Of a stretch of 64,000 nucleotides of DNA, positions 1 to 64,000 are shown piece after piece. Every line of letters starts with the position of its first letter. Position 1 is the stretch's first letter. This DNA is from Sphaerodactylus townsendi (Eukaryota): positions 126,046,001 to 126,110,000 of the forward strand of contig NC_059426.1 of the NCBI RefSeq assembly GCF_021028975.2, written 5' to 3'. Made by a program: the position numbers and the translations under genes. The notes beneath the pieces are model-generated. The model was not told the DNA's origin. It did not search any database and worked only from the letters and a program-made list of their open reading frames with translations.

Positions 1-166
1 CTGGTTCAGCCAATAGCAATTTTGTAATTTTAACCACCACGAAGGTAATAGGGACACTATCAAAACATTGGGAGGCTGCAACCTAAGCATCCCACTACAA
101 TGCAGTCCAAGCATTCTGAATGGAGGCTCCTTGAGAACACACTGGAAATACTCCCTAGTCTGATTC

Positions 167-400
167 TGGTGGGTTTTCCGGGCTGTGTGGCAGTGGTCTA
201 GTGGATCTTGTTCCTAACGTTTTGCCTGCATCTGTGGCTGGCTTCTTCAGAGGTGTATCACAGAGGGAAGTCTGTTACACACTGTGTCCAGAGAGAAGGA
301 AATGTTTGGGGTATATATTGTCCATGTCCCAGGGTGGGGAACCAATCAGTAAGTGTTTCGGTAGAACTTGTTATGCAAAGATGTGGTTGATAGTATTGTA
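167..400 (-). mobile_element. Penelope-like element (PLE) terminal/pLTR fragment with degenerate hammerhead motif
   Basis: Same repeat as 9765, 22087, 26039, 33654 and 37483; minus strand reads CCT-CTGAAGA-AGCC...GGC-AAAAC-GTT-AGG. Confidence 0.65.
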
Positions 401-667
401 TTGCAGGTCTCCCTAGTCTCTTCTCAAACACCTCCTGCTGCAATGAGGTGGAGAAAATCCAAAACTGGTTCTTTGCTTTTGGGATGAGGTACTTCACTGA
501 AGAAGCAAATAGTCACCGAAAAACTTACTGTCAGACACCATGGTGCCCATGGGTGCCCTACTGAGGATCACTGGGATCATGTTTAATGCACTCAGCTAAT
601 CTCCAAGGAACACTCAGGTATAAGAATTACAAATGCCCACACAGAGAGAATTTGACTAGCTGCTCAC

Positions 668-775
668 CTGCTTTGGTTTCTTGACTGGTTTCTGCTGTGC
701 ACTTACTGAATGGGTAGATTGATCTGGAGTAATATTGAAGCCACTTGCTTCATCCAGAGCTGCCTCCTCAGTAAG
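668..775 (-). CDS. ZFYVE19: ZFYVE19 (ANCHR) coding exon 9 (LTEEAALDEASGFNITPDQ...KPKQ); further exons lie outside the window
   Basis: ccatcag acceptor, CAG|GTGAGC donor, matches recalled human LTEEASLDEASGFNIP. Confidence 0.9.
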
Positions 776-1145
776 CTGATGGTAAATAAGAAACAACTTT
801 GGAACCCAAGGACTTTTTCTTCGTATGAAAGTTCTTTCTCAGAAATCACTTTCTTCTGCTCCTTTAATCTTTCATTTAGCAAACAAACATGTGATTACTA
901 GTTAATCTATTAGCTAGCAAGAGTTCTCCACATAATTCCAAATGCCACCAAAGATAATGTAAACACTTGCAGTGGAGGTTACTTGAGGCTTCTATACATA
1001 AGGTTATTGATAGATAATGAAACCATCAGTTTTAGTCAGGCCTGGTTGTGATGAAAACCTTACTTGCTGGTCATGGACCAGGTGCATTGGAGAGGATTCA
1101 ACAGCAACAATACCATAAAAGTAAAGGCTGGCAACTACTTTAGAC

Positions 1146-1225
1146 CTGTTGCAAAACTGTTTGAATGGCTTCCTCCTCTTCCATTTCTTCATCACTGTTG
1201 GGGAGTTTGTAGTCATCCAAAGTAA
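1146..1225 (-). CDS. ZFYVE19: ZFYVE19 coding exon 8 (VTLDDYKLPNSDEEMEEEEAIQTVLQQ)
   Basis: ttttacag acceptor, CAG|GT donor, phase consistent with neighbours, similar to human VTLQDYRLPDSDD. Confidence 0.9.
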
Positions 1226-1262
1226 CTGTAAAAGAAAGATTGTGAAACTGACAATGTAATTA

Positions 1263-1263
<1 letters not shown>

Positions 1264-1292
<29 letters not shown>
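1264..1292. repeat. (TG)n microsatellite
   Basis: Direct reading. Confidence 0.95.
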
Positions 1293-1294
<2 letters not shown>

Positions 1295-1942
1295 CTCAGT
1301 CTCTCATCATTTCATGATTTTAGAACATTGTGTGCCTCCACTTAGATTCTACCTACAGGGGTTCAGCGGTGTTTATCCTAGATCACAATCTTTTTCTAGT
1401 CCTTGCAAATGTGTCAATAATTTAAATCTCCCACTGCTTTGGGTAGGCTCTAGCTGTTGGTAGCAGAGTTGTCAAATTTTCAGTAAGTTGTTGCAGGGGT
1501 ACCTTTGAATTGTAGCTTAATATGCCAGCATTAGTGGCTGACAAATGTTTATCTCCGTACTATGAAAAAACTTTGAAACACTTGAGATTTCTTTAAGCAA
1601 TATTATAAATATTTTAGAGAAAAAGAGAATCTGGGGCAGAAAGAATAGGACTGCTAAATAACAGAAGACAAAAGTGTATCTTGAATTTGTCTTGAGGCTA
1701 GAAGAAAGCAAAAATACCATCTTCCCAGTTTTGGGTTGTGAAATTAACAGAGTTCTTGTTACTAGTGTGCCTTGAGAAATCCACTCATTTTTATCATTTT
1801 GGTTCTAAATAACCACAACCCTGGGACCACGAAACAGTCATTTACTTGTTTTGCATCTTGGACTAATTCCCATTAGTCAGAAAATAAGGATTAACTTCTT
1901 CCAAAGAAATAAGCCTCTGTTCCTAAGAACAATCTTGTGTAC

Positions 1943-2149
1943 CTTGCTCAGGGTCTTGGCCTCTCAATACAGCCAATCGCTTGGCCACTTCTAGAATCTT
2001 CTCCTGCCGGGTGTTCTCTTCCCTCAGCTCAGCAGCAGCCTCTGTCAGAAGTCTATTTTTCTCTTCTTCCAACTGTTTGGGATCCAGATCAGCAATGCTG
2101 ATGATCCTATCAGTTCGATTTAAGTCATTCAAACTCTGTGTGTTGATTT
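1943..2149 (-). CDS. ZFYVE19: ZFYVE19 coding exon 7 (..LEEEKNRLLTEAAAELREENTRQEKILEVAKRLAVLRGQDPEQ)
   Basis: ctcttcag acceptor, AAG|GTACAC donor, strong similarity to human EEEKSRLLAEAALELREENTRQERIL. Confidence 0.93.
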
Positions 2150-3639
2150 CTGAAGAGCAAAGACTTGGGGTTAATGAGTGATAGACACATCACAGACACA
2201 ATGTTAATTTCTCCTAGAATTTCAGTGCAAGCAGTTTCACACATTCATCTGCTAGTCCACAAGGATGATACACAGGTCTACCAAAATGCACATTAGTGCC
2301 AAGATGATGCAAATTTTGTGCAGAACGCATTCAGCAGTCAAACTTTCATGTTCCAATGAGATGATCAGATGTCAGCCAGTAACACAGGCTGATCAACTGA
2401 CCTCAAACAACTCGAAAGTCTGCTAAACATGTGGGGTTCTTTGCTTTCAAAACTGTGTTTGTGCAAACTGATACTGATCCAAGCAATGTGGTAGTCCTAA
2501 AATGGGGACAACTTAGGCAAACACCAAAGAATAGAAGCTTCTTTTAAAAAACACACAAAAACATTACAACTGATTTAGGGCAACTGCCACTCAGTGAGCC
2601 ACAGTTTTCCCTGCATTGTCTGCCTTCTGTGTCACCAGAAGATTTTGGAAGTTTCCAACTGGTATTGCTATTGTACTCTAGCAACAGTGTTCTAATAATG
2701 CACAGCCATGATCCCTGAAGTCCCTTTCACTTTTCTAAAAAGTTCTAGCCATTTCCATTGCAGGGTCATATGGAGAAAAGTGATCCTTGCACCTCTCCCG
2801 TTATAACTGTGCAACTGAAGGAGCTGGAGACTCTGTACAAAAACAGAAGCTGAGACTTCAGTAATTCCGGAAATATCTTGGTAGAATGTTAGAATCACAA
2901 TAGCAATTTCTGATTTAAAAAAAAATCTCCAAAGATCTTTTGATGGCATTGCAGATAAATGGTGGCCGTGGCTGTAGGAAAAACCAATCACATTGTACTA
3001 CAGTGTTTGGAAGAAATACAGTGAAGCACCCCTTCAAACAGCCATGAACATGCCAATGGATGGCTGAACCAATTGTCAAAAAATCCACTCTTGATTTGAG
3101 AAACGAGCTTAGGATGTGAGCTTAACTGGTGGGTGTTCAACCATCATAAATCAGTAAACAGATGATGCACTCCCTGCCCCCTTGTAGCTCCGCCACTGGG
3201 GACGACGACATCTTCACACACCACTGGGTTGCATCCTCATAACAGTTCTACAACTATATTTAAAATGTTTCTTTTTAAAAAAAAAATGGCAAGGGACAAG
3301 CTTATAAATGTACGTGCACCACTTCATAACAAATGACAAAAGACAAAACAGCCCTACCTATCGAAGCCTGTGGCAAGACCAGTTTGCTGATCCAGCATTT
3401 GAATTATTAGAATGCCCATGTGAATTGAGAGGTCAAGCTCACCTCACAATAAGGAACTCCCTATATCTGTCTTCTCTTTAAGATTTTTTTTAAAACTTTG
3501 CTGCAGCTTTTTTTGGTCAGTGTGATAAAAAGTCAGTTCCCTTTTAGAAATTTGTGTGGACATTCTAGAATTGTAAAAGTCATTACAGGATGAGATGGAA
3601 GCTGAATGAAAGCAGAACAAGAACACTGAGATAGGACAC

Positions 3640-3733
3640 CTGAGCTCTGGTCTATAGCAACTTCTTCAGCCATCTGGTTCAGCAGGTCATCTGACTGCTC
3701 AACTTGTGTCCTGGTATTGGAGAGCTGATGAAT
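3640..3733 (-). CDS. ZFYVE19: ZFYVE19 coding exon 6 (IHQLSNTRTQVEQSDDLLNQMAEEVAIDQSS)
   Basis: ttgttag acceptor; CAG|GTGTCC donor gives the phase 1 required by the next exon; similar to human DTRTQAQQTQDLLTQLAAEVAIDES. Confidence 0.85.
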
Positions 3734-4360
3734 CTAACAAGAGTGAGAGATACACAAGCAGAGTTAGATGAGCGATACGGGGCTCTCCATGAGTCACAGT
3801 CAGGAGACATAGAACACTACAGACACAAGGATCCCTAGATGTTTCAAACAGTTTGAGAGCATTTGCATTATTTTGTGCCAGTCAAGATTTCTCTTTTCCA
3901 GAGCTACTGAAGAACCACATCACCAGCCGCAGTTAAGATGGATTGCATGCCAGGCAGGAATTATGATCAACAGAACCCAATCCTACCAGCAGCCCAACTG
4001 TTTGAGAGCTGAGATAAACCAGCAAGGCAATATCATATATTGAGTAGCATTATATATTGAGCATATTTAAATAGGAAAATATTTCTAGTCAACACAGAGC
4101 ATCTGTCTTATATAAGGCCCTGTTTGCTCATTCCCTTGCTTTCCTTATATTTGAAATTCCTCCAAAAAATTATAACAGCATTCAGTGAACATTCTGTTCT
4201 TTCTCAAGATAGGTAACTATTGTCCCTATTCTTGTGATGAAAAAACTTGAAATACATAGACAACCAGTCCACTGCTTCCAACAAGGATTTTATTTATAAG
4301 ATTCATATCCTTATGCAACTAAATGATATGATACTGCATCCCTGAGTCCACCTTGGGGAC

Positions 4361-5700
4361 ACAGTGCCTTTTGAAAGTCCAAGTATATAATGTCTACTGG
4401 ATCACCATTGTCTACATGCTTGTTCACATTCTCAAAGAACTCCAAAAGGTTGGTGAGGCAGGACTTTTCTTTGCAGGAGCCATCCTGATTTCCGCTCAGT
4501 AGCTTTTGTTCCTCTGTGTGCTTAATACAAATCTCTTTGATTACAGTTTTTACTAACTTGCCTGGAACAGACGTTAAGCTGACTTGAAATTTCCTGGTGC
4601 CCCTCTGGAGCCTTTTTAAAAATTGGTGTAACATTTGCTACTCTCCAATCTTCTGGTACAGCAGCTGAATTTAGTAGTAAGCTACATATACGGGTTAGTA
4701 GATCAACTACCTCACATCTGAATGCTCTAAGAACTCTTAGGTCTACGTCACCAGGGCCTGAAAACAAATCAGTTTTTAATTTTCCCAAATTAAAACTTCA
4801 TTCCTCACCACCTCAATTTGACTCATTCCTATAGACTCCCTTCTTGAAAAAGTGACTGTGGCAAGGGCACATGCCCCACACTTCCCACAAGCAAAAATTC
4901 ATCAAATTTCCCTGTAGCTTCCTTTAGCAATTTCTTATTACTTGACCATCCAAACACGAAATTGCTCCTCTAGCTGGTTTCCTGCTCCAAATATAATTAA
5001 AGAAATTTTATTGTTTGTCTTGATGCTTTTAGCAACCAGCTCCTCAGATTCTCTTTTTGCATGCCTCATGATTGACTTTATATTTCTTTGGCCAGAGCCT
5101 GTGGTCCCTTCTGTTCACTTCCTTGGGTCAGACTTCCCACTTTTAAAAAGAAACCTGTCTATTTTTTCAAGCCTTGTCTTGTTAACCATGCAAGCATTAT
5201 TTTAGACTTGGCAATCCCTCTCCTAACCTGAGGAATGCATTCTATCTGGGCATAAAATGTGGTTTTCAGAAGCTTTCAAGCACCCCCTAGGGATCTGATT
5301 CACTTGCGTTTCCCTTTCAACTTCCTTCTAACTATTTCCCTCTTTTGAAATCAAATGTTGCAGTTTTGGACTTTAGAGGTAACATGAATTCTTAACTTAA
5401 TAGCACTGTGTTTACTGTTGCCAACTTCCTCATCTCTTACCAGGACTTGAGCCCCATGCAGAATCATATCCAAGATCACTACCCTTCTAATTGGCTCTGC
5501 GACCAGCTGTTCCAGTGCACAGTCATGTATGATGTCTATGAATCTCAATTCTACGGCATACCTCAAGGACACGTTTATCCAGTTCACGTGAGGATAGTTG
5601 AAATCTCTCAGTATCACAGCAATATCTGCTTTAATACCCTCTCTTGTTTCCTTCTTCATCTCAAGATCAGACTCAAGGGTTTGAACAGGTGGGCGTTAGT
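4361..5700 (-). mobile_element. Degraded CR1 LINE ORF2 fragment (endonuclease end to RT start)
   Basis: ORF pieces 'DFNYPHVNW', 'PEDWRVANVTPIFKK', 'SCLTNLLEFFE...YLDFQKA', homologous to the CR1 at 44.9-49 kb. Confidence 0.9.
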
Positions 5701-5745
5701 GTTTCTACCTATATTGCTTCTGTTGGGAAGTTGATTCCCCTAATG

Positions 5746-5875
5746 CAGTGGTGGTGAACCTTTGGCACTCCAGATGTTATGGACTACAATTCCCATCAGC
5801 CCCTTCCAGCATTGGCAGGGGCTGATGGGAATTGTAGTCCTTAACATCTGGAGTGCCAAAGGTTCGCCACCACGG
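5746..5875. mobile_element. Palindromic non-autonomous hAT MITE inserted next to the CR1 fragment
   Basis: Whole element is an inverted repeat; 8-bp TSD CCCTAATG at 5738-5745 and 5876-5883. Confidence 0.9.
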
Positions 5876-5909
5876 CCCTAATGTGTTCTATGCCCTCTTG
5901 ATTCTATGC

Positions 5910-6040
5910 CAGTGGTTCTCAACCTGGGAGTTGGGACCCCTTTGGGGGTCCAACGACCCTTTCACAGGGGTTGCCTAATACTGTCTGCATCAGTGTTCTC
6001 CATCTGTAAAATGGATAAATGTTAGGGTAGATGTACAGAT
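5910..6040 (+). mobile_element. SPIN-type hAT non-autonomous element, left part only
   Basis: CAGTGGTTCTCAACCTG..GACCCCTTTGGGGGTC..CGACCCTTTCACAGGGGT is the SPIN 5' end; complete sibling at 61786. Confidence 0.8.
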
Positions 6041-6846
6041 TTAATAACTTTTTAAAAACTGCTATTGTACACCAAGCAATCCAGCTATCCTACCCTGGCT
6101 CAGAGGCTTCTAGCACTGGCATGGTATGGGGCACTGCAATAATAAATGAAGATCTAGCAGAATAGGTTAATTCCCCACTTCTGCTGACATGAGCCATCCA
6201 CAGACACAGGATATTATATATATAATCTATCCTAACTGTGTGTGTGTGTGTGTATGTATATATATATATACACACACACACACCATCCACAGACGCAGGA
6301 GATTATATATATAATCTACACTAACTAATATATATATAATCTACCCTATATAATCTACCCTAACTGTACATCTACCCTTACATTTATCCATTTTACAGAT
6401 AGAGAACACTGATGCAGACACACACACGCACGCACACGCCAATTGATGTTTTCTTTTGATATCTGTTAGGATATTATTTTACTACCTTGTAGTTTAAAGA
6501 TTTTGTATATTTTGTATATTTTAACCTAGTTGAATAATTATTTATTGAACTGTTGTTAGCCACCCCAAACCCTGGGACCCAGGGGAGGGGTGGGACATAA
6601 GTCTAAAATGGAGTAAAGTAAAGCATTGTTGTGAGGCTCACCTGATCCTCAGAGAGGGTTTTCAAGAAAACAATGAGCTACTTGAAGAAAAAAAATGCAG
6701 GGAAAGAACCTTCCCTGCTTCTGTGAGCTATGACACATGATGCAACCCATGGATCTGTACAAAAGATGGACAGCTATCCCTAGTCTTTAGTTGCCACTAG
6801 GAAACAGTATCTGGTAGTGATTTATAAAAAGAGAGAGGGATCTTAC

Positions 6847-6992
6847 TGGCCTGGAAGCTGTGGAGGGAAGTGGTCTGCCCTGCAAGGCTGCCAGACGATT
6901 TTCCATCTCTTGGGTGGATGGAATGGGTTTTGCAGGGTCATCTTTCAGTGCTGCCAGCCTGGACTCTATTTCAGCCTGTGATGGAATGGACT
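6847..6992 (-). CDS. ZFYVE19: ZFYVE19 coding exon 5 ([49 protein letters not shown])
   Basis: cactgcag acceptor, CCA|GTAAGA donor, near identity to human [30 protein letters not shown]. Confidence 0.95.
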
Positions 6993-9037
6993 CTGCAGTG
7001 AAAAGTGAATTGGCTTATTAACAATCACCCAAAATGAGTTTGGTACCTTTATTTGCTTTCATGCTTACACAGGGGACCTTAACAGATAATCAAGTACATA
7101 GCCATAATGAATAGAGATCAAAGATACTGAAAGACCATGCAGGTACTGGCATAGGCCATTTTTCTCTCTGATCATGTCTGCAAGTGCACAGCACTCTAAA
7201 AGCCACATTTCTGCGGTCTGAGAGAATTGGACAACAGTTTATTCACTGTCTGCTGTTTGCGAGACAAAGGGTCATTCAGAATGCTTAAGCTCCATCTGCT
7301 GATCACCAGAAGACTTGCAAACATGCTCCCCATCCAGTGTCAAATATTTCATCAGACTCTGTCCACACAACAAGCAAGTAAGCCTTTGCAAACTGAAGGC
7401 TAGAAATTGGCGGGGGGGGGGGGGGGGGCGCGAATGTTTCTCAGAACAAAAAAAAACACTTCTACAATGTTTAACAGAAATATTTCTGGAGTAAAACATG
7501 GTGAGAACTAGAAATCAAAAACTTGATAAATTGTTATTATATATGACTACAGCTGCCAGATTATTATACACTCAGTTATGGAAAAATTGAAGAATACCCT
7601 CGATGGAAGATGGGATACTAAAACAGATTTTGCCAAAACGGGTAAACTTTCTTATCTGCTAAGAGATAAGAATTGGGATTCTTCTGCAGAGACTTGGGAT
7701 CCCTTAATATCATATCTTAAAATATGATATCCTGTACTACCTGCCTCTAGCTTTGTTATACAAGCAGCATGTAATTGAGATGGAAAATTCTTCTCTTTCT
7801 TTCTTTGTTTAAAATTCAGAAAATTAAACCAAACCCACCTATTGTACCTGTTATCCCCTTGCTTAATATTTTGAAGAATATATTTTTAAATAAGCTTGAA
7901 AATTTGTTAAATTAAAACTTAGGAAAGAGAAATTAATTTCTATCTGATTTACATTTTCCAGTAGGTATTAACTATAGTATAAAAGATACATATTGGGGCA
8001 AAGGTAGGAAATCTGTGTTATATTGTTAGTTAATGTAAGACATGGTTTGTTGGTTACTCAGATAGGTTTAATCAAGTATTCATGATTTTGTTTTTATGTG
8101 TTTAGTTAATTTAACTCAATAAAGTGTTTTTAAAAAGAAAATATACTTCTATTTTTCAAATGCAAGCTGGTAAATATCCAAGCTTGAATTTGGGAAGGGG
8201 TCCTTTATCAGCCTGTGGGCACCTTAGAATTCTGGAACAGGTTGGTTGGCACATCCCCAAAATAGCTGCCAAAGAAGGTAAAACCAACCTCAAAATGGCT
8301 GTGACAGAGCACAGCCATGCTCAGTGAGGAAGCTCAAGTGCAGAGAAGAGGGGTAATTAAAAATATGTTGGAAAAGAGGAATGAGAGAGAATGAACACAA
8401 CACTGTTGTGGCAGCTGCAACTGAAACAATGTTACTTTAAACTGTGAAGTCAATCAGATGTCCAATAACCAATTAGAAGCCTTTCTGGGGAAGTGCCCCA
8501 CCTGATCCCACCAACTTCCTAAAATGTCTTGGTGGATAGCAAGAAAGGTGTTGGCAGATGCTAAGTTGTCAATGGGCACCATATTGGGCTTGTAAAATAT
8601 AAGGCAATTTCTCACCAGCTTTTTCCTTTCAGCACCTTCAAATGGATCAAGTGGGGCCTCTGAAGCAGTAAAGCAAGCAGTAAAAGGCCTATGGTCCAGC
8701 AGCGCAACATATTATATGTATGCAGAAGTTCCAATTTCAAAGCCAGCACCTCCAGGTAAATGTCTTCACATAGCAGGTGTGCACTGGGACTAGACCTAGC
8801 AACTGTTCACCACCTGAGATTCCCTGTGGTGAGTCCCATATAAATTGGTTTTGTGCATCTAGGAGTTCCTATTTATTGGAACAAAGGAGATAAAGAATGT
8901 ATTCTAAATCCTACATCATATTCTGTGTTCCCAGGGTTTTTCAAGAAATTTCACTGTCTTTTGCATGTATAGAAACAAGTTGGGAATTCATCTGTACAAT
9001 ATAATATCTGGCAGGCGGGGAGTATAATGAGACTCAC

Positions 9038-9198
9038 TGGACTTTGATTCCTTCTTGAGCCTCTCCAGTCTCTCTGCTATGGCTCGATCCTCTTTGGATA
9101 ACCCTCGATACTCAGAGTCTGTTTGACTTTGGGATTTCACCAAGCCCTTCTGAGGACCCTGTGGCTGGTTTTGCTTTGCCTCAAGGGCTGCTACACGC
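9038..9198 (-). CDS. ZFYVE19: ZFYVE19 coding exon 4 (RVAALEAKQ...YRGLSKEDRAIAERLERLKKESKS)
   Basis: ttcttgcag acceptor, A|GTGAGT donor, frame continuity. Confidence 0.93.
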
Positions 9199-9764
9199 CT
9201 GCAAGAAGAATCACCAGCATAAGCTTTCTGTTCTTTCATCAAATTTTAATATTGTCTTATTCAGGGTGGTATACATGCATCTCACATTGGTATACATGCA
9301 GACAAACCTTTCCTACTTTGTCTTCACAACAAACCCTGTGAGAGAGACATGTGATAGTCCCAAGGTCATTCAATGAGCTTCATGGCCAAGTAGGGATTTA
9401 AACTGGCATTTCTCTAAGCCTAGACTAATCATTAAACCACAGTGGTATACATTAGAGAAGGAGATATGAAACAGGCCTTTAGATCCCTTTGATTGCTTAC
9501 TGCCTACCAGCAGTAAACACCACCCACCACTCTAGGCAGTAAGCAATCAAAAGGATCAAAAGCCCAGGCTACTGCAATGCAGATACCCTCACTAATTGAT
9601 TATGCTAACTTCATGGTTACTCACATGCTAAATGGGTGGATCCCACCCAACACATGCACATCAAGTTTGCTAATTGCACCCTTTACACTTGTTAATAGGC
9701 AAATGGTTCTTTCTCCCACCCTGGATATTCCACAGGTATATATACACTTGCTTTACTACCATCA

Positions 9765-9862
9765 GATCCTCTAAAGATGCCAGCCACAGATGCAGGCAAA
9801 ATGTCAGGAGAAAATGCTACTAGAACACGGCCATACAGCCTGGAAACCACATAACACCCCAG
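9765..9862 (+). mobile_element. Penelope-like pLTR fragment (degenerate hammerhead)
   Basis: CCTCTAAAGATGCCAGCCACAGATGCAGGCAAAATGTCAGGAG matches the family. Confidence 0.65.
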
Positions 9863-10409
9863 TCTAAAAGCTCATCAGTTTTCTAAAACCAGATAACTTG
9901 ATGGCTGCAGCTTCAAATGAAGACTTGCAGGCATTAATTCACCATCAAACACTGGAGGCACCAGTTTTCATATCACTATACCTCACAATCACCTTTTCTA
10001 AATTGATCCAAACATTCAGCTAGAATCATGCTGAGAATCAAGTAATGGACATAGACACTGACCTAAAGAGATATGAAGTTTAAGTAGTTATTATATGGAA
10101 AACTAATTTTCTTGAGACTCAAGATGTTTTGAGGTTCAGAAGCACAGAAACTAATCCACTATGAAATGAGAATTGCTACTATAGCAGTAGAAGCACCGCA
10201 GATGAGATTCTGAAAGCTATCTGAACCTTCTCCTTGTACTGTATGTTAGGAATACTGTCACCAGTAGACAATTTTATACACAGCTGGTTAATGGTCAGAA
10301 CTATTGGTCTTAGTCAGATTCTAAACGGACACAGAATGCTGTAGCAGGTACATAGATATATACATACAGGATATTGAATGAAGCCAAGTATGTTGGTATT
10401 AGAACTCAC

Positions 10410-10463
10410 TTTTTATAGTTTTCTGGTGGGGACCATTTAGCTGCATTGGACTGATGTGGTCCA
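10410..10463 (-). CDS. ZFYVE19: ZFYVE19 coding exon 3 (GPHQSNAAKWSPPENYK)
   Basis: ccttttag acceptor, AA|GTGAGT donor, human KWSPPQNYKK. Confidence 0.92.
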
Positions 10464-11162
10464 CTAAAAGGCAAATGAGATAGGTCACAGGGGTAGAATA
10501 TGGATTTATTTATTTATTTACAGTGGCAGAAAATAGCTTGCCTTATGAGATGCCTTGAGAACAGCAGCATAGCACTACTGGAGCATTCTTTTCACTGTGT
10601 CCTTAATGGATAGTATGCTTTCAATTAAAAGGAATGCCAGATCCCACCCCACTCCCCGCTTCCTCCACTTATCTTATTTTTACTAATTAAAATCTTTCTG
10701 TTTCACTGACAAGTCAAAACTGTAGGGGGAGTACTTTGGCTTTTCTAAATATGCTTTCTAAATATGCTATTTTCTTTCTTTTAAAAAAATGTAATGCAGA
10801 ACAGTACAATCATACTATATCTATTATTTTGTGTGGATGTGAGCATTAAGAATAAAGAGGGGGGAACTGCAAATGAATGATTCCCAAATGGAATGTATGT
10901 CCTTGGTTTCAATGCAAAGGAACATTCCCCTTCCTCCATGTGTCCAATTACATTTACATTTTTGTTCACTCTGTAATGTAGTAGTAGAAATGTTACTCAG
11001 CTACTGCAATTCAAAACCACAATTTTGCATGTGTTTCCCAGTGCTGTAATTAGCTCAAAAGGGGTGAGGGGAACTCACCCTCCATCTCCTATCCAGTGCT
11101 GAAACTGAGGGGGAAAAACCCCTGTACCGATACAACAGTCAGAACCACAGCTATGTTCTCAC

Positions 11163-11284
11163 CTGGTTAATTCCTTGTGGCACTGCTTGCATACCTTCTG
11201 TTGAGTATTTCCACAACGGGGGACGTTTGCACTGAATCCAAGGCAGCCAGAACAGAACGCTCGCCCACAGTTCTTGCATCCAAA
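11163..11284 (-). CDS. ZFYVE19: ZFYVE19 coding exon 2, FYVE domain (FGCKNCGRAFCSGCLGFSANVPRCGNTQQKVCKQCHKELT)
   Basis: ctctctcag acceptor, AG|GTGAG donor, FYVE cysteine pattern. Confidence 0.96.
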
Positions 11285-12154
11285 CTGAGAGAGGCAGAAA
11301 AGGAGGAAAGAAAAGAAGCAAGCCTCCTTAGAACCTGGCTGTACTAACACTGAGAAATCTCTATTGTAGTTTTTGAGCAAGAGTCACAAGGAAGATGCTT
11401 CCATACCAACATGTGCCAAACGTGTATTGGAAAGGGGCACTTGCATTAGTTTGCAGAAGCCAAAACCAAGCAGAGACCTAGTAGCACATAAAAGACTAAT
11501 CAATGCTTAGTCTTACATAAGCTTTTTTGGATCACAGCCCATTTTATCCATTGTTGAGGTTCTAGTCCCCAAAAGGTTATCAGGCTAACAGCCCAATTGG
11601 GCGGGGGGGGGGGGGGGCCCTGAAGTGACTCCAGGAGACAGCACAGAGCTGTGCTGGTGGATGTGCCCTCTCTAGGGCACTTACCCTGGTAGAAGGGCAA
11701 ATCCGCGGGTCAGCCACCCTGGCCCTCCAGGTCTCCCAGATGTGGCACTGAATGCTGCATCAGTTTTCCTGCACCACCGGCCCTGCTGGCCTAGCAAAGG
11801 CATTCCAGAGGCATGGCAGAGGGTGGAGCTGATATTAGTTGGCTTCCAAGCCAGCACTGCCTCCAGGTATGTGGTGGCCTGGGCATACATCTTAAGTAAC
11901 CCTTTTGGGTACTTAAGTGCATGCAGAAGGGCTATCTAGCAGCAGAGAGGTTTAAAAAGCTCTCTGGAAGCGGCAGGGCTTTGCGCCAGCAGCACTGTCC
12001 CCGCCTGCCTAGGGCTGTGGATTGACAGCTTTCTATATATAAGTAAATTAAATATTTGTTAAGATAAATAGCCCAAGGAGACAGAATTTTAACAAACAAA
12101 TTATGATAAAGATTATCAAGATTTTGTTAATTAAATCTGTAAACAGAGAAAACA

Positions 12155-12790
12155 CCGCCTTACGCGGCCTGGGACCCTCGTATCTGAGAGACCGCATTAC
12201 CCCATATGCCCCTACTCGGCCTCTGCGATCAGCAGAGGCCAATTTGCTGGCGGTTCCTGGCCCCTTGATGATGCGGCTGGCCTCCACACGGGCCAGGACC
12301 TTTACGGCCCTGGCCCCAGCCTGGTGGAACACTCTTCCTCCAGCTGTGCCTCCTAGACCCTCTTGGAGGACCTTGCCAGTGATGAGAGATTCCGCAGGGG
12401 CCTGTAAGACCGAGTTGTTCCACGGTGCCTTTTTAGAAGATCCATTAAAAGCTGAGGTGGCGCCCCCTTCCCCCTCCTCCCTCTCCTTCCCCACCAATCT
12501 TCTTGCACATACCATCTGTTGCACTTTACCCACCTATTATCCCTCCCAGAGAGGAGACCTGAAGCCCCTCCCTTTTTTTTCTTTTACTGGGGTGATCTAA
12601 ATTGAATTGGCCATAATAGGGCACCTATTATGATGCTAACCGCTGTTTGTAAGTAGTTTTTAATGGTTTTTAGTATTATATTGTTGTTATCGATTTAATT
12701 AATTGTATATGTGAATGTTGTTCACCGCCCAGAGCCCCCAGGGGATGGGGCGGTTTATAAATCGAAACAATAAATAAATAAATAAATAAA
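12155..12790 (+). mobile_element. L2-like LINE 3' end with (TAAA)n tail
   Basis: ORF 'GLGPSYLRDRITPY..PLRSAEANLLAVP..APAWWNTLP' typical of L2 ORF2 C-terminus; ends in AATAAATAAA. Confidence 0.8.
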
Positions 12791-14435
12791 CTTCAGGCCA
12801 TTGTCACATATGACAACAAACCTAAGTTTGCCACCAAAATTCAACAGGAAACTGCAGTTAATCATGGCTCTGCAGTGAACTACCATTCCAAACATGTTTT
12901 CCTCATTCACACATAACACTGTCAGAGTAAAGCATGTACTTAAACATATCTATTGACTGCAGTGGGATCTCAAAGTTCCTTAATTTTGCACCTAAGAGTA
13001 TAAAATGTGTCAATCACCCTTCAACTTTGGTCTCTCACATGGTTGACCCTCATGGTTTCCCTTTCCTCTACCCCTTCACAGAAGAATAAAATGGATTTTA
13101 CATTTCCTTGGAAATGATGCAAAAGAATATCAAATATGACAGACCTTAAGAAAGCTCTGTTCTAAGTAATTTTTCATTTAACCATATATAAATTAATGGC
13201 ACTCATATGCTTCCAAAGATGGGTTCAAATTTACAAAACAACCCAGTCCTCCCATAAATAAAAGAATGATATAAGATATCATTTGATGCAGTGACATAGT
13301 CAAGTTTTAAACCATCTTTTGATGTTTTTCCCCATTAGAATGATTAAAAATAATCAGTTTTGGGGTGCCCAGGGCTTTATCATTCTTATTACACATTCCA
13401 GTTAAGTCTTTTTTCAAAGACGCTTGCATTTCACCTTTTCTTTGTAGAACTGTATACTTATTGTTTCCAGGCAATTTGTTATCTATCTATATCAGTGTTC
13501 TCTAATGCAGTGCCTCTGTATACCATGGCTCCTGTCAATGTGTTCACTGGCACCCCATTTGCTTCTTCCCCGTGGCAAGAAGCTAGTTATGGCTGTCTTC
13601 CGCTCCCTTGAATTAGAAATGCTTCAGAAGCATTGACAAAGCATCACTTTTGTGTCAGAAGGGAGCAACCATTTGAAAGTACCATCCTCCATCATAAGAG
13701 ATTGCTTCTGGGTGTGTAGGCGGGGGGGGGGGGGACTGCAAACTATTTTGAGTTTGGATCAAATCCTCATGACAGCCATTTTGGGATTTGTCACACGTTC
13801 CATGACAGCCATTTTGTGGTAGCACCTATAATCTGTTTGAGATTTCAGAAGTGCCCATGGGTTCAACAAGGTTTGAGGGGCCCTGAACTAGATCTATGTA
13901 TTACTGCATGTATATCTTGCCTTTTTTCTTTCCTGGAACCCAAGGCGGCTTACATAGGATTTCCAAGTGGTCTCCAATCTAATCACTGACCAGACCCATA
14001 TCTGCTGATCTTCAGCAAGGCTATCCCATGTGCCCTTTAATCATAACCTGGGTAAAATACCCCATTTCAGTATTAGCCAAACCCTAATAGACTTTAGAGA
14101 GGAAATGCATTCAAACCAGGAATACCAGTAAGCTATTATTTTTACAGTGACATACATAGGGAAATAAAACTGAGAGGCAATGATCTGCTCAAGACTCACC
14201 TTCCTCCAGGAAGTCAATATGGCACCAGGAAGGAGGCGGAGTTTACAAAAATCACAGATACCATGAAAACAAATTAAATGCTTTTCTGAACAGAAATGTC
14301 TTAAACAATTCACAAACTACTGCATAGCCGTAGACAGACCATTTTCAAGCAAGAACAGTGAATTCCACGAGTCAAAACAGAAGTCAATTTTGACTTCACT
14401 GCTAACACTGAGATTTTTAATGCAGAAAAACTTGC

Positions 14436-14492
14436 CCGTTTCTTGAAGACTGTAAACTTAGATGCACAGCCATAACATCTACCATCCATCAT
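14436..14492 (-). CDS. ZFYVE19: ZFYVE19 first coding exon (MMDGRCYGCASKFTVFKKR); the exon probably starts at 14570 in 5'UTR
   Basis: Similar to human MESRCYGCAVKFTLFKK; ends at CGG|GCAAGT (GC donor); upstream acceptor cccttctctgaag at 14571. Confidence 0.9.
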
Positions 14493-16084
14493 CACAGATA
14501 TGGTAGCACAGACAGTCGGAAGCACTTAATCCTTATCTGACTGCACACAGCTATTCAAGTTTTCTTCCTCCTTCAGAGAAGGGATGAATAGTAAGAGACA
14601 TACAATTGAGAAACATTGAAGATGGAACACTTTCTATGAAAACGACACCTTCTCATTCAATGAAATGAGACACCGATGACCTTTTCCTTGTACTAAATGA
14701 AAGCAACTTCAATAATAGCAGTTGTTAGTACTGATCTCATGAATCAATAACTTATGCCATTTAAAAATGAGGAAAGGCGTAATGCAAGAGTTTGAATTTA
14801 TGAACACATCAGCTTCTCAATAAGAGCTCGTACCACTTTTATCTTTGTGGGAGGCCTCACGAGAAGCCGCTCCTTTTCAGAGACACATGGAGATTCCTGG
14901 CAGGCGCTCAGAAGTGATTGGATTTGTTTGTTTCAAATTAAGTTCCCATCATGAATAATGCCTGGCAAAAACACAACCACCTGCAATATAATGATTGCAA
15001 GAGGAAAAGAGCCAATTTTGCTCTCCAGGGCAGTAGTGACCCATTACCTTCCCAAACCACTCACTCATCTCTACAGTTTTAAAGTGGAGCGTGTTGGAAG
15101 CAATCTACTACTTATACTGCCCTTAGCCAAGTGAGATTGCAGTAGATCATCTTCGCTTCATAACAATTTCTTTTTAAAATTGAGAAGCAATTTAGTGAAT
15201 AAGTAAGAATGATAAGATACCAGAGTCAGAATAGCTGGTTCACAAATTCAAGGAAATGTGGACTATACTACTGTGTATAGTCCGTACTATCTGTGGCTGT
15301 ATGTATTATCCTACTATGTAGTTTCCACATTGTTTAACATATGCTAATACCAGTACTTTAATTCACCTCTGTCTCAGATTTAATCTATGATATTGCTTAC
15401 TGGATTTCCCATGCTGTTGATTGTATTGATTTACACTATGCCTTGAGTGTCAGTGAGAAAGATGGACTACAAATAACATAAATAAACTGCATTTAATACA
15501 GCAGAAGCAGAGGCAGATTCCAAAACTCCCTTAGGTAAAACATTTCTTGCAAACAGAAAGCCAACAAGGCAAGGTATTGGGTGTGCGTGGGGTGTGTGTG
15601 TTAAACCTTTATCCCAGCGGAGCTAGTTTTCTGTTTGCAGGCTTGTTTGCTTTGTAACTGACATGAATTCAAAGTGGAATCCCACACCTGAACTATGAAT
15701 TGGCACAATTCATTCAAGTATCTCCAACCTGTGTGAATTAGAACTATAAGTAGGAGACTAAAGTTTCTACCCATCTACCGTCAGGCCAGTTGACTGGTCC
15801 CCTTCCCTTTCCCAAAGCTGACCCTGTGCCACTGTGATTCAGTGCAGCGGTCCACCTCAGGTTAGACTAGCCTTGCAGCTTCCTGGCTCTGGCAGACCTT
15901 CCACTTGCGATCTGAGTTAGGAAATTAAAAATGGTCCAAGGAATTTTAGCAGCGGTAACGTGGCTAATGCTCACAGGGGGTGCCATGTGGAGAGACATAT
16001 TACCCCCTGTGCTCCATGCCCGGCTTGCACTGGTTACCCGATCGAATTCGAGATCCCATTTTTTAGAAGGTGTTGGTGTTAACC

Positions 16085-16684
16085 TTTAAAGGGCCCTTAC
16101 AGCGGCCTGGGACCTCCATTACCCTCTTGGGACCGTCTTACCCCATATGTCCCAAATAGGCCTCTCTCGCGTTCCAGCGGGGCCAACCTCCTGAAGTGAT
16201 CCCTAGCCCCTCGATGAAATCACGGCTGAGCCTCCACCCGGGCCAGGAGCCTTTACAGCTCCTGGCCCCTGCCTGGTAGGGCAACGCTCTTCCATCAGCT
16301 ATAAGTATCCGGGCCCTGCGGGGATCTTGCTGGGTTCCGCAGGACCTGCTGAGAGACTGAGCTGTTCCACCGGGCCTTTGCACAGGAGACCAGCCCGTTG
16401 ATAGGGCCCCCTCCTCCTGCTTACTCCCCTCCGTTGCATGACATCAGCTAGGAGAATCCTGCCACCTTCCAATTGGGGTTTATGGGAATTAGGAGAGGAA
16501 GCCATCCTGAGTTAATTAATGCTGCATTTTAAATAGGGAAGGGTTTATTTTTTATTCTTATTAGAGCTGGTTTTGTAATCTATATTTATTGTTATTTAAA
16601 ATGTTGTTGCATCTATCCATGTTTGGCACACCGCCCTTTAGCCCTGGAAGGCCGGAGAGGCGGTTTATAAACAAATGATGGAAA

Positions 16685-16743
<59 letters not shown>

Positions 16744-16745
16744 AT
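16085..16745 (+). mobile_element. L2-like LINE 3' end (indel-rich) with long (TAAA)n tail
   Basis: Homologous to 12155-12790; (TAAA)n at about 16683-16745. Confidence 0.75.
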
Positions 16746-16935
16746 TTGGGCTTCCTATCTCCAGCCTAATCACTACCCAAAAGATCTTCAGCCTTTTAAA
16801 TGCCAGTCTTCTCGACAGAGGACTGCTTTTAAATTCCATCGTAAATATATTCGACTTCGTGCTTCCACCTCTCCATCTTGCTCTCGTCTCTCTAAGAAAC
16901 ACACGTGAAGATGGCCATGCTACTCCTACACCTAC

Positions 16936-17240
16936 CTTTGGCTGAATTGGGAGCCAGTCGAGGACCAACCCGTCCTCTCAATCTTCACTCCTTTTACCAC
17001 AGGATACCAAAGCAGCAGCACACAATCGACAGTTTGGAGGTCACAATCTGGAAATCAAACGTCAAAGAGCACATACAACTGACACAATCAGCTTTACAAC
17101 CAAGTCAGTATACAATCACAGCCCGGGAAAACACACCTGCACAAGGCAAACTTTTGACACCGTAAACCAGAACAACATGAATTAGGCTAGCAGGCAGGAA
17201 ACTTTGCTACCATCTCTTCTCGTCCGATTATATTCACTTA
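16936..17240 (-). other. ZFYVE19: Probable non-coding first exon of ZFYVE19 (5' boundary approximate)
   Basis: Strong donor AAG|GTAGGT at 16936/16935 immediately downstream of the promoter motif cluster. Confidence 0.5.
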
Positions 17241-17244
17241 TCAA

Positions 17245-17607
17245 TGGCAGCGTGCGGCATGATGGGAGTTATAGTTGCATCGCTCTCAAACGCCTCATTC
17301 TCTGGTAGAATTTCTTTACATAGAACTACACTTCCCAATAACACCTTTTTTCCTCTTGCGCGATGTCTGCTGGGAGTATTTGTTATTCCAACCCCGTCAA
17401 TGGAGTGTGGCATGATGGAAGTTGTAGTTCAAGGAGCTCTAAACTGTGGAGTATAGCGACAGTAAGTTCGCAGGAGGAAAAGACTACATTTCCCAACAGC
17501 CCACGGGAAGAGTAAGACTGCCAGAAGAAGCGGCCGGGCTAATAGTGGTGCCGGGCCTGGAATAAAGTGTCTTCAGCCTGAGAAGCCGAATTAGACCGTG
17601 AGAAAAT
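17245..17607. promoter_or_regulatory. Bidirectional ZFYVE19/DNAJC17 promoter with clustered ACTACAnnTCCCA (ZNF143/THAP11-type) motifs
   Basis: Motifs or one-mismatch variants at 17263-17275(-), 17325-17337(+), 17416-17428(-), 17483-17495(+); raised CpG; head-to-head genes. Confidence 0.8.
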
Positions 17608-17685
17608 ATGGCGGTTGATAAAGATCTGCTGCAGCTGGACTTGTACGAGTTGTTGGGAGTTGGTGAGAAAGCGGTGGATAAAGAG
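17608..17685 (+). CDS. DNAJC17: DNAJC17 exon 1 ([26 protein letters not shown])
   Basis: ATG in AATATGG context, GAG|GTCAGG donor, human [26 protein letters not shown]. Confidence 0.95.
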
Positions 17686-18639
17686 GTCAGGAAGGCGCTA
17701 TGGAACTGCTGGGGCTAAGGCTAAAGTGGGGCGGGGACCCCTGGTGTCCTCCTTCTTCCCAAACATCGACTCCCCGTCCTCCACCCCTAAATCTCCAGGA
17801 ATTTCCCCACCCGGGGTTGGCCACCTTAGGAAGGCCCGTATCCCAATAATATGAAAGGAATGGTTAGGAGCCTTCAAAAACGGCCTAGTCAGCAATCCGT
17901 TTGTCAAGGCCCAACAGGTTTTGAATCAGAAGCAGAAAATGTCTTCAAACAGTGCTACAAAACTGTCTGTCAGGTTCTACAGCTGTGTTAGTCTGTAGCA
18001 GCAAAATAAAGCAGGAATACAATGACACCATAAAGACCCTAAAAATTATTCCAGTGTACGTTTTGTTAGTCCCTACTGTGCTGTTGGACTTCTGTTTTAT
18101 ATAACTGCCTGACTGTAATATTGTTATTTAAGTAGTTCTTTGGAAGAAATTGATTCAGCACTTCTTCAGGGGCAACTAAGTTGGGTGATGCTCATAACTA
18201 CTAAAACAATCTTATAATCTGACAATTTGTAGGGCTATATAAAATGTTTTGAATGGCAGGTGCCCTGACGATGAGTCTTGCTAACTTGAAATGTGTTGGG
18301 CCTTAAATGGATTCTCTTCTGCCCCTGTGGAAGTTTTCCTCTTCTCTTGCTGTCTCCTTGCCCTGCTGCATTTTTTTCTCCTCTTTTTTGCTTTCTACAA
18401 AAAACCAAACTCCAGAGTTCCATCTCACTTTCCCCATATTCCCATGTCCCATTGTGCTCTGGCATGACAAAGAAACAAGTGTCAGGCTGGAGATATGTAT
18501 GTAAGTACAGGTTTGATCCTTAATGGCTTGGCTATCACAGGCAGGGCTGGCCCTATCTCCAAAATTTATTTCTCATATTTGGAGCTAAATGAGCAGCTTC
18601 TGAATTCCAGTAATTAGTAGTCAGCTCTGTAGGGTATTT

Positions 18640-19643
18640 GCGCTGTGGTAGTAGTCGCTGTGGTCACCACATCTCAAAAAGGATATCGAGGAGATAGAAA
18701 GAGAGTGCGAAGAGGAAGACTGGCAACGCAGGGATGATTGAGGGATTGGAGCACCCTTCCCCCTATCAATGGAGAGGCTGCAGCGCATAAAGAATCAAGA
18801 TTAGGTAGCCAGAGATCTGAGCTTCTCCTCCATACAAATCACTGTCCAAAATGCCCTTTTTTAAGAGCTATCCAGATAAAGTGGTCATCCACCACCTCCT
18901 GTGGCAGCATATTCCAAGAGCACTAATCACCGTTGCGTGAAAAATGTTTCCTTTTATTAGCTCCCATATTATTCTTTCAGCATTTTCAATGTATGCCCTC
19001 TGAAACCTTCTAGGTATTGCTTGAGAGAGAGAGAAAAAGTTTCTCTCTTGTATCCAACATTTTCTCTACCCTCATGCATCACTGCCTTTGCATAGACTTC
19101 AATCCTATAAAAGAGCCTCTCGAGCGGGAGATGTCTGAGGGGGGATATGATTGAAGTCCTATAAAAGATGATGCATGGGGTAGAAAATGTTGGACAGAGA
19201 GGGAACTTTTTCTCTCTTTCTCCACAAATACTAGAACCAGGGGGGCATACATTTGGAAAATGCTGGGGGGGAAGAATTAGGACTAATAAAAGGAAACATT
19301 TTTTTTCACGCAACATGTGATTAGTGTTTGGAATATGCTGCCATAGGAGGTGGTGATGGCCACTAACCTGGATAGCTTTAAAAAGGGCTTGGACAGAATT
19401 TTTGAGGAGAAGTCGATCTACGGCTATCAATCTTAGAATCCCTCCTTGATCTGAGCAAGTTGCAAAATGCCTTTAGCAGACCAGCTTATTTCTAGGAGGC
19501 AACTTAGCAGCAGAAGGCCATTGCTTTCTTAGCACCATCCATGCATGTGAGCTCCCAAAGGCACCTGTTGGCCACTGCAAGTAGCAGAGTGCTGGACTAG
19601 ATGGACTTTGGTCTGATTCAGCAGGCTCATTCTTATGTTCTTA
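18640..19643 (+). mobile_element. 5'-truncated CR1 3' end with an internal inverted duplication
   Basis: Homologous to the reverse complement of 44870-45480; ends TTCTTATGTTCTTA; very indel-rich. Confidence 0.8.
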
Positions 19644-20879
19644 GGGTGAGGTGAAGGGAATGTGTCTCATCTAACCTTAAAAGTCAGTGGTCTCACACAG
19701 TTGTACTGTAGGATTGGGGAATCTCCCAGTCTTTTATTCCCCAATTGTATTTCCCTTTCAAATCACCACAGGCTCATTACTTGTTATTCTTCTATTGCAA
19801 GCCACATAGAGCTGAAATGGAGAATTTGGGGTTGTGGCTTATGCTTTGAACAACTGCTGTGCTTAAAAGCCTTTGTAATATAGTAACTGGTTAGATTAGA
19901 TGTGTAAACCTCAGGTTTTTATCTCAGTTTAGCTATAAAGCTCTATTGGGTGGCCTTAGGAAAGGCACTGGCATTTTTCCTCTATCTAGCCTACTCTTAC
20001 AGGGGTAATAGGTGTGGAGTCTGCATTGGCTGCTTTTTTCTTCCCTTTGTGCTATTGAGCAGGCTATGTAGCAGGCAAGGAAGTTCATCAGATTAAACCA
20101 ACTTTCTAAAGAATAGGAGCCTTAGTTGCACTGTGTGAAAGCAGCTTTGGACTCAGTGAATTTGTATCTCACACAGTTGGTCAAAGGAGCTTTGTCTTGA
20201 AAAAGAATGCATTACCCACCCACCTAACAGGGACTGATTGTTGTATAGCAGTGAAGAAAAAGGTGCTTAGTTCACCAACAAAGCTGTTTCATTGTCTCGA
20301 GTATTTCAGGAACTGAAAATGCATCTGGGATAAACCTTGGCTCAAATTAAACTCTGATTAAATGAGATTAACTTTAAAAAGTTGAAATTTTTCCCTCCAA
20401 AGGCAAAATCTATTTCTATTTTGCCTTTGATTTTAAGATTTTGTAACTTGTGCTTTCCTGTAGGTGTTGACATTGTAAGTAGATATAAGTTTGGAGCATG
20501 TTGGGTTAGTCAAAGGACATATTTGATGAGAATAAGTATATCTTAAGCAAAGCCGACGTTTAGATTACAATAACAAAAGATGCTTTGAGTCATCATATTT
20601 GGATACTTAACTATTTTTTTTGCAGTTAAAATAACTGTATTTTATGAAATAGAAAATGTTTTTAAGTAAAATATTGCTTAACCTTTTTCATAAAGGCTCC
20701 AGTTAATTTTTTTTCTGAATGTGCATAATTGAGTGAAGAAGGAGACTGTGTCCTAGAATTGATATCTTTCTCCCCCGTCTGTCTGTCTGTCATCCTTGAC
20801 TATGGAGGCCCAGGTAGCATATATCACTTGGGTAGCATTCTTTCATCTGCGCCAGGTGAAACATCTGGCACCTATCTCT

Positions 20880-21650
20880 CTCAGTCTGAAGTCCCCAACC
20901 ACGCCGAAATCCCATGCAATGTAGATTTAGCTCTCCTAGAAGCCCTAAGAGCTACTGCAATTTCTATTCAGGGCTATCTTGGGTCTGCTCCGGAGGCTCC
21001 AACTCATCCAGAATGCAGCAGCAAGAGTCCTTATGGAGTCCTTGTGGCAAACACGTATACAACCTGTTCTCCAGCAGCTGCACTGGTCTTGTGTGGAGCA
21101 CCGAATCAGATTCAAGGTTCTTGAACTAATGTCCAAAGCCCTAAATGTCTGTGACTGCCATACTTACAGGACCGTCTCTCCCAGTACCCTCCCCAAATAT
21201 CGCTCCACTCGGTGAATATGAGCTTATTGGTATTCCCCAGCCCCAAGAAAATCTGGCCTGCATCAACCAGGGCCAAGGTCAGCTTTCAGTGGGAACCTGA
21301 TTTCTGCCTGAGGAGCATCTCAGGGCCCCTGCCAGCTGGCCTGTAGGCAGTTCCACAGGGCCTGCAAGACAGAGCTATTGCTCACACATTTGGATGAGGC
21401 AGCTACAGTTAACTATTTAGGCCTCCCTTCCAATCTTTGATGTCTAATACTTTCATCTAGTCATCAGGACCCCTGGAAGTTATGGTTGTTGTAATTTGTT
21501 CATCTTATGAATTGAAAGGTACTGCCGCTTGGATCTAGTAGTATGTTTTGTTGATTTTTAGATGCTTTTAAATGTGTGTGTGTATACATATATCTATATA
21601 GGGGTGGGGAGGGGTGGCATAGTAAATGAATACACAAACAAATAAATAAA
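20880..21650 (+). mobile_element. L2-like LINE 3' fragment
   Basis: ORF 'LLRRLQLIQNAAARVL..IQPVLQQLHW..RIRFKVL' typical of L2 ORF2; AATAAATAAA tail. Confidence 0.8.
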
Positions 21651-21885
21651 AATTAGCTTACTGAAATGATACTCTGTTCAGGGGCAAAATAACTCCACCA
21701 GAAGCAGGAATCATATAGTGGGGAAGGACTGTTTACTTCATGCCTTGCTTATGGACATGTGACTAGCCACTTTTGGAAACTGGATACTAGATTTGAAGGA
21801 CTTTTTGTCTTTCTAAAACATGAAATCAGCAGAAATCCCTGTGTGTGTGTTTTTAGGACATGGTTTTGTTTTCTATACCCTACAT

Positions 21886-22030
21886 CAGTGATGGCGAACC
21901 TTTGGCACTCCAGATGTTATGGACTACAATTCCCATCAGCCCCTGCCAGCATGGCCAATTGGCCTGCTGGCAGGGGCTGATGGGAATTGTAGTCCATAAC
22001 ATCTGGAGTGCCGAAGGTTTGCCACCACGG
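21886..22030. mobile_element. Palindromic hAT MITE (same family as 5746)
   Basis: TIR CAGTGATGGCGAACC; 8-bp TSD CCCTACAT on both sides. Confidence 0.92.
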
Positions 22031-22086
22031 CCCTACATGTTTACTTATGGAGAGTGAAATGGCCCTCAGTGACAACAACCTATCCA

Positions 22087-22360
22087 TCTGTTGGTTGCTG
22101 TGGGTTTTCCGGGCTGTGAGGCTGTGGTCTGGTAGATCTTGTTCCTAACATTTCGCCTTCATCTGTCACTAGCATCTTCAGAGGTGTATCACAGAGAAGT
22201 CTGTTACACACTCAGTGGGAAGTCTGTTACATACACAGTGTGTAACAGACTTCTCTCTGTGATACACCTCTGAAGATGCCAGCCACAGAAAAGTTAGGAA
22301 CAAGATGGGAACCCACAACAACCAGTTGAGTCCGGCCGTGAAAGCCTTCCACAATACATT
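22087..22360. mobile_element. Penelope-like inverted pLTR pair
   Basis: Inverted arms; family tail GGCCGTGAAAGCCTTCCACAATACA. Confidence 0.7.
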
Positions 22361-22459
22361 TTTCTGATCTTTTTGTTGACATTTCTTTGTTTACTGTACT
22401 TGGAATGCTACCTCGATCTGTTGGTCACATTGTTAAATCTCTCAATTCTTTTTCTACAG

Positions 22460-22529
22460 ATTAAGAAAGCCTACAGACAAAAGGCATTGACTTGCCATCC
22501 AGATAAAAATCCAGATAATCCCAAAGCAG
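22460..22529 (+). CDS. DNAJC17: DNAJC17 exon 2 ([23 protein letters not shown]; J-domain HPD motif)
   Basis: ttctacag acceptor, G|GTAACT donor, HPD motif. Confidence 0.97.
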
Positions 22530-23351
22530 GTAACTAGCAGCCTTAGTGGAAAGTGTTTGCTGTTTGCTATTTTGTGTTTTTTCATGGGTGTCCACTAGGA
22601 GCATGTAGGTTTATCCAGAAACACATAGCAGTTTCTGTGCATTTATCTATAGGCAGATTCATTAGAAAGGAGAACGTACATTGTGGAGAGTATTTTAGAA
22701 GCCCATTTGGCAGTTTGCATGGGGTTATTTATGGAATTAATTTATCCCAAGAGAGTTCCTTTATTTCCATTTTCAATTTATGATCTAGAAGTCATTTGTA
22801 TATTTTGAAGAGAGCTACAAGTGACAGAAGAGAGCACTGCTATAATGCTTTAGAATAACCAAATTTCTCCAAATTTCGCAAGAGTTTACAGACTTTAGAT
22901 TTCATGGCAAACTCACAATATTTGGCAAGGATGCTGAAAGAATCTCACCAGGCTGCTCTATGATTGTACATTTAGAAATAGATCATTTAAGGACTGTTTG
23001 TTTACTTTTTTAGAGTTTTCATCACAAGGTGCAAGCATTGCAGTTTAAATGGGTATTTAAGTTCTAGCATACTCCTTTATGTGGTTTGATTCTTCCATTA
23101 TCGCAGATTATACAGTGACTTACCATATTATATAGATGTTCCAAGCTGTAACGCTGGTCTGTTGTTTCCTTGGTGCTGAAATAGCTCTTGATGTAGCACA
23201 TTGGAAATGGGGGATCTACACAGGAGGTTTTCCTCTACTCTTTTCCTCTGTGTCTTTTTTCTGTTTTCCTGTACGCATCTCCTCAACTCAAAGCATTTGT
23301 GTGACTGTACGCAGGCATCCACTATAGTGCTATTTCAGTAGAATGCAGTTA

Positions 23352-23650
23352 AAAAGAAGAAAAAGAAAAGAGTTGGTTTTATGCCCTGCTTTTCTTTCGT
23401 GTAAGGAGACTCAAAGTAGATTACAATCTCCTTCCTTCCCCTCCCCACAAAAGGCACCTTGTGAGGTAGGTTTGAAGAGAAAGTTTGAAGAGACTAGCCC
23501 AAGTTCATCCAGCAGTCTTCTTGTGGAGGAGTGGGGAAAACAAATCCAGTCCACCAGATAAGAGTCTGCCATCATGTGGAAGAGTGGGGAATCAAACCTG
23601 GTTCTCCAGCTTGGATTCCATCACTCTTAACCACTACACCACACTGGCTG
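23352..23650 (-). mobile_element. tRNA-derived squamate SINE (Squam3-like)
   Basis: Minus strand begins AGCCAGTGTGGTGTAGTGGTTAAGAG (A box) then GGTTTGATTCC (B box); TC-rich tail. Confidence 0.7.
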
Positions 23651-24649
23651 TGTGCCAATGCAAAATACTTCTTCCATGTGTGGATAGTGGTGAGTCTGAC
23701 TTCTGCTAGTGCTTAGAAACAGGAGAAAAGACAGAGAAGGAGACCAAGAACAGTGTCTGGGGTTGACACAGAAGATAATGTTACTGTGGCTGAGGTAAAA
23801 GAATAAACCTCTTTCAAATCCTTCACAGATACAAATGAATTTCCATCAGTTGGGTTTTTTTCCCGGAGTTTCTGGCAAGTCATATTTGCTGATTTCCATC
23901 TCCACCTTAACACACACATCCCTAAGGCTGCGGCCATCCTTGCCTGCATAACTTCATCCTCATTCATCATTGGTGCTATTTTCCAGTTTGGGTTCCATGC
24001 TGTGGCAATGTCATCCCCTTGATGACTGCCAGTGACTAATAGTACTCTTCAAAGGATGTACTTTGATGGATTCACGTTTTTTTAAAAATAATGTCCACAT
24101 TATGTGTCCTTGCTCTGTCTTCTCAATACATCGGAAGGACAAAATGCCATCTTTCTTTTGGATTAAAAATTTGGAATGGCACACAATGCATGGGGGGGCG
24201 GGGAAGGGGTAATACCCACACTGGTTTAACACCTGCCTTATCTTATGAAGTCATTCCAAACGCATAGCTGTGTAGCTGCTTCTGGACTCCATACAGCACA
24301 AAATGGTGCTGAGGGGTGTAGGGGTGGGCTGAATTTGAGGAAAACATTAACACAAAGGAGGTTTCAGAAACATTGGTAAAGACACAGGAGAAAACTGGCC
24401 CAGCAAGGGATTAGCAACAGAGTTGTGAGGAAACTCTGAAGTAATCCGATTAACAAAGGCATCCAAACTGCAGCAATAAGGCTGTCTGGAATATGTCGTG
24501 GGTAGTAGTTCTATGAAATTCTTTTTCCACAGGTAAAGCTAGCTTTGAATGCAGTAGCAAAGGGAGTTTCCTGTTTCAATTGCATAATCAGAAATTAGAT
24601 TTGCTTTCCTATGACATTGTATTTAATGTGTTAATTTTCTGTTTCCCAG

Positions 24650-24708
24650 CTGAGCTCTTTCATCAGTTGTCTCAGGCGTTGGCAGTTCTAACAGATGCAG
24701 CAGCCAGG
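24650..24708 (+). CDS. DNAJC17: DNAJC17 exon 3 (AELFHQLSQALAVLTDAAAR)
   Basis: ttcccag acceptor, AGG|GTGAGT donor. Confidence 0.96.
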
Positions 24709-26038
24709 GTGAGTTGTTCTGTTTCACAATAAGAATGTTCTGTTTCACAATATTCTAGGAGTTCTTTCTTGAGAGTAGAAAAGCTTAAAGAATCAACATT
24801 ACCAAGCAGCAGAATAATGATACAGAAAGTAATAATTGGCACAAGAAAGATTTATTTTCAAATTAATTTCAAAGTTTTAAAATCTTTTTGCTTTTGTGTT
24901 TCACTCATTTCCCTTAGGTAAAACATCTTTGGTTTCAAAAAATACGTATCTTTCATTGGAAAAAAAATACTATTTCCTCTTGGAAATCCAAAGGAGAGGA
25001 CATTTTTCTTTAACTTGTCTCTCTGTAGTGGGAATGGCTGCTGGAAAAAGGATCAGCCAAAATTCTTTTGGCCACATGCACACCCATACTTTGGATCTGA
25101 GTCATTGATCAAACCACACATCTGTTGTCAACAGTTCAATTAATTAAATGTAATTTAGCCGATACCTTAGTTATTCACCATAGATCAGCCCTGCGTGCTG
25201 CCTATGGAGATGCATATGGTCTTTATCAGTGAGCCAGATGTGGACTCAGAAGTACTTCAAACCATTTTTATAATATGTCTCATTTTTCAGTGTGCAAAGT
25301 CTTGCTACATATCTTATGTAATGAACAGTGCAATCAAAAAAAGCTTACTTGGCAGTAAGTCCTATTTCAGTGGAACTTCTTCCACTGTTTATGGTTTAGG
25401 ATCCATCCTTAATGTCTCCATGGACTGGCTTTCCTTTCTCCACCACAGATTTGGATGGTCCAATCCAGATGGGGGCACCCAAATCCACTTGTGGAGGCAG
25501 CATGAAGCTTTGCTGACATATTTGCCGCCTCTGCCAGCAAAAGGGACACCCATTCCAGTAGAGGGAACAAAGGCGCCAGTGGCTAACCATCCTGCAGCTC
25601 CACAGCGGCGAAGCCTGGAAGTCTGGGCTGCCATGGAGCTGCACCAGCGTGGGGGAAGGGTGCATGCCAGGGCATTTCAGGGGGTGGAACCAACATTAGT
25701 TGGCTTTCATCCCAGGTTTGCAGCTAGTTGCGGTGCAGCCCAGGACCTGGACTTAGGCTACCCTTTTGGGCTGTATAAGTCCATTAAACCCTTTGGTGGG
25801 CTGTCCAGCTGTGGGAGAAGTTGGCTTTTTTTTCTTCCTGCGCTGCTGGAAAGCCCTCTGGAATTGGCAGGGCAATGCAGTCCTTGGCTGCCGGAGGGGC
25901 TCTGCTTTGGGCTGAAGGACTAAGATTCTTAGGGGCAGAAAAAATGTAAGCTGGTGTCCCCTTGTTGTTAAATATGCATAGGGTTTGAATGCCATCTAGC
26001 AGACTTTTCTTGTCAAAGGCTGTCATAGCCGGATACAA

Positions 26039-26282
26039 CTGGTTGTGTTGGGTTTTGTGGGCTGTGTGGCCATGGTCTGGTAGATCTTGTACCTAACGTT
26101 TCGCCTGCATCTGTGGCTGGCATCTTCAGAGGTATATCACACAGGGAAGTCTGTTACACACTGGACACAGACTTCCCTCTGTGATACACCTCTGAAGATG
26201 CCAGCCACAGATGCAGGCAAAACGTTAGGAACAAGATCTACCAGACCACGGCCACACAGCCCGGAAAACCCACAACAGCCAG
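26039..26282. mobile_element. Penelope-like inverted pLTR pair (about 115-bp arms)
   Basis: Near-perfect inverted repeat of the family found at six loci in this window. Confidence 0.75.
26090..26134 (-). ncRNA. Putative minimal type-I hammerhead ribozyme in PLE repeat
   Basis: UACCU-CUGAAGA-U-GCC(loop)GGC-GAAA-CG-UU-AGGUA: complete core, 5-bp helix I, palindromic ACGU helix III. Confidence 0.6.
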
Positions 26283-26349
26283 ACTTTTCTTGCTGGAGTT
26301 TAGTGTTTCCCATGTATTATTACTTTTTATCTTATTGCTACTTCAACAG

Positions 26350-26437
26350 GCAGCATATGATAAAGTAAGAAAAGCCAAGAAACAGGCAGCAGAAAGAACT
26401 GAGAAGCTTGATGAAAGGAGGAAAAAAGTCAAGCTTG
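26350..26437 (+). CDS. DNAJC17: DNAJC17 exon 4 ([29 protein letters not shown])
   Basis: tcaacag acceptor, G|GTATGT donor. Confidence 0.96.
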
Positions 26438-26692
26438 GTATGTAATAAGAGTATATAAAAAGTAAAGGCCCAGTTGCTGGGATCCTTATTTGTTAATATT
26501 TATAATTTTTCATAAATTGAGTTTTTTCATAAACTTTTCATAATTTTTTTCAAAAGAGCTAAATGCCGATTACAGTGGTGTGGTGGCTTCTGTGAAAAGC
26601 TCCCTGCAATTAGCAAAGATTGGCACTATTTGAAATCGTTTCCAGTCAAATGCTGTTTGGATTTTGCTGAACTTGTGCAATTTTTCTTCCAG

Positions 26693-26775
26693 ACCTTGAA
26701 GCCCGGGAAAGACAAGCCCAGGCTGAGGTCAGCAAGGAGGAGGAGATCCGGATAACCAGGACATTAGAAGAAGAG
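26693..26775 (+). CDS. DNAJC17: DNAJC17 exon 5 (DLEARERQAQAEVSKEEEIRITRTLEEE)
   Basis: tcttccag acceptor, GAG|GTAAAA donor. Confidence 0.95.
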
Positions 26776-27078
26776 GTAAAACTGGCTTGCCAAGCAATAT
26801 AATAGCTTGATAAAACATGGGTATGGAAATAGATCTATTTATACAGCCCAGATGGTGAGCAGAAAGCCAATGATAAATAAGATATATGGACTAGAAGGTG
26901 CTGGGGCCTTGGGCTTAAGGCCAGCATAAGGGGGTTTAGTTGTTGATGAGACAAAATGCTGAGTGACTTTTCACAGCTATTTATCTTATATGCTATAAAT
27001 AGTCTTCATTGAAAAAGGATATAAAGTCAACTTTTGGGCAACATAGCCACCATTTTTGCGTTCTGCCTCTCTTCCCAG

Positions 27079-27175
27079 ATCCTACGGCTTCGTGAAGAGG
27101 GATCCCGCCAACTGGAGGAACAGCAAAGACTCATCCAGGAGCAAATTCAACTTGAGAGAGAGCAGAGAATACGAG
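27079..27175 (+). CDS. DNAJC17: DNAJC17 exon 6 ([32 protein letters not shown])
   Basis: cttcccag acceptor, G|GTAAAG donor. Confidence 0.96.
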
Positions 27176-27604
27176 GTAAAGCCATGCAAGAACCTCTGTC
27201 CTGTTCATCTGGGGTTGGAATATGCCCTTATCTGATGCTCAAAGGAGCCTATTGTTAACGGGTATGCCTCTAGAAATAATCACTCCTTCCTTGTCTTGCT
27301 ATGAAGCTTCACAGTCAGAAACTTATTCTCCCAACTAATGCATTAAAAAGGACAGTTTTTCCAGGTGGTGCCTTTGATTCCCCATGTAACCTCAGGCAGT
27401 TGGCATCCCCCTCTTGAATCTGTGTATCCCCTTTCAAAAGAGGCAAGTGTTGAGGATTAATGTATGTTCAGAGAAATTAAATCAAAGTACAGAGATCCAG
27501 AACACAGGATTACATGAATGTCTTCATTTTGTAAAATGGAAGTTGTGATTTACACTTGGAGTGGTTGTCACTGAAGTCTTCCTTTTCCCCCCTCTTTTTT
27601 TGAG

Positions 27605-27654
27605 GCAAACAAGATGGTTATAGAGAAGAAGGCAAAGGAACCCCCAAGCTCAAA
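27605..27654 (+). CDS. DNAJC17: DNAJC17 exon 7 (GKQDGYREEGKGTPKLK)
   Basis: Long pyrimidine tract ending in GAG; AAA|GTAAGA donor; human GQGTPKLK. Start could be 9 nt later. Confidence 0.85.
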
Positions 27655-28071
27655 GTAAGACATTCCAAAAAACTTGAGCTATGAAGAGAGATGAGCCACC
27701 TATAACTTATCATTCCATCAGTAGAAGCCATGTGGATCGCCTCCAGACTTACAGAAAGCTGGACTGCCTCTGGCATCCTCACTGCTTACTGGAGTTGTCA
27801 CTTACCTCACCTTAATGTGTTCCTTGAACTTTAATCTAGAATCTAGGCACTAAGATGAAGGTAATTAGAAGTTAAGTGTCTGTGACTTGGGATACTGACA
27901 GGTTGTAGATGCTACTTGATGTATGTAGTAATTTTCATATGTTTTGCAATGTGAATTCTTTCCTAGTCTTGTATCTGTTTATCTGCATAAAAATTCTGCT
28001 AGATACTAGATTTCTTGCATTAGTTTGGGCAAAACTAACCATTTAAACTCTTCCTCCCCCACCCCCATTAG

Positions 28072-28149
28072 CTAAGATGGAAGTGCAAGAAAGAAGATGA
28101 GACAAAAGGAGGCTATTCAAAAGAAGTTCTCCTGCAAATCCTACAAAAG
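28072..28149 (+). CDS. DNAJC17: DNAJC17 exon 8 (LRWKCKKEDETKGGYSKEVLLQILQK)
   Basis: cattag acceptor, AAG|GT donor, human LKWKCKKEDESKGGYSKDVL. Confidence 0.95.
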
Positions 28150-28412
28150 GTCTTGTTCCATGTTTCTCTTTCATCTTTGTTTTGCCTAATAGTTTGTATG
28201 ATCAAGCAAAAACATTTGGTGTAAATTTACGCAGAAGGTTATGTGGACCCACCTTGGTCATTATATGTTTCCTCATTCTTTGTTAGTGAGGAACGGCATG
28301 ATTAGGAATTGTGATTTCCTATAACCAGCATTCCTGCAGAAAGGTTCCTAAATGGCTTCTGGTAGAGTGACTTAAGGGAAGTGGAATGGTACAGTATAGC
28401 CAGATCTTGCCA

Positions 28413-28680
28413 NNNNNNNNNNNNNNNNNNNNNNNNNNNNNNNNNNNNNNNNNNNNNNNNNNNNNNNNNNNNNNNNNNNNNNNNNNNNNNNNNNNNNNNN
28501 NNNNNNNNNNNNNNNNNNNNNNNNNNNNNNNNNNNNNNNNNNNNNNNNNNNNNNNNNNNNNNNNNNNNNNNNNNNNNNNNNNNNNNNNNNNNNNNNNNNN
28601 NNNNNNNNNNNNNNNNNNNNNNNNNNNNNNNNNNNNNNNNNNNNNNNNNNNNNNNNNNNNNNNNNNNNNNNNNNNNNNNN
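28413..28680. other. Assembly gap (N run); a minus-strand L2-like tail abuts its right edge
   Basis: N characters. Confidence 0.99.
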
Positions 28681-29363
28681 CCGAAGGGCTCTGGGCGGTG
28701 TACAAGAAGAAACAACAAAAACAATACATAATAAGTATCAGAATCCAAACAACATTAAAACCCTTAAAACACAGCACAGCAGCAACATCATAAAACCCAT
28801 ACTAATTATTATCGATGGCAACCGAACCTAAAGCTAAAGCCGGGAGGGGAATGGCAAAGCATAGTACAATCACCAGGTGGGCACTTTACATATTCAGAGT
28901 GACTTACATTCTGATTGCTTCCTTTGTGATTACTAAAATGATCTAAGCAACCAGTAGGCAAGTTGGATAGAACTTTCTTCATCTCTGAGAGTAGATATTC
29001 TTTTTGCTGAAAAATAATTGAGAACAAGACTGAATTCTGATTTCAGTTTGTTGTTTCACATGGTCTTAATCTGAACCGTGAGTAATATGTGAGTATGTGG
29101 GTCTTCTAATAGCCATGGTGTATTCTTTTTAACAGTGATCTCTTCGGAATCTCTGACCACTATAGTAATATCTGCAAAAGGATTTTGTAATTGGCATTCT
29201 TCTGTGATTCTGCAGTATATTTTAAGAAAAATATTAGTATTCGATTTCCAGTACTGTTCCTAATCTTACTTTCTGTAAAATTTTGCAAGAACTTTTATTT
29301 TCACAATTTAGAGCTTTCTCCTCTAGAACTATCTCTGATTTTACTTTTCTTGATTTTTGGCAG

Positions 29364-29444
29364 TATGGCGAGGTTCTGAATTTAGTGATCTCAAGCAAGA
29401 AGACTGGAAGTGCAGTTGTTGAATTTGCCACAGTGAAAGCTGCG
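29364..29444 (+). CDS. DNAJC17: DNAJC17 exon 9, RRM ([27 protein letters not shown])
   Basis: ttggcag acceptor, GCG|GTAAGT donor. Confidence 0.96.
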
Positions 29445-29831
29445 GTAAGTGTTCTGACTAAAGAATTTCTTGGTGCACCAAAGTGTTTGGGGTAATTGAG
29501 GAGGTTTCTACTGATACTTAGGAAAGAGGATAGAGTTAGCTTGTTGGCTATGGAATGTAACGGTTTGGATCCTACAAGACTATCCAAGTGAGGCATACCT
29601 TGTAAAGCAGGATTTTGCTGCCTCCTCCCCCCAGTGCAGCCTTTTAAGCTTCCCTAGAGTCAGGGGAACTTCCTGTGAAGTATGGAGCCAAAAGGAGGGT
29701 CTACAGTGAGAGTAAAAATGCCCCCTCCCACCCAGAGGCAGAGCTACCAGGGGGCCGGGGGGTGCGCGTTGCACTTGGGCCGTGCCCGGGGGGGTCGCCC
29801 CCCCTTCCCCTTGCAGCACCTCCCTTTCGCA

Positions 29832-29862
<31 letters not shown>

Positions 29863-30474
29863 CACACACACCATACACACACTTACCTTTGTGAAACAGT
29901 GCAGGCTGGAGAAATGGCCTTTTCCCTTCAGGGTGAAAATGGCGTGGTGGGAACCACACTTCCCAGGAGACCTTGCGAGCCCAAGTACGCCTCTGCTCCC
30001 ACCAACACAATGAGTGCCCTTCGATTGTCAGAAATCACCCCCACAATCTGAGCTGTTCTATTTAGGACAGTGCATTTTTAATGCCAAAAATAATGGGGTA
30101 AAATATAATGTCCATGTTCTGTAGCAGATCCTGTTGGCAGCTTCTTCCCTGACTGACTTAGCATGTAGAATATGTGATAAATGATGTGCTTTAGCTGATG
30201 TGGCAGAAACTTCCTGTACCATGTAAGAGCCCTGTGAGATGCACCCTTGTCTCTCTTGTTGTGGGAATGTTTACAGTTCCATCATAATGATCAAGCTTTT
30301 CAGACAGGAGTTGGAAAGGAGAAGTTTTGAAGTAAAAGGTTTTTGTGTTTCGCCCAGCTCTGCAATTTAGTTACTTGACCTGTGGCTATTTTTCTTTTTG
30401 CTGGCATTTGATTGGGAAGTGTGGATCAATGAAATGAACAGAGGTTGCTATGGCACACTGTGTTTATTTGGTAG

Positions 30475-30597
30475 GAGATGGCAGTAAAGAATGAAGTTGG
30501 CTTGATAAGCAATCCTCTAAAGATCTCCTGGCTAGAGGGCCAGCCGCAGAACAGCACAGTGTTTTCTGATGGCTCCATCCAGCCACGAATAACCAAG
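30475..30597 (+). CDS. DNAJC17: DNAJC17 exon 10 ([25 protein letters not shown]...RITK)
   Basis: ttggtag acceptor, AAG|GTAAGA donor. Confidence 0.95.
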
Positions 30598-31301
30598 GTA
30601 AGAAAAAGGCACCATCCTACTTAATTTTTTAATGTATCCATTCAAACTGTACCTAGTACTGGCAGTAGCAAAATTTTACGGTGTCTATCTTTGTATTTCT
30701 GTCCTGGTAGATGTTACTCTGTAACATTGAAAAATGCTGAGTTTTTTAAAATTTGTGAATGGGTTCTAATTGAAACCTAAATCTGGTTGGATATTAAGAG
30801 TTTGTGTAGCCATGCTTTACTAGGACACTAATTGACACTAATAACTACAGTGAACAGAGAGGAACCTTTGCAGTGTCTTGTAATGTCTGTCATATTACAG
30901 TTGATGTGCAGCTGAAGAAGCAGGAGCCTTAGGAAGAAATGAATGTTCAGATCTTCTCAAAGAAAGAAGGTTCTTCCACAATAAGATTCTTCCACAGTGG
31001 GAAGCTCTCATTGTATGACAGAACGTCTCACTGTTCACAAGAAACCAGCATGCTCACTACACTCCTTCCACATCTTCTATATAAAACAAGTCAATGAGAA
31101 AATATCATCACTTAGAAGAGGAGGGTATTTGTTGAAACCACTTTACATTTGAATTTGGCTTGTAGTAACTTTGTAATAGCATTTATGGATAGACAAATTA
31201 TTCTAGTTTTTCTCTGTCGAGGGCAGGAAAATACTTTTTTCTGTTTTAGTAGAGTAAAGAATACATTCTATTTTGTATCCGTAGCCTGCCATACACTAAG
31301 G

Positions 31302-31776
31302 CAGTGATGGCGAACTTTTTTAAGACCGAGTGCCCAAATTGCAAACCAAACCCCATTTATTTATCACAAAGTGCCAATCCAGCAATTTAACCTGAATGCT
31401 GAGGTTTTGGTTTAGAAAAAAATGGTTGGCTCCCTCTTCCTCCATCCCACCTGCTCGAGCAGGGGCCAGCCTGTTCTAGCCTCCAGCAAGTCTTGCATAC
31501 ATCGCTCTGTGCCTCTGTAACATCTCTGCTTCCTCTGCGCCCCACCCCCTCGGGCAGCAGCCACCTGGAGCACAGGCACCAGGCCCGCCAGCCGAGTCCT
31601 CCCTGCTCATTTCAGTGCGCGCATGTCATGCTCAGTGGCCCAGGCCAGCCTAGATGTGTGTGTGGGGGGTGTGTGTGATTTTCCGCCCCCCACATGACAA
31701 ACTCTGTGTGCGCATGGCCACAGAGAGGGCTCCAAGTGCCACCTCTGGCACCCGTGCCATAGGTTCGCCATCACTG
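31302..31776. mobile_element. Non-autonomous hAT (Charlie-group) element
   Basis: TIRs CAGTGATGGCGAAC / GTTCGCCATCACTG; 8-bp TSD CACTAAGG. Confidence 0.92.
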
Positions 31777-32628
31777 CACTAAGGGCTCAGGGCAGCTAAT
31801 TTGTGAAGGAAACAAACATTTGTGTCCTTTAAAGGGTTCACAGATGAAACAGACAAGATAAATTTTTGCAACTTGGGTGGGGGTAGGGATTATGGAAACA
31901 TAATTTTAAAAATACTGATCTGAGCTATATATGTGGAGCGATAGTTCTTAGACAGTTTGGCTGTGGAAGGTCCTCCCCCCACCCCAGCCTTTATGCATGG
32001 CCCCTATTGCTCTCTTCAGAACTCACTGCCACAATCGGTCCTCCTCTTCTCTCTACATGTGGGCCTGCAAATCTTTTCCAGCAATGTGTGACAGTTGTGT
32101 CCTTACTAAGCAGGTGTTCTGGTAGCTTCTTAGAAAAGGCTGTTATTTCTTTCTTCCCTTGGCTTGCCAGCAAGTTTCTCTGTGCTTAATTCCAAGTGGC
32201 CATTCTTGCAAAGCTGCTTCCTGAATGATTGTTTGGGTCTTTTGCAATTCTAGCAAAGGTACACTTAGGGGTGTTTTAGCAAAGGGCACCATTTCTGCCA
32301 GTTGTGGATCTTTACAACCACAGATAATCATACCTGGAGTGTATTAGGGAACAGTACTATAACTGGCTGATCTAAATGGGATGGAATCAAGCAGAAGCTG
32401 CAGATTTTGGGGTGCGAAGGTAAGATATCCTATCACTAGCAGGTCCATATCAGTTGTCTGTGTCTCCCCCACCCTCTTTTTTTAGAACAGAAGAACAGAT
32501 GATCCAGCCAAAAGGCCCCTCCCACTTTCCTATCTAGTCTTTCTATTAGATTCTGGAGCCTACTCCTAGAATTCTGGTTTTGAATACTCTTTCTTGTGAA
32601 ATCTTTGGCTCGAGACTTATTTTTTCTT

Positions 32629-32769
32629 GGGCTCATTCCACACACGCAGAATAATGCACTTTCAAACTGCTTTCAGTGCTCTTTGAAGCTGTGCGGAATG
32701 GCAAAATCCACTTGCAAACAATTGTGAAAGTGGTTTGAAAACAAATAATTTGCGTGTGCGGAAGGGGCC
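32629..32769. mobile_element. MITE, possibly PIF/Harbinger-like (second copy inverted at 36912-37052)
   Basis: Imperfect TIRs GGCTCATTCC.CACACGCA / TGCGTGTGCGGAAGGGGCC; two copies in window. Confidence 0.6.
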
Positions 32770-33653
32770 TTGGATTGTTTCCATAACAGATTATTGTGAC
32801 TGGGAACTGCAGCAGTTACTGCTGGAAAGGATGACCATGTCTAAACTAAGGGGTAAAATAACCTGGTAACTGTGCTTGGGACTTTAGCTTTATGGAGGTG
32901 AGAGAGTTACATTACTCAGACAGACCACTCCTGCTGCCTGCTGGACTGGCACAGGTTGGCCCCCTTCTGTCAGGAGTGCTTCAGTTATTAGGTCATCAGC
33001 TGGTAAGATTTTTTCCTTCACACCCTGCAGCAACTCAGTAGGATATTTTGTTCTGCTTCCAGCAAGTTTGCATATTCATCGGTGTTGTTTTAGTCACCTA
33101 AAGGAACTAAGGAAATCTAGGTGGGTACATCATTCAGGCTAATCAGGTCAGAAGCCTGTGGTTTTCTCATGAAACTAATCGCACCCAAATCTGGTAAACT
33201 AAATCAGCTGGGAAAACCAGAGTGCTGCCAGCATCAGATATTCAAAACAGGTGTTAATTGCCTAAAGCAGTGGTTCCCAGCCTCTTTTCACTTGCATGCC
33301 CCTTGGCAACCCATTTAAAATATATCCCTATATTAGCAAACCCATTACGTAGGATTTTTTGCATACCCCCAAATATTCTGGCTCTTTCCGCTGGGGGTAT
33401 GCATACCCCAGTTTCGGAATCACTGGCCTAAAGTAATGAGATTGTTTTTAAATCTTGAGGGGTTTTTGAAAATGGCAACAAAAATGATCCACTGAAGTCT
33501 GAACTTTAAAAATAGTACTTTCTCCACCATAATCTTAATTATAGACCAAGAAAACTGTCTTCTGCAACTTGTATGAATTACATACATAAAACAAATATCC
33601 CATAGCACAGTTCTTCAAAATTACAGCCCTGCCTCCAGTATACAAACTAATAC

Positions 33654-33841
33654 ATGAGGTGCTGTGTGGTTTCCGGGCTGTATGGCCGTGTTCTAGCAGC
33701 ATTCTCTCTTGACGTTTCACAGATGCCAGTCACAGATGCAGGCGAAATGTCAGGAGAGAAAGCTGCTAGAACCCGGCCATACAGCCCGGAAACCATACAG
33801 CACCTCAGTGATTCCAGCCGTGAAAGCCTTCGACAATACAT
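33654..33841. mobile_element. Penelope-like inverted pLTR pair with central deletion
   Basis: Inverted arms plus GCCGTGAAAGCCTTCGACAATACA tail. Confidence 0.7.
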
Positions 33842-34899
33842 TAAACTAATACATGGTTTGATTACAGTGGAGAACATTGCTTAAAATAAATTTTCAGGTC
33901 CTGGCGACTGCACAAAAATCCTAACCAATCAAAAGATATCTCATGAACCATACATGGACTGTGGGCTCTGAATTCAAGATCCTTTTCCTATGACCAAAAA
34001 TAGTACAGCCGATAGAAAATTATATAGATATGCCAGACTTTTCTTCCATAGTCTCTTTAAGCTACGTTACTTTTTTTACCTCTTTAAATTTTAGTATTCA
34101 CCTCAAATGTCCACAATATTTACAAAGCACAAACTTTCTAGCCCTTCTCCCCAGATTTCTACTTGCTGTGAGATTGCTTCTGTTTTATCTTTTTCATGTG
34201 CTTCTTAGTTTTCTGGTTAATGTCTGTCTACCTAACAAGTACACATTTGTGTGCACTGTAGTCATGATGTTTCTAGAAGGTAAAATTCAGTGGCATTATT
34301 GATTGGCAAGCTTCTAAAATGTTGATATTCCACCTTTCAGCTATCCAGTCTTCAGTGTGGTTTTCAATTAATAAAGCCATTAACAAAATAATTGCAAAAA
34401 AAATAAATTTACAAAGATGCAGTAACATGATTGTGTCAGAAGAGTGAGATAAGAACCACTTTCTACAAAGATGAAGCAAATGAATCCAAATGAAGCAAAT
34501 GCTTTGTGGCTTATTGCATCTGACAGCTGGCTAAGATTGTTGTCTTTTTCCTGTGGTAAAGTAGGAGTCATTTGGTATGCTAGTTAAGAGGATGTGTTAC
34601 TTACTATATAGTTAGTTCCTTGACAGGAAGGCTTAACATGTCCAAGAAGTTGCTCAGCCAAACTATTAATCTAAGAAAATAAGACCTGACAACTCTTGTC
34701 TCTGATTTGTTTACGTTTCTTGTTTCAAGAAGCTGAAGCAAGGGCAAGGCTTCCAGGTTAATTGGGAACTGTTGGCTTGCTTTGGCTTTAAATGACAACT
34801 GTCATTATCTCAGCTATGCAAGAATGGGTGGTGTTCAGGATTCAATTCAAGCAGGCTTTCTACTGAGGTTGATCTGTGAGCAAAGATATGTGGCCAGGA

Positions 34900-34905
34900 T
34901 TTATT
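34900..34905 (-). terminator. Candidate polyadenylation signal for C15orf62
   Basis: AATAAA on the minus strand about 900 nt after the stop codon. Confidence 0.35.
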
Positions 34906-35796
34906 CTACATGTAAACAAGAGTGGTCAACTTAGGGTAACAACGCTAAATCAGTAACTCCTGACGCACAACCATGGAGCCATCTGAACAAATAAGCAAGC
35001 CTTGCAGACCAGAGTGGCTGGATTTACTTTAAAGTAGTGATGCAAAACAGTAACCTTATTACTTTTTCTTCAAGTCCCCTCACATTGCACAGATGAGATG
35101 TTAGCAATCACACTAACAGAGGCTGATGGTGGCACAAAAAATCCCAGTAAATATTTTTAATATGGGCAGGAATATACACTTCCTGGCTCATTTTTTTGCA
35201 AATGGTTATTGTAGAAGCAGTTGCTATAAATTCCTTTCCCTTGTGATGACTAGAAAGAGAAATAATTACATTGAATTTCCAGTTGCTTAAACATAGCCAT
35301 TAATTAGAATTAATGAGGAACAGTATGCCCTGGAATAGAGGACAATCTTTCTGTTCTGAATTGCTTCTACTTCTGGTTTTAAGGCTCTGCCTTCTGTTTC
35401 TGAACTAGCCATTTATGACACCGCTTTGGTTTTAAGATGTACCTAGCTGAGATTGTGGTGATGATGTTTAAACAGATATGTAAATTCTTCTTAGTGACAT
35501 AATTATCTACACTTCATGCACGTGCATATTTGCTCTGGACTCTGAAATGGCTCATGGGTTTTCCGTGCCAGAATGAAACACACTGAGATACAGAAGTGAG
35601 ATGATTGCAAATGTGAAAGGAATTGAATCAGTTTTAATGGTATCCAACACAGGGTGGTGCTTTTGCCCGGTTAGTGTACTGTAAAAGGCTCAATGGGAAC
35701 AGTCCACCTTCGGTTGTGTACTGATGGTGAAGCAGAACCAGTAATTCAGGAGGATTTTTAATCCCTTGGTTTTAGATAGTACAGCTAAAGTGGTAA

Positions 35797-36330
35797 TTAA
35801 TTCAATAATAAGTTCTGGCTTTTGAGTGTCTGCAGAATGTCTTCAAGGAGCGAGGGACCCAAGTCTAATTTGAAAGAAAAGAAAGGGTCGGATGGATCAG
35901 TCGTACCATGCCACGAGATGGTTTCAGAGTGGCGCCAGTCCACATGGTGGTTCTTGCAGAAAAGATCTGACTGTGTTTGAGTGGACTTGTGAGAGTGACG
36001 GGAAGTGCTTGGAAAGGAATTTTCAGCGGAGGACGAATCCGTGTGGTCTATTATATTGGGGCAGCTGGCGCTGTCCAGGTACAGCCGTGGTGGCTTGGGA
36101 GGCGGCTGTGTCTTGGTGGCTAGGTTTTCCTCACTCTGACATGAGAGGTAGTTTGACTTTCCTTTCAGGTCTCTTAGGAGCTCCCTTTTGTTGCATTGTT
36201 CATTGGAGTCTAGCGTACGGCTGTTGTGGTTCAAGATCGTTACTTGACTGCCCAGTTTCTTATGCCTCCGGAGTGAGAGACGCTTGAAGAAGCCTGAGGA
36301 CCTGAGGGATCCTCTCTGCCAAGTGTCCAT
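35797..36330 (-). CDS. C15orf62: C15orf62 orthologue, single coding exon, 177 aa, nested antisense in DNAJC17 intron 10
   Basis: GCCATGG Kozak; MDTWQRGSLRSSGFFKRLSL, PPKPPRLY..SCPNI and SDPFFSFKLDLGPSLLEDIL match recalled human protein; acceptor ctctgttccag at 36449; syntenic position. Confidence 0.92.
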   Translation of the reverse strand: MDTWQRGSLRSSGFFKRLSLRRHKKLGSQVTILNHNSRTLDSNEQCNKRELLRDLKGKSNYLSCQSEENLATKTQPPPKPPRLYLDSASCPNIIDHTDSSSAENSFPSTSRHSHKSTQTQSDLFCKNHHVDWRHSETISWHGTTDPSDPFFSFKLDLGPSLLEDILQTLKSQNLLLN

Positions 36331-36580
36331 GGCGAGGAAATAGTAAGAGACTGTTGACTGGCAATTCCAGAGTGAAGGAGACCTCAAACCTTGGTCTCAA
36401 CTGACATGAGGCTGTAGAAGTCAGGAGCCTCTCCTTTGTCAACAATTCCTGGAACAGAGAGGGAAAAAAGAGCAACAACAGACTGGCTTTCCCAAAAGGG
36501 TATTCTTGGTCATGGTGTCAACAGTATTCAAGGAGCCACTAGGTAAGAAATGCACTAGTATGTGTTTGAAGGTAATCTTC

Positions 36581-36873
36581 CCGTGGTGACGAACCTTTGG
36601 CACTCCAGATGTTATGGACTACAATTCCCATCAGCCCCTGCCAATTGGCCATGCTGGCAGGAGCTGATGGGAATTGTAGTCCATAACATCTAGAGCAGGG
36701 GTAGGGAACCTGCGGCTCTCCAGATGTTCAGGAACTACAATTCCCATCAGCCCCTACCAGCATGGCCAATTGGCCATGCTGACAAAGGCTGATGGGAATT
36801 GTAGTTCCTGAACATCTGGAGAGCCGCAGGTTCCCTACCCCTGATCTAGAGTGCCAAAGGTTCGCCACCACTA
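36581..36873. mobile_element. Palindromic hAT MITE interrupted by a second hAT MITE (36696-36843)
   Basis: Inner TIRs CAGGGGTAGGGAACC / GGTTCCCTACCCCTG; 8-bp TSD ATCTAGAG. Confidence 0.93.
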
Positions 36874-36911
36874 GGCCCTATGAAACATGGCTGGAATAGT
36901 AAACTATCTTG

Positions 36912-37052
36912 GGCCCCTTCCGCACACGCAAAATAATGCGGTTTCAAACCACTTTCACAACTGTTTGCAAGCGGTTTTTGCCATTCCGCACAGCTTCAAA
37001 GAGCACTGAAAGCAGTTTGAAAGTGCATTATTATGCATGTGCGGAATGAGCC
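36912..37052. mobile_element. MITE, same family as 32629-32769
   Basis: Reverse-complement similarity to 32629-32769. Confidence 0.65.
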
Positions 37053-37482
37053 TGGGTTACCATACTGCCAAGAAAGCACTGCATGCCTGCAGCACTCCCT
37101 TCCAAATACAGAATGACAAATACAAACTGGGCTTCAGCTTTTAGGTATTTTAAAGTCAGTGATCGTTTTTAGAACATCAATAACAATTTTTGAAAGCATT
37201 TGAATTTAGGAAGGTCATGGTTCTAGCATCCCAATCTGTTGAGATGTAGCTGAATGATTTTTTGCTGTGCACAGAATGGGTTATGCTTATTTGTTTTGAA
37301 CTATTTCTATGTTGCTTTTGTACCCTCTTCTAGGGTTGCCAAGGCAGCAAGCAATTAAAAATGTTTTAAACCAGCTTTAAACACACACACACAATTAAAC
37401 AAAACACATAAACATGTAGAAGGCTCAGTGATGAAGGTTTCGTGCTTGACCTTTACACCTGCAGGAGCATCATTTAAGGGAA

Positions 37483-37570
37483 TGTATTGTCGAAGGCTTT
37501 CACGGCCGGAATCACTTGGGCGCTGTGTGGTTTCCACAGGCCATACAGCCCGGAAACCACACAGCGCCCA
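37483..37570 (-). mobile_element. Penelope-like terminal remnant with short inversion
   Basis: TGTATTGTCGAAGGCTTTCACGGCCGGAATC is the reverse complement of the family tail. Confidence 0.65.
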
Positions 37571-37959
37571 TTTAAGGGTTTGATACATTGTTAAAGTCTT
37601 GATCCAATCTTTTTCCATGATGGTTTCAATTTTAGTTGCTGAACACAAAGAGATATAGAACCCTGGGTGAGTGAGACTAATGACTGTTCCCAGCCCATAT
37701 TATATCTGCAGATCTTTTTTTTAACCATTTCCTCAAACCATCTTTCTATCACTAGTCTTCTGTCACCCCAGATTCTGCAACCCTGCAGCTAGTTGTCCTC
37801 TCTGTCCTTTTTTAATATAATTTCTTTCATGGTTTTCAGTGACTTTTGATGCAGTAAAAATGGCTGAGTGGGGAAAAGTGCCCCTTCTTCCACAATATTT
37901 TGTGTGTTGTTGTGGTCCTCACGACTGACTTATGGCAACCCCATGAGGTTTTGAAGGCA

Positions 37960-38070
37960 AGAATTCCAAGAGAACTGTGACTGGCCCAAGGTCACCCAGT
38001 AGTCTTTATGTGGACGAGTGGGGATTTGAACCCTGTTCTCCAGATTAGAATCTGCCGCTCTTAACCATTT
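37960..38070 (-). mobile_element. tRNA-derived SINE head fragment
   Basis: Related to the 23352-23650 SINE; B-box GGTTCAAATCC on minus strand. Confidence 0.55.
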
Positions 38071-38657
38071 TGTACCATTTTGTTTCTCTTCCAAGCACAC
38101 ATACTGTCCATAGTGTCTTTTTGTGCCTGTTGTTCCTTTATTACTTCCTTTTCTTTATTCACCTCTCTTTGTAAAACCAAATTTTTCCGCACCATCTTCA
38201 CAACCTACATTACCTGTGTATTCTCTGCCCTTAAACTTTTTCACTACTCATTTGTCAGTCCTTGACCTCTTCCTCCACCTGTCTGGTCCACTTAATCCAG
38301 ATTATAAGCAGTGGTTTGGCAGTTGCTCATCCCTGTTTACGCCTTTAGACCACTTTTATCAGTATAGATCCCTTTAACACAGAAAGAAATTGTTGAGCCA
38401 GACTTCTAACATGAGCTGTCAAATCAAATAAGTGAAGGTCCACATGGGAACCTCAATGTATGAATCAGTTTAATTTTTCTTCCCCAGCATTAGTAGCGGG
38501 GGCATCTTAATATTCTGTGATAAAGAGTTGTCATCTTTATCATGCTGTCTGACCATCATTAAAAGAACAACCTGTTACCAGAAATATAAGCTGAGAAGAT
38601 GTATGCATTAAAATAGCAAGGAAGCTTAGGAGAACAAATGTGGGAGTTATTACTTAC

Positions 38658-38910
38658 TGTGGGAGGTTAACCAGGGAAGGAGCCAGGAGCAGATTTGTGA
38701 GTGAAGCATCCAGGTGTCAGTGGCTTCCAGTCTTGGGACAGTGGCTGTGTCTTCTCCACTTTTCTTCCTGAGCTCCTTTCTTTCAGTGTTGCTCTTTAAT
38801 CTCCATTTGCCTCCGCTCAGTTCCTCGTTTGCTTTTCAGGCTGCAGTTCCCTTGTGTGCCTTCTGTGCCAAGCCCTTGCTGACTCAATCACGTCAGAAGC
38901 TGGGATTTAC
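38658..38910 (-). promoter_or_regulatory. Candidate non-coding first exon and promoter of C15orf62
   Basis: ACA|GTAAGT donor at 38658/38657; TGACTCA at 38880-38886; TGACGTGA(-) at 38888-38895. Confidence 0.45.
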
Positions 38911-41357
38911 ACTATTAGTTAATTGCTGATATTGCAGGAAGTAGGTGTGTGTAGAGCTGTGAAGCACCAACCCTTGCTACAGAGCCTCAGGAGAATCTGG
39001 ATTTCTGTGGGACATTTGAACCATTTTCATATTACCCTTCAGTGTGATTACTGTAGGAGGGGGAATGTAGGGAAAAGTGCTCAGCAGGGTTTATCTCTGT
39101 TTCTGCTACGTTCAAGTGAGTTTGTGTAATTTTACTTGTGGTTGGAAATGGGAAATTCCTTTTTTGCATAATGTTGAAATGAAGTGAGGTAATGAGAGAG
39201 AATTGTAGCATTCATGACTCACCTACAGCAACATGACAGCGTGTTTGTAGACTCAGTGTTTCAAGAGCCCTCATTGGACCGTGGTTGGATTCAGTGTTAG
39301 TGTTTAAATGTGGCTGACTTGATTGCTGAAATTTACCTCTTCTCATGATGGCTAAAATATAGACTTGGACTTTGTAACAGTGACTTGAATTGCTACTTTG
39401 AACATTTTTTAAAGCTGTGATGATCAAAAGCAATCCAGTCTCTTGTGTGTAAGAGCCTCATTAAAGCTTCCTCCCTTACATGTAATGAACCCTCCATGCA
39501 GCCTTTTTTCTTCTTTCTCAGGGGTCTATTGAGCAAGTAAAGTGAACCTGAAGTGCCCCCTATCCAGTGACTGTTTCCTGAGGAACTCAAGCAAATAATT
39601 ATTTTGCATTCCCTGGTTTGGAATATAATTGACAATGTGGTATTTGAGGACTAAGGAGACCTGGCCTCAATTGCCCCCTTGACCATGATCTTGTTGGTTG
39701 CTCTGTTTAAGCCCCTGCTGCAAAGGATTATGTAGGTGGCGGGGGTGGGCGGGGGGGAGACGCACACATTGCCTTGAGCTCCTTGCGGGAAGGATGAGGT
39801 AGAAATTATAAAGATTCTTCTTTCCCTGGCATCATGAGCAATGTTAAGCTTGCCAATTGATCTGGTATCCAAATACTTTATACCGACCTTTGCGTTAGTG
39901 TATCACACTAAAAAGGGCCAATCATGTCTTGTAAAAATTCATCTGAATTTGGTTACAGCATCATGAGCGTGATTGCTGGGCCAAGATTTGTTTATTATTC
40001 AGCAAAAAAAAATAGAACCAATATTTTAGAAATATCATACTGATATCTAAACCTCTTAACTAAAAGCATTCTGATCACAGTAGCTGACTCATAAAGTTAT
40101 GTCGGCTGTTCAGTACTAATATAACATGTCCGATGAACTGCAAGCAGAGCGCAGCTCTGCGGACAGGCCTTTCCAGATTCCCCTTGAAATTGCCCATAAT
40201 TCAGTTTCAGGAGTTCTGGGAATCCTTGAACAGCACAGGGAACAAAGTTAGAATCTTCCCCACATTCCTTTTCCAAAGGAACTCAGCCATCACTGGTGGG
40301 AAACGGGAGCTGAATACAACATGGTTACTTAACTTTTTTAACCATGAAGCTATCCAAATGTAAGAGTACAGTCCTTTTGTTGTTGTTTTTTTGCTACACA
40401 TTTTAAAGACACAAGACAATCTGTGCTGAATGAAACCAAAGTCCAGTGGCGCCTTAAAGACAAGCAACTTTTATTTCAATGCAGTTTTGTGAGTTACTGC
40501 TCCCTTGCTCAACGGGCTTCTACATACCTGAGCAAGTGAGCTCTGCCTCACAAAAGTTACCCCCTTTAGGATATGTACTGAGCATTTAGTGCATCCCTGA
40601 CTTCATTGTTCGTGTGCCATGTAACAAATGGTGTGAAGGCATAGGTAAGAGAGCTACATATCTTACAGAACATGAAAACTACCAAGTCAGATGAAATCAA
40701 ACTCCATGTAGGCAAGTGTTTTGTTTCCAACAGTGGCCAGACAAATGGCTGTAGAAGCTTGCAGGCATGATGTGATAATGACCACTGCTGGTGGTGGTTG
40801 TTTCTCTCAAGTGTCCGGTGCTCAGAAGTGCGCTGCCTCTGCAGACAAAGGTTTCTTTTAGATATAATGGCTCGGCCACTGAATGACCTGCCATTGCAGG
40901 TTAAGATGGCTCTCTCCATGTGGCAAAGAATTCCATCTACAACCATTGCAGCTTTATCTTATTACATGTTTATTTTGCCCTTCCTCCAAGTAAACTAGGG
41001 CAGTATACATCATTCTTCCTTCTCCTATTTTACACTGACATTCCTGTGAGGTATATGGTAGATTAAGAGAAAGAGATAGGGCCCAAGTCTGTTGCTAACT
41101 CCAACAGTATTCACAGAATTTTTGCTTTGGGTGTCTCCAAGAGACTTGTTCTTGTATTTCCCCATTTCCTTTTTTCATTTTCCCTTGACTATGTTCTCCA
41201 TGATGTTTCCTTTGCAGCCCCAATAAATTCTGCGTGTTGCTGTGTGAGATTCTGACACTTCTCTTGTGTGCTGTTGTGATTTTTTTCCCTTTTGAATATT
41301 ACCAAACATGCAAACAGTGAATTCACCTAACATTTCCTGCTGTCGCTTATTTTCCAG

Positions 41358-41471
41358 GGTTCTGTGGTGTCTGAGCGAGATTATGAAAGTCTTGTGATGA
41401 TGCGGATGCGCCAAGCGGCTGAGAGACAGAAACTGATTGAGCAGTTGAAACAAGAAGATGAAGAGTCTTGA
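41358..41471 (+). CDS. DNAJC17: DNAJC17 exon 11, last ([37 protein letters not shown])
   Basis: tttccag acceptor, TGA at 41469-41471; total CDS 921 nt = 306 aa. Confidence 0.96.
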
Positions 41472-41522
41472 ACATAGTTTAAGGAAAAACAGAATTCTCT
41501 TATATTTTCACATACTGCTTAA

Positions 41523-41537
41523 ATTAAAGTCAATAAA
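41523..41537 (+). terminator. DNAJC17 proximal polyadenylation signals (ATTAAA, AATAAA)
   Basis: ATTAAA at 41523-41528 and AATAAA at 41532-41537, 50-60 nt after the stop. Confidence 0.6.
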
Positions 41538-42408
41538 TACCCTTTTAAAAAAACTCATTTTTCCTGAGTAAAACTAATAAGGGGTATATATCTAGTTGGG
41601 GGATTCAAAAATCTTCATGTATGACTTTAAAATTGGTTGGAGGTTACTAGTTCATTCGACTGGTATTGGCATGCTCTTCTTAGATGGAAAGACAACACAA
41701 GAGCTTATGCTAGTGGAAGAGTCTCTTGTCAGAGGAAAGTTCCTTATGCCAGAGGGATATGCCAATGAATAGACTGATGGGATCCAACCCTCTGTATCAA
41801 CAGCTAGTTTCCATCGGCCAAACCTGAAAGGATCCATTTGGCCAGTCCCTTGCCAACCACGTTCCTCCTCCTAGTGACAAAACATGAGCCAGTTTATATA
41901 TAAGTCTAGTCATCTGAGATTTGCCTGAGATTGTTTGGCAGTTATACTTATAGCAATGGTTACAAGATTCATTTTGAGGTTTTTTTCATGTAATCACCTT
42001 GCATATAAAGATCCTAGGATTCCTGACCTCTTGTGATAAACAGAACTTCAAGTAATACTCATGAAAGGCTTCTTGAATAAAGGAGGCTTCATGAATAAAG
42101 GTTTACATTTATGAACATTTATTAACATAAAGGTTGCTTTATATCTGTCCGAGGCGTGATAAGAGTTCCAACAACAATAAAATGATTTCTGAATAAAACT
42201 TCCAGCATCTTCACAGACGTTTTTGTGAAAGGGTTCAATAGTGGATGTTCTTATGTTCTTATGTCACATGCATCCAAAGCCTATGATACTAATAAACATA
42301 CAAGTGCTGGCACTGAGGGAGTTTGTTCCACAGAAGGCGCTCAATCATGTCTCATTGTTGGCCATGCAGTCTTTGCCACCATCTCAGTTTTGTTTGGTGA
42401 TTCAGATA

Positions 42409-42638
42409 CAGTAGAACCTCGAAAATCGGTGCCTTTGACAATCGTCAATTTTAGAAATCGACAATTGCCAGGTGCTGATTTCCGCCATCTAAAATTGTTG
42501 GCAGCCTCGATTTTCGGCGGCCACCAAGGTACGCAAACGCCGTTGTGCATGCGCAAAGGGCATACCTCGAAATACGCCATTTTCGTAAATCGCCAATAAT
42601 CTCCGGATGGATTATCGGCGATTTACTAGGTTCTACTG
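42409..42638. mobile_element. Tc1/mariner-superfamily (Tigger/pogo-like) MITE
   Basis: TIRs CAGTAGAACCT / AGGTTCTACTG with TA on both sides; CpG-rich. Confidence 0.8.
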
Positions 42639-43537
42639 TATAGCCTTTTGAACTAAAGGAATCTTCCTAGGTTATTGTGGTGCTACTGATGGGGCACTGC
42701 AGCACTGAAGTCATAGGAACCTGGCATGCCCATAACCTTTTCTGAAGCAGAAAGAAAGCTGCACAGGGCCAGCTGGAGCTGATGTCTGGCAATCTGGCAG
42801 TTTCCCTATTTTCAAGGCTACTGTGCACAACTCCTATTTCTTAACGGTTATTTCTTTACTTTTATCGAGAGTTAAACTGCTTAATGCAGTGTTCTTCACA
42901 GACGTTTAATAGTAGATGTTAAATCTGGTTTTTTATCAATTTTTTAAAAATCTTGCTATTGACTTTAGGTATGATTTGGTACACACAGTCTTCCAGGTAA
43001 TCCCAGCAACTAAAGGTAGACCAGTTACAAAACTGATGGTGTAACATTTGCACCATACTTGTCACTGGAGGGTTCAAGAGGCAAATGTTGCCACATAATT
43101 CCAGCCATGCACTCACTTGAAATGTAATGGGTTGATCTGCTTTCAACAAGAAGGGCACTGTGCTTAACCAGTCTATTCTTTTCCATCCCCAGAAATGGTT
43201 TGGCCATCTTATAATTAACTTTGCCCCCCTCCCCAGCTTAAAACGGTTACACAGCAAACTGTGTGTCAAGGTGATTTTTTTCAGCAGTAACTAATGCAGA
43301 AGATTTAACACTTCAGTAGATGCACTTCTAGGCTGGATTCAAATTAATGCTCAAGAAAGATCCAACTTTCTAGAAAAGGTTTAATCTCCAAATCCTTGCA
43401 GCTAACTGGACCACCATTTCTCCTATAGTGAGCTTTTTACCCCAATGGCTATTTTTCAATGTTGGATGCTGAGTAGATTTTACTTCACGATGTCTGAAAA
43501 CAATATATAACCACTAATCAAAGAAACAAGGCCAGTC

Positions 43538-43718
43538 TTATGCAGGGCGATTTACAACAATGTCTTGGTCATGAAGAATGTCAGAGTTCTCTGTACTTTC
43601 TTTGTGGAGACACCATACCAGTGTCTGCCCCACTCCTGTCATGCTGATCACTTGGTAGCCTCGCTTCTCCAGCTTGTCCAAGACGATTCGGGGGGCATCA
43701 TGAACATAATACTCCCAG
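43538..43718 (-). CDS. GCHFR: GCHFR exon 3 (WEYYVHDAPRIVLDKLEKRGYQVISMTGVGQTLVWCLHKE + STENSDILHDQDIVVNRPA*)
   Basis: ttgcaacag acceptor; matches human PRIVLDKLE..SMTGVGQTLVWCLHKE; TAA at 43540-43538. Confidence 0.93.
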
Positions 43719-45149
43719 CTGTTGCAAGCAAGAAGGAAAAAAAAGTCAGAAGAGCACTTCTGTCAACAATTACAAAAGTACTATGAGCACCACAATGACA
43801 CAAAGCATTCAGATTGGGGGAAGAATTTACATTTTAAAAATACAAGCTATGAACATTAGGAAGTAACTGAAAGGAGGCACTGCAAACAACCTTGGCTACA
43901 TGGATATCAGCTTCTAATCTACCTATGCCCAGGTAGAACTTCACCATTACAAATTTTAACACCATGGCTGGAAAACACAACATTGGGTGATAGTCTTACA
44001 GAATTTATAAAGGGATTAAGACAGCCAAAGACCAGTACTGGTGTCTGGGATTTTATGATGTCTTGAAATGAACACTTCAATTTCATTTTTAAAAGAAAAG
44101 CAATGAGAAAAGGGCCTTGCAGATGAACAAGTAATTACTGTACTTATTATGGAAGAAACCAAATATGCTATTCCTTTTCACTTTTAGAAAAGAGCAAATA
44201 ATCTTGATACTCTACTACCCTCATTCAACACATTTCATCATCCTTTATACCAACATAGCACTGTACATGGTGCTTCATGCAGTACTATAAGCAAGAACAA
44301 TAAAAAGTTCCTCTCCCCAGCTTGCAACATCAATGCCAACAATGGGAGGAGAGAAGGAAGGCAGAGTTAAAGCAAGAATTAATGTAAACAAATGCAAGGT
44401 TAATTGTAAGGTTAATTGGGGATTAAACTGGGACAAACTACACACAATATGAGAAATATGTAATCAGAACTCCCATGTTTCTGTTCAACTGGGATGCAGT
44501 TGCAGAGGCTACCAAGTTATTTGAAGAAACAGTGTGGAGGAATAAGATGTATGTTTTCTCGTGCGCGGGGGGTGGGGGTTAGAAAACTGTGGAAGATGTA
44601 GTAAGAGTTGAACAAGCAAGCACAGACTGCTGCTGCACATTGGCAACAAACCATGGCAGCATTTCAATTTGGAGGTGGCCGAAGACTGACAATCCAGTAA
44701 TGAATTTCCTATGTAATCTGAAGCTTGGCCCTGATGGGGTTAAGCCAAAGAGCTGGCTCCAATGCGGAAAAGTTCATGGTGGAAATTGACAAAACCGAAC
44801 TTTTCCCACCTTCTCTTTCCTCATCAGTTCACTGTTTGCCCCCAAAAACCTTTATGACAGCTGGGAGATAAGAACATAAGAACATAAGAACAAGCCAGCT
44901 GGATCAGACCAGAGTCCATCTAGTCCAGCTCTCTGCTACTCGCAGTGGCCCACCAGGTGCCTTTGGGAGTTCACATGTAGGATGTGAAAGCAATGGCCTT
45001 CTGCGGCTGTTGCTCCCGAGCACCTGGACTGTTAAGGCATTTGCAATCTCAGATCAAAGAGGATCAAGATTGGTAGCCATAAATTGACTTCTCCTCCATA
45101 AATCTGTCCAAGCCCCTTTTAAAGCTATCCAGGTTAGTGGCCATCACCA

Positions 45150-47939
45150 CCTCCTGTGGCAGCATATTCCAAACACCAATCACACGTGAAGAAGTGTTTC
45201 CTTTTATTAGTCCTAATTCTTCCCCCCAGCATTTTCAATGAATGCCCCCCTGGTTCTAGTATTGTGAGAAAGAGAGAAAAATTTCTCTCTGTCAACATTT
45301 TCTACCCCATGCATAATTTTATAGACTTCAATCATATCCCCCCTCAGACGTCTCCTCTCCAAAGAGTCCCAAACGCTGCAGCCTTTCCTCATAAGGAAGG
45401 TGCTCCAGTCCCTCAATCATCCTCGTTGCCCTTCTCTGCACTTTTTCTATCTCTTCAATATCCTTTTTTTTGAGGATGTGGTGACCAGAACTGAACACAG
45501 TACTCCAAGTGTTGGTGTACTCAAGGCTTTATATAAGGGCATGACAATCTTTGCAGTTTTATTATCAATTCCTTTCCTGATTATCCCCAGCATAGAGTTT
45601 GCCTTTTTCACAGCTGCCATGCATTGAGTTGACATTCCCATGGAACTATCAACTAAGACGCCCAAATCCCTTTCCTGGTCTGTGACTGATAGCACTGACC
45701 CCTGCAGCGTGTATGTGAAGTTTGGATTTTTTGTCCCTATGTGCATCATTTTGCATTTTGCTACATTGAACTGCATTTGCCATTTCTTAGCCCACTCACC
45801 TAATTTATCAAGGTCCGCTTGGACCTCCTCGCAATCCTTTGTGGTTCTCACCACCCTACATAATTTGGTATCATCTGCAAACTTGGCCACCACGCTACCC
45901 ACCCCTACTTCCAGGTCATTTATGAATAGGTTAAAGAGCACTGGTCCCAATACGGATCCTTGGGGGACACCACTCCCCACATCTCTCCATTGTGAGAATT
46001 TCCCATTTACACCCACTCTTTGCTTCCTGTTTCTCAACCAGTTTTTAATCCATAGGAGGACTTCCCCTCTTATTCCTTCATTGCTGAGTTTTCTCAATAG
46101 TCTCTGGTGAGGAACTTTGTCAAAAGCCTTTTGGAAATCCAAGTAGACAATGTCCACTGGTTCCCCCTTATCCACATGCCTATTTACATCCTCAAAGAAC
46201 TCTAGTAAGTTTGTAAGACAGGATTTGCCTCTGCAAAAGCCATGCTGACTCTTTCTCAGCAGGTTTTGCTTTTCTACATGTTTTATAATTTTATCTTTAA
46301 TGACAGATTCTACTAATTTACCAGGAACAGATGTCAAACTGACTGGCTCTGTAATTTCAGGTCCTCCCTAGATCCTTTCTTAAAGATTGGTGTGACATTG
46401 GCCATCTTCCAGTCTTCAGGGATGGAGCCTGATTTCAAGGATAAGTTGCATATTAAAGTGAGAAGATCAGCAATTTCATGCTTGAGCTCTTTAAGAACTC
46501 TTGGGTGAATGCAATCTGGGCCAGGGGATTTGGTAGCATTTAGTTTATCAATGGCTGCCAGAACTTCTTCCTTTTCTACCACTATCTTCGTTATTTCCTC
46601 GGATTCGCCTCCTAAGAATCTTGTTTCAGGTGCAGGAATTTTCCCTCACCTCCTCTTGGGTGAAGACAGATGCAAAGAATTCATTCAGCTTTTCTGCAAT
46701 CTCCCTGTCATCTTTTAGCACACCCTTTGTTCCTTTGTCATCTAACGGGCCTACCGCTTCCCTTGCTGGCTTCCTGCTTTTGATGTACTTGAAGAACTGT
46801 TTGTTGCTGGTTTTGATGTTTCACAGCCATCGTTCCCTCATAATCCTTTTTTGCCTCCCTTACAGCTAACTTGCTTCTCTTTTGCCACCATTTGTGTTCT
46901 CTCTGGTATTCTTTATCAGTTAAGTTGGACTTCCATTTTCTAAAAGACATCTTTTTTTCCCTAATAATTTCCTCAACGTCCCTTGTTAACCATGGTGGCT
47001 TTCTTTGACTGGGCTTGCCTTTTCCTAACCTGTGGAACACATTCCAGTTGAGCTTTTAAGACTGTGTGTTTTAAATAACCTCCAAGCATCTTGGACATTT
47101 TTGACTCTCTTGATTTTCCCTTTCAGCTTCCTGCACTATCCCCCTCATCTTTGAGAAATTTCCCTTTCTGAAGGCTTAATGTAACTACATTAGTAGTTGT
47201 CACTTGTTCGCATGCAGAGATACTGCATCTGACAGCATTGTGGTCGCTGTTCCCTATCGGCTCAACAACACTGACTTCCCGCACCAGGTCCTGGGTCCCA
47301 CATAGAATTAGATCTAGGATCACATCTCCCCTGGTTGGTTCTACAACCATCTACTCTAAGCCACAGTCATTTAGCATATCCAGGAATGTTCTGTCCTTAC
47401 TATGACCTGAACATGCATTTTTCCAGTTTATATGGGGATAGTTAAAATCGCCCATCAATACCCGCGACATTTTTGCTTTTGTTGGCCTCTCTAATTTCTT
47501 TTTCCATCCTCAGAATCCTCTTGTGCTTTGGTCAGGGGGTCGATAATATATTCCTAATGTTAAACTATGCTTCACCCTGGTATTGATATCCACAGTGCTT
47601 CTGTAGAGGATCAGCTCCCCCTGCATTGTCTATTTTATGTGACACTATGCTCTCTTTGATGTAGAGGGCCACCCCACCCCCAATACGCCCTGTCCTATCC
47701 TTCCTGTAGAGCCTGTAACCTGGGATAACAGCATCCCACTGGTTCTCCTCATTCCACCATGTCTCTGTGATGCCCACTATATCAATGTCCTCCTTCAAAA
47801 CTCTGTACTCCAGCTCCCCCATTTTAGGTCGAATGCTTCTACTATTAGCATAGAGACACTTGTATACTCTGTCTCTGTCCCTAACCTGGGATTTATGTGT
47901 TTTGCCCTCTAGCCTTCTGTAGACACTATCACTTATCAC
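45150..47939 (-). pseudogene. CR1 ORF2 (APE endonuclease + reverse transcriptase), frameshifted into several pieces
   Basis: 'CLYANSRS..VGITETWW', 'SDHNAV', 'YLDFQKAFDKV', 'GVPQGSVLGP', 'KFADDTKL'. Confidence 0.92.
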
Positions 47940-48063
47940 ATTGCTATGTTACTCACTTGTATGTGGTTGATTTAAAAAAAAACCTCCTTCTCTGTCTGCA
48001 TCCCCATGGACTCTGTATTCCGAACCGAAGTCACCTCAGCTCCTGTCGGCTTTCCCCCAGGAA

Positions 48064-48966
48064 TCAGTTTAAAAGCTGTTCTGCCACCTTTTTAATGTTG
48101 AGCGCCAGCAGCCTGGTTCCTCTTTGGTTAAGATGAAGCCCGCCCCTTTTGTACAGGCCTGCCTTATCCCAAAAGGTTCCCCAGTTCCTGACAAATCTGA
48201 AACCCTCTGCCTTGCACCACCTTCTCATCCACGCATTGAGACCCTGTATCTCCGCTTGCCTAGCTCGCCCTGCGCGTGGAACAGGTAGCATTTCAGAGAA
48301 TGCCACCTTGCGGGTCCTGGATTTTAACCTTTTTCCTAGCAGCCTAAATTTAGCTTCCAGAACCTCCCGGCTACAATTCCCAATGTCATTGGTACCAATG
48401 TGGACCACAACTGCTGACTCCACCCCCGAACTGTCTAACAGCCTAGCTAGGCGAAGCGTGACCTCCCCAACCTTCGCACCGGGCAGGCAAGTCACCATGC
48501 GGTCATCACGCCTGTCACAAACCCAACTCTCTATATTCCTGATGATCGAATCACCCACTACAAGGAGCCCCCCACCTCCCCGAGGGGTATCCTCAGTGCG
48601 AGAGGATAGCTGATCACCAGTTAAGAAAGGGATCCCATCTAAGGGAGCATCTTCCCCCACCTCAGACTGGAACCCTCTGTCACCCAGACTCTCATTCTCC
48701 ATGACATCTGAAGAGATGTCACCTTGGGAGTGGGACCCGGCTGCTAGGTCCCTGAAAGCCTTGTTTGTTGCCCTCTCTGCCTCTCTCAGCTTCTCCAGGT
48801 CTGCCACCTTGGCTTCAAGAGAACGGACACGTTCCTTGAGTGCCAGGAGCTCATTGCAGCGAGGGCACACCCACGACTTCTGGCCTAGTGGCAGATAGTC
48901 ATACATGTGACACTCAGTGCAAAACACTGGCAAGCCCCCATCCCCCTGCTGGCTTCCTGCCTTCAT
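48064..48966 (-). CDS. CR1 ORF1, 300 aa: CxxC..CxxC finger, coiled coil, SGNH/GDSL esterase-like domain
   Basis: 'CTECH..CPRC', 'LKERVRSLEAKVADL', 'VVGDSII', 'HIGTND', 'GGLHLN'. Confidence 0.88.
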   Translation of the reverse strand: MKAGSQQGDGGLPVFCTECHMYDYLPLGQKSWVCPRCNELLALKERVRSLEAKVADLEKLREAERATNKAFRDLAAGSHSQGDISSDVMENESLGDRGFQSEVGEDAPLDGIPFLTGDQLSSRTEDTPRGGGGLLVVGDSIIRNIESWVCDRRDDRMVTCLPGAKVGEVTLRLARLLDSSGVESAVVVHIGTNDIGNCSREVLEAKFRLLGKRLKSRTRKVAFSEMLPVPRAGRARQAEIQGLNAWMRRWCKAEGFRFVRNWGTFWDKAGLYKRGGLHLNQRGTRLLALNIKKVAEQLLN

Positions 48967-49225
48967 ATCTGCTTTTGTTTAGATATTTAGATATTAAACT
49001 TTTAGTCAGTGCCCCTTGGAGCTATCTGTACCTACTACCCCTCAAGAAATGTCCTTATTAATTAATTAATTTATTTATTTTAAAAAAGAAAAAAGAAAGA
49101 AATTGCGGATGAGAAGGTGGTGCAAGGCAGAGGGTTTCAGATTTGTCAGGAACTGGGGAACCTTTTGGGATAAGGCAGGCCTGTACAAAAGGGACGGGCT
49201 TCATCTTAACCAAAGAAATTGCGCG

Positions 49226-49845
49226 CAGAGTCACTCTGTTCTTCCTGGCCCAGATGCCTTGTCCACTGCTGCTCCTTTCTGCTGGTTCCAGAGACTGAAC
49301 TAAAGACTGAATGACTCACCTCAGGAGCCCCACCTTTAGCAGCCCAGGACAAAGAGTAACCTCTGTTAACCCCTGTTAAGCCCCACCTCCAGCAGTCTCA
49401 GCTCCTAGTAGCCTTAAGGAGAAAAAGAGATAACCCCTGCAAACCCCTGTTAAAAAATACACTGTTTTAAAAGATGTGGCTTTGAGAAAAGCCCTCCAAA
49501 ATGAACACCAGAGTCACTCTGTTCTTCCTGGCCCAGATGCCTTGTCCACTGCTGCTCCTTTCTGCTGGTTCCAGAGACTGAACTAAAGACTGAATGACTC
49601 ACCTCAGGAGCCCCACCTTTAGCAGCCCAGGACAAAGAGTAACCTCTGTTAACCCCTGTTAAGCCCCACCTCCAGCAGTCTCAGCTCCTAGTAGCCTTAA
49701 GGAGAAAAAGAGATAACCCCTGCAAACCCCTGTTAAAAATACACTGTTTTAAAAGATGTGGCTTTGAGAAAAGCCCTCCAAAATGAACACCAGAGTCACT
49801 CTGTTCTTCCTGGCCCAGATGCCTTGTCCACTGCTGCTCCTTTCT
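49226..49845. repeat. Tandem repeat of about 283 bp, 2.2 near-identical copies, at the CR1 5' end
   Basis: Units start at 49226, 49509 and 49791 (CAGAGTCACTCTGTTC). Confidence 0.93.
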
Positions 49846-50503
49846 TGTGAATTATCCTTGTGAATTAAAGACACCACAGTACTCTTTATGTTTTCCCACG
49901 ACTTCCAACTAAATATCCAATGGAAGGGGTTTTTTTGTATTAGCGAACCACAAAAATAAGATACATGAACGATGAAATTTACCATGTACGCAAGATAACA
50001 CATTTGGACTTCAGCAGCTGCGCTCCCAGTCTTGTGGCTTTTGCATTCTCCTCTTAAGACTGTGCATACAGAAAGCACAGAGACTGGAGCTCCTTATGGA
50101 GTCTGACCACACTGCCCTCAAGGAAGTGTCATGACTCCATGGTAAGATAAGAGTATTTGCTTAGCACACAGAAAGTCCCAGATTCAATCTCTGCCAGCTC
50201 CAGTTAGAAGGATCAGGTAGGAAGTAGTACATTATGTGAGCTCGTCGGCATCTGGGGGGCCCTGCAATAGGCAGATTCAAAACAAACTAGAGATGGGTCA
50301 GTGGCCACTGGCTCTTTCCCAAACTTGCCTGGGTACCACAAATGCAGAGGTCAAGCTTTTTATTGTGGACATTAGCCATGTTACAAACAGTCTTTCCCTT
50401 CACCCTCAACAAGGAGTTCCCACACTTCATCCTTCCTTTGTCTTCAACATAGAGTTCCTTCACTCCCATTCCTGTCTGTCCCAGATTCACCCTAACATCC
50501 AGC

Positions 50504-50639
50504 CAGCGGTGGGATTCAGCAGGTTCACACCACTTCAGCAGAACCGGTTGTTAAAATGGTGCTTGTAAACAACCAGTTGTCAAATTATTTGAATCTCACC
50601 ACCAGAACCGGTTGTTAAATTATTTGAATCCCACCACTG
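50504..50639. mobile_element. hAT (Tip100-like) MITE
   Basis: TIRs CAG(C/T)GGTGGGATTCA; 8-bp TSD CATCCAGC. Confidence 0.9.
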
Positions 50640-53600
50640 CATCCAGCCCTATCTCCCATGTTGCAGGACATTCTTCCTTGCTCTGATCACATACACAGAA
50701 TGTAGCCATAAAAAGATGCCATGTCTCCCAGTAAAGTCTGCTTCAGTCAATGTCCCACAACACTGGTGCCAGGTCATGCACCTCACACCAGTCTCTGCAG
50801 GATTTGCAGTCTACCTTCTGCTTTGGTTGCATCTTTTCCCTTTCTGCCTTTACCACCTTTGACTCCTTGCTCTAACAGCTGAAAACCTCCTGTCCCAGAG
50901 CCCTGGGTTTACAGATATACCAGAGACCATGGAAAACCACAGAAAATCAATGTCAGTCAAGATGGACAATACTGATCTTGATAGATCAATGGTCTGATTC
51001 AATATAAGGCAGCTAGCTCTATGTGCATGTATTCAGAATGTTTGTGTGATTAAGCTGGGAGGAAAGATCCCCATGCTATCAGACTACACCAGAGGTCCCC
51101 ATCCTTTTCAAGCTGGCAGGCACCTTTGGAATTCCGACAACGTGGTGAGCATAGCCACAAAATGGCTGCCACATCTTACTTCCAGTCACACAGTGAACAA
51201 CATTGGACTATGGAGGCAGCTACTGACAGAACAATTTTTTTAAAAAAAATGTGTACAGCTAACCAAGTCTCTAAGACGCAATCAGAAACCTTGCTGAGCA
51301 AAACCCCCACCTGGTTCCACCCACTTTCTAAAAACACTTGGCAGGTACCAGGAAAGATGTTTGTGGACACCAAACTGGGAACCTTTGAACTTCACCATCT
51401 CTACATACCTATATTATATTCAAGATCATAAATTACAGCATCCATGAGCAGCATGCAGATATACTAAGCAGCAATGTTTGTCATCTGAGGTAATGAACAG
51501 GAGATAGCAATATTTATCTTCTGTAGAATGTCAGCTAGTATTTCCTCGGTGCTTCAGGAATATTCAATATAAATAATTAGACTGCAGTTTCTTTAACATG
51601 TAGGGCTATAATCTCTCAGATTGCACTGGTGATCTTCCAGTGTAAACCAAACCTATATAAGAAATAGGATCTTCTTTACCTGATATTTGGTGGTGGGGGA
51701 GGGGAGATGACTGGATGAACAAGCATTAATTACTCAGCAGTTGGTCCTTCAGAACAAAACTGTATCATTTGCAGAACAGAGCATTCCTCTTTTTCAGCGT
51801 GTGATGAAAATGAATTTGCAATTTAAACTATCATTACTTTAAATTAGTTTTAACATCAGAGTCAAACGGAACGTTACAACCTCTTAGATATTGTGGGAGT
51901 TGTGGGAGTTAAGTCATTAAGCAGAAGGTTAAGAAATGGCGCGATTACACCCACTGGTAATAAGAGACTAGAGTGGAACTCAGTTATGGGATCTTCAGGA
52001 AAGTATGTTCCTCTACCTCAAACCTGCAGTTTGGGGGCCATGTTCAAAATTGCTTAAAATATACTTAATGAATAATGAAAAAGACCAGTTAGTAAACTGC
52101 AATATAACAGATTAAAAATTAAGAACCTAGATTGACTTTCAACTCTGATTCTGGTACCAAAATGCTCTTTTCTTATCCAACCCAAGAAAGCAGGGATCTC
52201 CTGATGTTCCAGCAGAGGCGTAGCTAGGGGAAATGGAGCCTGGTGATAATACTAACCAGGTTTGGTGAAGTTTGGTTCAGGGGGTCCAAAGTTATGGACC
52301 CTCAAAGGTGTAGCCCCCATCTCCTATTAACTCCCATTAGAAACAATGGGGGATGGGGCACCCCTTTTGGGAGTCCATAACTGGACCCCCTAAACCAAAC
52401 TTTACCTAACTTGGGTGGTATCATCAGGAGAGTCTCCCAAAAAATCTCTGAAATTTTGGTGCTGCTAGCCTAAAAACTGCGCCCCCTGCAGGCCAAAAAC
52501 TGAAAAAACACTAAAAAATACAAACACAAACAAACCTGAATTTTTTGGCAGAGTGTTGTCAACTTTGCCTTGGAAAATTTCTTGAGATGTGGGGCCAGTG
52601 CCTGAGGAGAGTAGTATTTGGGGAGATAAGAGCTCCCATACTGCTCACTCTACAAATCTGCCATTTCCTACTCATGAGAACTTGCATAACTTCAGGTCTC
52701 ACCTTGAGGTTGGTAACCCTGCACCAGCATGGCCCTTGCTTTCCCATCAGAGAGCACAAAACTATAAGTGGCCCAGAGCAATTAAAGGCTATCAGGAGGC
52801 ACGCTCAGGAAAGCCCCTACCTTGAGACCTTGGAGAGCTGCTGATGGGCAATGCAGGAATGGACTAGATGGGCCAATAGTGGGACTTCCATTCTACAGGT
52901 TTTGTGTCTGCATGGTTGCTACTAACATGCAACACAGCTAATGTAATACACCATCCCAGAAGCCAAGCAGCACGGCATGATACTTACACACAGGTCAAGA
53001 AAGTCTCTGGCTACACACAGTGCTGTAGACATTCAGCAACCACATGCTGGCACAGCATTGATCATCTTGCCCTCCACCTCCACTATCTACCAGTAATGGC
53101 CATTACAAAGGACCCAAATGTGACCTCAGATTTCCCTTTCAGTTTCTGTTAAACAAGTATCCTAACTTTCCCTAACAAAGCAGCAGGTGCTTAAGATATG
53201 TATGTACCATGAAATGTACCATATGTGGAACAGGGCATTTCTGAATGTTGCGGTCCTTTCTTAGTATGAATTTGGAATTCAAATTATCACTAATTTCAGC
53301 CTGTGTGACATCACAGAATCATATGGGATACTTTGTCCTCTTAGCACCTGTGTGAGTGAGTATAGCCAGGTGGCTAACCATTTCATCCTAAGCAAAATTA
53401 CGCCATTCTAAATCCATGGAAGTTACGGATATAATTCTGCTTAGGGTGGTACTGCAAGAACCTGAGCTATGAGTTAAATAGTCTTGGCTGAAATGCAGCT
53501 CAATTGTAATCATACTGCTCAGCTTCAGGCAAGCCATTCTCTATCAATCCACATCCATTATCTGTAATAACTGGGTAATGCGAATGATATTTTAATCACA

Positions 53601-54087
53601 TGACTGTTTTTTTAAATGAAATTGGCTCATTTCTCAGGGAAGACTGATGAATATAGGGTTACCAACAATCTGAAGCACTGTCTCCCTTTAACAGAGAATT
53701 AAGGTGTGAAAATGGACAGATTGATAACATGGAGGTAAATAAGCATCCCATGTAAGTCTCTATTAACAGGAGAGGACTTTTTTTCTGCAGGTCAGTTGGC
53801 AACCAGAGGGATAAATGTTTAAAAAGGCACTGAAGTTATAAATATTACTGACTAAGTTTACTCTTGAATTTTTGAGGACTGGTCAAATGCTTTGAACAAT
53901 CAATACATTTGTATTAGGAAAAATGCTCAGTTTCACTTGAAGGTTTTTGAGGCTATCTAAATCAGCTTTTGTTATAAGATTCTCGGGCTTACAGTGGAAG
54001 ACTGGCAGTACCTTCAAGACTACATAAAATGATTTTATTAACAGAGCACAAGTTTTCCTGGGCAACTATCTTCTTGATCATTAGATG

Positions 54088-55060
54088 TGTAACGAACTTG
54101 CCCCACCCTGAAGGGCTGGTGTACAGCAGGCCAAAGGGAGAAGGCCTTAGCAACAGCCAGAAAAAGAAAAAAAGGCTCCACAAGGAGAGAACTGACCTGA
54201 TTGGCTGAAAAAGGTCCAGTAGCGTTTGGCAAGAGCTAGGGGGAGCCAGTGGGCCTAGAGCACTGAGAGGAGAGTTGAGTTCTGATCGGAGTCGGTCAGA
54301 GAGAGCAGAGCAGAGTCTGGCAGAGAGGAGTCTGTCAGCTCTGGTGAAGAAAAAAAAGGATTCTGGTCTCAGCATGAGTTGGCTGACAGAAGTCCAGTCC
54401 CCTGTCTGCAAGCGGTGTATGCTTGACAGAGAGAGAGGTGAGGCCCTGACTGGGTGCAGATTGGAAGTGCCCTTCAGGAGCTTGGATGTTTTGGGAAACC
54501 GCCCAGACTCCATCTAGTCTGCTTTGTCTCTGTGTGGGCATCACCAGAATCACCAGTCTGGGAGAAGCCAGTCCAGAGGCAGTGAAGCCATATTAGGACT
54601 AGTGGGAGAGAGGGAGGCCAAGTGTGCCAGAATCTCCTGGGCTTGGACTGTGTGCTTGGGTGTGATCAGTGGGTATTGGAGCAGTGAGGAATAGTGTCTG
54701 TGTGCGTAAGGGAATTTATTAGTTCAAAGCTAAATCTCCCCTTAAGAGACACCTGCGTGTGTCGGTGTGCATATGAATCTGAAGTAACCGTTAAGCTAGA
54801 ACAAACTCTCTCTCTAAAACCAACAAGCGTTAAACCTCTCAAAGTTACCTGAGAAGCCTTTGTGAAAGCCAGCAAATAAACGTTTCAATTTTGTTCACCT
54901 TTTAAAACCTTTCCAGTCATTAGTATTTTTGTCTGTGTGTCTGTGTTCCCCGCAAAGGGTGGTGTCTGGGGAAAATCAGTATTGAGTGGGCTATATAAGG
55001 AAAAATATTATTGGTGGCAGCGCAGAAAGTAGAACTTATATATAAGTGGCTTTCGTTACA
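54088..55060 (+). mobile_element. Solo LTR (973 bp), Gypsy- or ERV-type
   Basis: TGTAACGAA...TTCGTTACA inverted ends, 5-bp TSD AGATG, AATAAA at 54875-54880. Confidence 0.9.
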
Positions 55061-56084
55061 AGATGCATCTGAAGTTTTGGAATAAAGATAAACACAGTTA
55101 ACCTGAGCTGCGGTCTCAAAGAGGCACTAGATTGCTTTTACAACCTAAAGGGCGTCAGCATTGAAAATGAAAGGAATCCTTGTGTGTGGTTCACCTTTTC
55201 CTGAAGATTGAGTTTGCATTTTATGATAACTCAGCATAATGAAAAGGGCCTCCTTTGCTTGTGTTTATAGTTTAGTTTTGCTCTCTGAACTGGTTCCTTT
55301 TTTGACAACTGCCTTGGAGCGCAGGACTTCACCCATGAGGAAGGCCCAGTAAACCTACTGCATTCCAAGGCAGCTGTTTTGTTACCTGTTTCTTTCCTGG
55401 TCTTGTTCAACAGCAAAGGGAGATTTCATAGTTGCTCTCCACAGTAAAGACAAATAAAACGCTTCCGTCCCAGAAAATGGGTGTGGATAAAACATGAAAT
55501 GTTTACAGACACACCAAGCCAGAAAGAAGGGCAAATGTTGACAGGGCAAATGAAATTTCTGCCAGTTAGCTCCAGAGATTATTTGTTGTTAAGAATCTAT
55601 ACATACAAACCTCCCACCTGCCAGGAATGGGAAGAGCTGAGTTTATTCCCCCTAGTCAGTATACTGCAAACCCTGAAGGCATTTACAACACGATTAGTTA
55701 ATCATATGTTTTTCACAAATCTCAAGACATGTTGATGCTTCTCATCAAATTCCAGATTTCAGGCATGCAATTAACACACAGTTTCTTTTCCCACTTGGTA
55801 AAATCGTTTGAGCCTTCATGGTTGCAGGTAAAAAGAAGAACAGTGAATATCAGAAGCTAAAGGACAGGAAAAATGTGCATGATTAAGAACACTCTGTGAT
55901 TTCAGATACATGAGTCACAATTACATGACCAGGGAAATAAAAAATACAGCAGCTTCTAACAGCCTTAGCTTGCAGGGTCAGACAAAATATCCCATCAACC
56001 ATGACTGAGCATAGTTGAAGTGTGTATATGAAACAATGATCTCACCAACAGGGCAGGCATATGGAAATGGCAGAGCTGCTAAGG

Positions 56085-56348
56085 CAGTGATGGCAAACAT
56101 TTTGCGTGACACACCAGCATTCACCAACTACCTATTTGAGTTTGGGTCGTTTTTGTAATTTTGTGATGTTTCTTTATATAATACACAGGACCACACATGA
56201 TTGGACTGTATTTTTTAATAAATAAATAAATATGTAAAGAATCGTTTCTCTTTTGTTCGGGGGCATGGGGGGAGCTAACACACCAGCAGAACCATTAGGC
56301 ATTTTCGGAATTTTTGACACACTGAGTCAAAAATGTTTACCATCACTG
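56085..56348. mobile_element. Non-autonomous hAT element
   Basis: TIRs CAGTGATGG.AAACAT / ATGTTTACCATCACTG; imperfect TSD TGCTAAGG/TGCTAGGA. Confidence 0.8.
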
Positions 56349-56766
56349 TGCTAGGATCATGGCTACAGCTCTATGTAGGTACACAGATTCTAAATAGATA
56401 GCAGAATCAGTCACCAGTAAGTAACATCATCACCCTAAAGTCCACTAGGTTCCACTACCACTCAGCTGCTGCAAGCCTGTTTGGATTTGCAGCCAAGGCC
56501 CTGGAAGCTCCATAGTCATTTCTTTCTGTGATACTCAGTGGTGGGGGTCAATCTGAATGAGGATGATTGAGAGGCCATTTCTTCAGAGGCAATAGAGTGG
56601 ATTGTCACAGGCAGCCATTTTATGCAGGAGGGTATGACGAAACAAACAGTATATACTCAAGGAGCCACAAAGGCAAAAAGTACGCTGTGAAATCTAACTA
56701 TAATCAGGAAAAATCAGAGATCATTCACTGATTATGTCAAGGTACTGAATACATGTTGTTCTAGTT

Positions 56767-57345
56767 CAGGGGTAGGGAACCTTTAACACTCAAAGAGCCA
56801 TTTGGACCCATTTTCCACGGGAAAAGAAAACACTTGGAGCCGCAAATAATTTTTGACATTTAAAATAAAGATAACACTGTATATATTGGGTTTTTTTACC
56901 TTTTACTCCACTCATTCTGAGAAGCGCATGGATGCACCCGCCCTGCTGCCTGCAGGGCAGGCAAGGATGGAGCCAGCGGCTCGGCCGCGCCATCTGCCGG
57001 GAAAGCGCCTGCCCCGCTCAAACGGGGTGGGCGAGAGGGGAAGCCTGCGGCACGGCCCAGCCGTGCACGGGCAATTGGTGCGCCCGCCCTGCTGCCTGCA
57101 GGGCGGGCAAGGATGAAGCCGGCGGCTCGGCCTCGCCATCTGCCGGGAAAGAACCCGCCCCGCTCCAATGGGACGGGCGAGAGGGGAAGCCCATGGCGCA
57201 GCCCAGCTGTCCGCGGGCAGTTGGTGTGCCCGCCCTGCTGCCTGCAGGGCAGGCAAGGATGAAGCTGGCGGCTCGGCTCGTGGAGCCGCAGTGCAAGGGC
57301 AGAAGAGCCGCATGCGGCTCTCGAGCCGCAGGTTCCCTACCCCTG
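56767..57345. mobile_element. Non-autonomous hAT element with internal GC-rich tandem repeat of about 147 bp
   Basis: TIRs CAGGGGTAGGGAACCT; 8-bp TSD TTCTAGTT. Confidence 0.92.
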
Positions 57346-58508
57346 TTCTAGTTTCTAAAAAAAAAGTGACTATGTCTCATTGGTCAGAAATTCTAACACT
57401 TCCCCTGGCTTGAATGAGGTATGACAGAAACAGCAGAGCACCTAGATGCATCAGCCACTCCACTCCAAAGGATGGATAACAGGCAGCAAAAAACTGCCCG
57501 TGAAGTCAGCCCTAAAAGCCTCAAGTAGGAAGCAATTTTAAGTTGGGTGTGCTATTCACTTCCCATCTAGCCAAGTGTCATACTTATTGTCAGACTTCTA
57601 CAACATCCCAAACATGCTATTCCTTGGTAAGGATTTCTCATTTGCCTTTTTCTCTGAAATTGTTGTCTTGGTTTACTCATTTATTAATGGGATTCCAAAG
57701 TATCTCCCAAGCTATTGCATTTGGGATTTTTTACCCCTTTATTCCAAGATATCATCCCAGATTTTTTAAAGTAGTGATTCACAGTGGTTTTTCAAGGTTG
57801 CACAGGTTGTAGTGTGAATAACATAATGCTATTATCTTACCTTGCTCGGTTTGTAACATTCCTGATGATGTACAACCTTCCCCGCTTCTCTCCATTACCA
57901 ACCCCACCCCACCCCCGGTCACCATTACTTATTCTAAAATACTGATACTCCTAAGGGGGTGGCGGATTTCACTTTCCTTTCCACCAATCTGTAGCATGCC
58001 TGAACTAAGGGAGGAAAATGGTCAATTTTATGTTGAAAAATTGTAAGTATTCAAAATATGAGAGGTCTACAGCTTTATTCTAGTATTGACACTCACACAC
58101 TGCTTTTGATGGATGGAAGTGGCTATCTCTTCAACAAATGCAGACAATCAAGAAAAGGTAATACCTGCTTCTCACATGAGCGGACATCACTTGGGTTTTT
58201 CTAGACCAGGTAATTGCACATTTGTTGGTTAAAATTGTGGGTCTGAATTCCACCAAAAGCCATTGTGGTGAAGGGGATAGGGAATATGCTCTGTGGAGGT
58301 TTGATCTGCAATAACTGATTCAGTGGATGTTGCAGGTATGATGAACATACACATGAAAACCGGTCTTTCATTTATTTGCAATGGATGTGCGTAAATCGAA
58401 ACAGTAGGAACAAGAAAGAAGCGCAGTTGGTTAAAAGAGGGAGAAACTGCACAGTGATATGATGGAAGAAATGGCAGGGTGATTGGAAATCCTTATAAAT
58501 ATACTTAC

Positions 58509-58603
58509 AAATGGTTTCCCAGCATGTTTCTTTTAGTGGCCCCTAAATAGTGCATCAAGTTTGGATCAGAATGCTCATCGCCAACCATTGTGGGTCCAAC
58601 CTC
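58509..58603 (-). CDS. GCHFR: GCHFR exon 2 (EVGPTMVGDEHSDPNLMHYLGATKRNMLGNH)
   Basis: ctctttgcag acceptor, TT|GTAAGT donor, human EVGPTMVGDEQSDPELMQHLGA. Confidence 0.96.
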
Positions 58604-61058
58604 CTGCAAAGAGAAACTTACAATTTTATTCCTGAAGAGAAAAATCATTCTCTTTCATTCTACCTGCTTAGAGTTTATTGATGGTACGATACATACTACA
58701 CTTAAGATAAAATGTTTTATTGACAACAGATGATGTGTTTGACTTGGAGAAGGTTCACAAAAGCTCCCAGTATAGTGAGATATATTCAATGAAAAAGCAT
58801 TTTGGCAGCATCCTCCGTGTTTTATCTACATGGAAGAGCGGAAAATGTGGTCATTCCTCCAAAAAACAGGAGGAAGGCAGGTCTCTGGAATGACTCAGGA
58901 GGACCCAGTGCTTGAGAAAAGCTCCCTCTGCAGGCTAAACAGAAGACAACAAAGATCATTCAAAAATATCAATTATTACTGTATAATTTAATAAGCTTTT
59001 TTCAACACCAGTGAGGACATATGTGGAAATTAATTTTAAAAAGTTAAACACTTAAATGATCTAAATTTCTGTACAAAGCTAGCTTAGCCAGGCTTACGAA
59101 ACAAGCCTTCCAGTGCTATCCTGAACAAAATTATACCTTTCTAAACCCACCAACTTCAATGGACTTAAAATGGAACAGGCTTAGGATTGCATAGATAGTT
59201 GCCACGAAGATCAGTAACACACAACAGGTTTCCTTAGCTCACCAACAGTATCAAAGAAACAATTACTGGTACCAACTTCATTCCTATATACAAGAAAACT
59301 CTGGTTGCTGAGGGGTGAGTTATAAACCATTTAGATGGTTTCAAAAACCCTTTGCCTAGCAACTATAGGGTCTGTTTTGCAATCTGAAAATATTATTCAA
59401 ACACATGAGCTTTCATAAACTGTGAGGAAGGAAAGCACTTGGCCCAAGTATCAAAACACCACAGTGCTTAGCAAAAAGAAAGTCAGCAGGGCAACTGTCT
59501 CATGAGCATCAACAATGTGCCAAGGCAAAAGAGAAGTGCTCAGTGTCCTGATGAAATTCCAGGAAGAGGAGTGTTTCTTCGTCCGTGAAATTTCTAAACA
59601 AGCAAGGAAGAAGCTGCTGAAGCTGTTACATCTTCAAGAAAATGGAAACTCAAGTCCACATGAGCAGGCCGGTGGGCGGAGGATTTTGCATGAGTTTTTG
59701 TCTTCCAGGGAGCAGATCTGCCACAACAACCTGCATTTGCGAGTCTAGCAACAAAAACGGAAAGACTGTATTTGTCAAGATGAGGGGTTTTTTTTTATTG
59801 AATCCAAGAGGATGTTTTTTAAATTGTATCCCTTAGCGTCTTTAGGATCCACTAAGAACAGACAGGCTATACAAACAGGCTTTGAAAATAAACACATAAA
59901 TAAACTACATTTACTTCATTCTGTTGCAAAAGGGCAACAAATGTTATCAATTGGGTCCATAGATTCTGCAAATGCAAACAAATTGCTTCATCTGAAATCC
60001 TGCCTGTAGAAGGACAGCTTAACGTTGTCATCTGGGTATGTGCGCTTGTCTATTTTTTTTATTATTTAATGCTCCTAACATTTCTTCAGGATGGGTTTTG
60101 TTGTTTTTTTCCCTGTAAACATGTCATAACATTTTGGGGGGAAAGTTACAAATTTAAGCATTATTCATATGGAAACTGGTACAAATGCAGTTGGTCTATT
60201 AATGATTAAACCTTTGATGTTTAAACAACTAAAATGTCTCAAGAGATAGCCCTTTTTAAAACAGGGTGCCATCCAGTATATGTCATGCAGAGGTGTAAGG
60301 CACAAAAATAAAATCTAATCAGCCTTACCAAACATGTGAATTACACAATAGTATTCATCTACAAGTTCAGAAAGGTGCAAGAATTTTAAGCGTGATTTTG
60401 CAAATCCATTCCCCATGTCACTACCTTGTGCCTACTGGTCAACATTACTGGCATTTTCTTCTTGATGATCTTTCTCTTCTGTTCCTTCTCTTGGCTTCAC
60501 TCATCGGTTCTCAATACCTCCATGCTTTCTTTCCCAACTTTTTGTTTATATCATCCCTCTTGGGTAGCTTGGTTCTCTGGTCTGTCTGGCTCATGACTCT
60601 CTCATGGAAAGTGAATTAGATACAAAGGCCATTTTTCTACCCTAGTAACAGGGCAATACATTGGTACAATTCCTGCCTCTGTCTAAAAGGGAAGGGGTTG
60701 CTATTGTGTTTTTTTTCAATTGTCCTTCAGCTATCATGTGTTGCAGAAACCAGTGAATAGGAACATAATTATATCATTTGAAGCAAATATTAAAAGAACT
60801 GTTAGCTTTCTTACTCTTGGAGCACCACTTTCAAACAGTTGGCTAGACCCTATCACCCTGCAACTTAACTGAAGAGGCTTCCTGTGCTGGAAAATGCTCT
60901 TTGTACTGGAGGGAAGATCAACATTTAGCTGAGCAGCATAAGAGGATCAGTCTGTGGCGGGGGGGGGGGGGTAGGGGGGTGGCAGCTTGGCTAGGCACTG
61001 TTGCAGCTGATTTGAAAACCCAATAAAATCATACACACACTAGGTTATAAGTTCAGTC

Positions 61059-61450
61059 CAGAGGTGGGATCCAACAGGTTCTCACAGGTTCCCGAGAGTA
61101 GGTTACTAATTATTTGTGTGTGCCGAGAGGGGGTTACTAATGGGTGATTTTGCCACATGATTTTTGCCTTAGTTACGCCCCTCCTCTCAGCAGTAGCGTG
61201 CAGAACTTGAAGTAGTCTAGCAGGAGGTGCACCAGCGTGCGTGGCAGCCTCCGCCTGCGTGCATTTGTTTCCCGCCCAAGGACCGGCACAGAGGCTGCGT
61301 CCTTGCCACAGCCCCGCCCAGGAATGCTCCACCCCTGGAATGCCTGGCCACACCCCCGTCATGCCCCACCCAGCCCCATTGGTGCTACGCCACAGTTTGA
61401 ATCCCACCACCATGGGAACCTGTTACTAAAATTTTTGGATCCCACCACTG
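61059..61450. mobile_element. hAT (Tip100-like) non-autonomous element
   Basis: TIRs CAG(A/T)GGTGGGATCCAA; 8-bp TSD GTTCAGTC. Confidence 0.9.
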
Positions 61451-61785
61451 GTTCAGTCTCTTGTCGAGGATGGATGACTAAATAACTTCCACCTGAGCTG
61501 AAAGTTGAAAAGGGACATGTAAAAAATGGAAAAAGGGGGACATCTCCAAGGAGGAATTCAAACAAAAAGCAAGGACATGTAGGGAGAAAGTCAGAGAAGC
61601 TAAAGTGTAGAATGGGCTCAGGCTTGCCAAAGAGGAAGAAAACAATAAATGAAGTAGGGAATGAAGTATCTGCCAGCTCTGATTCTATGTGATTCTGGTG
61701 ATCCCTAGTATATGCACTTGTATACTATATATCAGAGTAAATATACAGTGGAGCATATCACATTTTTTTCTGGTACATGCTAAAA

Positions 61786-61947
61786 CAGTGGTTCTCAACC
61801 TGAGGCTCGCGACCCCTTTGGGGGATCGAACAACCCTTTCACAGGGGGTCTCCATCTATAAAATGGATAAATGTTAGGGTTGGGGGTCACCACAACACGA
61901 GGAACTGTATTAAAGGGTTGCGGCATTAGGAAGGTTGAGAACCACTG
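61786..61947 (+). mobile_element. Complete SPIN-type hAT MITE
   Basis: TIRs CAGTGGTTCTCAACCT / AGGTTGAGAACCACTG; 8-bp TSD TGCTAAAA; SPIN subterminal sequence. Confidence 0.9.
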
Positions 61948-62171
61948 TGCTAAAATGTAGGCTTGGATCATCAGGTGATAATCTCTAAGCACAGCAGCTC
62001 CCCTTTCTGAATAGTTTTTCCGGCTGCAGCACAGAGGCAGGTTTGTTGCAGATTGATTCACACATACACATACTTTGCTCCCCATGGTTTCTTCGAGTCT
62101 GCTGATCTGCCACAGCACAAGGGGTGAGGCAGAAAGGTGCAGTAAAAAGCAGGGAAGCCAAAAGTGGCTTT

Positions 62172-62253
62172 CAGTGCTATCTAAAGAGAGTTACTCCAGT
62201 CTAAGCCCATTCATTTCAGTGAACTTAGACTGGAGTGTATAGGATTGCACTGT
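62172..62253. repeat. Short palindromic interspersed repeat (relatives near 53385-53450 and 59111-59190)
   Basis: ACTCCAGTCTAAG...CTTAGACTGGAGT hairpin with AGTGC.ATC / GGATTGCACT ends. Confidence 0.5.
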
Positions 62254-63183
62254 TAGGATCCAAACCATAACGTAGGATCCAAACCATAAAGCAGATCTAA
62301 TTGTACTCAACTGGTTTCTTCAGTGTACACAAACACGCACACACTCACAGGCCCAAAGTGTAAAAAATGTTCTACCGCATATGCTAAAAAAGCTGGCACA
62401 GGGCATTGGTGTACAGACAGATCTGAGGCTCTGGTTCCATTCTCACCTCTACCTTGAACTCACTAGGCTACAGCAGCTACATCTGTGCAGTGAGGAATAC
62501 TGTCCTACCTTACAAGGCTGTTGCCATGGGTTAATGTATGGGAAGCTTCCTCAGCAGTTCAAATAACACAAATGTTATTTGGCAGCTCTTACATCCTTTG
62601 CCAGGAATAGCCACCTTGTGGGATTTTCTTTAAAACAAAACAGAAACCCCAGCGGGATTGTGCAAAGAGTCTTATGCTTCATCTCACTGACAAACGCATC
62701 TGTCACTCCCCCAAGGTATAGCACAGCCATTCATAGCACTCCAAGGGCTCCCTCCACCTGTTTCCACCCACTCTGAAAAATGCACTCCAGTTCATATTGA
62801 GGTACATAACGACACCTTGGAATGGGATACATATGAGGCACGCACCAGCTGTTGCACAGCTGTTGGTCACAGCAGCACCAAGTTGCCCGAACGGCTAAAC
62901 GGCAATCCCGAAAAAGAAGAAAAGTCAGGCAACACCCAGATGTGGTCAAATTCACCCACCCACAAATCACAGAGTCCTCGCTATTTTACTTCAAAACATC
63001 TTTCAGCAGCCCCAGCCCTAACCCGGCACAAACCAAGCAGGGAGAGAAGTAATTGCAGCACGCATGCAAACGAAACAAAATATGAAAGAGCTTTTGCTTT
63101 AGGAGACAAAGCTACATATTTCCAAGGAGCACCCTTTTGCCATCCTGAGTCCACTACCGAATGCAAAGAGACTTCACACTCAC

Positions 63184-63219
63184 CATGCGGATCTGAGTGC
63201 TGATGAGGACGTAAGGCAT
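63184..63219 (-). CDS. GCHFR: GCHFR exon 1 (MPYVLISTQIRM), GTP cyclohydrolase I feedback regulator
   Basis: ATCATGC start, ATG|GTGAGT donor, human MPYLLISTQIRM. Confidence 0.96.
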
Positions 63220-63560
63220 GATTCCCTCCAACCGGCCAGGGTCCCCAAGGTGGCCGCCGCTGCAGTTCGCTCTGTTTTTCCAGCTCGACCCACACGTGAC
63301 ATCCTTGCCAGCTCAGCACCACGCCCTCCTCTCCCCGAGCAGCCAAGTCACCCAGGCGCTGCTGCAGAACCGGCCTCTGGCGGAATTGCTGGTCGGGGGG
63401 CGTCCATTTGGTCTGCAGGGCGCCAAGATGGGCGAGAGGGTTTCCCACGCGTGGCTAGAGCCGTTTGCAGACCAGGGAGACAGCCAAAAGTCCTTACTGG
63501 CCTTGTTGTGCGGTGGCTACTTGTTATGCTCCGTGAGCCCCGTCCCATGTATTGTTGGAG
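63220..63560 (-). promoter_or_regulatory. CpG-rich GCHFR 5'UTR/promoter
   Basis: Marked CpG/GC enrichment directly upstream of the start codon. Confidence 0.65.
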
Positions 63561-63659
63561 ACGATTTAAAAAAAAAACAACTGTTCAGGAGTTCAACTAC
63601 TACTCGACTGCACTTTTGCATCCTTCTCACCTTGTCAATATTTTCACCTTGTCGATATT

Positions 63660-63860
63660 GCTCTGACCTTGATAGCCCCAGGCTAACCTGGTCTCGTCAG
63701 ATATCGGTAGATAAGCAGGGATCACCCTGGTTTGTACTTGGATGGGCAAACTCCAAGAAACACCCGAGTTGTGGAGGTAGACAAATCACCTTCCAAGGGC
63801 TCTTGCCTTGAAAACCTTAAGGGGTCGTCATGAGTCAGCTGTAACTTTAGAGCACCAAAA
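63660..63860 (+). mobile_element. 5S rRNA-derived SINE (SINE3-type), degraded
   Basis: GGTCTCGTCAGATATCGGTAGATAAGCAGGG...CTGGTTTGTACTTGGATGGG resembles 5S rRNA; followed by a non-5S tail and short A run. Confidence 0.6.
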
Positions 63861-64000
63861 AAATGTTGTACAATAGCAATAATTCAAAATCACAACTGAA
63901 CTGTTTTCTCCACATAGTGTAATCCTGCTATCATTGTCTTCTTGTTTTCATTTATACTCTGTCTTTCCCATTCTGAATCAAGGCAGATTAAAGTATGATT

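Follow-up and report, generated by a model that had tools for sequence, protein, structure and literature searches.

A core-intact minimal hammerhead motif in a DNAJC17 intron of Sphaerodactylus townsendi, most likely a silent arm of a short head-to-head Penelope-like insertion

We analyze a minimal hammerhead motif on the minus strand of a 64,000-nt stretch of Sphaerodactylus townsendi DNA (the window), and we find that it is very probably the pLTR/ORF-junction hammerhead of a squamate Poseidon-type Penelope-like element (PLE). It occupies one of the two arms of a short insertion that is built head-to-head and flanked by a target-site duplication. Since this copy lies opposite the host strand and forms half of a long inverted repeat, we regard it as most likely a neutral, silent relic that does not cleave, rather than a working ribozyme.

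The motif was put forward by an earlier interpretation made from the letters alone (the sequence-only reading), whose letters, coordinates and strand proved exact on re-reading. The minus strand of 26090-26134 contains a CUGAAGA core, an extra U, a G10.1-C11.1 pair, GAAA, a loop-less ACGU helix III and a GUU triplet, and each of the core features previously listed (CUGANGA, extra U, GAAA, loop-less palindromic ACGU and GUU) is present. The helices called for some revision. The proposed 5-bp helix I holds for this copy but not for the family, in which helix I has 3 bp (CCU/AGG): the two outer pairs are mostly unpaired in four other arms, and position 26091 carries a different letter in 95-97% of the summed contig depth of four public runs, so the fourth pair is private to this copy. 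Similarly, the first 3 bp of helix II stand, but the predicted fold suggests a longer helix (3 bp, an A-A mismatch, 2 bp and a 7-nt loop). A relaxed descriptor recovers the motif and a second arm at 22144-22184 as its two matches in the window; a chance motif is ruled out, since 300 dinucleotide-shuffled versions of the window contain no match at all, and a stricter scan of the window returns 26090-26134 as its sole match. The bare 45-mer folds with helices I and II, with an energy that is ordinary relative to shuffled sequences (z -0.79; 43 of 200 shuffles equally good), so the case for a hammerhead rests on the core letters. No hammerhead match was obtained at this locus with Rfam at E<=5, and covariation across the helices, computed on five arms only, yields a score that 462 of 500 shuffles also reach.

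By sequence comparison, the motif is identified as the pLTR/ORF-start junction of a squamate Poseidon-type PLE, a real minimal hammerhead (min-HHR) of known kind and a new member of its family. The assignment to the minimal type-I hammerheads of Penelope-type elements, in which helix III is palindromic, and to a dispersed repeat was right, and ribozymes of this kind are reported to need dimers (Cervera and de la Pena 2014, PMC4209133). The motif agrees with the min-HHR description in that paper in its short helix I, in its C3-U4-G5-A6-N7-G8-A9 and G12-A13-A14-A15.1 core with an NUH site, in the single extra base between positions 9 and 10.1 followed by G10.1-C11.1 (G-C in all five arms), and in the lack of loop 3 with a palindromic 15.2-16.2 (ACGU), the published consensus including C-G-U-U examples. 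It is otherwise alike in kind, although the survey rows of PMC4209133 include no lizards among the matches listed, the reptiles being turtle and snakes. Most motifs in that survey are solo, with pairs lying 100-700 bp apart on opposite strands.

A close homologue is found in PAc (Poseidon_Ac) of Anolis carolinensis (Frangieh et al. 2024, PMC11167929). Compared by eye and without gaps, the published PAc RNA template matches the arm that holds 26090-26134 at 35 of 41 nt over the hammerhead and at 82 of 114 nt from the AUG, and the 33.7-kb arm at 97 of 120 nt, which makes the homology colinear across the pLTR/ORF junction of a characterised PLE. Length and layout are the same: in both elements A9, the extra U and G10.1 make up the AUG, which stands where stem II begins, the predicted cut falls 26 nt 3' of that AUG, and the tail lies between two reverse transcription (RT) start sites. 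Unlike PAc, our motif has a GUU instead of a GUC cut triplet and an A-A mismatch in helix II, the family has diverged (72% over 114 nt), and the 26-kb copy lacks an ORF and sits in an inverted pair. PLE insertions with head-to-head pLTRs and a tail at one end are known (Arkhipova et al. 2013, PMC3846280; Craig et al. 2021, PMC8557442), and the inserts described here resemble them in their inverted 5'-truncated copy, their palindromic junctions and the 8-10-bp scale of their duplications; unlike them, they consist of the two arms alone (88-268 bp).

Two further assignments were rejected. Non-LTR retrozymes (bioRxiv 10.64898/2026.07.22.740005) are likewise described as non-coding, type I hammerhead elements derived from PLE pLTRs, but a head-to-tail tandem array is found at no copy in the window, all copies being solo or head-to-head. 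A conserved, domesticated intronic hammerhead of the HH9 type is contradicted by the absence of an Rfam match at the locus, the absence of a helix III loop and the antisense orientation; the HH9 match at 60773-60847 (20.4 bits against a gathering threshold of 52, E 2.1) was treated as chance.

The sequence-only reading also suggested a search for a linked PLE ORF encoding RT and GIY-YIG domains, which returned no Pfam match in the 38 frames upstream of the 9.7-kb copy, and the duplication-bounded inserts are too small to hold such an ORF. Initial protein searches with the N-terminal peptides of the element gave no match, and a full-length element of this family was not retrieved. An exhaustive peptide search gave two matches, both lacking RT and GIY-YIG domains. 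One is a repeat protein that is unrelated (P0001); the other is a gene model from a gecko, 'caskin-1-like' (P0002, XP_048355645.1), which ends in the Penelope N-terminal peptide (71% over 38 aa) and whose annotation likely runs into a copy of the element. Two scans of metagenome DNA yielded 0 and 0 loci; a relaxed hammerhead-like pattern matches five viral-contig loci (L001-L005).

Table 1. Coordinates of the insert at 26 kb, of the adjacent host exon and of the other family copies in the window
Feature	Position	Strand	Remarks
Target-site duplication, left copy	26000..26012		13 bp; exact 13-mer repeated at 26280-26292
Left arm	26013..26163	-	pLTR 3' part, hammerhead, first 37 element-ORF codons, tail
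Penelope tail	26013..26041	-	About +83 to +111 from AUG; left arm only; matches the distal of the PAc RT start regions (+111 to +118; PMC11167929)
Core-intact minimal hammerhead	26090..26134	-	Family form 26092-26132; G12 at 26102; predicted cut 26095/26094
AUG (A9, extra U, G10.1)	26121..26123	-	Opens MPATDAGETLG...; element ORF start by PAc homology
Head-to-head junction	26161..26163		3 nt common to both arms
Right arm	26161..26279	+	Tail-less (ends +82); 10-nt deletion near centre; hammerhead 26189-26229, G12A at 26219
Target-site duplication, right copy	26280..26292
Host exon	26350..26437	+	57 nt beyond duplication; DNAJC17 by position; exon not named by Pfam
Family A, single arm	162..408	-	Carries G12A; longer pLTR with CCAAT- and TATA-like boxes; flanked by an 11-bp duplication
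Family B copy, closer to PAc	9660..9863	+	G5A and G12A; 5' boundary approximate; duplication looked for and not found
Family A head-to-head insert	22093..22360		Minus arm core-intact (22144-22184); plus-arm hammerhead partly deleted; no duplication found
Family B head-to-head insert	33657..33842		13-bp duplication; 5' half of core missing
Family B head-to-head insert	37481..37568		10-bp duplication; truncated below hammerhead

The 26-kb insert spans 267 bp (Table 1) and contains two inverted 116-bp stretches (26039-26154 and 26167-26282) that differ at 10 positions, so that the intact arm adjoins a sister arm, absent from the sequence-only reading, that carries a natural G12A change. Both arms extend through the predicted cut site, implying that the template RNA was uncleaved, as reported in vitro in PMC11167929. 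The insert has no TATA box, its arms starting 26-33 nt below the position of the TATA-like box in the 162-408 copy. The window holds six inserts of two subfamilies, A and B. Four of the six are head-to-head, and the palindromic inserts are reduced to their two arms. All four show the PLE trait of a tail at one end (here about 29-37 nt) with an inverted 5'-truncated copy, and target-site duplications of 10-13 bp flank four of the six inserts; flanking duplications of the 9.7-kb and 22-kb copies were looked for and not found. The five other copies had been described as degenerate or lacking the motif, which does not hold for the minus-strand arm 22144-22184: it keeps all 11 scored core positions, with a U-G pair in helix III.

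Other repeats share the window. A separate hairpin family has three copies (5745-5876, 21888-22035 and 36581-36883), one with a related element nested in it and one about 60 bp from the 22-kb Penelope insert, and it is the source of sub-threshold mir-5408 matches in Rfam. A LINE on the minus strand (45447-48978), presumably CR1-like, encodes a GDSL-esterase ORF1, an endonuclease and an RT. Arms of 110 bp with 99% complementarity occupy 48121-48230 and 49107-49216. Tandem duplications occur at 49226-49845 (283 bp, 2.2 copies, 99%) and 56933-57277 (146 bp, 2.4 copies, GC-rich), and the relaxed descriptor finds no hammerhead in either.

Being short, non-coding, abundant and built of long inverted arms, with centres at nearly the same place in the 22-kb and 26-kb inserts, the 267-bp palindrome could be read as a MITE or other non-autonomous unit copied whole, with the hammerhead as a passenger. 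We consider this very unlikely, and a MITE proper was rejected: where such a unit requires symmetric terminal inverted repeats, a fixed duplication length and a uniform interior, the arms are asymmetric, with a tail on one of them, duplication length varies between 10 and 13 bp, centres differ among the four inserts, single-arm copies exist, and the sequence is colinear with a known PLE as published in PMC11167929.

The ends of the inserts point instead to how a PLE may integrate. All four head-to-head inserts pair one tailed with one tail-less arm. The tailed arms end at +111 or +120 and the tail-less ones at +82 or +83, which fits the two sites bounding the tail at which PAc reverse transcription is reported to start, mainly at +111 to +118 (PMC11167929). 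At the four tail-less, duplication-bounded ends (162, 26279, 33657 and 37568) the first 2-3 nt of the target are in every case the next letters of the element, while the tailed ends show 3, 0 and 0 matching letters; PAc priming in vitro is described as non-homologous in the same paper. At the other end of the arms, the putative 5' end of the RNA would follow from the usual spacing between TATA box and transcription start. A distance of 26-33 nt below the TATA-like box holds for the centres of the 22-kb and 26-kb inserts; those of the 33-kb and 37-kb inserts are deeper truncations off this spacing, for a fit in two of the four. In public runs, position 26167 gathers loose contig ends (two runs, with 176 and 166 contigs). 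The joints with the best support place other centres 0-8 nt above helix I, a position that in family B lies 23-31 nt below its TATA-like box. The Drosophila Penelope promoter is reported to be TATA-less (PMC2377424). Finally, the arms of the 26-kb insert overlap by 3 nt and could have paired as cDNA 3' ends, and PAc is reported to cut and extend both target strands, with a dimer predicted (PMC11167929).

One-sided tails, the 3-nt overlap and the two-strand cutting and predicted dimer of PAc together suggest priming from two nicks followed by the joining of run-off cDNAs. We tentatively propose, as a possible though less than even reading, that the palindromes are a fossil record of Poseidon integration in which both nicks prime on uncleaved RNA. 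A dimeric element protein would nick both target strands 10-13 nt apart, and each 3' end would prime reverse transcription. On one strand, priming at the distal start (+111 to +120) would leave the tail; on the other it would occur at the proximal start (+82 to +85), where 2-3 nt of the target would pair with the RNA and help. Both cDNAs would then run off the 5' end of the RNA, about 25-33 nt below the TATA box of the pLTR, and the two cDNAs would join by 3' microhomology. An alternative, self-priming on an antisense template, has been put forward for PLEs (PMC3846280). Our literature search, in which subscription journals were thinly covered, found, among the papers listed, none that states a two-strand priming model for PLEs.

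The family is very abundant. When contigs from four public runs (organisms A-D, four of 13 sources listed) were placed on 25400-27000, 28,462-62,939 contigs per run were recovered, concentrated on the element, with a summed depth (which is not copy number) of 0.4-14 million on element bins and of at most about 3,900 on the flanks beyond 25993 and 26318. Loose ends accumulate at two positions, those at 26282 carrying the tail (391-708 contigs per run) and those at 26281 a mixture of AT-rich letters (257-510 contigs per run), reproducing the two end types of the inserts in the window. The left junction of the 26-kb insert is bridged by 45 nt in run X2 and by 44 nt in run X5 (with 9 differences in 541 in the X5 flank), so the insertion is common to organisms A and C. 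Contigs of run X6 reach 27 and 29 nt into the element, below the 31-nt bridging limit, and no contig of run X4 crosses a junction among the matches listed; an empty site is absent from the 15 joints listed of 846.

G12, the general base of the hammerhead (PMC6155905), lies in a CpG, as does C15.2-G16.2, and G12 has been lost through its CpG in three of the six arms that retain the site without deletion. CpG sites are mutated in 7 of 16 cases across four family-A arms, and core loss in the other arms is mostly CpG decay. The sequence-only reading had tied its case to a core better conserved than its flanks. Outside CpGs, the core of the four family-A arms (leaving out the deleted 22-kb plus arm and the family-B arms) shows 0 changes in 40 positions, compared with 17 in 328 elsewhere; the difference is not significant (p=0.24), and selection on the core was thus not detected, although with four arms the test has low power and its direction is that expected under selection. 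One fully intact arm in six is the expectation at the measured rate of CpG decay.

The further claim of a dispersed family of self-cleaving RNAs in introns is supported as regards the dispersed repeat but not as regards self-cleavage, since the intact arm is antisense, TATA-less and predicted to pair with its sister. The whole insert has a predicted fold of -222 kcal/mol (z -27), in which forcing helices I and II costs 76 kcal/mol, as opposed to 1.2 in the bare 45-mer, and the hammerhead fold has a predicted probability of 0.14 for the bare motif, 0.006 for the 153-nt arm and nil for the complete insert. Moreover, the antisense arm is transcribed first on either strand. Cofolding gives -22.4 kcal/mol for the ACGU-swapped dimer versus 2 x -9.5 kcal/mol, a homodimer gain of about 3 kcal/mol. 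Min-HHR relatives are reported to cleave weakly as dimers (PMC4209133), and the PAc hammerhead is reported not to have cleaved without the protein of its element (PMC11167929). On these folding models, cleavage of the 26-kb copy is predicted to be absent.

An active or host-selected ribozyme, cutting antisense or read-through RNA such as that from a nested minus-strand gene near 36 kb, would account for the intactness of every core position, for the private change that lengthens helix I to 5 bp and for an insertion common to at least one other organism (left junction, run X5). It is nevertheless very unlikely, because in any minus-strand read-through the sister arm precedes the intact arm and pairs with it, the insert lacks a TATA box, the nearest same-strand partner is at least 3.9 kb away, the predicted homodimer gain is small, the PAc ribozyme is reported to have required protein (PMC11167929), and about 30% of arms are expected to retain both CpGs at the measured decay rate. 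In the favoured reading of a silent relic, the parent element would have carried a weak, PAc-like ribozyme cutting 26 nt after the AUG, with helix III supplied by a second copy through the ACGU palindrome, or with the protein of the element required, or both. The 26-kb copy would have been inserted by target-primed reverse transcription from uncleaved RNA, its intact arm would have kept both CpGs by chance, and read-through RNA would make the antisense arm first, burying the motif in the 116-bp duplex.

The host gene, DNAJC17, lies on the plus strand with exons from about 17.6 kb to 41.5 kb. Its identification draws on one exon matching the solved chain 2d9o (E 7e-9) and on another corresponding to a DnaJ domain (E 1e-7); the exon at 26350-26437 was tentatively assigned from its position together with a motif ascribed to this gene. 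An assembly gap at about 28410-28680 lies within DNAJC17 (268 N in the window), and a single-exon ORF with a Cdc42-effector (BORG_CEP) domain, presumably C15orf62-like, is nested antisense in one of its introns (35797-36396, minus strand). Given the strand of DNAJC17, the intact left arm runs opposite to the pre-mRNA, which has the G12A arm in sense orientation. Both family-A palindromes (22093-22360 and 26013-26279) end 60-100 nt upstream of a DNAJC17 exon, with the core-intact arm antisense and the sense arm broken, a pattern that could reflect selection against sense-strand ribozymes. That the insert matters to its host as intronic double-stranded RNA, as an editing substrate or splice modifier, is very unlikely: about 70 nt separate the end of the 116-bp hairpin from a 3' splice site, and about 100 nt that of the 22-kb palindrome from an exon, but the arms have drifted (10 differences) with no compensatory change seen, and in so common a family such positions could arise by chance.

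The novelty of the ribozyme itself is small, its kind and a close homologue tested in vitro having been published already. The locus does serve as a caution: where a vertebrate intron contains a perfect hammerhead core, the core can be a transposon relic that is antisense and buried in a hairpin. In this family, because the catalytic G12 lies in a CpG, methylation decay in the host is also enough to yield the classic G12A knock-out. The anatomy of the insert could matter more. The origin of PLE head-to-head repeats with a one-sided tail is stated to be unresolved in the PLE papers cited here. If true, two-strand priming would account for the head-to-head arrangement, for tails on one side and for the great number of short copies that hold only the hammerhead, and the antisense self-priming proposed earlier would not be needed; thousands of short inserts and the in vitro system available for PAc make it testable.
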